Below, one piece after another: positions 1 through 43,492 of a DNA stretch of 43,492 nucleotides. Made by a program: the position numbers and the translations under genes. The stretch lies in the NCBI GenBank assembly GCA_043779265.1, contig JAYWEM010000065.1:1-43492 (forward strand). The letters run 5' to 3'. Source of the stretch: a bacterium (GTDB lineage: Bacteria; Eisenbacteria; RBG-16-71-46). Within the stretch, counting starts at the first letter, position 1. Each line of letters begins with the position of its first letter. Under the pieces are notes generated by a model. The model worked only from the letters and a program-made list of their open reading frames with translations, made no database searches and was not told the DNA's origin.

Positions 1-94
1 GGCCGCGGGGGAGACCTCGCGGCCCGACGTGTCTCTGGAGCACCTTCCGCTCGTGCGATAGGGTGCAGGCCGACCTTCTCTCTGGAGTGGACCC

Positions 95-2404
95 GTGGCT
101 GAACGATTCCCGCTGAACCCCGCGCAGCAGGCAGCCGTGGAGCATGACGGTGGCGCGGCGCTCGTCATCGCCGGCGCCGGCTCGGGCAAGACCCGCGTGC
201 TGACCGCGCGCGTTGCGACGCTGCTCGAACGTGGAGTCGAGCCCGAGGGCATCCTCGCGTTCACGTTCACGAATCGCGCCGCTCGCGAGATGCGTGCCCG
301 GATCGAGCAGGCGGTGGGCCCGGTGGCGAGTCGGCTCTGGATCGGCACGTTCCACGCCACGGCGATGAGGCTCCTGCGGCGTGAGGCCGGAACACTCGGC
401 TTGCCGACCGGATTCACGGTCTACGATCGCGAGGATCAGGAGGGCCTGCTCAAGCGCGTGCTCAAGGATCTCGGGCTCGGGGATTCCGGCTACAAGATCG
501 GCGCGGTGCTCTCGCGCATCTCCGATGCCAAGAACGCCCTGGTCTCTCCCGAGGCTTTCGAGAAGGCGGCGCTCTCGCCCTTCGAGCAGAGGATCGGCGA
601 GTGCTTTGCGCGCTACCAGCAGGGGCTGCGGCGGGCGGGCGCTCTCGACTTCGACGATCTGATCGGCGAGACGGTTCGGCTGCTGCTCCATCACCCGGCT
701 GCGGCGAGTCGCTGGCAGCAGCGATTCCGTCATGTGCTGGTGGACGAGTACCAGGACACGAACCACGCTCAGTTCCGGCTCGTCCAGGCGTTGGCGACCG
801 GGCAAGGCAATCTGTTCGTCGTGGGCGATGATGATCAGTCGATCTACGGGTGGCGCGGAGCGGACCTCTCGAACGTGCTCGACTTCGAGGAGGCGTTCCC
901 GGGGGCGGTCACGTTCCGGCTCGAGCAGAACTATCGCTCGACGCGCACGATTCTCGATGCGGCGAACGCGATGATCTCGCACAACCAGGCTCGCAAGGGC
1001 AAGACGCTGTGGAGCGATCGCGAGGCGGGTCGGCCGATCCTCTTCACGCTATGCAGCGACGAGAGCGACGAGGCGAGGCGCGTGCGCGGCTGGCTCGAGG
1101 AACAGCGTCATCGTGGCCGGGCACTGCGTCGCTGTGCGGTGTTGTATCGGACCAACTCGCAGTCGCGCGCCCTCGAGACCGAACTGCGGCAGAATCGCAT
1201 GCCCTACGAGATCGTCGGCGGGCTGTCGTTCTTCCAGCGCCGCGAAGTGAAGGACGTCCTGGCCTACCTTCGGCTCGTGGTGAATCCGGCCGATGGCGCC
1301 GCCTTCTTCCGCATCTGGAATACGCCGAGACGCGGCATGGGTCCGGTCGTCCTGGCCGCGGTCGAGGGTCAGCTGGCGGCAGGGGCCGCGAACCCGATCG
1401 AGGCGCTGAGAGCGGTCCGCGCGGCGGGCGGCCTGAAGGGCGCTGCTCGCGCTGGTGGTGACCAGTTGCTCGCGCTGCTCGATGAGCTAAGTGCCCAAGC
1501 GGCAGAGCCCGCGGAGATCGTGTTCGGCCGGATGCTCGAGCGAACCGGCTATCTCGAGGGGATCGAAGCCTCGACGGATTCGGAACTCGCCGAGCGTCGC
1601 GCCAACGTCGAGGAACTCGGCGTGGCCGCGGCGCAGTTCTCGGCGCAGGGGCGTGGGGGCCTGCTGGACTGGTTGTCGGAGTGCTCGCTGCTGACCGATG
1701 CCGATCGCCTGCACGAGGATCAGGATCGGGTTCTGCTCCTGACCATCCACAACGCCAAGGGCCTCGAGTTCGGCGCGGTGGCGATCGCGGGCCTCGAGGA
1801 GGGACTGATGCCGCACGCCTCGTCGCTCGAGGATGCGACCCAGCTCGAGGAGGAGCGGCGTCTGTTCTATGTCGCACTCACGCGAGCGGAGGACGAGGTG
1901 CTGCTGACCGCCGCGTCGTTCCGCCGCCGCTACACCGCGGGTGGGGCGATGGGGAGTTGGGGCGGCCAGGTCTCGCGATTCGTCGAGGAGGTGCCCCCGC
2001 ATCTGCTGCATCGCGAAGGCGGCGCGCGATCGGCTTCAGCCGAGCGTGCACCCGAGCGCGGCGACTCGCATCGCACGGGAGCGAGGGGCGCGCATGCACG
2101 TCGTGGAACGGCCTCCGGTGTGTGGCGGGATCCGCATGGGATGTCGCGCGATGAAGTCCGCGACCTCAGCCTCGATCACGGCGGGTCGGATGTCGATGTG
2201 ATCCCGCGCGTTCCCTCGGCGCGCTCGGCGGAGAGCCGACGTGCGATCGGACATGCGGTGTTCCACGAGAAGTTCGGTCGCGGAACGGTGCTCGATGCCG
2301 AGGGCGGCGGCCCCGACATGAAGCTGACCGTGCGCTTCGCCGGTTCGGTCAAGAAAGTGCTGGCCCGATTCGTCATGGGAGGGGCCGATGTCGATCCCGC
2401 GTGA
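95..2404 (+). CDS. pcrA: ATP-dependent DNA helicase, UvrD/PcrA family (SF1A)
   Basis: LNPAQ Q-motif, AGAGSGKT Walker A, TFTNRAA, VDEYQD, VGDDDQSIYGWRGA, LEQNYRS, TIHNAKGLEF, EEERRLFYVALTRA. C-terminal Tudor-like VFHEKFGRGTV domain. GTG start after GGAG. Confidence 0.95.
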   Translation: MAERFPLNPAQQAAVEHDGGAALVIAGAGSGKTRVLTARVATLLERGVEPEGILAFTFTNRAAREMRARIEQAVGPVASRLWIGTFHATAMRLLRREAGTLGLPTGFTVYDREDQEGLLKRVLKDLGLGDSGYKIGAVLSRISDAKNALVSPEAFEKAALSPFEQRIGECFARYQQGLRRAGALDFDDLIGETVRLLLHHPAAASRWQQRFRHVLVDEYQDTNHAQFRLVQALATGQGNLFVVGDDDQSIYGWRGADLSNVLDFEEAFPGAVTFRLEQNYRSTRTILDAANAMISHNQARKGKTLWSDREAGRPILFTLCSDESDEARRVRGWLEEQRHRGRALRRCAVLYRTNSQSRALETELRQNRMPYEIVGGLSFFQRREVKDVLAYLRLVVNPADGAAFFRIWNTPRRGMGPVVLAAVEGQLAAGAANPIEALRAVRAAGGLKGAARAGGDQLLALLDELSAQAAEPAEIVFGRMLERTGYLEGIEASTDSELAERRANVEELGVAAAQFSAQGRGGLLDWLSECSLLTDADRLHEDQDRVLLLTIHNAKGLEFGAVAIAGLEEGLMPHASSLEDATQLEEERRLFYVALTRAEDEVLLTAASFRRRYTAGGAMGSWGGQVSRFVEEVPPHLLHREGGARSASAERAPERGDSHRTGARGAHARRGTASGVWRDPHGMSRDEVRDLSLDHGGSDVDVIPRVPSARSAESRRAIGHAVFHEKFGRGTVLDAEGGGPDMKLTVRFAGSVKKVLARFVMGGADVDPA

Positions 2405-2683
2405 GGAGGTGCTGCGCGTCGCCGCGCTCGCCCGCATCGAGATCCCCGTGGACGAAGTCGACCTCGTCGCTTCGCAGCTCTCCGGCATCCTCGACTTCGC
2501 GGCTCAACTGGATCGACTCGACCTCGGCTCGGGCGAGCCATTGGCCTTCGCACCCGAAGCCGCGGCGGCGAGGCCCGACGCCGCGGATGGCCGTCAGCTC
2601 GCGCCGGGGCAGGCGACCGATGCGGCACCGGAGTCCGAGGATGGGCACTTCCTCGTTCCTCCGGTGGTGGAGCATCTGAACCC

Positions 2684-2687
<4 letters not shown>
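2388..2687 (+). CDS. gatC: Asp-tRNA(Asn)/Glu-tRNA(Gln) amidotransferase subunit C
   Basis: MSIPREEVLRVAALARI...ILDFAAQL...APESEDGHFLVPPVV pattern, GGAGG RBS, directly upstream of gatA and gatB. Confidence 0.93.
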
Positions 2688-4143
<1,456 letters not shown>

Positions 4144-4162
<19 letters not shown>

Positions 4163-5601
4163 TCGGGCTGGAGTGCCACATCCAGCTGCGCACGAACACC
4201 AAGATGTTCTGTTCGTGCCCCATCGAGTTCGGGGCGGCGGCCAATACGCTCGTCTGCCCCGTCTGTCTCGGACTGCCCGGCTCACTGCCACGACTGAACG
4301 AGGCAGCGGCGGACATGGCGCTGCGGCTGGCACTCGCACTCGACTGCCGGATCCGCGAGCGCAGCGTGTTCGCGCGCAAGCACTACTTCTACCCCGACAT
4401 GCCGAAGAACTACCAGATCACGCAGTACGATCGACCCTATTGCGAAGGGGGTTCGGTCCCGGTCCAGATCGAGGGCGTCACAAGGCGGTTCGAGCTGACG
4501 CGCATCCACTGCGAGGAGGATGCCGGCAAGACATTCCATCCCGAACGCATCTCCGATCGCCGACGTTCGCGCGTGGACTACAACCGCGCTGGAGTGCCGC
4601 TGCTGGAATTGGTGACCGAGCCCGTGTTCCGCACCGCGGCCGAGTGCTCGGCATTCCTGACCGTGCTGCGCAAGCTCGTCCGCACGCTCGCGATCTCGGG
4701 CGGCGACATGGAGAAGGGGCAGTTGCGCTGCGACGCGAACGTCTCGCTGCGTGAAGCTGGCCACGACGGGCTCGGCACCAAGACCGAGATCAAGAACCTG
4801 AACACGATCAAGGGCGTCGAGCGCGGGGTGGAAGCCGAGATCGAGCGCCAGCGTCGGCTGATCGCCGCGGGGGACCGGGTCGTGCAGGCGACGCTGCTCT
4901 ATGACGCCGACGCCGATCGTCTGGCGGTGATGCGCACGAAGGAGCACGCGCACGACTATCGCTACTTCCCGGATCCCGACCTCCCGATCCTGACGCTCGC
5001 GCCCGAGCGGATCGAAGCGGTGCGCCGCTCGCTGCCCGAACTTCCGTGGCAGCGCGAATCGAGGCTGGCCGAACAGTACGGGCTGCCCGCCTACGATGCC
5101 GCGGTGCTCTCGGAGCCGCGGGAGTTGGCGGACTACTACGAGGCGGTGGCGGGCGCATCGGATGGGAAGCTGGCGAGTAACTGGCTGATGACCGAGGTGC
5201 TCCGAGTGCTGAAGGAGCGCGAATGGAGTCTCGAGCAGTGGGTGGCCCAGGTTCCCGCGACGCGCATGGCGGCCTTCCTCGCGCGAGTCGCCTCGCGCCA
5301 ACTGCCCGGGCCGTTGGCCAAGCAGGTCTTCGCGTGGATGCTCGAGGAACCGGGTGATGTCGAGTCGCTGCTCTCAGCCCACAACGTGGCGGTGCAGTCC
5401 TCGGCCGAGTCGCTCGAGCCGCTCGTGCGCTCGGTGATGGAGGAGAACGCCAAGGTGGTCGAGGATCTCCTCGCCGGCCGCGAGGCGGCGTTCGGCTTCC
5501 TCGTCGGACAGGTGATGAGGAAGAGTGGCGGCCAGGCCGTGCCCCAGACCGTGCAGCAGTTACTGCGCGCTGCACTCGACGCGCGCGCCGCGGGCGGATG
5601 A
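4144..5601 (+). CDS. gatB: Asp-tRNA(Asn)/Glu-tRNA(Gln) amidotransferase subunit B
   Basis: VIGLECHIQL, CPVCLGLPG, RKHYFYPD, HCEEDAGK, DYNRAGVPLLE, RCDANVS, EIKNLN, YRYFPDPDL, FLVGQVMR. Confidence 0.97.
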
Positions 5602-6272
5602 GCGGCCGACTCGCCGAGGCGCTCCGCACGGCGCTCGAGTCGCCGATCGGGGACCATCTCGGTCAGGTGTTCCATGCCCCGTTCGTGACCGTTCTGCTCG
5701 CGGAGCAAGGCGGCGGCGAAGCCACCGCGGAGGCCCTCGAGGTGGCTCGTGATGCGCTGGCTCGCTGTGGCGTCGCACCGGGGCGGCAGATGGTGCTGCT
5801 CGCCTCGACGGGAGCGCCGCTCACGGATGCACGGGAAGTCGCCCGAGCGCTTCGATCCCGACTGGGGCTTCCGGTCGTCCTGCACGATCCCGCTCGCTCG
5901 CCGAGCATGCTGTCCTCGAAGGAGGGAGGGCTCCGCATCGCGCTCGATGATGAGTTGAGGGAGGCGGAGGCGGTGGTGGTCGTGAGCGAGATCCGCGTGG
6001 GAGCTGCGTTCGGCGAAGCGGGAGGCGAGGAGTTGTTGGTTCCGGGCGCCGCGGATGCGGAGTCGATCGAGCGCTGCGCGCGGCTCGCCACGACGCCCGA
6101 AGGCCGCGCCGAGGTCGCGCGAGTCGCGATGGCCACGTGCCGGATCGACTATGCGCTCCTGTGGTCTCGCGGCGAGGACGTCCGCGCATGGGCCGGGGAG
6201 GCGCCCGCGGTGTTCGACCTCGCGCGGCAGGCGATCACGCTGCGGCGTGCGCCACGAGCCGAACCGATCTAG
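5598..6272 (+). CDS. Hypothetical protein with weak resemblance to the lactate racemase LarA N-terminal domain (DUF2088-like), catalytic residues apparently absent
   Basis: ATGA-coupled to gatB. Segments VLLASTG, VVLHDP and AEAVVVVSEI..AAFGEAGGEELLVPGAA..ESI resemble LarA motifs recalled from memory (ILIATGxH, NHD, HxFAGFSGGRKxILPGxA). Confidence 0.45.
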   Translation: MSGRLAEALRTALESPIGDHLGQVFHAPFVTVLLAEQGGGEATAEALEVARDALARCGVAPGRQMVLLASTGAPLTDAREVARALRSRLGLPVVLHDPARSPSMLSSKEGGLRIALDDELREAEAVVVVSEIRVGAAFGEAGGEELLVPGAADAESIERCARLATTPEGRAEVARVAMATCRIDYALLWSRGEDVRAWAGEAPAVFDLARQAITLRRAPRAEPI

Positions 6273-6281
6273 AGTCGGGTC

Positions 6282-7583
6282 ATGCGTCCATCTCACATCC
6301 TGATCGTCGGCGCGGGCGGACGTGAGCACGCGCTCGCGTGGCGGCTCGCGCGCGACCCGCATGCGCCGGTGGTGGAGATGGCCCCTGGCCATGACGGTGC
6401 GGCGACGGAGTTCACCTGCCATCCGGTCTCGGAACTCGATGCCGAGGGGATCGCCCGCATCGTGCGCGATCGCGGCATCGACCTGGTCGTCATCGGTCCC
6501 GAGGCGCCGCTGGCCGCCGGGGTCTCGGACCGGATCTCGGAACTCTCGATCCCGGTGTTCGGACCCTCGCAGGCGGCGGCGCGGCTCGAGGCGAGCAAGT
6601 GGTTCGCCAAGGAGATCATGCTCGCGGCCTCCGTCCCGACGGCACGCGCCGAGCGTCACTCCGATGCCCGGGCGGCCCTGCAGGCCCTCTCGCGTTTCGA
6701 GGCACCGTGGGTGATCAAGGCCGACGGGCTCGCGGCGGGCAAGGGCGTGTGCGTCACGTCGGCCGAGACGGAGGCGCTGGCGTTCATCCGCGACTGCCTC
6801 GAGAGCGATCGATTCGGTGAAGGCGGTCGCGCCGTGGTGATCGAGGAGCACCTCGTGGGCGAGGAGGTCTCGGTCATGGCGGTGTGCGACGGCTCGCGCG
6901 CGGTTCTGCTTCCACCGGCGCGCGACTACAAGCGCGCGCTCGATGGCGACCTGGGCCCCAACACGGGAGGCATGGGTTCGTACGCGCCGGCCGGTTCGCT
7001 GGATGCCTCGGGCGAGCGCGACGTGCTCGAGCACATCGTCGAGCCGGTCCTTCGGGTAATGGCCTCGAAGGGGATGCCGTACCGGGGGCTCCTCTACTGC
7101 GGGCTCATTTTGACCGAGCAGGGACCCCGGGTGATCGAGTTCAACGCGCGATTCGGCGATCCGGAAGCACAGAGCATCCTGCCGCTCGTGGCGGGTTCGC
7201 TCTCCTCGCTCCTCGCATCGGCGGCGAGCGGCGAGTTGACGCCTTCGGTCATCGGGCGCGAAGCGGGCGCCGCGGTCACGTTGGCTCTCGTCGCCGAGGG
7301 TTACCCGGATCGGACGACGCCGGGCGGGAGGATCGAGGGCCTCGACGAGGTGGCGAGTCGATTCGATGTGCATGTGTTCCACGCCGCCACGCGCCGCCAG
7401 GACGGCTGGGTCGTGAGCGGCGGGCGAGCCGCCTATCTCACCGCCGTCGCGACCGACGTCGAGGCGGCTCGCGTGCGCGTGATGGCCGCGCGAGCCTCGC
7501 TGAGCGGCGATCGGTGGCGCGCTCGAGCCGACGTCGCGCTCAGCATCGCGGCCCCGCCGCTCGCCGCCCGGAGGGGCGCATGA
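6282..7583 (+). CDS. purD: Phosphoribosylamine--glycine ligase
   Basis: GAGGREHALAW, IGPEAPLAAG, LEASKWFAK, VIKADGLAAGKGV, DYKRALDGDLGPNTGGMG, IEFNARFGDPEAQ. Confidence 0.97.
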   Translation: MRPSHILIVGAGGREHALAWRLARDPHAPVVEMAPGHDGAATEFTCHPVSELDAEGIARIVRDRGIDLVVIGPEAPLAAGVSDRISELSIPVFGPSQAAARLEASKWFAKEIMLAASVPTARAERHSDARAALQALSRFEAPWVIKADGLAAGKGVCVTSAETEALAFIRDCLESDRFGEGGRAVVIEEHLVGEEVSVMAVCDGSRAVLLPPARDYKRALDGDLGPNTGGMGSYAPAGSLDASGERDVLEHIVEPVLRVMASKGMPYRGLLYCGLILTEQGPRVIEFNARFGDPEAQSILPLVAGSLSSLLASAASGELTPSVIGREAGAAVTLALVAEGYPDRTTPGGRIEGLDEVASRFDVHVFHAATRRQDGWVVSGGRAAYLTAVATDVEAARVRVMAARASLSGDRWRARADVALSIAAPPLAARRGA

Positions 7584-8236
7584 GCGTCGAAGTGCTTCCC
7601 ATCGATTCGCTGCGCCCCGATCGCGCCGTGCTCGACGTTGCGGCGGAGGCCGTTCTACGAGGCGGCGTCATCAGCTTCCCGGGCGACTCCCTGTACGTGC
7701 TCGGTTGTTCGCTGCTCGATGTCTCCGCGGTCGAACTCGTGGCTCGCCTCAAGCGGCGGGGGCCCGGCAAGGCCGTCATCTCACTGATCCCCGATCCGTC
7801 CCAGGCCCAGGCTCTGGCATTGGTCGTGAGCCCGGTTGCCAAGCGCCTCATGGACTCGTTCTGGCCGGGGCCGCTGTCGCTCATCTTCCTCGCCGCCTCG
7901 ATCGTGCCGAAAGGGGTCCAGGGGCAGGGCGGCACGGTGGCACTGCGCTGCCCGCGCGATCCGCTCTCCCAGGCCCTGCTCGCCCGAGTCGGGGGGCCGG
8001 TGGTGGCGAGCAGTGCCAACCTCACGGGACAGCCACCCGCGCAGACGGCCGAGGAGGTTCGAACACTGTTCGGCAATACGCTCGATCTGATCCTCGATGG
8101 CGGTCCCCGGCGATTGGACATCCCGACGACGCTGGTGGACGTGAGCGGTCCCCGGCCGAAGCTCGTTCGGCGCGGCGCGCTCGAGGTGGACGCGCTCCTC
8201 GGGGACTTCGAGGACCTCAGCGGCGGTAACGGTTGA
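7580..8236 (+). CDS. Threonylcarbamoyl-AMP synthase, Sua5/YrdC/YciO (TsaC) family
   Basis: True start is the ATG at 7580 (ATGA overlap with purD) inside the 6884 ORF. Motifs FPGDSLYVLGC, LKRR, FWPGPLS, VALRCP, SSANLTG, ILDGG, TTLVD. Confidence 0.9.
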   Translation: MSVEVLPIDSLRPDRAVLDVAAEAVLRGGVISFPGDSLYVLGCSLLDVSAVELVARLKRRGPGKAVISLIPDPSQAQALALVVSPVAKRLMDSFWPGPLSLIFLAASIVPKGVQGQGGTVALRCPRDPLSQALLARVGGPVVASSANLTGQPPAQTAEEVRTLFGNTLDLILDGGPRRLDIPTTLVDVSGPRPKLVRRGALEVDALLGDFEDLSGGNG

Positions 8237-8262
8237 CCCGCCTTCCGCGGGCCTCCTATCCT
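8233..8262 (+). promoter_or_regulatory. Putative sigma70 promoter TTGACC-N18-TATCCT, probably giving a leaderless transcript of the phosphatase gene
   Basis: TTGACC 8233-8238 and TATCCT 8257-8262. The ATG at 8271 is 8 nt downstream and has no SD. Confidence 0.6.
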
Positions 8263-8270
8263 CGACTCCC

Positions 8271-8765
8271 ATGTCCCCATCCGATCCCGTCGTCCGAGTC
8301 CTGTTCGTCTGCACCGGGAACACCTGCCGCAGCCCATTGGCGGCGGCGGCCCTCGTGCACGAGTTGGGCACTGACGCGAGCCGGGTGCAGATCGGCTCTG
8401 CTGGTACCTCCGCATGGGAGGGACAACCGGCCAGCGAAGGCTCGGTCCGTGTGGCAGAAGCCGACGGCATCGACCTCGCATCGCATCGATCGAAGCGGGT
8501 CTCGGTCACCGAGATCCGAGCCGCGGACTGGGTGTTCGTGATGGAGCCCATGCACCGCATCGCACTCGAGGCGGTCGGTGGACCGCGCGATCGGGTGCAT
8601 GTGATCAGTGAATGGCCAGCTGGAGGCGAGCCGGACCTCGAGGTCTCGGATCCGTTCGGCGGGTCGATCGAAGCTTACGAGGAGTGCTGGCGACGCATCC
8701 GCCGACACGTGCAGCGCATTGCGCCGCATGTCCGGCAGGCGCTGCGCGAGCGCATGGCGTCCTAG
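8271..8765 (+). CDS. Low-molecular-weight protein phosphatase, probably arginine-specific (YwlE-like)
   Basis: P-loop VCTGNTCRS and DPFGG catalytic Asp. Synteny tsaC-phosphatase-rpiB-glyA matches Bacillus ywlC-ywlE-ywlF-glyA. Confidence 0.88.
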   Translation: MSPSDPVVRVLFVCTGNTCRSPLAAAALVHELGTDASRVQIGSAGTSAWEGQPASEGSVRVAEADGIDLASHRSKRVSVTEIRAADWVFVMEPMHRIALEAVGGPRDRVHVISEWPAGGEPDLEVSDPFGGSIEAYEECWRRIRRHVQRIAPHVRQALRERMAS

Positions 8766-8790
8766 CGAGCCCCGACCACGAGGTGTCACG

Positions 8791-9738
8791 ATGGCGATGA
8801 CGAAGTCCGAGAAGATCTGGATGAACGGCGAGCTCGTGGCGTGGGATGACGCGAAGGTCCATGTCCTCTCGCACGCTCTGCACTACGGCTCCAGCGTATT
8901 CGAAGGCATTCGCGCCTATCGCACTCCGAAGGGTCCTGCCGTGTTCCGGCTCCCCGAGCACATGGAACGGCTGATGCAGTCCGCGAAGATCTACCGGATG
9001 AAAGTGCCTTACACCCAGCAGGACCTGGAGCGCGCCGTCCTCGAGACGATCGCGGTGAACGGCCTCGCCGAGTGCTACATCCGTCCGCTCGTCTACCGCG
9101 GCTACGCGCACGTCGGCGTCAATCCCATCGGCACGCCGATCGATGTCGCGATCGCGGCGTACCCGTGGGGCAAGTACCTGGGCGATGACGCGTTGACCAA
9201 GGGCGTCGCCGTCAAGATCGGCACGTGGGCGCGCATGGCGCCGAACACGCTCCCGGCCCTGGCGAAGGCGGGTGGCAATTACCTCAACTCGCAATTGCTC
9301 AAGCTGGAGGCGGTCGAGGATGGCTACGCGGAGGCGATCGCCCTCGATACCAACGGCTATGTCAGCGAGGGCAGTGGCGAGAACCTGTTCATCGTCGTGA
9401 AGGGCGAACTCCTGACGCCGCCGCTGCATTCGAGCATCCTCGGCGGCATCACGCGCAACACGGTCTCCAAGCTGGCGACCGAGCTGGGCTATTCGGTGCG
9501 CGAGGCGGTCATCCCCCGCGAGCTGCTCTATCTGGCGGATGAGTTGTTCTTCACGGGAACGGCCGTCGAGGTGACTCCGGTCACGTCGGTCGATCGGCTC
9601 CCGGTGGGCGATGCTTCGGTGGGGCCGATCACGAAGGCGATCCAGAAGGCTTTCTTCGACATCGTCAACGGCGAGCAGCCGGACCGGCACGGGTGGCTGA
9701 CGGCGGTGCCGCAGAGCGCCTCGCTGCCGCGCGGCTGA
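8791..9738 (+). CDS. ilvE: Branched-chain amino acid aminotransferase
   Basis: IWMNGELV, HALHYGSSVFEGIRAY, YIRP, AKAGGNYLNS (PLP Lys), EGSGENLF, ILGGITR, ELFFTGTA. GAGGTG RBS before the ATG at 8791. Confidence 0.96.
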   Translation: MAMTKSEKIWMNGELVAWDDAKVHVLSHALHYGSSVFEGIRAYRTPKGPAVFRLPEHMERLMQSAKIYRMKVPYTQQDLERAVLETIAVNGLAECYIRPLVYRGYAHVGVNPIGTPIDVAIAAYPWGKYLGDDALTKGVAVKIGTWARMAPNTLPALAKAGGNYLNSQLLKLEAVEDGYAEAIALDTNGYVSEGSGENLFIVVKGELLTPPLHSSILGGITRNTVSKLATELGYSVREAVIPRELLYLADELFFTGTAVEVTPVTSVDRLPVGDASVGPITKAIQKAFFDIVNGEQPDRHGWLTAVPQSASLPRG

Positions 9739-10196
9739 TGCGCGTCGCGATCGGCAGCGATCATGCGGGCTTCGCGCTGAAGCAGCGTGTGGCCGAGGAA
9801 CTCGGCGCACTCGGGCACGAGGTCGTCGACCTCGGGACCGACTCGCCCGAACGATCCGTCGACTACCCCGATTTCTCGATCGCCGTCGCCGAACGCGTCG
9901 CGCAGGGCGAGGCCGATTGTGGGGTCATCGTGTGTGCCACCGGCATCGGCGCGAGCATCGCGGCCAACAAGGTGATGGGGGCGAGGGCCTCGGTGGTCAC
10001 CAGCGAGGAGACCGCTCGGCTGACGCGCGCGGACAACGACAGCAATGTGCTGGCGCTGGGTGCCAAGACCGCTCCGAGCGTGGAGGCCGCACTGGGCTGG
10101 ATGCGTGCCTGGTTGGAGACCCCGTTCGCGGCGGGACGCCATCTGCGCCGCGTCGACAAGATCCGGGACTACGAGGCGAAGCAGCAGAGACCCTGA
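9738..10196 (+). CDS. rpiB: Ribose-5-phosphate isomerase B
   Basis: GSDHAG, VDYPD, CATGIG.SIAANKV.G.RA, NDSNVLALG, GRHLRRVDKI. TGATG overlap with ilvE. Confidence 0.93.
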   Translation: MRVAIGSDHAGFALKQRVAEELGALGHEVVDLGTDSPERSVDYPDFSIAVAERVAQGEADCGVIVCATGIGASIAANKVMGARASVVTSEETARLTRADNDSNVLALGAKTAPSVEAALGWMRAWLETPFAAGRHLRRVDKIRDYEAKQQRP

Positions 10197-10233
10197 GACC
10201 GTTGCGCCGTGACCGGCGCGGAAGGAGACGCCC

Positions 10234-11508
10234 GTGTCGGAACTCGAACGGCAGGATCCCGCTCTCGCGCGGGTGATCCGCGATGAGGCGGACCGGCAGC
10301 GCTCGACACTCGAGCTGATCGCCTCGGAGAACTTCGTGAGCGATGCGGTCCTCGAGGCGGCGGGCTCGGTGCTGACCAACAAGTACGCTGAGGGCCTGCC
10401 GGGCAAGCGCTACTACGGCGGCTGCGAGTTCGTCGATGTCGCGGAGAACCTGGCGCGGGATCGCGTGCGTCAACTGTTCGGCGCGGTCCATGCGAACGTC
10501 CAGCCGCACTCGGGTGCATCGGCCAACATCGCCGCCTATCTCGCGGTCTCGAAGCCGGGGGACACATTGCTCGGCATGAGCCTGGCGCACGGCGGGCACC
10601 TGACCCACGGTCACCCGGTCTCGATCTCGGGGCAGCTGTGGAAGGCGGTCCAGTACGGCGTTCGCCTCGAGGATGGGCGCATCGACTATGAGGAGATGGA
10701 GCGACTGGCGCGTGAGCATCGCCCGCGAATCCTGGTCGCCGGCGCGAGCGCCTATCCGCGCATCATCGACTTCGAACGATTCGCTCGGGTGGCCGATGAG
10801 GTCGGTGCGACCCTGGTCGTGGACATGGCGCACATCGCCGGACTCGTCGCCGCCGGGCTGCACCCGAGCCCCGTGCCGCACGCCGCGGTGGTCACGAGCA
10901 CGACGCACAAGACGCTTCGTGGTCCGCGCGGCGGGATCATCCTGTGCCGCGCCGACTTGGCCGAGAAGGTGGACAAGCAGGTGTTCCCGGCGCTCCAGGG
11001 CGGGCCCTTGATGCACGTCATCGCGGCCAAGGCCGTGTGCTTCGGCGAAGCCCTGGCCCCGGCGTTCCGAACCTATGCCCAGCACGTGGTCACGAATGCG
11101 CGCGTGCTCGCGGAAACGCTGATCGCCGCCGGCTTCCCGCTGGTCTCGGGCGGCACCGACAATCACCTCATGCTGCTCGACCTCAGGGATCGCGGCATGA
11201 CGGGGAAGGTGGCCGAGGAGGCCCTCCATCGTGCGCACATGACCGTGAACAAGAATGCGGTCCCGGGCGATCCGCAGAAGCCATGGGTCACGAGCGGGAT
11301 CCGCATCGGGACGGCTGCGCTCACCACGCGGGGCATGGGTGAGGCGGAGATGCGGTCGATCGGCCTGTGGATCGCGCGCGTGCTGTCGGCGCCCGGCGAC
11401 GAGGCGGTCGCTTCGAGCGTGGCGCGTGAGGTCCACGAACTGACGGCGGGTTTTCCGCTATTCAAGGCTGATGCCGGCGAGCGCTCCGCCGCCGGTCGTG
11501 CAGGTTGA
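10234..11508 (+). CDS. glyA: Serine hydroxymethyltransferase
   Basis: [74 protein letters not shown]. Confidence 0.98.
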
Positions 11509-11585
11509 GAGGCGGGACTCGCAGGCTGCAGCGGGGCGCTCCGCTGGCCGACCTCGAGTGCGCGTGAGGACGGGGGTTTGCTCTG

Positions 11586-11600
11586 TGGCACCTTTCATGC
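11586..11600 (+). promoter_or_regulatory. Putative sigma54 (-24/-12) promoter
   Basis: TGGCACCTTTCATGC gives GG-N10-GC with a TGGCAC -24 box, in the gap after glyA. Confidence 0.55.
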
Positions 11601-11641
11601 GTTCTCCGTGGGCTGCCTCGCACCTCCAGCGGAGACCTCCT

Positions 11642-12022
11642 GTGCTCGACCTCCTCGCCTTGTCGCTGGCTTCGCGCTTCGCCCCACGATTCGTGCCCGG
11701 TGCGGCCCTTCACCGCCGGGCCCTGGCACTCAGTGCCACGGGGGACCACGCCCGTGCCGATTATCTGCTGGATGCGGCAGCGCTCGCCTACCGCGAGGAA
11801 CTCGCCGTCGAGGCGCTCGCGAGGCTCCGGGTGCATCAGGCCATGTCGCGTGTGCGGAGGCAGGGTGGGGATCCCGGCGAGTCGCCGATGCTGTTCGATG
11901 TCGTCCAGGGGATCCAACGGCTCGACCGTCTCGAGCGCTTCGAGAGCCCGCACGAGCTGGACGACGCGCGCGCGGTCCTCGCTGACTGGCTGGGTGATGG
12001 AGCCCCCTCTCGGGCGGCGTGA
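11642..12022 (+). CDS. Hypothetical helical protein (126 aa)
   Basis: GTG at 11642 follows GGAG (11631-11634), in frame with the 11471-12022 ORF, and fills the gap. No recognisable domain. Start uncertain. Confidence 0.55.
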   Translation: MLDLLALSLASRFAPRFVPGAALHRRALALSATGDHARADYLLDAAALAYREELAVEALARLRVHQAMSRVRRQGGDPGESPMLFDVVQGIQRLDRLERFESPHELDDARAVLADWLGDGAPSRAA

Positions 12023-12048
12023 CCCCGGCCCCGTCTCGTCGCTATACT
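12019..12048 (+). promoter_or_regulatory. Putative sigma70 promoter GTGACC-N18-TATACT for the moxR/bat operon
   Basis: TATACT 12043-12048, GTGACC 12019-12024, upstream of the AGGAAGGA RBS of moxR. Confidence 0.55.
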
Positions 12049-12103
12049 GCACGACTTCGAGAGGACCTCGTTCAAACGACCGGCACCTTCCAGGAAGGAA
12101 GCT

Positions 12104-13087
12104 ATGACCGTCGATTCCCAGGCCGCGCGGCGGATCGAACGCGCAGGTGAAACGCTCCAGCGGGTCCGCGATGAAGTCGGTCGTGCGGTCGTCGGCCAGC
12201 GGGCGATGGTGGACCGCCTGCTCATCGGACTCCTGACCGGTGGCCACATCCTGCTCGAGGGTGTCCCGGGGCTGGCGAAGACGCTCGCCGCGAATAGTCT
12301 GGCCCAGGCGCTCTCGCTCCGTTTCCGGCGGATCCAGTTCACGCCCGACCTGCTGCCGGCCGACCTCACGGGCACGCTGATCTACAACCCGCGTGACGGA
12401 TCGTTCAGCGCCAAGAAGGGGCCGCTGTTCTCGAACCTCGTGCTGGCTGATGAGATCAACCGTGCACCGGCCAAGGTCCAGTCCGCGCTGCTCGAGGCGA
12501 TGCAGGAGAAGCAGGTCACGCTCGGGGACGAGACGCACCGACTCGAGGATCCGTTCCTCGTGCTCGCGACCCAGAATCCGATCGAGCAGGAGGGGACGTA
12601 CCCGCTGCCCGAGGCCCAGAGCGACCGCTTCATGTTCAAGGTCAAGATCGGCTACCCCGAGCGCGCCGAGGAGAAGGAGATCCTCCGACGTGCCGGACTC
12701 GCCACGCTTCCGACGCTGACGCCGCAGGCGACGCGCGAGCAGGTGCTCGAGGCGCGTCAGGCGCTCGATGCCGTCTACGTCGATGACAAGATCCAGGAGT
12801 ACGCACTCGATCTGGTGGGCGCGACGCGCCGGCCCAAGGACTTCGGTCTGTCGCTCGAATCGATGATCACACACGGGGCCTCGCCGCGCGCGACGATCTT
12901 CCTCGTGCGGGGAGCCCAGGCGCTGGCCGTCGTGCGAGGTCGTCCCTATGTGCTCCCCGAGGACATCAAGGGCATCGCCCTCGACGTCCTCCGGCATCGC
13001 ATCCAGGTCTCCTACGAGGCCGAAGCCGAGGGCGTGGACGGCGAGGAGGTCGCGCGCCGGATCCTGGAGCAGGTGCGCGTTCCCTGA
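12104..13087 (+). CDS. moxR: MoxR-family AAA+ ATPase
   Basis: LLEGVPGLAKT, RIQFTPDLLPADLTG, LADEINRAPAKVQSALLEAMQE, ATQNPIEQEGTYPLPEAQ.DRF, GASPRA. Confidence 0.96.
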   Translation: MTVDSQAARRIERAGETLQRVRDEVGRAVVGQRAMVDRLLIGLLTGGHILLEGVPGLAKTLAANSLAQALSLRFRRIQFTPDLLPADLTGTLIYNPRDGSFSAKKGPLFSNLVLADEINRAPAKVQSALLEAMQEKQVTLGDETHRLEDPFLVLATQNPIEQEGTYPLPEAQSDRFMFKVKIGYPERAEEKEILRRAGLATLPTLTPQATREQVLEARQALDAVYVDDKIQEYALDLVGATRRPKDFGLSLESMITHGASPRATIFLVRGAQALAVVRGRPYVLPEDIKGIALDVLRHRIQVSYEAEAEGVDGEEVARRILEQVRVP

Positions 13088-13977
13088 TGGCTGCGCCCGA
13101 GCTGCTTCGCCGCGTTCGCCGGCTCGAGATCCGGAGTCGGCACCTCGTCGAGGACCTCTTCACCGGTCGATCCGAGAGTGTGTTCAAGGGCCGCGGCGTC
13201 GAGTTCGAGGAGGTGCGCCCCTACGTCCCCGGCGACGAGGTGCGCGACATCGACTGGAATGTCACCGCCCGGTTGGGTGCGCCCTACGTGAAGCGGTTCG
13301 TCGAGGAACGCGAACTCACCGTGATGCTGGTCGTCGACGTCTCGCGGTCCATGCGGTTCGGGACGCACGGCCAGGATCGCCGCGAACTGGCGGCCGAGTT
13401 GTGCGCCGTGCTCGGGTTCGCTGCGGTGCGGCAGGACGATCGCGTCGGACTCGTCCTGTGCGCGGGTGAGGTCGAGCACTTCGTCCCACCGGCGCGCGGC
13501 CGTCGCCACCTGCTCCGCATCCTGCGCGACCTGCTGGCGCACGAGCCGCGCAGCGACGGCACGCGGCTGGGCGAGGGGGCGAAGTTCCTCGCGCGGAGCC
13601 TCAAGCGGCATGCGCTCGTCTTCTGGATGTCGGATTTCGAGGACACGCTCGATCCGAGGGACTGGCGCGTGCTCTCGAAGCGCCATGAGCTGACGGCTCT
13701 GGCGCTGCGCGACCCGCGCGACGAGGTGCTGCCTTCGGCCGGCTGGGTGGTGATGGAGGATCTCGAGACCGGCCAGCGGCGCATGGTGGACACCGGTTCG
13801 AGCTCCGTGCGGCAGCGCTACCAGACTCAGGCGCGCGAGCGCCGCCGCGCCGCCGAGCAGACGCTCGCCAAGGCGCGCTGTCCTCTGCTCGCGCTCTCGA
13901 CCGATCCCAGGCGTCCCTGGCTCCCCGTCCTGTTGCAGCACTTCGCCTCGCGTCGTCGGGGCCGGGGCCTGGCGTGA
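13087..13977 (+). CDS. DUF58 domain protein (MoxR-associated, VWA-like)
   Basis: KGRGVEFEEVRPYVPGDEVRDIDWNVTAR, VKRFVEERELT, VDVSRSM, MSDF. Confidence 0.93.
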   Translation: MAAPELLRRVRRLEIRSRHLVEDLFTGRSESVFKGRGVEFEEVRPYVPGDEVRDIDWNVTARLGAPYVKRFVEERELTVMLVVDVSRSMRFGTHGQDRRELAAELCAVLGFAAVRQDDRVGLVLCAGEVEHFVPPARGRRHLLRILRDLLAHEPRSDGTRLGEGAKFLARSLKRHALVFWMSDFEDTLDPRDWRVLSKRHELTALALRDPRDEVLPSAGWVVMEDLETGQRRMVDTGSSSVRQRYQTQARERRRAAEQTLAKARCPLLALSTDPRRPWLPVLLQHFASRRRGRGLA

Positions 13978-14999
13978 GAGCGGGGGGGATCATGGCCGCG
14001 ATCGCGATGGTCGGCCTGCTGGCCGATCCCGCCGCCGCTCAGGACAACCTGCCGCCACTCGAGGCGCTGCGAGGAGGCCCGAGGCGGCATGAGAGCGGGG
14101 TTCCCCTGCATGTCTCGGTGCTCCCCTCACCGGCAGCGGTCGGCGCGAAACTGTCGTATCGAGGCTCCGCGGTTGTGGATCGCGTCGTCCGCGTCGACTT
14201 CGTCCGGCCGAAGAGCGCGGGTGCGTTCACGTGGAGTGAGATGAACATCCGGCGCATCCCGTTCGCGAGCCAGGGCGCGTATCAGAACCAGAGTCGTGAC
14301 AGCGTCGTGTTCGAGGCCGTGCTTCAAGTCTTCGAGACCGGTACCGTGGCCATCCCGGGACCCGAGATGCGGCTCGCGGGAGTGCAATGGAGTGCGCGGC
14401 CCGTGCACACGAGGCTTCCGACCGCGCATGTCGTGATCCGTTCGAGCCTCACGGCGGCCGACTCGGCGGCACGATTCCGTGGTCTGCGGGGCCCGCTCGC
14501 AGCGCCTTGGTGGGAGCGCATCAGCTGGTCGCGCGTGTTCGCGGGACTGATCGCCCTGGCGGCGCTCGTGCTGTTCATTCGCATGTTGAGGCGTCGGCGA
14601 CCAGCGAAACCTGTGTCGGGCGCCGCTCCCGGGACGCCTCGCGCGAAGCGCGATGCCGCCACCGAGGCGCTGGATGCCCTGGCCGCGCTTCGGCGCGAGC
14701 AGTTGCCCGAGCAGGGGCGCTTCGATCAGCACGCGTTCGAGCTGACACGCATCCTGAGGCGCTATCTCGAGATCACGTTCGTGGTCCCGAGGCCCGGCGA
14801 CACGAGTGAGGAGCTCATGGAGCGACTGCGTCAGTCGCGCCAGGCCGAGAGCCACGTCGCCCGGCTCGGTGGGCTGCTCGGTGTGTGGGACCGACTCAAG
14901 TTCGCCCGCGCCTCGTCCTCGGTCAACGAAGCTCGCGCCAGTGAGAGCGCGGTCGAGGACGTCATCCGTAGCACCCGAACGCCGGGGCGTGCGGCATGA
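13974..14999 (+). CDS. Membrane-anchored hypothetical of the bat operon (DUF4381/BatD-like)
   Basis: N-terminal signal-like stretch, one TM followed by RRRR, and C-terminal ILRRYLE...TSEEL...D.LKFAR, typical of the gene between DUF58 and batA. Confidence 0.7.
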   Translation: MRAGGIMAAIAMVGLLADPAAAQDNLPPLEALRGGPRRHESGVPLHVSVLPSPAAVGAKLSYRGSAVVDRVVRVDFVRPKSAGAFTWSEMNIRRIPFASQGAYQNQSRDSVVFEAVLQVFETGTVAIPGPEMRLAGVQWSARPVHTRLPTAHVVIRSSLTAADSAARFRGLRGPLAAPWWERISWSRVFAGLIALAALVLFIRMLRRRRPAKPVSGAAPGTPRAKRDAATEALDALAALRREQLPEQGRFDQHAFELTRILRRYLEITFVVPRPGDTSEELMERLRQSRQAESHVARLGGLLGVWDRLKFARASSSVNEARASESAVEDVIRSTRTPGRAA

Positions 15000-15982
15000 T
15001 CCGGTTCGAATACCCTTGGCTTCTGCTGGCGCTCCTGCTCTTGCCGGCTCTGATGATCCTGCGCTGGCGTCGGCCCGACACGCGGCGCCCCGCGGTGCTG
15101 TGGGGCCCGGTTCGCGGCATCCCGGTGGATGTGTGGCGCTCGCGTATCGTGCTGCTGGTCCGCGGCCTTCCGTGGCTCGTGCTCCTGCTGGCGCTGGTGG
15201 CGCTGGCCCGTCCACAGCAGGGCCTCCAGCAGAGCGAGGTGGAATCGAGAGGCGTGGACATCGTGTTGGCACTCGATGTCTCGCCGAGCATGCGGGTGGA
15301 TGACATGGGTGGCGGATCTCGGCTCGATGTCGCGCGTGCGACGGCGATGGACTTCGTGCGAGGCCGGCCGCATGACCGGATCGGGGTCGTGGTGTTCGCT
15401 GGGACGGCGTTCACGCAGTCCCCGCTGACGCTCGACCACGAGACGCTGGTCGACCTCCTGCGTCAGATCGACTTCGGGATGGCCGAGGATGGCACTGCGA
15501 TCGGCATGGGTCTCGCGACGTCCGTCCAACGACTCAAGGACAGCAAGACTCCTTCCAAGGTCGTGCTGCTCCTCACCGATGGCGAGAACAATCGGGGCGC
15601 GATCGATCCGATGACGGCGGCCGAACTCGCGAGCGCCATGGGCATCAAGGTGTACACGGTCCTCGTCGGTCGGCCGACGATGGCGCGTGTCCGTGTCGAT
15701 GACCCGGTGCTCGGGTCCACGTTCGTGCTGCAGCCGGTGGACGTCGATGAGGCGCCGCTGATCGAGATCGCCAAGCGCACGGGTGGCCGTTTCTTCCGAG
15801 CGGGTGACGCCACCGCGCTGGCGGGGATCTACAGCGAGGTGGATCGTCTGGAGCGGGCGCCGATCCGCGCGGTCGTGTTCCGCGAGTATCGCGACCTGGG
15901 TCCGCAACTACTCGCCTGGTGCGCGTTGCTGCTCGCACTCTCGATCGTCTCCAATACGACCTGGGCGTTCCGGGCGCCATGA
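14996..15982 (+). CDS. batA: BatA-like VWA domain protein
   Basis: N-terminal FEYPWLL and LALARPQ, MIDAS DVSPSM, GTAIGMGL, LLTDGENNRG, TGGRFFRA, C-terminal TM. Confidence 0.9.
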   Translation: MIRFEYPWLLLALLLLPALMILRWRRPDTRRPAVLWGPVRGIPVDVWRSRIVLLVRGLPWLVLLLALVALARPQQGLQQSEVESRGVDIVLALDVSPSMRVDDMGGGSRLDVARATAMDFVRGRPHDRIGVVVFAGTAFTQSPLTLDHETLVDLLRQIDFGMAEDGTAIGMGLATSVQRLKDSKTPSKVVLLLTDGENNRGAIDPMTAAELASAMGIKVYTVLVGRPTMARVRVDDPVLGSTFVLQPVDVDEAPLIEIAKRTGGRFFRAGDATALAGIYSEVDRLERAPIRAVVFREYRDLGPQLLAWCALLLALSIVSNTTWAFRAP

Positions 15983-15992
15983 GGAGCGAGCG

Positions 15993-17723
15993 ATGATCTT
16001 CGAAGCCCCGTGGCTGCTGCTCGGCCTATTTCTGGTGCCGCTGCTCGCGCTGCTCGAGTTGAAGGCCTCCAAACGCCGCGAGAGCGTGCTGCGGAATCTC
16101 GTGGGTGCGCGAGCAGACCATCCGCTGCTCGTCCAGCGGCGCAGCGATCGACCGGCTCTCGGGGCCTGTCTGCGCCTGGGTGCGCTCGCACTGCTCGTGC
16201 TGGGTGCCGCCGGACCGCAGTGGGGCCGCGAAGCTGTGCGACGCGCTTCGCAGGGCTCCGACATCGTGTTCGTGATCGATGTCTCCGCCAGCATGGACGC
16301 GCGCGACGTCGCGCCGTCGCGTCTGGAGGAGTCGAGACGCGAAGCGCTCGCGCTGGTCGACCGACTGGGAGGCAGCCGCGTCGGTGTGATCGCATTCGCC
16401 GGTGATGCGGTACGACTTTGCCCGCTCACGCTCGATCAGGCGGCCCTTCGGCTCACGCTCGGCAGCCTCGATTCGCGCACGGTGGGCGAGCCGGGCTCGG
16501 ATCTGGGGCGCGCTCTGACGATGGCCGCCAAGCTCCTGCCCAAGGGACGTCGTGATGAGCAGGCGTTCGTGGTCTGGAGCGATGGCGAGGATCTGGAGGG
16601 CGGTGCGGAGCAGGCGTTGAAGGCCATCCGCGATGCGGGCGTCCGCGTGTTCACGGTCGGTGTCGGGACGGTCGCGGGGGACGCGATCCCGGTGCTCGAC
16701 GAGCAGGGTCGAGCGATCGACATCAAGCGCGACGAGGCGGGCATCGCCGTCCGCTCGCGGCTCGATGAACGCCTGCTGCGCGAACTCGCACGATCGACCC
16801 AGGGCATCTACTTCCGCGGGGACCGCGCGGGTGGTGAACTCCCGCGGCTGGTGGCGGCGCTCGGCGGACTCGCACGTGGGGACCGAGGGGCGAGGCTCGT
16901 GGAGCGTCCGATCGCGCGATTCGGCTGGTTCGCGCTTTTCGCCGCCCTGGCGGTCATGGGTGAACTGGTCCGTCCGAGGCGCCGCTCTCCGACTCGACGT
17001 GCGACACCGACTGCCGTGGCCGCTCGCGTCGCGGCTGCTGCGCTGCTCGTCGCACTCTCGGCCCAGTCGGCGAGCGCACGCTCGAACTGGGCGCGGGCCG
17101 ACGACGCCTTCCGGGCTCAGCGCTGGAGCGAGGCCGAGTCGCTCTACGCCGCGCGGGCCAAGAGCCGCGCTCCGGATGCTGTTCGCACCAACCTCGCCAC
17201 CAGCCGTGCGAGGCTCGGTCGGATGGAGGAGGCCCAGCGTGACCTGTCGCGGATGGCCGGTCGCGACCACGATGCGGGCCGTGCCGCCGGCTACAACCTC
17301 GGAACTCTGCACGCCGAAGCCAAGGACTACGATCGTGCGCTCGGGGAACTGCGCCGTTCCCTCGAGCGTGATCCGAATGATGCGGATGCGCGTTGGAACT
17401 ACGAACTGGCCCATCGACTGCGCGAGGAGAAGCGGGCGCGCGAGAAGGGCCCGACGGATCCGCCGCCCCAGCAGCAGCCCGAGCCGGGCGGCGGCGGCGG
17501 CGACGGTGGACCGCAGCCGCAGGCGCCGCCCGATCCGGGTCGTGGGCAGCCCCAGGCGCCCAAGCCGGGAGGGCCGCCGCAGGGGGGTGCCGGGGGAGCC
17601 GCGAAGATGACGCGCGCGCAAGCGGAGCAACTGCTCGGCTCGCTCCAGGAGCTGGAGCGGCTCGAGCGCAAGCGACGCGAGCGCGCCTCCGGGCGCAGCG
17701 AGCGGCGCGGGAAGGACTGGTGA
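15993..17723 (+). CDS. BatB-like VWA domain fused to a BatC-like TPR domain
   Basis: Start ATG 15993 (GAGGAG RBS). AGPQWG, DVSASM.A.DV.PSRLE, CPLT.D, SDGED, TM, TPRs (YNLG, DARWNYELA), Pro/Gln/Gly linker, QAEQLL..L and terminal KDW. Confidence 0.85.
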   Translation: MIFEAPWLLLGLFLVPLLALLELKASKRRESVLRNLVGARADHPLLVQRRSDRPALGACLRLGALALLVLGAAGPQWGREAVRRASQGSDIVFVIDVSASMDARDVAPSRLEESRREALALVDRLGGSRVGVIAFAGDAVRLCPLTLDQAALRLTLGSLDSRTVGEPGSDLGRALTMAAKLLPKGRRDEQAFVVWSDGEDLEGGAEQALKAIRDAGVRVFTVGVGTVAGDAIPVLDEQGRAIDIKRDEAGIAVRSRLDERLLRELARSTQGIYFRGDRAGGELPRLVAALGGLARGDRGARLVERPIARFGWFALFAALAVMGELVRPRRRSPTRRATPTAVAARVAAAALLVALSAQSASARSNWARADDAFRAQRWSEAESLYAARAKSRAPDAVRTNLATSRARLGRMEEAQRDLSRMAGRDHDAGRAAGYNLGTLHAEAKDYDRALGELRRSLERDPNDADARWNYELAHRLREEKRAREKGPTDPPPQQQPEPGGGGGDGGPQPQAPPDPGRGQPQAPKPGGPPQGGAGGAAKMTRAQAEQLLGSLQELERLERKRRERASGRSERRGKDW

Positions 17724-19996
17724 TGCGGCCCATCGCCACCTTGATCGCGCTGGCGACGCTCTTGCTCTCGAGCGTACGCTCGCATGCCGCGACACGGCTC
17801 GAGGCCGATCTCTCACAGTCCGGGATCGAGGTCGGATCGAGCACCACGTTGGTGCTGCGCATCTTCGATCCGCAGGGCGACGTGGGCGAGCCGAGACTCG
17901 AACTGCCGGAAGGGCTCGACATCCTGGCGCGCGATCGCTCGCAGAGCTTCTCCTGGATCAATGGCAAGAGCACGAGCGAGGTGACCTACCGCATCGAGCT
18001 GACGGCGCGCCGTACGGGTTCGTACTCGGTCGGCCCGGTGCGCATCGCCGTCGGGCGGCAGGGGTTCGTCAGCAACACGTTGCCGCTGACCGTGCGCACC
18101 GCGGCAGCGCCTTCGAGCGGGGGGGCGGGGCGTGGGCCCGCCGCGCTGCTGCTCGACCTGACTCCGAGTCATCCGTACGTGGGGGAGGTCTGCCAACTCC
18201 GTGTGCGGCTGGTCCAGCGCGTGGCATTGGCCGAGGCGTCGCAGTACCTGCCACCTTCCGCGACCGGTTTCTGGACCGAGCGCTGGAGCGAGCCTGCCAG
18301 CTTCGAGGCTCGCGAGGGCAATCGCCCGGTCATCGTGATGGAGCGACGGCTCCGCCTCTACCCGCTCGCAACCGGTCACGTGCGCGTGGGTCAGGCCATC
18401 GCGCTCGTGACGCCGGCCTCCAACAGCGGTGCAGATCGGATGTGGGGGACGGTCATCGGCGGTCAACCGGTCGAACTCCGGAGCGACTCGTTACGCGTTC
18501 GCGTTCGCCCACTCCCCGCGGGAGAGCCCGATTCATTCGATGGCGCCGTCGGGAGATTCCATGTGACCTTCTCACTCGATCGCGACCACACGACGCTCGA
18601 TCAGGCGTTCACCGCGACGCTCGATGTCCGAGGGGAAGGTAACCTGCCCCTCGTGAAAACGCCGGCGTGGACGCCTGCGGACGTCGAGGTGTTCGGCAGC
18701 TCGATCGAGGACAGCCTGGCGCCAGCGGGCGAACTGGGAAGCGCGAGACGCAGCTTCCGCTGGACGTTGGTCCCCCGTCGCGAGGGAACGCTCACGATCA
18801 CGCCGCCTCGTCTCGCCTGGTTCGATCCCGGGACCGGGAGCTATCGCGTCACGGAACTTCCCGAGATCCGACTCGGGGTGCTCTCGGCGCGTCGGGGCGC
18901 CGCCGGTGGGACGACGGCCGGTTGGCCGGAGGCCTTCACACGCGATCCGGCGAAGCCCGGCTCGAAGTCGGCCTCGCCGTGGGCCGCCGTGATCGCCGGG
19001 CTCGCGATGGGTGCGGCATGGCGGTTCGCGCGCCAGCGAGGCGTCGTCGATCCGCGTTCCGCCGAACGTGCCCATCAGCGTGAACTGCTGCGAGGCGTGG
19101 GACTTGCGAAGGGTCCGGATTTCTGGCGCGCCGCCGATGAGGCGCTGGCGTGGTCGGAGGTGAGAGGCGAGCGCGTGCTCCGACTGCGCGAGGAGGTGCA
19201 CACGGCACGCTACGGCGGGCAGGCGCTCGACGAGGAAGGCGTGCGGCGACGTGTGGTCGAGCGTCTGGGCGAAGCGCTTCCGCCACCGCCCGCACAGCCA
19301 CCCCGCGTGATCTACCTGTCCATCGCAGTCGTGGTCGCGCTGGCGGCGTGGTGGTTCGCCGCTCCGCGCCCCGGAAGCGCGCGCGGCGAAGAGCGAGCGC
19401 GGTCTGCGGATGTGGCAGCGCGCGCCGGCCGTATCGATGAAGCCGGCAGCGAGTGGCGGAGTCTGTGGCGAGAGAGTCCGGGTTCGCCGGCCCTCGCGGC
19501 TCGTCTGGCGTGGGCTGCACTCGGGGCCGAGCGTCCCGCCGATGCGGCAGCCTGGGTGCTCCTGGGTCGCCGTGGAGAGCCGCGTTCGGCGTCGCTCTCG
19601 GCAGCCGAGGTGCGCGTGCGCGAAGTGGGCGCACTGACTGGAGCCGGGAGTGGGCCGCTGCCGATCCGTTCGCTCGAGTGGGCGGCGCTCGCGTGCGCCC
19701 TGGCACTCGGGGCCGCTCTCGAGTTCTCGAGACGCCGCACCAGTGCCGTGCTGCTCGCACTCTCGTTGGCTGCGAGCATCGTGCCGCTCTGGGAGGCGCG
19801 GGCCGCGCGCGATCCGCGCATCCGTGTGGTGTCGCGCGAGGTGAGATTGGAAGCGGCGGATATGGTGCTGACTCCCGGGGAGGTGGTGCGAGCGGATGCG
19901 CTTCCGGGAGGTCGATGGCGTGTGCGCGCCGGGCGCGACTTGAGTGGTGAGGTTCCTTCCGAGGCGTTGATGCGTCCGCGGGAGGTCGTGCGATGA
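17723..19996 (+). CDS. BatD-family protein with a BatE-like (TPR/SH3-like) C-terminal extension
   Basis: Start ATG 17723 (TGATG overlap). Signal peptide, SFSWING, PYVGE, FDGAVGRF, GEGNL, FDP.TG.Y, then TMs and a terminal WRVR..G.LSGEVP. Confidence 0.8.
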   Translation: MRPIATLIALATLLLSSVRSHAATRLEADLSQSGIEVGSSTTLVLRIFDPQGDVGEPRLELPEGLDILARDRSQSFSWINGKSTSEVTYRIELTARRTGSYSVGPVRIAVGRQGFVSNTLPLTVRTAAAPSSGGAGRGPAALLLDLTPSHPYVGEVCQLRVRLVQRVALAEASQYLPPSATGFWTERWSEPASFEAREGNRPVIVMERRLRLYPLATGHVRVGQAIALVTPASNSGADRMWGTVIGGQPVELRSDSLRVRVRPLPAGEPDSFDGAVGRFHVTFSLDRDHTTLDQAFTATLDVRGEGNLPLVKTPAWTPADVEVFGSSIEDSLAPAGELGSARRSFRWTLVPRREGTLTITPPRLAWFDPGTGSYRVTELPEIRLGVLSARRGAAGGTTAGWPEAFTRDPAKPGSKSASPWAAVIAGLAMGAAWRFARQRGVVDPRSAERAHQRELLRGVGLAKGPDFWRAADEALAWSEVRGERVLRLREEVHTARYGGQALDEEGVRRRVVERLGEALPPPPAQPPRVIYLSIAVVVALAAWWFAAPRPGSARGEERARSADVAARAGRIDEAGSEWRSLWRESPGSPALAARLAWAALGAERPADAAAWVLLGRRGEPRSASLSAAEVRVREVGALTGAGSGPLPIRSLEWAALACALALGAALEFSRRRTSAVLLALSLAASIVPLWEARAARDPRIRVVSREVRLEAADMVLTPGEVVRADALPGGRWRVRAGRDLSGEVPSEALMRPREVVR

Positions 19997-20553
19997 ACTC
20001 GGTCCTGACGGGGCTCCTGCTCGCTTCGCTCCTCGTGTCCCCGATCGTGTCGATCGACCAGGCAGTGCGCTCGCGCGTCCAGGCATCCCGGACCGAGGCC
20101 ATGGAGGGGCCGATGCAGACGATCACGCATGGCTCCCGCAAGCTCCTCATCGCCGCGGCCGTCGTCGGCTTGCTCGCTGGCCCCGTCGGTCGCGCGGTCG
20201 TCCTCGAAGCGGTCGTGGCGCTGATCCCGGTGAACCTCGCGGTCGAGGGTCTCAAGTGGACCGTCGGCAGGACGCGTCCCGATGGGGATGCCAAGCGGAA
20301 GAACTCGTCCTTCCCCTCGAGTCATGCGGCGAATGCATGGGCCGCGGCTGCCGTGCTCTCGAGGCGATGGCGCCGGGCATGGCCGATCTTCGCCGCGCTG
20401 GCCGCTCTGGTCTCCTTCTCGCGCATGTTTCTCGACCGCCACTGGCTCTCCGATGTCTCGGCCGGAGCCCTGCTCGGCGTCGGCCTGGCGTTGCTCGCCG
20501 TTCAGTTCCTGAGGCGCGCCAAGCCGGCAAAGGCCTCCACCCCAGTCACTTGA
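19993..20553 (+). CDS. PAP2-family membrane phosphatase
   Basis: KWTVGRTRP, SFPSSH and SRMFLDRHWLSD motifs (C1-C3), with several TM segments. Confidence 0.92.
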   Translation: MNSVLTGLLLASLLVSPIVSIDQAVRSRVQASRTEAMEGPMQTITHGSRKLLIAAAVVGLLAGPVGRAVVLEAVVALIPVNLAVEGLKWTVGRTRPDGDAKRKNSSFPSSHAANAWAAAAVLSRRWRRAWPIFAALAALVSFSRMFLDRHWLSDVSAGALLGVGLALLAVQFLRRAKPAKASTPVT

Positions 20554-20632
20554 GGTGAAGAGTTCGCGTGGGTCCTGAATCACAGTGATGAGGATCCACT
20601 GGGTCTCGGGTGGTTCACGCGTGTTGGTGCTC

Positions 20633-20659
20633 GGAACTGGTCGTCACGGGTGTTAGTCT
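20633..20659 (+). promoter_or_regulatory. Possible ECF-sigma promoter GGAACT-N17-GTCT
   Basis: GGAACT 20633-20638 and GTCT 20656-20659, about 30 nt upstream of the EIIA-like start. Confidence 0.3.
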
Positions 20660-20687
20660 CCGAACTGGCTCGCAGAAGGGAGAGACG

Positions 20688-21155
20688 ATGGCGACACTCG
20701 ACCTCACTTCGGCCCCCGACACCCCGCTCGACATCCTCGACTCGCGGCATCGACGGCGCGAGGGGGCAATCAAACAGTTGGTCGAACTCGCGCTCTCGCG
20801 CGGGGTGATTCGTGATTCCCGGTGGGCGCTCCAAGCCGTGATGCGCCGCGAGCGCATCGCGAGCACGGCAAGCGGCAAGGGGATCGCAGTGCCCAACATC
20901 CGATCGATCTCCGTGGTCCGGCCATGGTTCGCCCTCTCTCGTTCGGCGAAGGGGATGGAGTGGCCCGGAGCCGAGGATGGCCCGGTCCGGCTGGTGCTGT
21001 GTGTGCTCTCGCCGGCGGGGCTCTCGATCGAGCGTCATCACAGTCGCATCGCGCAAGCGCTGCATCAGGTCCGACTGCAGAAGCAGAGGCAGTGGCTGCT
21101 CGAGTCCGACTCGGTCCCGGAACTCCGGGCATGGATGGTGGAGGCCTCGGCTTGA
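20688..21155 (+). CDS. PTS EIIA (Fru/Ntr-type) domain protein, phospho-acceptor His replaced by Asn
   Basis: Start ATG 20688 after GAAGGGAG. RRERIASTASGKGIAVPNIRS, SRSAKGMEW...DGPVRLV. Confidence 0.85.
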   Translation: MATLDLTSAPDTPLDILDSRHRRREGAIKQLVELALSRGVIRDSRWALQAVMRRERIASTASGKGIAVPNIRSISVVRPWFALSRSAKGMEWPGAEDGPVRLVLCVLSPAGLSIERHHSRIAQALHQVRLQKQRQWLLESDSVPELRAWMVEASA

Positions 21156-21490
21156 GCGCGCCCGACGCATTGGTCGCGCTGCAGGATGTCGACCTGCTCC
21201 TCGAGGAGTATGAGGAGGCCAGCGCTGCTCGCGACTCGCGTCGGATGCTCTCGAACGAAGGATCGCACGCGCTCGCGCTCGAGCGCCGCAGGCTCGAGCA
21301 GTCGATCGATCCCCATTGGCTGGATCTCTACGAGCGCTGTCAGGGTCGCTATGGCCGTGGCCTCACCGCGGTGCGCGACCGGATCTGCCAGGGTTGCCAG
21401 ACGCGCCTGCCCACCTCCTCGGCCCCTCCCGCGGGGATTGCCTTCCTCCAGGTCTGCGAGAGCTGCGGTCGCCTGCTGCTCTGGGTCTGA
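21152..21490 (+). CDS. C4-type zinc-ribbon protein (DUF164, CT398/HP0958-like), short form
   Basis: TTG start overlapping the EIIA stop. LVALQDVD N-terminus, LYER...G...CQGC..LP...CESCGRLL. Confidence 0.8.
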   Translation: MSAPDALVALQDVDLLLEEYEEASAARDSRRMLSNEGSHALALERRRLEQSIDPHWLDLYERCQGRYGRGLTAVRDRICQGCQTRLPTSSAPPAGIAFLQVCESCGRLLLWV

Positions 21491-21603
21491 CCCGTACGCA
21501 TCGAGGCGGGCTGTGCGCGGCGTGAGCGGCCCCCGTGCTACGCTTCTTCGAGTGGGCCCGTCCCGGAAGTGCCGGGCGTGACGGACCGGAAGGAGGAGTG
21601 GGC

Positions 21604-22038
21604 GTGTCGTCAGTGAGAACCTCGGGGCACCGTTCCATGGTCACCCTGATCACCATCGCGGCCCTGTCGGCTGCGTCGTGCACGTCGCTGCGCGAGGTGC
21701 CTCGTGCGGATCTCGCCTCAAGGCCCGAGCGCAAGGGCGTTACGGTCGAAACCCGCGACGGCCTGCTCTATCGATTCGACCGCGCGACTTTCGATGCCGA
21801 CTCCATTTCGGGCTATCGCGAGCGCGCGGATCTCGAGGGGCCCTTCGGGCACGTCATCCGCGTGCGACTGGCGCTCGAGGACATCTCGCGCCTCTCGGTC
21901 CGGACGATCGACTGGTATCGAACCGGACTGGTCGGCGGTGGTGTGATCGGCGCTGCGATCGGTGTCGGCATCGGATCGGGTGCGATCGGCTCGACCGCGG
22001 AGCGCGGTAGCGGCGGCGGCGGCCGCCTACCCGACTGA
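21604..22038 (+). CDS. Putative lipoprotein with a C-terminal glycine-zipper segment
   Basis: GGAGG RBS before GTG 21604. Hydrophobic stretch ending in LSAASC (lipobox-like), and GLVGGGVIGAAIGVGIG near the C-terminus. Confidence 0.6.
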   Translation: MSSVRTSGHRSMVTLITIAALSAASCTSLREVPRADLASRPERKGVTVETRDGLLYRFDRATFDADSISGYRERADLEGPFGHVIRVRLALEDISRLSVRTIDWYRTGLVGGGVIGAAIGVGIGSGAIGSTAERGSGGGGRLPD

Positions 22039-22039
22039 C

Positions 22040-22450
22040 TCAGCGCGAGACGGCTCGCGCCGCAAGCGCGCCCAACGCTGCGCCCGCCAAGTCGGCTGCC
22101 ACGTCCAGCGCATCGGCGCGACTTCGTCTCGAATCCCACCACTCCTTGAAGATCCCGATCGATAGCGCGACGCTGAAGCCACCGCGCGCATCCTCGAGCG
22201 CGAGCGTCGCGGCGGCCGCGAGCGCGAACGAGGAGCCGGCGTGCTGCAGGCGATCGGGCGTGAGGACAGGCAGTGCCAACCTCGAGGCGAGCGAGTCCGC
22301 TGTGGTTCGTGCCGACGACTGGTCGGGAGAGGCGGCGATCGACAGGATCGCGAGGAGCGTGGCGATGATCAGGAGGCGGGGGTGACGGACTGGTTCGCCA
22401 GCCGCGAGGTGCGAGCGCGTGTGCGTGCTCAGGATCGGTTGCGAGCGCAC
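22040..22450 (-). CDS. Small membrane protein, YfiM/DUF2279-like. Start uncertain.
   Basis: The 3' part of the 22040-23962 minus ORF reads as a real protein: signal-like LLIIATLLAILSIAAS, DRLQHAGSS, GIFKEWWD, DVAADLAG. Nearest in-frame start is GTG at 22450. Confidence 0.6.
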   Translation of the reverse strand: MRSQPILSTHTRSHLAAGEPVRHPRLLIIATLLAILSIAASPDQSSARTTADSLASRLALPVLTPDRLQHAGSSFALAAAATLALEDARGGFSVALSIGIFKEWWDSRRSRADALDVAADLAGAALGALAARAVSR

Positions 22451-23800
22451 GCGTGGCCTCGCGATCTCCTCGCGCTGCTCGCGGAGCTTCGCCGCGGAGG
22501 AGGTCGCGCGCTGCTCGTCGGAGGCAGCGTTCGGGACGTCCTGCTCGTCCGTGCGGGTGATCGCGCGTTCGATGTCTCGAGTTCGCTGCGTCCCGAGGAG
22601 GTGCGGCAGCGCTTCGACTCCGTCGATCCGATCGGCGAGGTGCACGGGACGATGCTCGTGCGGCGCGGCGAAGTCGCCGTGGAGTGCACGACCTTCCGCC
22701 GTGAAGGGGACTACAGCGACGCACGTCATCCCGACTCGGTCTGGTTCACGAACGACCCCGAGGAGGACCTCGATCGACGCGATCTGACGGTGAACGCGAT
22801 GGCGTTCGATCCTGAATCGGGTGAACTGCTCGACCCGCATGGCGGGGCGCTCGACCTCGAACGTCGCCGGTTGCGTGCAGTCGGCCTCGCGAGGGATCGT
22901 TTCCACGAGGATGCGCTGAGGCCGCTGCGTGTGGCCCGTTTCGCGGCGGTCCTGGGTTTCGAGGTCGAGGGCGAGACGCGCCGCGCGCTGGGGTGCGCGC
23001 TCGATCGGTCGGCACTCGTGGCCCCCGAGCGCGTGCGAGTCGAACTGGAGAAGCTGATGGGCGCTCCCGAGCCGAGCATCGGCTTCGAACTCCTGCGAGA
23101 GGCAGGGCTGCTCGCCCTCTGGCTGCCGGAGTTGGCCGAGTGTCGCGGCGTACCGCAGAACCGGTTCCATGCGCATGATGTGTACTTCCATCTCCTTCAC
23201 AGCACCGATGCCGCGCGCGCGGACGATCCCGTGGTGAGGTGGGCCGTGCTGTTGCACGATATCGGGAAGCCGGCCACACGTGCCGAGAAGCCCAACGGGG
23301 AAGGTACCTTCTACAACCACGAGGTCATCGGCGCCACCCTGGCCGATGGAATCCTGCGCCGACTGCGATTCTCGAATCCGTTCCGCGAGCAGGTCGTGCA
23401 TCTGGTGCGCGAGCACATGTTCGACTATCGGCCCGGGTGGAGTGATGCCGCACTGCGGCGCTGGCTGAGGCGAGTCGGCGTCGATCATGTCGCCCGGCTG
23501 TTCGACGTCCGGATCGCCGACTGCCTTGGCAATGGGCGCAAGGGATTCCCGGACGATCTCGACGCGATGGCCGTTCGCATCGACGCGCTGCTCGCCGAGT
23601 CGTCGGCGCTCGATGTCAGCGATCTCGCGATCGATGGCCGCGACGTGATGAATGCCCTTGCGATCGCGCCCGGACCGCTCGTGGGTGAGGCCCTCGAACG
23701 CCTGCTCGAGGCGGTGATCGAGGATCCTGCCGTGAATGTGCGCGAGAAGCTGCTCGCGAAGCTCTCGGCGATGCGCGCGGAGAAGGGGGACATGGCTTGA
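22382..23800 (+). CDS. Class II tRNA nucleotidyltransferase (CCA/A-adding)/poly(A) polymerase family protein with HD domain
   Basis: LVGGSVRD, ECTTFR.EG.Y.D.RHP, DL.RRDLTVNA, F.EDALR.LR..RF, ERVR.EL.K, HD domain (LLHDIGKP, FYNHE). Start GTG 22382 (AGGAGG) or 22409/22421. Confidence 0.9.
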   Translation: MTDWFASREVRARVRAQDRLRAHAWPRDLLALLAELRRGGGRALLVGGSVRDVLLVRAGDRAFDVSSSLRPEEVRQRFDSVDPIGEVHGTMLVRRGEVAVECTTFRREGDYSDARHPDSVWFTNDPEEDLDRRDLTVNAMAFDPESGELLDPHGGALDLERRRLRAVGLARDRFHEDALRPLRVARFAAVLGFEVEGETRRALGCALDRSALVAPERVRVELEKLMGAPEPSIGFELLREAGLLALWLPELAECRGVPQNRFHAHDVYFHLLHSTDAARADDPVVRWAVLLHDIGKPATRAEKPNGEGTFYNHEVIGATLADGILRRLRFSNPFREQVVHLVREHMFDYRPGWSDAALRRWLRRVGVDHVARLFDVRIADCLGNGRKGFPDDLDAMAVRIDALLAESSALDVSDLAIDGRDVMNALAIAPGPLVGEALERLLEAVIEDPAVNVREKLLAKLSAMRAEKGDMA

Positions 23801-23826
23801 CCCTCGTCGGAAGGGGCCCGTATCCT
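23797..23826 (+). promoter_or_regulatory. Putative sigma70 promoter TTGACC-N18-TATCCT
   Basis: TTGACC 23797-23802 and TATCCT 23821-23826. Same hexamers and spacing as the promoter at 8233. Confidence 0.6.
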
Positions 23827-23868
23827 GACTCGGTTCCGACTCCATCTTCCACCTTCCTCCCATCCTGA

Positions 23869-24861
23869 ATGACCGTCGACGACACCATCCTCGAGGTCCA
23901 GAAGCCCGTCCGGCGTGAGCTCGAGAAGGTGCAAGAGAGCCTTCGCGGGCTCTTCCGCACACCCATTCCGATTCTCAATGAGGTCGGTGGGCACGTGCTG
24001 GCGACGCGAGGGAAGAAGTTCCGGCCGACCCTGCTGCTCCTGACGGCCCGGCTACGCGGCTTGCTCGACGACGACGCGATCGTCTGCGCGACCGTCGTGG
24101 AACTGGTGCACGCCGCAGCGCTCATCCATGACGATTCGGTGGATCGCAGCATGCTGCGGCGCGGCATGCCCACGGTCAATGGCCTGTGGACCGACGAGAT
24201 GGCGATCATCATGGGCGACTACATGTACGCCAAGGCCATGGCGCTGCTGGTCGAACACAAGCTGAATGCGGCGATGGGCATCCTGGCGCAGGTCGTCACC
24301 GACATGTCGTGCGGTCAGGCGCTCGAGTTCCAGCACGCCTTCGACCTCGATGTGACCGAGGAGCAGTACCAGCAGTTGATCCTCGGCAAGACCGGATCGC
24401 TGATCGCCGCGGCGACGGAGATCGGCGCGGGGCTGAACGGAGGGGCGCGCGAGCCGAAGCGGCGCGCCCAGTACCGTCGGTTCGGCGAGAGCATCGGAAT
24501 CGCGTTCCAGATCGTCGATGATCTTTTCGACTACCTCGGGGATCCCGCCGTCACCGGCAAGCCGGTGGGCTACGACCTCATCGAGGGCAAGGTGACGCTT
24601 CCGTTGATCGCCGCCCTGCGTGAGGCGACGGATGCCGACCGACGCAAGCTGCGCCGTCTCGCCGGACGCCGGCGTTTCACCCCGACGCAGTGGGAGGACC
24701 TCCGGGGCGCCATCGAGCGCGCGGGCGGGTTCACCTACGCGCGGCGGCGTGCGCGCACGCTTGCCGATGAGGCGAGCGCGATCCTCTCGCCCGAGCCCCG
24801 TGGTGCCGCCAAGCGTGCCCTCGCGGCGGCCATCGGCTACGCCATCAACCGCGATCACTAG
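23869..24861 (+). CDS. Long-chain trans-polyprenyl diphosphate synthase (IspB/HepT-like)
   Basis: GKKFRP, ELVHAAALIHDDSVD..LRRG (FARM with Ala at -5, indicating long chain), KTG, FQIVDDLFD, GK..G.DL.EGK.TLP. Confidence 0.94.
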   Translation: MTVDDTILEVQKPVRRELEKVQESLRGLFRTPIPILNEVGGHVLATRGKKFRPTLLLLTARLRGLLDDDAIVCATVVELVHAAALIHDDSVDRSMLRRGMPTVNGLWTDEMAIIMGDYMYAKAMALLVEHKLNAAMGILAQVVTDMSCGQALEFQHAFDLDVTEEQYQQLILGKTGSLIAAATEIGAGLNGGAREPKRRAQYRRFGESIGIAFQIVDDLFDYLGDPAVTGKPVGYDLIEGKVTLPLIAALREATDADRRKLRRLAGRRRFTPTQWEDLRGAIERAGGFTYARRRARTLADEASAILSPEPRGAAKRALAAAIGYAINRDH

Positions 24862-24880
24862 AGCGGACGGAGACCGGCCC

Positions 24881-25258
24881 ATGCACGCGCACGCACGTCC
24901 CTCGTCATCGAGCAGCCCCCGCGAGATGCTCCAGATCGCCGCGGAGGCGGCACGCTCGAAGAAGGCCGAGGACCTCATCGGCCTCGACCTGAAGCCGCTG
25001 CATGGGGCCGCGGACTACTTCCTCATCTGTTCGGCGCAGAGCGAGCCGCAGGTCACGGCGATCGCGGATGCCGTCGAGGAGAAGTTGCGCGAGGCGGGTT
25101 CCCGCGTCTGGCATATCGAGGGGCGCGAAGGGCGCCACTGGGTGCTGCTCGATTACGTCGATCTCGTCGTGCACGTGTTCCACACCAAGACGCGCGAGTT
25201 CTACCTGCTCGAGCGTCTGTGGGGCGATGCCGGGAGTGTGGACCTTGGTGTGGACTGA
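24881..25258 (+). CDS. rsfS: Ribosome silencing factor
   Basis: KKAEDL...DL, ADYFLICS, QV.AIAD, EG...WVLLDY.D.VVHVF...REFY.LERLWGD. Confidence 0.95.
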   Translation: MHAHARPSSSSSPREMLQIAAEAARSKKAEDLIGLDLKPLHGAADYFLICSAQSEPQVTAIADAVEEKLREAGSRVWHIEGREGRHWVLLDYVDLVVHVFHTKTREFYLLERLWGDAGSVDLGVD

Positions 25259-26981
25259 GATCCGCGCCGGTCTCGATCATGCGCTGCGCGCTGCTTCGGC
25301 CAGGGATGAGCAGATGGATTCCTCGCTCGAACTCGCCATCCCGCGCGATGCTGCCCACGGTGATTGGACCTGCAACATCGCGATGATCCTCGCGAAGCGT
25401 CTCGGGCGTCCGCCGCGTGCGCTCGCCGAGGCGATCGCCTCGGCTTACCCGCTCGATGGACCCATCGACCGGGTGGAGGTGGCGGGTCCCGGATTCCTCA
25501 ACTTCCGCTACCGCGAGTCGTTCGTCGCCGGGCTGCCCGAGCGGATCCTGGCCGAGTCCGATGGGTTCGGCGCGTCGCGGTCCGGGGCGGGCGAGCGAGT
25601 GCTCGTCGAGTATGTCAGCGCCAATCCCACGGGACCGATGAATGTGGTGAGTGCGCGGGCAGCCGCAGTCGGTTCGTCGCTCGTGCGCATCCTCGGCGCA
25701 GCCGGGTTCGAGGCCTCGAGCGAGTTCTACGTGAACGATGCGGGCAATCAGGTCGGGCTCCTCGGGGCCTCGGTGGCCGCGCGATTCGCCGAACGGGTCG
25801 GCGTGGATCGGCCTTTCCCGGCCGATGGCTACCACGGATCCTACCTCCACGATCTCGCCGCGGTGCTGCCCGTGGAGGAGGGACGCGCCGCGCTCGAGCG
25901 CGCGACCGGGGACGAGTGGTTCCGCGACCAGGCCCTCGAGCACATGCTCGCCTGGCAACAGCGCGATCTCGAGGCCTACGGCGTCACGTACGACCGCTGG
26001 TTCCGCGAGTCCGAGGTTCACGAGAGCGGGGCCGTCGAAGCGGCTGGCGCCGAACTCGAGAAGCGCGGCGCCTCGTATCGTGCCGAGAAGCCCGAGGGCG
26101 TGACCGAGGCGGCCGAGTCGCGTGTGCGCGAGGAGGAGGGCGCCGCCGGCGGGAGCGGTCTGGCGACCTGGCTTCGTGCCACGCAGCATGGCGACGACAT
26201 GGACCGTGTGCTGGTCCGCAGCGATGGCCGTCCGACCTACCTGCTCCCGGACATCGCCTATCACCGTGACAAGCGATCGCGCGGATTCCGCAGAGCGATC
26301 AATCTGTGGGGTCCCGACCATCACGCTTACATCCGGACGCTTCGCTCCGGACTGATGGCCCTGGGGATCGAGCCGGACTTCCTCGAGGTGCTCATCGTCC
26401 AGCAGGTGAATCTGCTGCGCGACGGGCTCGAGGTGAAGATGAGCAAGCGCGCGGGCGAGTTCGTCACGCTGCGTGAACTCGTGGATGAAGTGGGGCCGGA
26501 CTGCGCCAAGTTCTTCTTCTTGATGCGTTCGACGAGCGCTCACCTCGACTTCGACATGACGCTCGCTCTCCAGCAGAACGACCAGAACCCCGCCTACTAC
26601 GTCCAGTACGCGCACGCGCGCATCGCTTCCGTGTTGCGTGTCGCGGCCGAGCGGGGCCTGCTGCCCGAGCGCGGGGCCGTGTCCGATCTGACCGCGCCCG
26701 AGGAGATCGCCCTCGTGCGCAAGCTGGCGACATTCCCCGAAGTGGTCCGCGGCGCCGCCTTCGCTCGCGAGCCGCATCGGCTCCCCGCGTTCCTCACCGA
26801 GACCGCGGCTGCGTTCCATCGCTTCTACCATGGCTGTCGCGTGGTGAGTGAGGACGCCGCGCTCTCGCGTCATCGGCTGCGCGTCTGTGCAGCCACGCAG
26901 CAGGTTCTGCGCAATGGCCTCGCGCTCCTGGGTGTCTCGGCGCCCGAACGTCTGGAGCGTGCGGCGGAGACTTCCGCATGA
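25248..26981 (+). CDS. argS: Arginine--tRNA ligase (start could be 25227, 25245 or 25248)
   Basis: HGDW.CN.AM.LAK, AGPGFLNF, EYVSANPTGP, EFYVNDAG.Q, RSDGRPTY..DIAYH.DK, WGPDHH, KMSKRAG, NPAYYVQYAHAR, FHRFY. Confidence 0.96.
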   Translation: MWTEIRAGLDHALRAASARDEQMDSSLELAIPRDAAHGDWTCNIAMILAKRLGRPPRALAEAIASAYPLDGPIDRVEVAGPGFLNFRYRESFVAGLPERILAESDGFGASRSGAGERVLVEYVSANPTGPMNVVSARAAAVGSSLVRILGAAGFEASSEFYVNDAGNQVGLLGASVAARFAERVGVDRPFPADGYHGSYLHDLAAVLPVEEGRAALERATGDEWFRDQALEHMLAWQQRDLEAYGVTYDRWFRESEVHESGAVEAAGAELEKRGASYRAEKPEGVTEAAESRVREEEGAAGGSGLATWLRATQHGDDMDRVLVRSDGRPTYLLPDIAYHRDKRSRGFRRAINLWGPDHHAYIRTLRSGLMALGIEPDFLEVLIVQQVNLLRDGLEVKMSKRAGEFVTLRELVDEVGPDCAKFFFLMRSTSAHLDFDMTLALQQNDQNPAYYVQYAHARIASVLRVAAERGLLPERGAVSDLTAPEEIALVRKLATFPEVVRGAAFAREPHRLPAFLTETAAAFHRFYHGCRVVSEDAALSRHRLRVCAATQQVLRNGLALLGVSAPERLERAAETSA

Positions 26982-27913
26982 GCGGTCCCTCGCGCATCGT
27001 CGTCGTTGGCTCGGTCGCACTCGATACCATCCGCACGCCGTACGGGGAGGTGACCGATGCCCTCGGTGGTTCGGCGTCCTACTTCTCGTTCTCGGCCAGC
27101 CACTTCGCCCCGGTCAGCGTGGTCGCGGTCGTGGGAGACGACTTCCCGATCGAGCACCGGGCCCGATTCGAGGCACGGCACGTCGACCTCGCCGGGCTCC
27201 AGACGGCTCCTGGGCGCACGTTCCGCTGGCGAGGTGAGTACATGGCCGAGCTCGGGCATGCGCACACGCTCGAGACCCAGCTCAACGTGTTCGCCGAGTT
27301 CAGCCCCAAGCTCGATGTCTCGCATCGAGCGGCTCCGTTCGTGTTCCTGGCGAACATCGACCCGGATCTCCAGCTCCACGTGTTGAGCCAGATGCAGAAG
27401 CCGCGGATGTCGCTCTCGGACACGATGAACTACTGGATCGCCCGCAAGCCCGAGCGTGTGCTCGAGGTGCTGCGCCGAGTCGACGTGGCGCTCCTGAACG
27501 AGGAGGAGGCGAAGGCGCTTGCCGGGGAGACCCACCTGACCAAGGCGGCCGAGCGTCTGCTGGCGGAGGGTGCCAATGCGGTGATCATCAAGAAGGGCGA
27601 GCACGGCGCGCTTTACCACTCGCGCGAGGAGCGCTTCATCACGCCCGCCTATCCGGTGACAGCGCTGACCGATCCGACGGGGGCTGGCGATTCCTTCGCC
27701 GGCGGATTCATCGGCATGCTGGCTCGGACCAACCGATCGGATGGCGAAGCCCTGCGTCAGGCCATGGCGTGCGGCACGGCGATGGCTTCACTCGCCATCG
27801 AATCCTTCAGCCCGCAGCGCCTGATCGAGACTGGTAGTGACGAGATCACCGGTCGCGTCCGGTCGCTCCACCAGATGGTTCACTACGATCTCTTCCCACT
27901 GTTCGACCACTGA
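26978..27913 (+). CDS. PfkB-family carbohydrate/nucleoside kinase
   Basis: VGSVALDTI.TP, LGGSASY, LANIDP, DTMNYWI, LNEEEA, KKGEHGA, DPTGAGDSFAGG. Confidence 0.93.
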   Translation: MSGPSRIVVVGSVALDTIRTPYGEVTDALGGSASYFSFSASHFAPVSVVAVVGDDFPIEHRARFEARHVDLAGLQTAPGRTFRWRGEYMAELGHAHTLETQLNVFAEFSPKLDVSHRAAPFVFLANIDPDLQLHVLSQMQKPRMSLSDTMNYWIARKPERVLEVLRRVDVALLNEEEAKALAGETHLTKAAERLLAEGANAVIIKKGEHGALYHSREERFITPAYPVTALTDPTGAGDSFAGGFIGMLARTNRSDGEALRQAMACGTAMASLAIESFSPQRLIETGSDEITGRVRSLHQMVHYDLFPLFDH

Positions 27914-27989
27914 GACTGAGCTTGCTTCCAACGGGTGCCGCTATGCTAGAGTCCCCGCGGGCTTCGAGGGGGAAGGAGTCATCCGCGTC

Positions 27990-28730
27990 ATGACCGCACC
28001 AGTGATCACCCTCGCCTCCCGGGCCGAGGCCGCGATTCGTCGTCTCCGGGACATCGAGGGTGTGAGCGTTCTCAGCACGGGTGACACCATCCGTGAAGTT
28101 CATGTCGTGACCCGCTCGGACCGCGCCCCCAAACTGATCGTGCGCGATGTCCAGACGGTTCTCCGCACCGACCTCGGTGTCACCATCGACCATCGGGTCG
28201 TCTCGGTGGCCCAGGCAGGCCCCGACTCGGCGAAGCTGCCTCCGGAGCGATTCCCCATCGAGGACGTGTTCGCGACCGAGGAGCCGGTTCACGTGCCGCA
28301 CGAGCGGATCCGCTTCGAGAGCGTCAACCTGTTCGTCGCAGGCGCACGCACCCAGGCCCAGGTGGAACTCCGCTGGAAGGGCCTGCCCCGAATGGGCAGC
28401 GCAACCGGCTGGAGCACGCGCGACGAATCGCATCGGCTGGTGGCGCAGGCCGCTGCCGGGGCCGTGCAGGAGTTCCTCGCCGACCCCGTCGCGCTCAGCG
28501 TGCAGACGGTGGAGTTCGTCGACGTGGGGCGGCACCGTCTGGTGGTCGTCGCGCTGAGCATGCTCGTCCATCGACAGGAGCGGCTGCTGTCGGGAACGTG
28601 CCTCGTGACGCAGGACACACCTCAATCGGTCGTTCTCGCCACGCTGTCCGCGCTCAATCGAGTGGTGGGCGGCATGGCGATCAAGGAACCCACGGAATAC
28701 GTCCTGCGGCCGAGCGCCCTGGACGCCTGA
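27990..28730 (+). CDS. Hypothetical protein. C-terminal half resembles the LeuA (2-isopropylmalate synthase) allosteric/dimerisation domain.
   Basis: ATG 27990 after GAAGGAG. N-domain EVHVV..RAPK.IVRDVQT....IDHR.VSVAQ. C-domain with repeated beta-beta-beta-alpha-like units ending GTCLV..D...SVVLATLSALNR. Confidence 0.75.
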   Translation: MTAPVITLASRAEAAIRRLRDIEGVSVLSTGDTIREVHVVTRSDRAPKLIVRDVQTVLRTDLGVTIDHRVVSVAQAGPDSAKLPPERFPIEDVFATEEPVHVPHERIRFESVNLFVAGARTQAQVELRWKGLPRMGSATGWSTRDESHRLVAQAAAGAVQEFLADPVALSVQTVEFVDVGRHRLVVVALSMLVHRQERLLSGTCLVTQDTPQSVVLATLSALNRVVGGMAIKEPTEYVLRPSALDA

Positions 28731-28877
28731 TCGTTCGAGGGCCCGTCGGGGCCCGACCATTGCGGACCGGCATCGTCGGAAGGAGGCGAGCGGAGCGGAG
28801 CAGTCCTAAAGCGAAGCGATCCACGCCTGGGGGATCCGTCCCTCAGCATCCTCGTCGCAAGAAGGAGGTGGACGCTC

Positions 28878-28928
28878 ATGGAGCTGCTTCTCGATATGAT
28901 CGAGCTGTTCGGCAAGGCCGGCTGGTAA
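28878..28928 (+). CDS. Small ORF / micropeptide, 16 aa: MELLLDMIELFGKAGW
   Basis: AAGGAGGT at 28862-28869, 8 nt before ATG 28878, TAA at 28926-28928. Most codons end in G/C like the neighbouring genes. Sits in an otherwise empty 316-nt gap. Confidence 0.7.
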   Translation: MELLLDMIELFGKAGW

Positions 28929-29046
28929 GCCGGTGAGTCGTTGAAGCCACGATGATCACTCCCTTCGCGAAGCCGGTCCCACTTCTTTTCTCTGCAGCCC
29001 GCCGCGCGGGACTCGACCCGTTTCCGCGCGAGATGGATGTCCGACC

Positions 29047-30372
29047 TTGAGCGAAATCCAGAGTCGACGGGGCAAGGCAGCGTTCCGCTCGTATTTCGTG
29101 CTCCTGCTCGTGATCACGGCGGCTGCGCTCGCGCAGTTGGCCCCGGGCACGCCCGCGCCGGCACTCGCTCTGCTGCTCGCGGCTGGAGCACTGCTGGCCA
29201 TTGCGGAGGCCGTTCCGGTTCCCATGCCGAGTGGCGGCTACGTCAGCGCGGCGACCATGATCGAGTTGCCGCTCCTGCTGCTCGCCGGTCCGTTCTGGAC
29301 GTGCTGCGTCGTGCTGGCGGTCACCCTGCTCGTTCATGGGATCCTGAAGCGCCGGGCCCCGCTGCGTGTGGCTCACAATGCCGCGCTGTTCATGGTGATG
29401 ATCGTCTCCGCCTCGATGGTATTCGAATCCCTCGGCGGGACGCCCGGAGCTTTGCGCTTCCCGCGGGACGCGGGGGCGATGGTGGCGGCAGGTCTCACGT
29501 TCTTCGCCGTGAACTCGATCGGCGTCTCGCTCGCCATCGGACTGACGGCGGGCCCCAGCCCGTGGCGGATCTGGCAGCGTGAGTTCCAGCAGGGGATCCT
29601 GCATCACCTCTCGTTCGTGGCACTCGGCGGGTTGGTGGCCGTGATCGTCTCGGCGACCGGTCCGTGGGGACTGGCGCTCTGCGCGCTGCCGTTGCTCGTC
29701 TCGAGGCACTCGTTCCAACTCGACCTGGAGCTGCGAAGCGACCTCAAATCGTTCGTCCGTACGCTGACCGAGGTGCTCGAGGAGGTCGATCCCTATACGC
29801 GCCACCACTCGCATCGGGTCTCGGAGTACTCGGTGCGATTGGCCCGCGGGCTCAGGCGGTCGGAGGCGGAGGTCGAGGAGATCGAATACGCCGCGCTCGT
29901 GCACGACCTCGGCAAGATCGGCCCGGCCCACCAGCACATCCTCCAGAAGCCCGGATCGCTCTCGCACGAGGAGCAACGCACACTGCGCGCGCATCCTGCC
30001 GCGGGAGCCGAGATCGTCAGCAAGGTGAGGGCGTTGCGCCGCGTCTCGGAGATCGTTCGCGCCCACCATGAGCGCCCCGACGGACAGGGCTACCCCTACG
30101 GCCTGCGCTCCGAAGACGTGCCGCTCGGTGCGCGCATCCTGAACGTGGCCGATGCGTTCGACGCGATGACGTCCGACCGACCTTACCGCCGCGCTCTTCC
30201 GATGGACGCCGCCATTCGCGAACTCGAGCGTGGAGCGGGGACGCAGTTCGATGCTCAGGTGGTCGGCTGCCTACTCCGGCTGACGCGCGAGGACCGGTTC
30301 GCACTGATCCCGAGTCCGAGCAGCGAGGATCTCCAGTTGCTCCGGCTCCGCCTGCGCGTGGGAGGGGCGTGA
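29047..30372 (+). CDS. Membrane-integral HD-GYP domain phosphodiesterase (c-di-GMP or related cyclic dinucleotide)
   Basis: About 6-7 hydrophobic segments in the N-terminal half. DPYTRHHS.RV, HDLGK, ILQKPG.L, HHERPDGQGYPYGL, ARIL.VADAFDAMTSDRPYR, GTQFD. Confidence 0.93.
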   Translation: MSEIQSRRGKAAFRSYFVLLLVITAAALAQLAPGTPAPALALLLAAGALLAIAEAVPVPMPSGGYVSAATMIELPLLLLAGPFWTCCVVLAVTLLVHGILKRRAPLRVAHNAALFMVMIVSASMVFESLGGTPGALRFPRDAGAMVAAGLTFFAVNSIGVSLAIGLTAGPSPWRIWQREFQQGILHHLSFVALGGLVAVIVSATGPWGLALCALPLLVSRHSFQLDLELRSDLKSFVRTLTEVLEEVDPYTRHHSHRVSEYSVRLARGLRRSEAEVEEIEYAALVHDLGKIGPAHQHILQKPGSLSHEEQRTLRAHPAAGAEIVSKVRALRRVSEIVRAHHERPDGQGYPYGLRSEDVPLGARILNVADAFDAMTSDRPYRRALPMDAAIRELERGAGTQFDAQVVGCLLRLTREDRFALIPSPSSEDLQLLRLRLRVGGA

Positions 30373-31388
30373 TGCGCTATCGCGACGCGGGGGTCGATGT
30401 CTCGCGGTCGGATGCCATCAAGGACGACGTCATCCGCGCCATCCGCTCGACCTGGAACCCGACGGTGCGGCCAGTGGTCGGCGGTTTCGCCGGCATCATG
30501 GCCATGCCCGGGGGCGGATCCCTCGTGGCCGCGACCATGGACGGCGTGGGTACCAAGCTGCATCTCGCCAAGGAAGCCGGTCGGCTCGAGGATGCGGCAG
30601 CCGATCTCGTGTTCCACGGCGCCGATGATCTGCTCGTCCATGGCGCACGTCCGTTCGCGTTCCTGGACTACATCGCCCAGGCGCGGCTCGAACACGACAC
30701 CGTGGTCGCGATCGTGACGGGACTGTCGAGAGCATGCCGTGATGTGGGCGCCGTCCTGCTGGGTGGCGAGACGGCGGAGATGCCCGACACCTACCTCGAG
30801 GGAGTCGTCGATGTGGCCGGCTGCATGCTCGGTCATGTCGCCCCCGATGCGGTGCTCGATGGCTCGCGCGTCCGTCCCGGGGACGTCTTGTTGGGACTGG
30901 CTTCGGCCGGACCCCACACCAATGGGTACTCGTTGGCTCGCCGCGTGCTCAAGGTGACCGGGACGCCGCTCGCGGCGCCGCTCCCGGGTGGGGAGGGAGT
31001 CTCGGTCGGCGATGCCCTGTTGGCGCCGCACCAGTGGTACGGCCCCGCGCTCCTGGGGGCGATCGAGCTGGGTCAAGTGCGCGCGATGGCTCATGTGACC
31101 GGCGGTGGCATCGCCGGGAACCTCGTGCGCGTTCTGCCGGATCGCTGCCGCGCGAGTGTCCGGGCTTCGAGCTGGCCGAGGCCGGCGGTGATGCGGTGGT
31201 TGATCGAGCAGGGAGCCCTGCCCGAGGACGACGCGCGACAGGCGCTCAACCTCGGCATCGGCATGGTCGTGGTCACGGCCGCGTCCGACGCGGACGCCGT
31301 CGCGGCACAGGTGGAACGGGCCGGCATCCGCGCTTGGCGGGTCGGCGAGGTGAGCGAGGGGCCGAAGGGCGTGGACTGGGTCGATTGA
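30372..31388 (+). CDS. purM: Phosphoribosylformylglycinamidine cyclo-ligase (AIR synthetase)
   Basis: YRDAGVD, GGFAG, DGVGTKL, FLDYIA, LLGGETAEMP, ASAGPHTNGYSLAR, AHVTGGG..GN..R, LNLGIGM. Confidence 0.96.
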   Translation: MRYRDAGVDVSRSDAIKDDVIRAIRSTWNPTVRPVVGGFAGIMAMPGGGSLVAATMDGVGTKLHLAKEAGRLEDAAADLVFHGADDLLVHGARPFAFLDYIAQARLEHDTVVAIVTGLSRACRDVGAVLLGGETAEMPDTYLEGVVDVAGCMLGHVAPDAVLDGSRVRPGDVLLGLASAGPHTNGYSLARRVLKVTGTPLAAPLPGGEGVSVGDALLAPHQWYGPALLGAIELGQVRAMAHVTGGGIAGNLVRVLPDRCRASVRASSWPRPAVMRWLIEQGALPEDDARQALNLGIGMVVVTAASDADAVAAQVERAGIRAWRVGEVSEGPKGVDWVD

Positions 31389-31422
31389 CCGAGCGCGCTC
31401 CCGGTTCGATCCCCGGGAGAGG

Positions 31423-32442
31423 ATGCACGGACCCATGGGACGCGAGCAGTCGATCGGCAGGCCCCCGACCGAGGAGGTGATCGGCGAGTCCTCCGCCTGG
31501 ATGTCGCTACTCGATCGTGTACCGGCGATCGCGACGAGTGGCCTTCCCGTCCTGCTGTTGGGCGAGACCGGAAGTGGCAAGGAAGTGGTGGCGAGGACGC
31601 TGCACCGCTGCAGCACGAGAAGGGCCCACCCCTTCGTCGCGCACAACTGCGGCGCCACGCCCGACAGTCTCATCGAGAGCGAACTGTTCGGCCATGCGCG
31701 AGGGGCATTCACCGGTGCGGTGAGCGATCGCGAGGGTCTGTTCGACGCGGCCGGCCGTGGCACGCTGTTCCTGGATGAGATCGGGGACGCGAGCCCGCTC
31801 CTGCAGATGAAGCTCCTGCGCGTGCTCCAGGAGGGCGAGGCGCGTCGGGTGGGGGACACGCGAGTGCGGACGGTGGACGTGCGGATCATCGCGGCGACCC
31901 ACCAACCACTCGAGCAGGGCGTGCGGACGGCGCGGTTCCGCGCCGATCTGTTCTTCCGCCTCGCCGCGGTGCGGCTCCCGATCCCCGCATTGCGCGAGCG
32001 TGGCCGTGATGTGCTGCTGCTAGCGCGGCACTTCCTGGCACTCGCCGCCGAGGAGGAGGGACGATCGGCCCCGTCGATCGAGCCGGGTCTCGCCGAGTGG
32101 ATGGGGCGCTATCCTTGGCCGGGCAACGTGCGCGAACTGGCCAACGCCTGTCGCTTCGCGATCCGAGTCGGCGGTGCGCGTGAGCAGGTCACGCGCGCCC
32201 ACTGGCCCGAGGTCCCATTCCTCGATGCCGTTGCGGAGGGACGTGGGCTCCATGCGGAGACGCGAGCACTCGAGGAACGCCGTTTGAAGGAGGCGCTGCA
32301 CCGGACGCATGGCAACAAGGCGGCCGCGGCGCGTGCGCTGGGTCTGTCGCGGCAGGGCCTGCTGAAGAAGCTGCGTCGTTACGGGCTCACCGAGGAGGAG
32401 CGCGAGCAGGCCACGCTTGACGGAGTTCCGGGCGCTGACTAG
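31423..32442 (+). CDS. Sigma54-dependent enhancer-binding activator with Fis-type HTH and no N-terminal sensor domain
   Basis: GETGSGKE, NCGA, ESELFGH..GAFTGA, LFLDEIGD, QMKLLRVLQ, RFRADLFFRL, WPGNVREL, GNKAAAARALGLSR. Only about 18 aa precede the AAA+ domain. Confidence 0.93.
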   Translation: MHGPMGREQSIGRPPTEEVIGESSAWMSLLDRVPAIATSGLPVLLLGETGSGKEVVARTLHRCSTRRAHPFVAHNCGATPDSLIESELFGHARGAFTGAVSDREGLFDAAGRGTLFLDEIGDASPLLQMKLLRVLQEGEARRVGDTRVRTVDVRIIAATHQPLEQGVRTARFRADLFFRLAAVRLPIPALRERGRDVLLLARHFLALAAEEEGRSAPSIEPGLAEWMGRYPWPGNVRELANACRFAIRVGGAREQVTRAHWPEVPFLDAVAEGRGLHAETRALEERRLKEALHRTHGNKAAAARALGLSRQGLLKKLRRYGLTEEEREQATLDGVPGAD

Positions 32443-32445
32443 CGT
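32417..32445 (+). promoter_or_regulatory. Putative sigma70 promoter TTGACG-N17-TAGCGT
   Basis: TTGACG 32417-32422 and TAGCGT 32440-32445, upstream of the oxidoreductase-lnt pair. Confidence 0.45.
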
Positions 32446-32558
32446 CGGCGGCGTCTCGTGTTCCGGCGCGTGCGGGTCACGTCGCGGGCTCCCTCGCGGG
32501 AGGCGCCGCGCTCCATGCGCCGACATCCTGGCCGTGAAATGGCTTTCGGGGAGGTCCT

Positions 32559-33572
32559 GTGGCGAAGAAGACGCTGCGCATCGGTCTGGTGGGAGTGGGT
32601 GCCGCCGCCCAGATCAATCATCTGCCCGCCATCAAGCGGACCGATGGTCTCGAGTTGGTGGCGTTGTGCGACCACGATCCCGAGAAGGCGCAGCGCGTCG
32701 CCCAGAAGTTCGGTGTCGAGTCGAGTCATCGCCGCTTCGAGGATCTGCTCGCGGATGACTCGATCGATGCCGTGGACATCACGACTCCCAACTACCTGCA
32801 CGCACCCATGGCGATCGCGGCTCTCGAATCGGGCAAGCACGTGCTATGTGAGCGACCGCTGGCCCGCAGCGCGACCGAGGCCGAGGCTATGCGCAAGGCC
32901 GCGAAGAAGGCCGACCGCCAGTTGGTCTGTGCGGTTCAGCACCGCTTCCGCCCCGATGCCCAGCTGCTGCGACGGTTCGTGGACAAGGGCGACTTGGGCG
33001 ATGTGTTCTTCGCCAAAGCAGGCTGGCTGCGGCAGAAGACCGACTGGGATTCGGACGAGTGGCGTCGCCAGCAGCGTGAATCGGGCGGTGGTGTCGTGCT
33101 CGACTTGGGGTTCCAGATGCTCGATCTGTCGCTCTGGGTGCTCGGAGCGCCGAAGGTCGTCTCGGTCACGGCGAGCGTCCATCGCGGCGGCAAAGGGGAG
33201 GTCGAGGACAGTGCAACGGCGTTCCTCCGCCTCGAGAGCGGCGCCACGCTGACGCTGGAGCTGACCTGGGGCCTGCTGATGGAGAAGGACTTCCACTACC
33301 TGAACCTGTTCGGCTCGGGCGGTGCGGCCCTCCTCAACCCGTTCCGTGTCCACAAGGGCATGCACGGGACGCTGGTCAACGTGACGCCGACGCTCGAGAC
33401 CTCGCGCAACCAGTATCGTCAGTCGATGGAGGCGCAGGTCGCGCACTTCGCGGACTCGCTGCGAGCCGGTCGCAAGCCGATGGGATCGGCGGATGAGATC
33501 CTGCCGGTCATGCAGTTGATGGATGCGATCTACCGCAGCGCCGAGCAGGGGAAGGAAGTGAAGGTGGGGTGA
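32559..33572 (+). CDS. Gfo/Idh/MocA family NAD(P)-dependent oxidoreductase
   Basis: IGLVGVG, DAVDITTPN.LH, GKHVLCERPL, GGGVVLDLG. GGAGG RBS. Confidence 0.92.
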   Translation: MAKKTLRIGLVGVGAAAQINHLPAIKRTDGLELVALCDHDPEKAQRVAQKFGVESSHRRFEDLLADDSIDAVDITTPNYLHAPMAIAALESGKHVLCERPLARSATEAEAMRKAAKKADRQLVCAVQHRFRPDAQLLRRFVDKGDLGDVFFAKAGWLRQKTDWDSDEWRRQQRESGGGVVLDLGFQMLDLSLWVLGAPKVVSVTASVHRGGKGEVEDSATAFLRLESGATLTLELTWGLLMEKDFHYLNLFGSGGAALLNPFRVHKGMHGTLVNVTPTLETSRNQYRQSMEAQVAHFADSLRAGRKPMGSADEILPVMQLMDAIYRSAEQGKEVKVG

Positions 33573-33573
33573 G

Positions 33574-35103
33574 GTGACGCCCGCCCCGAGACGTGAGCTC
33601 CTGCTTGCCGCCGCATCGGGCCTCCTGCTTGGTGCGGCGTTCCTGCCGGTCGCGCTTCCGGTGCTCGCATGGTTCGCGTTCGTTCCGCTGCTCCTCATGC
33701 TCGAGCGACGGATCGAGGCGGGAGCGAAGCTGCGCTCGCTGTTCGCCCTCGGCTACGCAGGGGGCCTCGCGTTCTTCCTGACCGGAACGCACTGGCTCGC
33801 CCTGCTCAACGACGTCGCACTCACGGTACCCGCGCTCAAGTACCTGGGCTGGGTGCTGGCCGGAGCCTATCTCGCCGTCTACTGGGGCCTCGGCGTGCTC
33901 CTCGCCGGATTCCTGTCACGGCGCAGCGGCGTTCCGGCGCGATGGACATTCGTCGCGGCGATGATGGTGGTCGAGGAGCTTCGGGGTTCGGGGGAGCTCG
34001 GCTTCCCGTGGTTCCAGCCCGGCTACACGCAGCACACGATGCCCCCGGCCCTCGCGATGGCGAGCCTCGGCAGCGTGACGCTCGTGACGATCTGGGTCCT
34101 CGCGACGAATGCCTGCGTCGTGGCGGCATGGCGGTCGCGCCGCCCGCGTGCCGTGATCGCTCTGGCCGTCTGTCTCGCGTTGCCGTGGTTGCAGCCGGCC
34201 GCGTGGGCTCCGCCCGACCTCGGCGAGGGGCGTCCGCACGTCTCGCTGGTGCAGGGCAACATCCCCGGAAGCATCAAGTGGAGCGGGACGCATCAGAGCG
34301 AGATCCTCGCGTCATTCATCGCGCTCACCGACTCCGCCTCGAGGCACGACCCCAAGCCCTTGCTGCATGTCTGGCCGGAGACGGCGACCGGGAGTTATCT
34401 GCGCAAGCAGGTGGACCAATCCCTCCAGGTCGCGGCCCTCGCCTCGAGAGTCGGCGCTCCCGTCTTCAGTGGGTTCGCGGACTACGACTACGCGCCCGAT
34501 GGCAGGCCGCGCGCTTCGAACGCGGCGGGCCAGTGGGGCCCCGACGGATCGCTCTCGGGCACCTACGCCAAGCGGCACTTGGTCCCGTTCGGTGAGCGGA
34601 TGCCGTTCCAGTGGCTGGTCCCCGCGATCGGCAAGCTCGACCTCGGGCAGGCGGAGTGGACGCCGGGGGAGAGCACGGTCCTGCTGCCGAGTGCCTTCGG
34701 ACCGATGGCGACGCTCGTGTGCTTCGAGAGCATCTTCCCGGACCTCGCGAGGCGCGACGTGAACGAGGGCGCGCAGGTGCTCGTGAACATCACGAACGAC
34801 GAGTGGTTCGGGAACAGTGCCGCGCTCTACCAGCACGCCGCCATGGCGCCGATGCGAGCGGCCGAGAATGCGGTGCCGCTGATCCGCAGCGCCAACACCG
34901 GGCTGACGATGATCTGCGACGCCCGCGGCCGCGTGGTTGCTCGCGCGCCCGTGTTCACGCCGACGGCGCTTGTCGCGGCGGTTCCCTCCCCTGGACCCCG
35001 GACGCTCTATAGCCGACTTGGCGACTGGCCCGGCCTCGCGGCGGCGCTCGCCTGCATCGTGCTCCTGGTTTTCCGGAGGCGCCGTCCGTCCGTCGAGGAG
35101 TGA
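33574..35103 (+). CDS. lnt: Apolipoprotein N-acyltransferase
   Basis: Multi-TM N-terminus, GFPW, LVQGNI, WPET (Glu), YAKRHLVPFGE (Lys), VCFES (Cys), NITND.WFG, R.ANTG. Confidence 0.95.
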   Translation: MTPAPRRELLLAAASGLLLGAAFLPVALPVLAWFAFVPLLLMLERRIEAGAKLRSLFALGYAGGLAFFLTGTHWLALLNDVALTVPALKYLGWVLAGAYLAVYWGLGVLLAGFLSRRSGVPARWTFVAAMMVVEELRGSGELGFPWFQPGYTQHTMPPALAMASLGSVTLVTIWVLATNACVVAAWRSRRPRAVIALAVCLALPWLQPAAWAPPDLGEGRPHVSLVQGNIPGSIKWSGTHQSEILASFIALTDSASRHDPKPLLHVWPETATGSYLRKQVDQSLQVAALASRVGAPVFSGFADYDYAPDGRPRASNAAGQWGPDGSLSGTYAKRHLVPFGERMPFQWLVPAIGKLDLGQAEWTPGESTVLLPSAFGPMATLVCFESIFPDLARRDVNEGAQVLVNITNDEWFGNSAALYQHAAMAPMRAAENAVPLIRSANTGLTMICDARGRVVARAPVFTPTALVAAVPSPGPRTLYSRLGDWPGLAAALACIVLLVFRRRRPSVEE

Positions 35104-35106
35104 GCC

Positions 35107-35991
35107 TCACTCGGTCGTGCGGATCACCCCGGTCGCCAGGTCGTAGACGGCCCGCTTGATCGTCAGCTTCTTCTCCGAGATGTGGTCTCGGATGATGGAG
35201 CTGTTCGCCGCGAGATCGCGAGCGCTCTGGTGCACGTTGGAGAGGACCGAGCGGCTCAGGAGCTCCTCACCCTCGAAGCAGGTGCGCGGCTTCAGCGTGG
35301 CGGGCCGGATGCGATCGACGATGGCCTGCAGGTTGGGTGTCGGCATGTCGCCCGGCTGGAGCGCGGCGCTGACGGCACCGCAGCGCTCATGTCCGACGAC
35401 GACGATGAGAGGTGCATGCAGATGCACGACGGCGTACTCGATGGAGCCGAGGCCCACGGCGTCGGCCACATTGCCCGCCGTGCGCACGACGAACAGATCG
35501 CCGAGGCTCTGGTCGAACAGGAGTTCCGGGCTGACACGACTGTCGGCGCAGGCGAGCACGATGGTCCGGGGGCTCTGCGACCGGGCCAACGCCGCACGCT
35601 GAGCCGCATAGGGGCGCGGATCGGGCTTCCCGTCGACGAAGCGACGATTCCCTGCGAGCAGGACACTCCAGATCGCCTCCGCATCGAGCGCGTCGGTGTG
35701 CGCCGCCGCGTGGGTCGCGGCCGGAGCGGTGCGAGGCGAGCTCGCGACCGGATCCGCGGCGCGGACGTTCGTCTTCGTCGGCGACTTCGACTCGCTCGTG
35801 GTCGCGGTCTTGACGTGTCCGGCGTTCGCGACGTGCGAGTGTGTGGAATCAGAGGCGGCGAGGCGTTCGGCGACTCGCTGCTCGATCGCCCGGACCTGCT
35901 CGACGGGCCGCGCTGCTGCTGCCGGGTCAGCGGCGTGTGCGGCGCTCGCGAACAGCGTCAGCAGGCAGAGTGCCGGAAGAATGCGTGGCAT
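35107..35991 (-). CDS. Beta-class carbonic anhydrase with N-terminal signal peptide and low-complexity linker
   Basis: GNRRFV, CADSRV.PE..FD...GDLFVVR.AGN, SIEYA, GHERCGAV. Signal peptide ending AHA. Confidence 0.94.
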   Translation of the reverse strand: MPRILPALCLLTLFASAAHAADPAAAARPVEQVRAIEQRVAERLAASDSTHSHVANAGHVKTATTSESKSPTKTNVRAADPVASSPRTAPAATHAAAHTDALDAEAIWSVLLAGNRRFVDGKPDPRPYAAQRAALARSQSPRTIVLACADSRVSPELLFDQSLGDLFVVRTAGNVADAVGLGSIEYAVVHLHAPLIVVVGHERCGAVSAALQPGDMPTPNLQAIVDRIRPATLKPRTCFEGEELLSRSVLSNVHQSARDLAANSSIIRDHISEKKLTIKRAVYDLATGVIRTTE

Positions 35992-36138
35992 GCGTGGTCA
36001 TCCCCTCGTTCGAGCGGAGCGTGGCCCCGCAGTCCCCTCGGCGCCCGATGAGCGCACTCTCCACGACACGTTCGCCGCGAGTTCGATGTCCTGGTCATCG
36101 GCCCATCCGGGTTTCGACTTGATTCGAACGGTCGCGCG

Positions 36139-36168
36139 TTGACACATGCCGGGAACGCCGCCTAGATT
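36139..36168 (+). promoter_or_regulatory. Putative sigma70 promoter TTGACA-N18-TAGATT for asd-truA-htrA-purB-purL-purQ
   Basis: Consensus TTGACA 36139-36144 and TAGATT 36163-36168 in the divergent intergenic region. Confidence 0.65.
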
Positions 36169-36287
36169 GCGGTCTCCGCACGTTCCATCCCACCACCTCC
36201 TCATGATGGAGTATCGCTGGTGTCGCCGGTTCCGCCGGACCCACCCGGATCCTCCCGCGCCGAGACGCGGGTCACCGGGGAAGCAGC

Positions 36288-37304
36288 GTGAGTCGCACGG
36301 TCGCCATTCTGGGCGCGACTGGCCTGGTCGGCCGCACCATGCTCCGACTCCTGGAGGAGCGCGCGTTCCCCTGCGAGTCCGTGCGGTTGTTCGCGAGTGA
36401 GCGCTCAGCGGGTGAGCCGCTCGCATTCCGGGGCGCTGAACTGCGCGTCGAGCCCGTGAACGAGGGCTGCTTCCGTGGCGTCGAAGTGGCGCTGTTCGCC
36501 GTCGACAACTCGCAGGCGCAGCGCTGGGCTCCGATCGCACGCGCCGAGGGCGCGATCGTCATCGACAACAGCAGCGCCTATCGCTATGACGACGCGGTCC
36601 CGCTCGTGGTGCCCGAAGTGAACGGCGAGTTGCTCGATGCCAGGCCGACACTGATCGCCAATCCGAACTGCTCGGCCGCGCCGATCGTGATGGTGCTCGC
36701 CGCACTCCGACCCCTCGGCACATTGAAGTCACTGGTGGTGAGCACTTATCAGTCGGTCTCGGGCGCTGGTTCCGAGGCGCTGACCGACCTCGAGAACGGT
36801 CTGCGCGCGGGACTCGAGGGCGAGGTGCCGTCGCGCTCGGAGGGCCGGCCAGCGTTCGCGTTCAACTGCATTCCGCACATCGATCGGTTCGAGACGAATG
36901 GCTACACGCGCGAGGAGATGAAGGTGGTGTGGGAGGCTCGTCGGATCCTGGCGATGCCCGACCTGCCGGTCAGCGTGACCGCCGTGCGCGTCCCGGTCCG
37001 CATCGGTCACTCGGCCAGCGTGCACGCCACTTTCGATCGGCCGATCGATCCCGATGTCGCACGCGAGGCGGCCCGGCGTTTCCCCGGCCTCGAAGTGGTG
37101 GACGATCCCGATTCGGCGCGCTACCCGATGCCGCTCGGCGCAGCCGGACTCGATGTGGTGCAGGTGGGGCGCATCCGTCGCGACCTCGCCCACCCCAACG
37201 GGCTTGTGCTGTGGGTCGTGTCCGACAATCTCAGGAAGGGAGCTGCACTCAACGCCGTTCAGATCGCCGAGCGGATCGTGGGCACCCCCGCGGTCGCCGG
37301 TTGA
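36288..37304 (+). CDS. asd: Aspartate-semialdehyde dehydrogenase
   Basis: ILGATGLVG, IDNSSA.R, VVPEVN, IANPNCS, STYQSVSGAG, FNCIPHID, YTREEMK, VRVPV..GHS, DNLRKGAALNAVQIAE. Confidence 0.97.
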   Translation: MSRTVAILGATGLVGRTMLRLLEERAFPCESVRLFASERSAGEPLAFRGAELRVEPVNEGCFRGVEVALFAVDNSQAQRWAPIARAEGAIVIDNSSAYRYDDAVPLVVPEVNGELLDARPTLIANPNCSAAPIVMVLAALRPLGTLKSLVVSTYQSVSGAGSEALTDLENGLRAGLEGEVPSRSEGRPAFAFNCIPHIDRFETNGYTREEMKVVWEARRILAMPDLPVSVTAVRVPVRIGHSASVHATFDRPIDPDVAREAARRFPGLEVVDDPDSARYPMPLGAAGLDVVQVGRIRRDLAHPNGLVLWVVSDNLRKGAALNAVQIAERIVGTPAVAG

Positions 37305-38062
37305 ACGGGGAGAGGATCTTCCGCGTGACCGTGGCCTACGATGGCACCGAGTTCCATGGCTGGCAGCGCCAGAGCGATCGACGCACGGCGCAAGGGGAGC
37401 TCGAACGTGCCCTCTCGGCCACGCTGGAGGACTCGGTGCTCGTCCACGGTGCCGGCCGCACCGATGCCGGCGTGCATGCGAGAGGGCAGGTGGCGAGCTT
37501 CACCGCCGTGACGCCGCTTCCGGCGCGCGCGATCGCGGCGATCGCATCGAAGGCCTGCCCGGCCGACCTTCGGATCGTCGAAGTCGCCGAGGCACCTCAG
37601 GGATTCCATGCACGCCACTCGGCCACGGCACGATGCTACCGCTACCACCTGCTCGCGCGCCCCGACCTGCTTTCCGAGCGATTCGCCTGGTGGCCCCGGC
37701 GGCCGTGGGGCATGGAGGCCCTGAACGAGGCTGCCGCGCCGCTGCTCGGCAGGCATGATTGTTCGGCGTTCGAGACTCAGGGGAGTTCCCCGGCGGATCC
37801 GATGTGCGAGATCAGCGTGGCATCGTGGGCGCCGAGCGAGCAGGGTGCCACGTTCGATGTCCGCGCCAACCACTTCCTCTACCGCATGGTGCGCAATCTG
37901 GTCGGGACGCAGCTCCAGGCGGCATCCGAACCCGATCCCGCCTCCTTCATGAGTGACGTGCTCGCGTCGCGAGACCGCAGCCGTGCCGGACAGTCCGCCG
38001 AGCCCCAGGGGCTCTCGCTCGAGCGAGTGGACTACGGCGACCCCGAGGAGCACGGCTCATGA
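37301..38062 (+). CDS. truA: tRNA pseudouridine(38-40) synthase
   Basis: TTG start overlapping the asd stop. YDGTEFHGWQRQ, AGRTDAGVHA.GQV, FHARHSA..R.Y.Y, FLYRMVR.LVG, GL.L..V.Y. Confidence 0.95.
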   Translation: MNGERIFRVTVAYDGTEFHGWQRQSDRRTAQGELERALSATLEDSVLVHGAGRTDAGVHARGQVASFTAVTPLPARAIAAIASKACPADLRIVEVAEAPQGFHARHSATARCYRYHLLARPDLLSERFAWWPRRPWGMEALNEAAAPLLGRHDCSAFETQGSSPADPMCEISVASWAPSEQGATFDVRANHFLYRMVRNLVGTQLQAASEPDPASFMSDVLASRDRSRAGQSAEPQGLSLERVDYGDPEEHGS

Positions 38063-39216
38063 CCCGTACGCCATCCCGTCTTCACTCGATCGGCATCGCC
38101 ACCTGGATGGCCGTGACTCTGCTGATGCCGACCGTTGGCACGGATGCCGAAGCGAACAGTGGCGCGCGGCGCAATCAGATGAGCGAGCGGCTGACCGAGG
38201 GGCGGCGGAACGCGATCGTGACCGCAGCCCAGAAGGTCAGTCCCGCCGTCGTGACGGTGAGTGTGACGACCACGCGCATCGTGCGGGCGGACCCGTTCGG
38301 CGGGCGCTTCCGCGATGAATTCTTCGATCGGTTCTTCCCGTCACCGACCTATCGCCAGAAGGTCCCGAGCATGGGAAGCGGTGTCGTCGTCGACTCCAAG
38401 GGCACGGTGCTCACCAACTCACACGTGATCCGGGACGCGGATGCGATCCAGGTGAATCTCTCGGATGGCCGTCGATTCCCAGCCCGCGTGTTGGCCGACT
38501 CGCCCGTCTATGACCTCGCGGTCCTGCGTATCGAGGGCGACCGGTTGCCGGTCGCACGGCTCGGCGACAGCGACTCACTCGTCGTCGGGGAATGGGCGAT
38601 CGCGATCGGGAACCCGTTCGGTTTCCTGCTCGATGATCCGCAGCCGACGGTCACCGCCGGCGTGGTGAGCGCGACGAGGCGCGACATCAAGAGCGAGGCG
38701 ACCGAGGGTGGGGTCTACAAGAACATGATCCAGACGGATGCCGCGATCAATCCCGGCAACTCGGGTGGCCCGTTGGTCAACGGCGACGGCGAGGTGATCG
38801 GTCTCAACACGTTCATCCTCACGCGCAGCGGCGGCTCGGTCGGCCTGGGTTTCGCGATCCCGATCAATCTGATCAAGCGGTTGCTCGGCGAGCTCGAGGA
38901 CCACGGCCGGATCCGCCAGGCGTGGCCCGGCATGCAGGTGCAGAACGTCGACGAGCGCCTGGCCAAACGCCTCGGATGGGCGGAGCAAGGTGGGCTGGTG
39001 GTGACGGGTGTGAATGTCGGCGGTCCCGCCGCACGCGCCGGTCTCCAGGTCACGGATCGCATCTGCAAGGTGAACGGGCGATTGATCCTGTCGCTCGATG
39101 ACGCGCAGACCAGCATCTACGGCGCACAGGTCGGCGATGTGCTCCGATTCGAGGTCGAGCGCGATGGCAAACGACGTGATGTGAGTGTGACGCTCGAGGA
39201 GGCGCCGAGACGCTGA
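38059..39216 (+). CDS. HtrA/DegP-family serine protease with a single PDZ domain
   Basis: Signal peptide, GSGV, TNSHV, DLAVL, AIGNPFG, IQTDAAINPGNSGGPL, GLGFAIP, PDZ (GGPAARAGL). Confidence 0.94.
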   Translation: MTRTPSRLHSIGIATWMAVTLLMPTVGTDAEANSGARRNQMSERLTEGRRNAIVTAAQKVSPAVVTVSVTTTRIVRADPFGGRFRDEFFDRFFPSPTYRQKVPSMGSGVVVDSKGTVLTNSHVIRDADAIQVNLSDGRRFPARVLADSPVYDLAVLRIEGDRLPVARLGDSDSLVVGEWAIAIGNPFGFLLDDPQPTVTAGVVSATRRDIKSEATEGGVYKNMIQTDAAINPGNSGGPLVNGDGEVIGLNTFILTRSGGSVGLGFAIPINLIKRLLGELEDHGRIRQAWPGMQVQNVDERLAKRLGWAEQGGLVVTGVNVGGPAARAGLQVTDRICKVNGRLILSLDDAQTSIYGAQVGDVLRFEVERDGKRRDVSVTLEEAPRR

Positions 39217-39217
39217 C

Positions 39218-40519
39218 ATGATCGATCGCTACTGTCGTCCCGAGATGGCCGCGGTGTGGGCGGATGCGAGGCGCCTCGCCTGGTGGCTCGATGTGGAACT
39301 GGCTGCAACTGCGGCCCGTCAGGCGCGCGGCGAAGTGCCCGCGGGCACCGTCGAGGGCATCCGGTCGCGGGCGCGGCTCGATCTCGCCCGCATGCTGGCG
39401 ATCGAGTCCGAAGTGCACCATGACGTGATCGCCTTCCTGTCCATGGTGAGTGAATCCGTGGGAGACGATGCACGCTACCTGCACGCGGGAATGACGTCCT
39501 CCGACCTCGTGGACACGGCGCTCGCCTGTCAGATCCAGGAGGCGGGCCGAGTTCTGGCGGAGGAGTTGCATCGCGTTCGCCGCGCCGCGTGGAAGCTCGC
39601 GCAGGCGCATCGCCGCACGCCGATGGTCGGCCGCACGCACGGGGTGCACGCCGAACCGATCACGTTCGGACTCAAGTGCCTGTTGTGGTCCGAGGAGCTT
39701 GGCCGCGGTCTCGACCGACTCCAAGCGGGTCTCGAGGGTTGCGCGGTCGGTAAGTATTCCGGCGCAGTTGGCACGTTGGCGCATCTGTCGGCGGAGGTCG
39801 AAGTCGCGGCCCTCGCCTCGCTCGATCTGTCGCCGGAGCCGGTCGCCAATCAGATCGTGCAGCGCGACCGTCACGCGGCGCTGTTGGCCTCGCTCGCGCT
39901 GATGGGCGGAACACTCGAGAAGATCGCACTCGAAGTGAGGCACTTGATGCGCACGGAGGTGCGTGAGGCCGAGGAACCGTTCACCGAGCGGCAGAAGGGC
40001 TCCTCGGCGATGCCGCACAAGCGCAATCCGATCCGCAGCGAGCGCGTGTGCGGCATGGCCCGGCTGCTCCGCGGCTACGCCATCGCCGGATTCGAGGACC
40101 AGGCGCTGTGGCATGAGCGCGATATCAGTCACTCGTCGGTCGAGCGCGTGGCGCTGCCCGATGCTTTCCTCGTGCTGCACCACATGGCGTACGACGTCGC
40201 CTATGTGCTCGAGGGGCTGCGCGTCAACGAGCCGCGCATGCGTGCGAATCTCGAGTCGGGGGGCGGCCTGGTGTTCTCGCAACGCGTGCTGCTGGCGCTC
40301 ACGGAGGCTGGACTGGCACGCGATGAGGCCTACCTCGTCGTTCAGGAACATGCGCTCACGGCCGTCGACGGAGGACGGTCGTTCCGTGACGGATTGGCCG
40401 CGGATCCGGTCGTCTCCGAGAAGCTTTCGCCGGAGGCGCTGTCGGCGTGCTTCGAACTCGAATCCTTCCTGTCCCGAGTGGATGCGATCTATGCTCGAGC
40501 CGAGGAGCCCTTGCGATGA
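39218..40519 (+). CDS. purB: Adenylosuccinate lyase
   Basis: MIDRY..PEM, HHDV.AF, HAGMTSSD, GRTHGVHAEP.TFG, SSAMPHKRNP, LWHERDISHSS.ER. Confidence 0.97.
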   Translation: MIDRYCRPEMAAVWADARRLAWWLDVELAATAARQARGEVPAGTVEGIRSRARLDLARMLAIESEVHHDVIAFLSMVSESVGDDARYLHAGMTSSDLVDTALACQIQEAGRVLAEELHRVRRAAWKLAQAHRRTPMVGRTHGVHAEPITFGLKCLLWSEELGRGLDRLQAGLEGCAVGKYSGAVGTLAHLSAEVEVAALASLDLSPEPVANQIVQRDRHAALLASLALMGGTLEKIALEVRHLMRTEVREAEEPFTERQKGSSAMPHKRNPIRSERVCGMARLLRGYAIAGFEDQALWHERDISHSSVERVALPDAFLVLHHMAYDVAYVLEGLRVNEPRMRANLESGGGLVFSQRVLLALTEAGLARDEAYLVVQEHALTAVDGGRSFRDGLAADPVVSEKLSPEALSACFELESFLSRVDAIYARAEEPLR

Positions 40520-42867
40520 GCGTCGCTTCCGCCACTGCGACCGCCTGGACGACCGAGGATCTGCGCGATCCCGCGGCCGTGGTTCGACACCTGCGTGGAC
40601 GAGGTGTCTCGCTCGATGCCGAGGAGGTCGTGTTGCTCACCGATCTGCTCGGTCGACCGCCGCGCTGGGCCGAGGCCGTGCTGTTCGGGATCCTGTGGAG
40701 CGAACACTGCTCCTACAAGTCGACCCGGCACTTGCTCAAGCGACTGCCGACGCGTGCACCCCAAGTCCTGATCGGCCCGGGTGAGGACGCCGGTGTGGTC
40801 TCGTTGCCCGCGCCCTGCGAGGATACGGTGCTCGTCCTGGGTCATGAGAGTCACAACCATCCGAGTCAGATCCTGCCGGTCGAAGGCGCTGCAACCGGCG
40901 TCGGCGGCATCGTCCGCGACATCGTCTGCATGGGTGCCGAGGTCGTGGGGGTGATGGACTCGCTCCGCTTCGGGGATCCGCGCAGCGGCGTGCATGCGCG
41001 TGACGTGATGCGCGGCGTCGTGCAGGGGATCGCCGACTATGGCAACGCGCTCGGTGTCCCCAATCTGGGCGGGGACACGGTGTTCGACTCGGGATTCGAC
41101 ACCAACTGCCTCGTCAATGCGATCGCGATGGGCTTTGCTCCCGCCGATGGCGTGCTGCGCAGTCGCGTGCCCACGGGCCCCGGGCCCTGGATGTTCGTGC
41201 TGGTGGGCAAGCCGACCGATGAGAGCGGGTTCGGAGGCGCCGCCTTCGCCTCAGGCGAGCTGGGCGCCGGGGATCAGCGTGGCGCCGTGCAGCTTCCGGA
41301 TCCATTCCTCAAGCGTGTCCTGAATGTGGCGACCTATGAGGCATTCCGGCGCATCCGGGAGCGCTCGATCCCCGCGGGATTCAAGGATCTGGGTGCTGGA
41401 GGCATCGCCTGCGCCACCAGCGAACTGGCCGCGGCTGGCGAGCGCGGTGCGCGCATCACGCTGGACGATGCCCACCGGGTCGATCGCCCGCTCGCGCCCG
41501 ACGTGCTGCTGTGCGCCGAGACCCAGGAGCGCTACTGCTGGGTCGTGCGGGAGGACTTCGCTGCGGAACTGCTCCGTCTGTACAACGAGGAGTTCGCCCT
41601 GGGTGATGTGCATCCGGGTGCCGGCGCACGAGTCATCGGCGTGGCGACGGATGACCGGCGCTATGTCGTCACCTGGCAGGAGGACGTGCTCGTCGACTGC
41701 GAGGTGGACGCCATCACCACGGGCCGGAGGATCGAGCGACCCGCCAAGGCGAGGAGCCGGCCGAAGCGCTCGCGCGCGAGGCGCCGCCGCATCGACCTGC
41801 GCAATGTGTTACTCGACCTGCTGAAGGGAGATCACTGTGGCTCGCGTGAGTATCTGTTCCGCCACTACGACAGCGAAGTCCAGGGACGCACGTGGATGCG
41901 GCCGGGCGAAGGCGACGCGAGCGTGCTGCGTGTGCATCCCGACCGCCCGACCGGGGTCGCGTTCGCGGTCGGCGGGAATCCGTTCTGGTGCTCGGCCGAT
42001 CCGCGTCTCGGCGCGATGCATGCGGTCGCCGAGGCCGCTCGCAACTGCGCCGTCGTCGGCGCGCGACCGTGGGCTCTGACCGACTGCCTCAACTTCGGGA
42101 ACCCGGGGGACCCGGAGGTGATGGGGGACCTCGAAGCGACGATCGACGGCCTGTCGCAAGCGGCCGAAGCGCTCGGCGCACTCGCCTCACCCGGCGCGGC
42201 CCTGCCGTTCGTGAGTGGGAACGTGAGCCTCTACAACCAGGTCGGGGACCGAGCCATCCCGCCCTCCCCGATCGTCATGTGCGCCGGCGTGGTGAAGGAC
42301 GTCGCGACGCTGTTGGGTCATGGCCTGCGCCGGTCGGGCGATGCCATCGTCCTCGTGGGCGGGGATCGCGACGGGCTGGAGGGTTCGGCCTATGAACGCG
42401 AGGTGCTGAGGGAGCGCTGTGGCGGGCCTCCGGTGCTCGATCTGGTGCAGGAGGCGAGGCTGCATCACTTTGCGGTCCAGGTCGCCGAGCATCGACTCGC
42501 CAGTGCGGCGCACGACATCTCGGATGGCGGATTGGCGGTGGCTCTGGCCGAGATGATGCGATCGGCGCCCCGTGGTCGTGGCCTCGGCATCGATGTGCAT
42601 CTGGAGCAGAGTGAGCTCGAACCGGCCATCATGCTGTTCGGCGAGCGTCCGGCCATCCTCTATGAGACGTCCTTCGAGCGTCTGCCGCGCTTCTCGCAGA
42701 CCGCGCGGGATCTGGGTCTCTTCGCGTGGCCGATCGGCACGGTGTCGGCGCAGTCCGCGCTGCGAGTGCGGCTCCCCTCGGGCGACTCGCTGCAGTGGTC
42801 CGCCGAGGAACTCGAGGCGGCTGCATCGTCTGGATTGCGCCGCCGCTGGAACGAGGAGGGACTGTGA
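40516..42867 (+). CDS. purL: Phosphoribosylformylglycinamidine synthase subunit PurL (small type)
   Basis: Start ATG 40516. WSEHCSYKS, ESHNHPS, GAATGVGGIVRD, DLGAGG, ETQER, TDCLNFGNP, SGNVSLYN, HDISDGGL. Confidence 0.97.
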   Translation: MSVASATATAWTTEDLRDPAAVVRHLRGRGVSLDAEEVVLLTDLLGRPPRWAEAVLFGILWSEHCSYKSTRHLLKRLPTRAPQVLIGPGEDAGVVSLPAPCEDTVLVLGHESHNHPSQILPVEGAATGVGGIVRDIVCMGAEVVGVMDSLRFGDPRSGVHARDVMRGVVQGIADYGNALGVPNLGGDTVFDSGFDTNCLVNAIAMGFAPADGVLRSRVPTGPGPWMFVLVGKPTDESGFGGAAFASGELGAGDQRGAVQLPDPFLKRVLNVATYEAFRRIRERSIPAGFKDLGAGGIACATSELAAAGERGARITLDDAHRVDRPLAPDVLLCAETQERYCWVVREDFAAELLRLYNEEFALGDVHPGAGARVIGVATDDRRYVVTWQEDVLVDCEVDAITTGRRIERPAKARSRPKRSRARRRRIDLRNVLLDLLKGDHCGSREYLFRHYDSEVQGRTWMRPGEGDASVLRVHPDRPTGVAFAVGGNPFWCSADPRLGAMHAVAEAARNCAVVGARPWALTDCLNFGNPGDPEVMGDLEATIDGLSQAAEALGALASPGAALPFVSGNVSLYNQVGDRAIPPSPIVMCAGVVKDVATLLGHGLRRSGDAIVLVGGDRDGLEGSAYEREVLRERCGGPPVLDLVQEARLHHFAVQVAEHRLASAAHDISDGGLAVALAEMMRSAPRGRGLGIDVHLEQSELEPAIMLFGERPAILYETSFERLPRFSQTARDLGLFAWPIGTVSAQSALRVRLPSGDSLQWSAEELEAAASSGLRRRWNEEGL

Positions 42868-43492
42868 GCCGCCCCAGGATCGCGATCATCCAATTCCCCG
42901 GCGTCAACTGCGAAGCCGAGTCGGCACGCGCCCTGGAGCGCGCCGGACTCTCGGCCGAGGTGGTTCGGTGGACGCAGTCACCGGACACGCTCTCTCGATT
43001 CGATGGATTCCTGCTGCCGGGCGGGTGGTCCTACCAGGATCGCGTCCGCGCCGGCGCACTGGCGGCCAAGCTGCCGCTCGTGGAGGCGCTGGCGCAGCAG
43101 GCCGCGCTGGGTCGTCCGGTGCTCGGGATCTGCAATGGGGCGCAAGTGCTGGTCGAGGCTGGACTCGTGCCGGGCGAGGGCTCGATCGACGTCGCCCTCG
43201 CGCGCAACCGCATGCCGAGCCGCACCGGCTACCTGTCGCGCTGGGTCATCTGCCGGATCGAGCCCTCGAACTGCGTGTTCACGCGCGCGATCCCAGCGGG
43301 CACTCGCATCCCGATGCCGATCGCGCACGGCGAGGGCCGCTTCATCTCGGGCAAGCGCGGCGCGATGGCCCGACTGGTCGAAGCCGGGCAGGTGCCGCTT
43401 CGCTACGTTGGCCCCGATGGGGAGCCGTCCGATGATTATCCGTACAACCCGAACGCGGCGGAGTCGGCCGCGGCCGCTCTGTGCAATGCGGC
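42864..43492 (+). CDS. purQ: Phosphoribosylformylglycinamidine synthase glutaminase subunit PurQ (runs off the window end, not in the ORF track)
   Basis: GTG 42864 after GAGGAGG reads MSRPRIAIIQFPGVNCE...PGGWSYQD..RAGA...LGICNGAQVL...PIAHGEGRF...YNPN. Confidence 0.93.
   Translation, partial: MSRPRIAIIQFPGVNCEAESARALERAGLSAEVVRWTQSPDTLSRFDGFLLPGGWSYQDRVRAGALAAKLPLVEALAQQAALGRPVLGICNGAQVLVEAGLVPGEGSIDVALARNRMPSRTGYLSRWVICRIEPSNCVFTRAIPAGTRIPMPIAHGEGRFISGKRGAMARLVEAGQVPLRYVGPDGEPSDDYPYNPNAAESAAAALCNA

Follow-up and report, generated by a model that had tools for sequence, protein, structure and literature searches.

A candidate micro-peptide, RNA leader and MASE9-like HD-GYP receptor module in an Eisenbacteria genome and its relatives in other phyla

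Results

The window, that is the whole 43,492-nucleotide stretch analysed (contig JAYWEM010000065.1 of assembly GCA_043779265.1, Eisenbacteria lineage RBG-16-71-46), contains three co-oriented open reading frames between a pfkB-like kinase gene and purM, an arrangement noted in an earlier sequence-only reading and borne out by ORF and domain calls (Table 1). The genes of the three-gene module proposed in that reading stand, but it overlooked a fourth part, a conserved RNA leader that encloses the shortest frame. To call the trio inserted is apt only in part: among 40 more distant loci, 19 have the gene for the 246-aa protein, P0001, alone and directly 5' of purM or another gene, with leader, peptide and HD-GYP all absent. 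A comparable extended -10-like element can be seen by eye upstream of most of loci L001-L032; a strict scan of the window returned no sigma70 site, and a strict pattern no sigma54 site upstream of the 246-aa homologues. Gene and domain calls place no exporter or protease gene in the locus. A polyprenyl synthetase gene (23869-24861) lies three genes upstream, amid housekeeping genes. An invertible or mobile element was considered and rejected, since the orientation never changes and the G-U pairs point to RNA. We found no description of the module in the open-access literature searched, which covered the main texts of the MASE9 and MAIN preprints.

Table 1. Features of the locus, in window coordinates
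Feature	Position	Strand	Basis
PfkB kinase	26978..27913		ORF and domain calls
Putative extended -10-like promoter element (TG-n-TAnnnT) 5' of the 246-aa gene	27944..27952	+	inference
P0001, 246-aa two-domain protein, candidate leader regulator	27990..28730	+	AF2, fold matches
Conserved structured RNA enclosing the peptide gene	28762..28980	+	loci comparison, folding z -2.82; absent from Rfam
Outer helix, 5' arm	28764..28771	+	pairing across loci
AGCGNAGCG box, first	28789..28797	+	loci comparison
AGCGNAGCG box, second, nearly invariant, overlaps anti-SD strand	28810..28818	+	loci comparison
Anti-SD strand, complementary to 28868-28875 (SD 3' edge)	28816..28824	+	read from sequence
Shine-Dalgarno (SD) AAGGAGGTG of the peptide gene, predicted mostly paired	28862..28870	+	sequence, folding
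16-aa peptide gene, acidic amphipathic N-part and C-terminal core GKAGW	28878..28928	+	ORF, conservation
Outer helix, 3' arm, then pyrimidine-rich stretch	28972..28979	+	pairing across loci
P0002, 441-aa HD-GYP protein	29047..30372	+	ORF and domain calls
Divergent MASE9-like membrane sensor domain, ECF S-component fold	29047..29757	+	structure match, AF2
HD-GYP phosphodiesterase domain, intact motifs	29761..30261	+	profile, motifs
PurM	30369..31388		ORF and domain calls

P0001 matches no Pfam or NCBIfam profile. Its AF2 model (pLDDT 83.6) comprises a CDF-CTD/BolA-like alpha-beta domain at residues 5-77 (ZnT4 CTD, Z 8.2; CzcD CTD, Z 8.0; BolA3, Z 7.9), a linker, and at residues 105-227 a LeuA/CimA regulatory fold (structure comparison with 3f6g, Z 9.5, rmsd 3.1, 109 aligned; LeuA, E 2e-5), so that the LeuA-regulatory likeness noticed earlier holds as a fold for the C-domain and not for the rest of the protein. 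The LeuA_dimer profile (PF08502) detects 12 of 102 P0001 homologues at E<=0.01 and does not match P0001 itself, and no known DNA-binding fold occurs among its top structural matches. The family is large (2211 representatives at E<=0.001), with conserved residues E36, H38, K48, R52, D53 and S72. Its gene persists in three genomes of family f13 without a detected MASE9 domain, and of five genomes with the gene and no detected MASE9, two contain chance-level double boxes; the 246-aa protein therefore has some role without the leader.

The unannotated 16-codon frame, whose product is MELLLDMIELFGKAGW, is a real gene as judged from conservation and codon-position selection: column identity by codon position is 0.71/0.92/0.66 across 23 distinct 16-codon copies, which use three different stop codons. 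Scanning homologous loci for a short SD-led frame in conserved gene order, as the sequence-only reading had suggested, recovered a frame of 12-19 codons ending [GST][KR]A[GS]W at the same position in all 30 closest loci; in the host genome only one SD-led short ORF has a double box. The N-part differs by phylum. Eisenbacteria 16-mers are acidic and amphipathic there, which is not a Sec-type signal, and all 23 end in Trp, whereas the peptides of Bacillota and Actinomycetota have 24-25 residues with a basic start, some 15 hydrophobic residues and a core of the form GGA-x-aromatic-[KR]-x, Trp being last in 14 of 41 24-mers. Some single precursors repeat the core in tandem (three times in L032 and L038, twice in L033). 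Of the 80 loci from other phyla, 11 have a contig end within the ORF; arrays or cassette switching were considered as the cause, but a paralogue search found one copy in nine of ten genomes and two in the other, so multiple copies can be at most a partial cause.

Around this gene the leader combines the AGCGNAGCG boxes, an SD-masking helix and an outer helix of ~12 bp that encloses the ORF and closes 45-130 nt upstream of the HD-GYP start. No Rfam family reached its gathering score on the leader, in the window and 14 loci. Internal non-Watson-Crick pairs of the outer helix, counted over 106 loci, are G-U in 21 cases, A-C in 3 and other in 18, a distribution that fits an RNA on the sense strand. 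The boxes are direct repeats ~16-28 nt apart with variable spacing, and in most Eisenbacteria-group loci the equivalent anti-SD helix begins 5-12 nt into or after the last box, although on this window the helix script chose a different 5-bp helix from the strand given in Table 1. A simple switch in which a covered box melts the SD helix was only weakly reproduced in folding: forcing a box single-stranded moved the SD value from 0.27 to 0.29 or 0.36 (control 0.25), and in a second case from 0.18 to 0.22 or 0.25 (control 0.21), so that the SD was barely freed. The leader is a candidate cross-phylum RNA motif outside Rfam, with a candidate protein partner.

P0002 (HD_5, E 7.7e-37) is, as read earlier, an HD-GYP protein with a multi-TM N-terminal half; what that reading missed is that the membrane half is MASE9-like. 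The main text of the MASE9 preprint defines HD-GYP domains by HD and HHExh(D/N)GxGYP, with substrate motifs KPG and RxY[K/R] and an acidic N-loop residue (10.1101/2021.11.05.467447). P0002 has HD at 286, HHERPDGQGYP at 340, KPG at 301, RPYR at 378 and the N-loop EEVDPYT at 245, and judged by these motifs should hydrolyse c-di-GMP. We call the sensor MASE9-like because it falls below the PF20972 model, which it did not match at E<=0.1 or in a genome search; the paralogue P0272 does match (28.3 bits), as do 5 of 52 close P0002 homologues. Compared with MASE9 clusters, the TM domain scores 0.91 in Atlas features and a TM of 0.80-0.85 over ~220 residues. Its AF2 model (pLDDT 90.0) has the six-helix S-component fold and, at 58-67, the short intramembrane hairpin typical of MASE9 domains; in structure comparison it aligns with RibU at Z 16.4 (rmsd 2.8, 159 aligned), and its top 15 matches are all S-components (Z 9.5-16.4, 10-16% identity; best Foldseek E 1.6e-3). 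The locus contains no ECF (EcfT/EcfA) genes.

The peptide gene lies beside the MASE9-HD-GYP gene in all 30 close loci and in 19 of the 21 distant Eisenbacteria-group loci that keep any part of the module; in one of the other two the contig breaks off within the ORF, and none was found in the last. The same neighbours occur in all 69 readable loci of 80 from Bacillota, Actinomycetota and Sumerlaeota. When loci were anchored on PF20972 alone, a domain present in 73 Bacillota and 86 Actinomycetota genomes out of 201 sampled from each phylum, the peptide was found in 31 of 54 under a strict filter and in 43 of 54 on reading by eye. Among these are four divergently encoded peptides and two tandem duplicated genes, copies for which a cis-acting leader peptide cannot account. 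The opposite-strand control returned 4 of the 54 loci, all four of them divergently encoded family peptides, so that it gives no clean null.

Elsewhere in the host genome, a second MASE9 gene has as its immediate neighbour the gene of a putative lipoprotein that shares its last five residues, GKAGW, with the 16-aa peptide and is otherwise unrelated to it. Among the 30 best loci, all 31 lipoprotein ORFs end [GSTA][KR][AS]GW, and a MASE9 gene follows directly downstream in 17; the other 13 have none beside the lipoprotein, and widening 12 of them to 5-8 kb revealed none either. Weaker homologues without the terminal core amount to 8 of 28. Near the C-end of the domain is an HFS motif in which F and S are invariant and H is at least 90% conserved (31 sequences). 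Pfam ZU5 and PDB sequence searches with the lipoproteins gave no direct match, which excludes no known fold. Their profile matches HFS domains in SLH proteins of Bacillota; of three such proteins tested, one had a ZU5 call, which overlaps the matched domain. Of 41 pairs of peptide core and lipoprotein tail from the same genome, 36 agree at K/R (27.9 on average in permutations) and 31 agree at position -5 (21.9 on average), permutations that ignore relatedness, and rare variants are common to both (GKGGW, GKSGW, TKAGW, SKAGW, YRAGW).

In five genomes of family f7 the KAGW lipoprotein, a MASE9-HD-GYP and a MASE9 kinase are retained, but neither a peptide ORF nor a box is seen beside the receptor. 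The search for the 246-aa gene found it in 0 of 32 f7 genomes; regulator, leader and micro-peptide thus go together, while the receptor stays with the other source of the core. Among Actinomycetota, where the leader and the 246-aa gene are often far apart or divergent, boxes occur in 9 of 12 peptide leaders of genomes with the 246-aa family and in 0 of 9 where the family was not found, co-occurrence counts that likewise ignore relatedness.

Discussion

Taken as a whole, these observations are in our judgement best explained by a peptide-to-c-di-GMP signalling module, a reading we consider probable, and they point to an undescribed peptide signal controlling c-di-GMP in several bacterial phyla. 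Its observed basis is the genes and their conservation, the predicted folds, the common motif and its co-variation, RNA pairing, and the co-occurrence of boxes with the regulator. The receiver would be the MASE9-like domain, in which an ECF S-component fold has taken on a sensing role, fused to HD-GYP; the signal would be the short, free-ended C-terminal core of a precursor of 12-45 aa with a hydrophobic or amphipathic leader N-part. The core would fill the S-component pocket and so change phosphodiesterase activity. That the peptide is a ligand or modulator of the TM domain, as proposed earlier, is well supported by the genomics (cross-phylum synteny, the lipoprotein motif, co-variation and the S-component fold), and we regard binding of the core to MASE9 as likely.

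In Eisenbacteria and relatives a putative MAIN/ZU5-like lipoprotein may be a second source of the core. Predicted self-cleavage between F and S of the HFS site, which we hold to be quite probable, would yield a C-terminal strand of 10-16 residues that ends KAGW and acts in trans as a tethered agonist. We put release of a free core at about even chances. Given the lack of a Sec-type signal on the 16-aa Eisenbacteria precursor and of an exporter or protease in the locus, the model does not account for the route of the core to an outward-facing pocket, and this counts against it. Peptide synthesis would be gated after transcription by holding the SD in a helix near the AGCGNAGCG boxes, with the 246-aa protein binding the leader, depending on a small ligand at its LeuA-type domain, and so setting peptide output; RNA binding by this protein is plausible, at a little short of even chances.

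An unlikely alternative makes the 246-aa protein a binding or processing partner of the peptide, or a sensor of c-di-GMP or an amino acid for the HD-GYP output, its link to the leader being shared ancestry only. It has a LeuA-type ligand-binding fold, it persists without the leader, and its six conserved residues could form a metal or catalytic site. However, the nine Actinomycetota genomes in which the family was not found keep their peptide-MASE9 pairs, all without boxes, the family persists where no MASE9 was found, and in f7 the gene and the leader are lost together while receptors stay. The earlier view of P0001 as an accessory ligand-binding or processing partner is therefore not supported as stated, as its presence follows the RNA boxes. 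Because it is dispensable for the peptide/receptor pair and tracks the boxes, a role of P0001 in regulating peptide translation is likelier than one in processing the peptide, a preference to which these patterns lend weak support.

Small membrane peptides such as MgrB and SafA act on PhoQ, and the uncut peptide might similarly be a small membrane subunit whose tail plugs or gates MASE9, the primary ligand perhaps being a metabolite or metal. The basic, hydrophobic 24-25-mers of Bacillota and Actinomycetota, the absence of a protease gene from the locus and the vitamins and metals bound by S-components (as their structure titles state) would all fit. We nevertheless think this rather improbable, for an N-part that switches from basic-hydrophobic to acidic-amphipathic between phyla, tandem cores within one precursor, and a core that recurs on a soluble lipoprotein domain behind HFS leave only the terminal core in common.

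It is more improbable still that the boxes are DNA sites, the outer arms an inverted repeat and the 246-aa protein a transcription regulator or antiterminator of the peptide/HD-GYP unit; direct repeats and a regulator that is often divergent in Actinomycetota would suit such sites, whereas the G-U pairs, the varying box spacing and the absence of a known DNA-binding fold among the top matches argue against them. Least credible is that the ORF is a cis leader peptide (attenuator or uORF) whose translation refolds the RNA to control the HD-GYP gene, its product having no function: it lies within a conserved structure that closes before the HD-GYP start and ends in Trp throughout the Eisenbacteria 16-mers, but this Trp is last in only a minority of 24-mers from other phyla, divergent and duplicated copies have no leader, and the motif recurs on a co-varying lipoprotein.

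Returning to the peptide-signalling reading, a bolder generalisation, which we offer tentatively and think somewhat less probable than its negation, is that MASE9 domains are widespread peptide receptors derived from ECF S-components, reading a C-terminal pentapeptide both from a micro-peptide under a new protein-RNA leader switch and from the tethered strand of a self-cleaving MAIN/ZU5 lipoprotein, exposed by envelope stress or force, and feeding c-di-GMP and two-component signalling. If the model is true, the orphan MASE9 sensor, including the Streptomyces HdgA family, gains a testable ligand in a five-residue synthetic peptide; peptide communication would be tied directly to c-di-GMP turnover without a kinase; a transporter binding fold would have been reused as a peptide receptor; whether bacterial MAIN C-terminal fragments signal would have a concrete answer; and bacteria would possess a split equivalent of adhesion-GPCR tethered agonism.

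Comparison with known systems

In AgrD/AgrC, ComX/ComP, ComC/ComD and RRNPPA/SHP/Phr systems a small precursor with a leader and a C-terminal core lies beside its receptor, and cores are repeated and strain-variable. The present locus resembles them in its small precursor, C-terminal core, adjacent receptor and repeated, variable cores, and differs in an S-component-like receptor that would drive c-di-GMP turnover (with GGDEF or kinase outputs also found), in having no AgrB, ComQ, ComAB or TPR receptor in the locus, and in translation gated by a structured leader. Agr peptides have a ring-forming Cys or Ser, a charged C-tail and an adjacent AgrB; ours has no Cys and no tail past the core, its neighbours are PfkB and PurM, and it does not fit an Agr autoinducer. 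ComQXPA, with a conserved prenylated Trp near the C-end and adjacent comQ and comP, does not match the inconstant terminal Trp of the Bacillota and Actinomycetota 24-mers and the absence of an adjacent kinase, nor does RRNPPA, with its cytoplasmic TPR receptor beside the peptide gene, match the lack of a TPR fold in P0001 and P0002. A Trp attenuator leader carries conserved Trp codon(s) in cis, which does not agree with the same 24-mers and the divergent copies.

TRAP, HutP and PyrR are ligand-gated RNA-binding regulators, and P0001 would be analogous as a metabolite-sensing protein acting on a leader. Its C-domain shares the fold of the LeuA/CimA allosteric domain, which in LeuA takes up a branched-chain amino acid at a dimer interface; unlike LeuA and CimA, P0001 has no catalytic domain, has an extra BolA/CDF-CTD-like domain, and is 15-19% identical. 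The sensor shares its fold with the ECF S-components RibU, BioY, FolT, ThiT and CbiM/NikM, proteins that dock on an EcfT/EcfA module for substrate transport, and differs from them in its fusion to a signalling output, in the lack of an ECF module in the locus and in a proposed ligand that is a peptide end.

P0002 is like the MASE9-HD-GYP proteins T. maritima TM1467 and S. venezuelae HdgA in having a membrane sensor of the same predicted fold fused to HD-GYP; unlike here, no ligand, peptide, RNA leader or regulator is given for those in the main text of the MASE9 preprint and the open-access text on HdgA (10.1101/2021.11.05.467447; PMC6205966). Galperin and Chou suggested intramembrane ligand binding for MASE9 and named no ligand, and 'peptide' occurs 0 times in their main text (10.1101/2021.11.05.467447). 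According to the same texts, mutation of hdgA/hdgB caused no developmental phenotype, and the authors suspected that the signals needed for activation had been missing (10.1101/2021.11.05.467447; PMC6205966). The B. subtilis MAIN domain cleaves between F and S, and the Discussion of the MAIN preprint states that the C-terminal fragment has no known role in signalling (10.64898/2026.05.12.724683). The putative lipoprotein is like MAIN, GAIN and ZU5 domains and the tethered agonists of adhesion GPCRs in having HFS before the last strand (10.64898/2026.05.12.724683; PMC3482391), and unlike them in its reversed polarity, with an N-terminal lipid anchor, a free C-terminal strand that bears a conserved motif, and a receptor encoded in trans.

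The short open reading frame

The three genes singled out by a sequence-only reading are all where it placed them, and its tiny ORF behind a Shine-Dalgarno sequence (SD) proved to be conserved. The names of the nearest proteins mark the genome as Candidatus Eisenbacteria-like. Of 151 genomes from the phylum, 113 encode homologues of the 246-aa protein, P0001 (a tally that includes unpublished genome G015), and at all 30 of the best loci an SD-led ORF of 12-19 codons ends in [GST][KR]A[GS]W, followed by an HD-GYP gene at 29; the remaining locus stops after 455 nt. Among 23 distinct 16-codon copies, identity per codon position is 0.71/0.92/0.66, the core (the terminal five residues) shows synonymous changes, and three different stop codons are used. 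Judged by its sequence conservation, the 16-codon ORF is a gene.

Features of the window
Feature	Position	Remarks
246-aa gene (P0001)	27990-28730	co-oriented; between PfkB kinase and PurM
16-codon ORF	28878-28928	strong SD ahead of it
TM-HD-GYP gene, 441 aa (P0002)	29047-30372	
sigma54 activator gene	31423-32442	directly after purM; only AAA and Fis HTH, sensory domain absent

Among 40 more distant P0001 loci, hand-picked from a phylum-wide homologue search, the short ORF lies directly 3' of the P0001 homologue in 17 (one more is broken by the contig end within the ORF) and further 3', ahead of the HD-GYP gene, in 2; one has an HD-GYP gene with no short ORF found, and in 19 P0001 stands beside purM or another gene without ORF or HD-GYP. 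The Eisenbacteria precursor is acidic, and in three precursors at distant loci the core is present in two or three copies. At L051/L166 putative regulator, leader and peptide are present with purM directly after, and no gene for the membrane sensor domain MASE9 lies within 14 kb. Assembly breaks within leader or ORF are unusually frequent (L089, L122, L123, L127, L129, L132, L133, L137, L139, L146, L149, L036); a second copy accounts for one of three such genomes tested.

Peptides in other phyla

Bacillota, Actinomycetota and Sumerlaeota show the same gene order: across 80 named loci, 61 ORFs were found by script and 8 more by eye, 11 loci being interrupted within leader or ORF by contig ends or N runs. 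Here the peptide has about 24 residues and runs from a basic start through a hydrophobic stretch and GGA to x-aromatic-[KR]-x; the GGA positions are kept in 41, 40 and 40 of 41 peptides, and Trp is the last residue in only 14. Because anchoring on P0001 was to be avoided, we also took the 60 best loci for PF20972, the MASE9 family, drawn from 201 genomes each of Bacillota and Actinomycetota (the latter including unpublished G534, G378, G508, G480 and G448), and scored the 54 with at least 470 nt upstream. A strict peptide filter was passed by 31; 20 of the other 23 were read by eye, which added 8 co-oriented and 4 divergent family peptides, for a total of 43 among the 54. Tandem duplicates of the peptide gene occur at two loci. 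Unpublished genomes enter tallies alone, and every other claim rests on other genomes. The peptide module is real and widespread, and apparently undescribed: no description was found in the open-access literature.

At L254 a 39-aa ORF behind an SD contains two STTWS repeats and may represent a further kind of precursor; it lies ~230 nt ahead of the gene for a 773-aa MASE9-like protein. A promoter-like AGGAA...GTCGAA pair, which we take to resemble sigmaH-type promoters, precedes the P0001 homologue in Bacillota (L072, L078, L102, L114, L138, L144, L150); it is also found at L221, L233 and L235, and before peptide-less MASE9 genes. In Geosporobacter (L144:1181-1718) a raiA RNA and a c-di-GMP-I riboswitch lie ~2.5 kb upstream of the cassette.

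The membrane domain and its output

The TM half of P0002 has no Pfam match in protein or genome searches; it groups with MASE9 clusters in the Atlas (features 0.91, structure TM 0.80-0.85), and PF20972 is detected in 5 of 52 close homologues; we term the domain MASE9-like. The AF2 model (pLDDT 90.0) matches RibU with Z 16.4 and rmsd 2.8 over 159 residues, all of its top 15 structural matches are ECF S-components, and Foldseek concurs weakly. MASE9 was defined by Galperin and Chou, and the accessible part of their text suggests a ligand bound within the membrane and names none (10.1101/2021.11.05.467447). Every motif listed there for HD-GYP is present in P0002, including RxYR, whose retention points to c-di-GMP as the substrate.

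Five f7 genomes, a family within the phylum, encode MASE9-like histidine kinases ~7.5 kb from the MASE9-HD-GYP gene (L351-L355), possibly a second output for the same ligand. At Coriobacteriia loci (L077, L081-L090 and others) a second, degenerate HD-GYP-like gene follows MASE9-HD-GYP, recalling the Streptomyces hdgA-hdgB pair; S. venezuelae mutants of these genes are described as lacking a developmental phenotype, with missing activating signals suspected (PMC6205966).

A putative lipoprotein with the same ending

The second MASE9 gene of the window genome (contig G000:C175) is stand-alone and lies 5 nt behind the gene for a 182-aa putative lipoprotein that ends in HFS-(7 residues)-GKAGW, its last five residues identical to those of the 16-aa peptide; a paralogue on contig C11 ends likewise. 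Homologues of the lipoprotein were found in 86 of the 151 genomes (again counting G015). At the 30 best loci, all 31 lipoprotein ORFs end in [GSTA][KR][AS]GW and 12 match the lipobox pattern (ATG starts only); a MASE9 gene follows directly 3' at 17 loci, and a widened view of 12 of the remaining 13 found none nearby. Among a further 28, weaker homologues the core is terminal in 20, followed by an extension in 2 and absent from 6.

Peptide core and lipoprotein tail could be compared in 34 of 38 listed genomes, those in which both genes were parsed; five lipoproteins without parsable core were left out. Within a genome the two agree in K/R in 36 of 41 pairs (permutation mean 27.9), and 31 of 41 pairs agree at position -5 (permutation mean 21.9), kinship of genomes not being corrected for. 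Rare core variants are common to both within single genomes. Since one terminal motif stands on two unrelated genes, co-varies, and in both cases lies by MASE9 genes, the best explanation of this sequence convergence is that one reader recognises the motif in both. The five f7 genomes fit this reading: they keep MASE9-HD-GYP, MASE9 histidine kinase and lipoprotein-MASE9 pairs, neither short ORF nor box (the leader repeat described below) was found at HD-GYP, and the P0001 family was found in 0 of 32 f7 genomes.

The MASE9 genes beside lipoproteins (L167-L196; the MASE9 paralogue P0272; L345-L350) stand alone without an output domain and may encode a decoy, carrier or partner subunit. By eye, GG-N10-GC sequences, presumably sigma54-like, precede both KAGW lipoprotein genes (G000:C11 before 19102, G000:C175 before 13729). 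Direct database searches with the lipoprotein domain returned no named domain; its profile matches HFS domains that precede the SLH repeats of Bacillota surface proteins, overlapping Pfam ZU5 (background in PMC3482391) in one of three tested. This architecture is that of MAIN domains, which are cut between F and S (10.64898/2026.05.12.724683).

The RNA leader and the 246-aa protein

The leader around the ORF comprises one to three AGCGNAGCG boxes, an SD-pairing strand and two arms enclosing the whole unit. Its outer helix averages 12.2 bp (108 loci); own arms give 31.1 and 30.2, against 23.6 and 20.1 when swapped between loci and 18.5 when shuffled. For the weaker SD helix the figures are 19.4 and 19.0 versus 17.0, 15.7 and 14.5. 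Internal mismatches of the outer helix (G-U 21, A-C 3, other 18) show a G-U excess that favours RNA on the sense strand, and compensatory columns are present in an alignment whose anchor had been selected by pairing. For 26 Coriobacteriia-type leaders RNAalifold predicts 37 pairs, 10 with double changes; among the predicted elements are the outer helix, a hairpin with UAGCGG loop and an SD hairpin. The window's own leader has a folding z of -2.82, and the predicted unpaired SD is 18-27% in boxed leaders versus 25-62% in nine box-less ones. Rfam gave no match to the leader.

The LeuA-regulatory likeness first proposed for P0001 holds for its C-domain (LeuA/CimA regulatory fold, Z 9.5; E 2e-5); the N-domain is instead BolA/CDF-CTD-like, at a middling Z of ~8. 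Its proposed part as partner of peptide and receptor was not borne out: on genome content the family is dispensable for the pair, which occurs in Actinomycetota genomes where the family was not found. In a survey including unpublished G534, G361, G408, G378 and G508, 9 of the 12 Actinomycetota peptide leaders from P0001-family genomes carry boxes, versus 0 of 9 where the family was not found, several of the latter genomes being small and possibly incomplete and two loci with short upstream sequence left out. This co-occurrence, together with the often divergent or distant position of the P0001 homologue, suggests that the protein regulates peptide translation in trans, gated by a ligand; it could bind RNA, although we lean slightly against this. 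Counting against leader regulation, f13 genomes (another family of the phylum) keep P0001 with no MASE9 found, and in computed folds a blocked box makes the SD only a little more accessible. P0001 may instead act in peptide processing, DNA binding or output.

Comparison with known systems

Most likely, the core would bind the S-component pocket of the MASE9-like domain and so set PDE activity, either released or left tethered. The module lacks the features that define Agr, ComQXPA, RRNPPA and Trp attenuators. In its way of working the peptide would resemble a pheromone with a membrane receptor, and the lipoprotein the tethered agonist of adhesion GPCRs.

Follow-up and report, generated by a model that had tools for sequence, protein, structure and literature searches.

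A conserved micro-gene ahead of a membrane HD-GYP gene, and its GKAGW tail as a candidate ligand of MASE9 sensors

The micro-gene and its neighbors

Is a reading frame of only 16 codons, lying between two longer genes, itself a gene, and what could so short a product do? The frame lies in a bacterial contig of 43,492 nt (the window, meaning the whole stretch of DNA that was analyzed), at 28878..28928 on the plus strand, which carries all of the window features described here. Its codons are MELLLDMIELFGKAGW, the last being TGG, followed by TAA (ending at 28928), and the Shine-Dalgarno (SD) sequence AAGGAGGT (28862..28869) precedes the ATG at 28878 by 8 nt. The preliminary description of this DNA had given these elements, and each is in place. 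It had also reported an acidic/hydrophobic N-terminal part and a GKAGW tail; the N-terminal part is amphipathic (hydrophobic residues at 3, 4, 5, 7, 8, 10 and 11; acidic or polar residues at 2, 6 and 9), and both it and the C-terminal GKAGW core are conserved in relatives. The window, both strands included, has a single copy of the SD 8-mer; the 3.43 Mb genome has 56. Genome-wide, at 68% G+C, 405 of 1287 SD-start pairs open short ORFs of 6–60 codons, and because SD-led short ORFs are so common, the case for the micro-gene rests on comparison. An NCBIfam search with its frame gave no match.

For this comparison, 61 related genomes were searched and the orthologous locus was read in 54; six loci were left out because of contig breaks (G001, G002, G049) or the lack of a full-length match (G046, G053, G055), and a seventh was that of G038, which is included in the 61-genome tallies (upstream homologue, lipoprotein, DUF5317 and MASE9 matches). 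An SD-led ORF of 8–50 codons with the tail lies ahead of the orthologous HD-GYP gene at 52 of the 54 loci (51 by script and L037 by inspection), the exceptions being L046 and L049, and at all 35 loci of the window's own family. Among 23 sixteen-codon copies, the majority base has a share of 0.90 at second codon positions and 0.64 at third positions, and pN/pS is lower in the last five codons (0.31) than in codons 2–11 (0.59). Trp16 is kept in 23/23, and the starts and stops differ between synonymous options. Across the aligned copies, the codon-position bias and pN/pS have the pattern of coding sequence, most strongly in the tail. The preliminary description had named conservation of the frame, SD and terminal Trp, and substitution rates in aligned ORFs, as checks, and both favor a gene. 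On this comparative evidence, the 16-codon ORF is a real, conserved micro-gene ahead of a membrane HD-GYP gene.

The N-terminal part varies in length among loci, and the tail does not. The shortest variant (L027, in G015) has 8 codons, with an intact tail and almost no hydrophobic part, the helix being reduced to three residues. Three tandem GK[AG]GW cores are present at L035 and L039–L041 (four genomes of one genus), and three tandem cores of another kind, GGHAWW, at L037 in one distant genome. Some copies extend past the core, ending in GWF, GWM, GWGPGGP or GWGG. A blind pattern scan of 13 of the 64 parts of GTDB found the membrane HD-GYP gene downstream of 11 of 19 in-frame matches versus 0 of 101 other matches; four of the 11 peptides are identical to those of the relatives and so are not independent. 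In those 13 parts, an exact G[KR][AG]GW micro-gene precedes a MASE9 gene only in Eisenbacteria or unnamed bacteria. A looser tail pattern, applied to five genomes, gave match counts at control level. With a Lys-only pattern in five other genomes, there were ten matches with a true stop, nine of them micro-genes or lipoproteins and one a short frame with no evident gene.

The neighbors in the window are argS, a PfkB kinase gene, a gene for a 246-aa protein directly upstream, the HD-GYP gene, a purM-like gene and a sigma-54 activator gene; no exporter or maturation enzyme is found among the cassette neighbors. Close homologues of the neighboring proteins carry the label Candidatus Eisenbacteria.

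The downstream gene (29047..30372) encodes a membrane protein of 441 aa, with a MASE9-type membrane domain and an HD-GYP domain. The latter matches Pfam HD_5 (E 8e-37) and has HDLGK, GYP and RPYR motifs, so that the HD, GYP and RxY[KR] signatures of HD-GYP domains are all present. The enzyme is predicted from its sequence to be a cyclic-dinucleotide phosphodiesterase that breaks down c-di-GMP, and is the candidate receptor. The window protein's own membrane domain has no match to Pfam MASE9 (PF20972), but 32 of 48 aligned orthologues do (E<=0.01). It also shares 31% identity over 206 aa with a MASE9 protein encoded elsewhere in its genome. The PF20972 cut-off is also passed by 9 of 10 Bacillota and Gemmatimonadota homologues. 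In the MASE9-HD-GYP phosphodiesterases TM1467 of T. maritima and HdgA of S. venezuelae, HD-GYP is likewise fused to a membrane domain of the MASE9 family, to which orthologues link the window's domain; one Streptomyces genome, searched with the Pfam model, gave no match. When the membrane domain was compared as a profile with solved structures, there were chance matches only.

The upstream gene (27990..28730) has a homologue in 56 of the 61 related genomes, and its 246-aa product matches no Pfam or NCBIfam family. The model (pLDDT 89) has two predicted domains. The C-terminal one resembles the LeuA/CimA regulatory domain (Foldseek E 1e-5 for LeuA and 1e-3 for CimA), and there are weaker Foldseek matches to double-stranded-RNA-binding (dsRBD) domains. 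On this model, possible targets of the protein are the leader helix and the AGCG boxes described below.

Using a profile of the upstream protein, we sampled the 30 best loci each from Bacillota and Gemmatimonadota, a choice biased to close homologues (the search also includes G443 and G483). In Bacillota a MASE9 gene is next at 24 of 30 loci, with an SD-led hydrophobic micro-ORF between the two genes in 24/24; these micro-ORFs are signal-peptide-like and end in LAGGA plus 3–6 residues. In Gemmatimonadota a MASE9 gene is next at 21 of 29 loci, with an SD-led micro-ORF in 21/21 (for two Gemmatimonadota-record loci, the right micro-ORF was taken from the listing rather than from the script's first pick). 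On inspection, no such micro-ORF was seen at nine loci that lack an adjacent MASE9 gene, and five more loci are cut by contig ends. In an actinomycete (L344, in G086; minus strand), two near-identical 25-aa micro-genes lie one after the other ahead of a MASE9 gene; a single AGCGGAGCG box precedes them, and the upstream-type gene is divergently oriented. By sequence comparison, cassettes of this kind are present in several phyla: in relatives within the Eisenbacteria, in Bacillota and Gemmatimonadota, and in one actinomycete.

The same tail on predicted lipoproteins

GKAGW followed by a stop codon occurs three times in the six frames of the genome, versus 0.01–0.02 expected, while 59 other orderings of the same letters before a stop do not occur. 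All three occurrences end real-looking genes. Besides the micro-gene, these encode two lipoprotein-like proteins with no Pfam match, whose signal peptides were judged by pattern: one of 182 aa (G000:C175:13729-14277) and one of about 200 aa (L062, G000:C11:19042-19689). A stand-alone MASE9 gene lies 5 nt downstream of the first (the pair, L061 and L063, spans 13729-15077); its product has no output domain and scores 28.3 bits against the Pfam cut-off of 24.3. In this 92%-complete genome, each of the two MASE9-type genes found thus comes directly after a GKAGW gene. The second lipoprotein gene lies upstream of a run of multiheme cytochrome c, molybdopterin and NrfD-type genes, which we take to be alternative complex III-like; the neighborhood of L072 is alike.

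The lipoprotein model (pLDDT 90) is a beta-sandwich of the ZU5/GAIN type (Foldseek: ankyrin ZU5, E 8e-5; BAI3 GAIN, E 2e-3; TM about 0.5). An HFS motif sits in the turn ahead of the last strand, between strands 140–145 and 150–155, and the tail lies beyond. In an alignment of 28 rows, F148 is invariant, and H147 and S149 are present in at least 90%. The H-x-[ST] motif of MAIN, GAIN and ZU5 domains is thus present, with autocleavage predicted, and most copies end 8–16 residues past the serine. Two copies (L332 and L333) keep the tail and have no HFS, so cleavage would not be obligatory. The family is found in 35 of the 61 genomes, and a [KR]xGW or TAGW tail ends 45 of its 56 complete ORFs. Among 30 lipoprotein loci examined, nine have a MASE9 neighbor and most have none, some tail-bearing genes preceding unrelated genes instead.

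How closely do the tails of the two gene classes agree? In 18 of the 24 genomes with both classes, the last five residues of peptide and lipoprotein match exactly, versus 6.2 on re-pairing (0 of 100000 re-pairings reach 18). The agreement is similar within the window's family (16/19 versus 7.5) and in a one-per-genus subset (13/16 versus 6.1). The shared rare variants, namely KSGW, KGGW, SKAGW, TKAGW, GRAGW and aromatic-RAGW, sit on separate branches of a quick tree, and their codons partly differ. Where the peptide deviates from the usual residue at positions −5, −4 or −3, all lipoprotein copies of that genome deviate too (6/6, 6/6 and 3/3). A tree-aware test of independent pairs has 2–3 pairs per position, none wrong-way and none significant; it is underpowered, and kin are not independent. 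Six of the 24 genomes have no exact match (e.g., G034, K/R; G011 and G016, at −5), which counts against a shared signal. In G050, outside the 24, a micro-gene peptide ahead of a MASE9 kinase ends in GAGWG and the lipoprotein in TAGWGG.

A tail-bearing lipoprotein gene precedes 14 of 19 evaluable stand-alone MASE9 genes. From about 90 non-orthologous MASE9-type matches, 40 further loci were read (28 kinases, 6 stand-alone genes and 6 HD-GYP paralogues). An adjacent tail gene is missing at 27 of the 28 kinase loci (only G050 has a micro-gene beside one), at 5 of the 19 stand-alone genes (the further six comprise five without a tail gene and one that is cut), and at five of the six paralogue loci, the sixth being cut. 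We count these three absences against the idea that MASE9 reads the tail, as we do the lack of a lipoprotein homologue in 26 of the 61 genomes. A MASE9 histidine kinase, possibly a second receptor, is present in most relatives (L397–L421, L426, L428); it was not found in the 92%-complete window genome.

In the Gemmatimonadota and Bacillota genomes that were checked, HFS proteins have no tail that matches the micropeptides. This too counts against such a role for MASE9, and the fused form therefore seems confined to the class to which the window's organism belongs. Four short Gemmatimonadota HFS proteins (L306, L293, L284, L292) end a few residues past the motif (YAIAW, YAIAF, YAIAL). Comparison of these sequences suggests that the xGW tail was added to an ancestor resembling them.

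The leader RNA

The micro-gene is enclosed by a 12-bp helix that pairs the start of the leader with the region past the stop codon. The 5′ arm, GGACCGGC, is at 28764..28771, and the 3′ arm, GCCGGTCC (28972-28979), runs into a pyrimidine stretch (28972..28993 overall). In the alignment, 96% of cells are paired and 7 of the 12 pairs have two-sided changes, support that exceeds 500 of 500 shuffles and every slid control; the covariation was scored on the sequences used to draw the structure, which favors it. The helix persists where its 5′ arm falls outside the upstream gene. An inner extension is poorly supported (64% paired). A probable anti-SD stretch at 28820..28828, CCCACCT in most relatives and imperfect here, forms a stem with 82% of cells paired and little covariation (a two-sided change at 1 of 7 pairs), and predicted folds mostly keep the SD base-paired. 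The mean folding z is −3.7 for 32 loci cut at the helix ends, and the window gives −3.5 for 225 nt chosen at those ends and −0.5 for 306 nt; folding strength depends on the span taken.

Two AGCG(A/G)AGCG boxes, at 28789-28797 and 28810-28818 (28789..28818), are the only such pair in the genome, versus 239 single boxes, and a looser form occurs at least twice at 48 of 54 loci. The boxes are probable binding sites. Rfam gave no match near the gathering score, to a riboswitch or otherwise, in the window region or at 20 loci. Scans with consensus patterns found no sigma-70 promoter and did not call the 3′ arm and pyrimidine run a terminator; the single terminator-like match lies inside the HD-GYP gene, near chance level. 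A G+C-rich hairpin (29002-29031) lies directly 5′ of the TTG start of the HD-GYP gene, which has no clear SD. Whichever of the following readings holds, the RNA fold probably adds a second, regulatory level.

What the tail may do

Because the C-terminus, in its genome-specific form, is shared by two unrelated precursors, both are probably recognized by a single reader. MASE9 recurs beside both precursors, and is argued to bind its ligand within the membrane (Galperin & Chou, bioRxiv 10.1101/2021.11.05.467447), which leads us to read the tail as a MASE9 ligand; the main text of that preprint names no ligand, and the word 'peptide' is absent from it. Since the tail also ends unrelated proteins that are predicted to be exported, it is likely a signal for MASE9 sensors. 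Our favored explanation is that the GKAGW tail is a peptide ligand of these sensors and tunes c-di-GMP breakdown. We give it a probability of roughly 0.55, from the coding-type conservation, synteny, shared tail, neighborhoods and covarying RNA helix.

The micro-gene peptide would enter or cross the membrane and so present its tail on the outer face, where that of the ZU5/GAIN-like proteins, which are predicted to be exported, would also lie. The tail may act tethered or after clipping (the tandem cores of some relatives point to processing), and lipoprotein tails could be freed or exposed by autocleavage between the F and S of HFS. Binding to the MASE9-type membrane domain would then tune c-di-GMP breakdown by activating or inhibiting the HD-GYP enzyme. 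The RNA fold would limit translation of the micro-gene and might tie this translation to the gene downstream. Further points weigh against this reading: the N-region of the window peptide carries no positive charge, which leaves no evident export route; the peptide of one relative (L027) has only 8 residues; and an enzyme or transporter common to both precursors would account for the shared tail just as well.

In peptide quorum sensing, short precursors are paired with membrane receptors (AgrD/AgrC, ComC/ComD, ComX/ComP), and others are of the SHP/Phr type. The micro-gene is like these in its short product with a hydrophobic N-terminal part and a C-terminal core, in its place beside a candidate receptor gene and in its genome-specific variants. 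It differs in having an HD-GYP enzyme as output and in a cassette that contains no dedicated exporter or maturation enzyme, and the peptide has neither a double-glycine leader nor a cyclization residue.

The lipoproteins resemble MAIN/GAIN and ZU5 domains in their predicted beta-sandwich, with HFS before the last strand. MAIN domains cleave at a motif in the loop before the last strand, the C-terminal piece being the anchor and the N-terminal cargo being released; the C-terminal fragment has no known part in signaling, as the preprint states (Brogan & Rudner, bioRxiv 10.64898/2026.05.12.724683). Unlike in MAIN proteins, the predicted anchor here is N-terminal, and the C-terminal fragment would be 9–17 residues that end in the micropeptide core; a C-terminal anchor with a released N-terminal cargo is not seen. 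A bolder form of the ligand explanation is a two-gene logic like that of adhesion GPCRs. The lipoprotein would cleave itself within HFS and free a Stachel-like GKAGW that acts on MASE9. The micro-gene would encode this agonist on its own, as a pheromone that varies from genome to genome, and c-di-GMP and kinase outputs would be fed from both sources. We put this forward tentatively, as a possibility with the odds clearly against it.

The tail might instead be a C-terminal tag for a protein that processes, modifies, exports or anchors, such as a protease or a Trp-modifying enzyme, the adjacency of MASE9 then reflecting a shared pathway or MASE9 itself handling the tag. Tail matching within genomes would fit any shared reader, and the 21 of 30 lipoprotein loci with no MASE9 neighbor are as such a tag would have it. 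An Atlas cluster of stand-alone MASE9 proteins carries an automatic transporter name, and one of its members weakly matches an ECF substrate-binding family (E 0.014), so that an ECF S-component-like fold for MASE9 is a weak lead. However, the cassette offers no candidate enzyme, a search for DUF5317 in the 61 relatives gave none, MASE9 is fused to HD-GYP and kinase outputs, and a peptide of 16 or 8 aa with no other cargo leaves little to sort. We consider a tag unlikely.

A cis-acting leader or arrest peptide would make the released product irrelevant: translation, or stalling at KAGW-stop, would open the helix and set transcription or translation of the HD-GYP gene. The leader RNA suits this, with its covarying 12-bp helix kept where the 5′ arm leaves the upstream gene, its mostly paired SD and the pyrimidine run after the 3′ arm, and an exported protein with a C-terminal motif and a downstream membrane-protein gene has the layout of a secretion monitor. 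RAGW resembles the RAGP/RAPP motifs of Sec/YidC arrest peptides, which likewise follow a hydrophobic segment upstream of a membrane-protein gene, and arrest at a stop codon is described there (PMC10987492). But the final Pro needed in the RAGP case is replaced by Trp, RAGW is not in the main text of that paper, and no sec or yidC gene is downstream. Internal tandem cores, C-terminal extensions and tail-bearing lipoproteins with unrelated downstream genes are at odds with stalling at one fixed stop codon. It is also difficult to see the ribosome behind variants that differ from genome to genome within a single family, and the folding strength is span-dependent. Small membrane-associated proteins of C. 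difficile, tied to c-di-GMP by a structured leader (PMC13724677), are similar in both respects; as presented in that paper they are outputs of a c-di-GMP riboswitch, whereas here the micro-gene is tied to a phosphodiesterase and no Rfam riboswitch was matched. As the whole explanation, an arrest peptide seems rather improbable.

A fixed accessory subunit, that is, a small membrane helix bound to MASE9 in a structural or inhibitory role with no signal and no processing, would be a partner of the type of MgrB and AcrZ. The near-universal linkage to the receptor gene and the hydrophobic helix agree with this, as do the peptides of Bacillota and some relatives, which are long enough to span the membrane. 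A helix cut to three residues with its tail kept, the triple cores and the presence of the same tail on lipoproteins with soluble domains do not, and we regard this as quite improbable. A type I toxin, its mRNA closed by 5′–3′ pairing and the anti-SD stem, has only a very slight chance: in such mRNAs, too, the encoded peptide is small and hydrophobic, pairing reaches over long distances and the SD is masked, but this gene is single-copy at a fixed place in a signaling operon in four phyla, has an 8-residue variant and no Rfam family, and shows no minus-strand promoter or terminator in consensus scans.

The preliminary description had offered a signaling precursor, a membrane regulator and a leader peptide without choosing among them, and its interpretation holds in part. 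The first two gain from the conserved amphipathic N-terminal part and tail, the tandem cores, the predicted exported proteins with the same tail and the MASE9 neighbors. The third loses ground as the sole function, and is helped by the position of the ORF within a conserved RNA fold with a paired SD. The MASE9-type HD-GYP partner, the RNA helix and the second class of tail-bearing genes had escaped it.

Searches of freely accessible papers gave no description of the cassette or tail. The cassette is multi-phylum and has no description among those papers, and its tail, on comparative evidence, is a recognized peptide motif. The micro-gene system is a candidate for peptide-to-membrane-sensor signaling, with GKAGW as a testable candidate ligand of MASE9, a sensor domain that is widespread and for which no ligand is known. 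Natural pairs, cognate and non-cognate, come with the shared, covarying tail of five residues, and because it is also a cheap candidate ligand, both the question of the MASE9 ligand and that of the GAIN fragment can be tested with synthetic peptides. If the ligand reading is true, c-di-GMP signaling in several phyla would gain a peptide input whose genes are too short to be annotated routinely.
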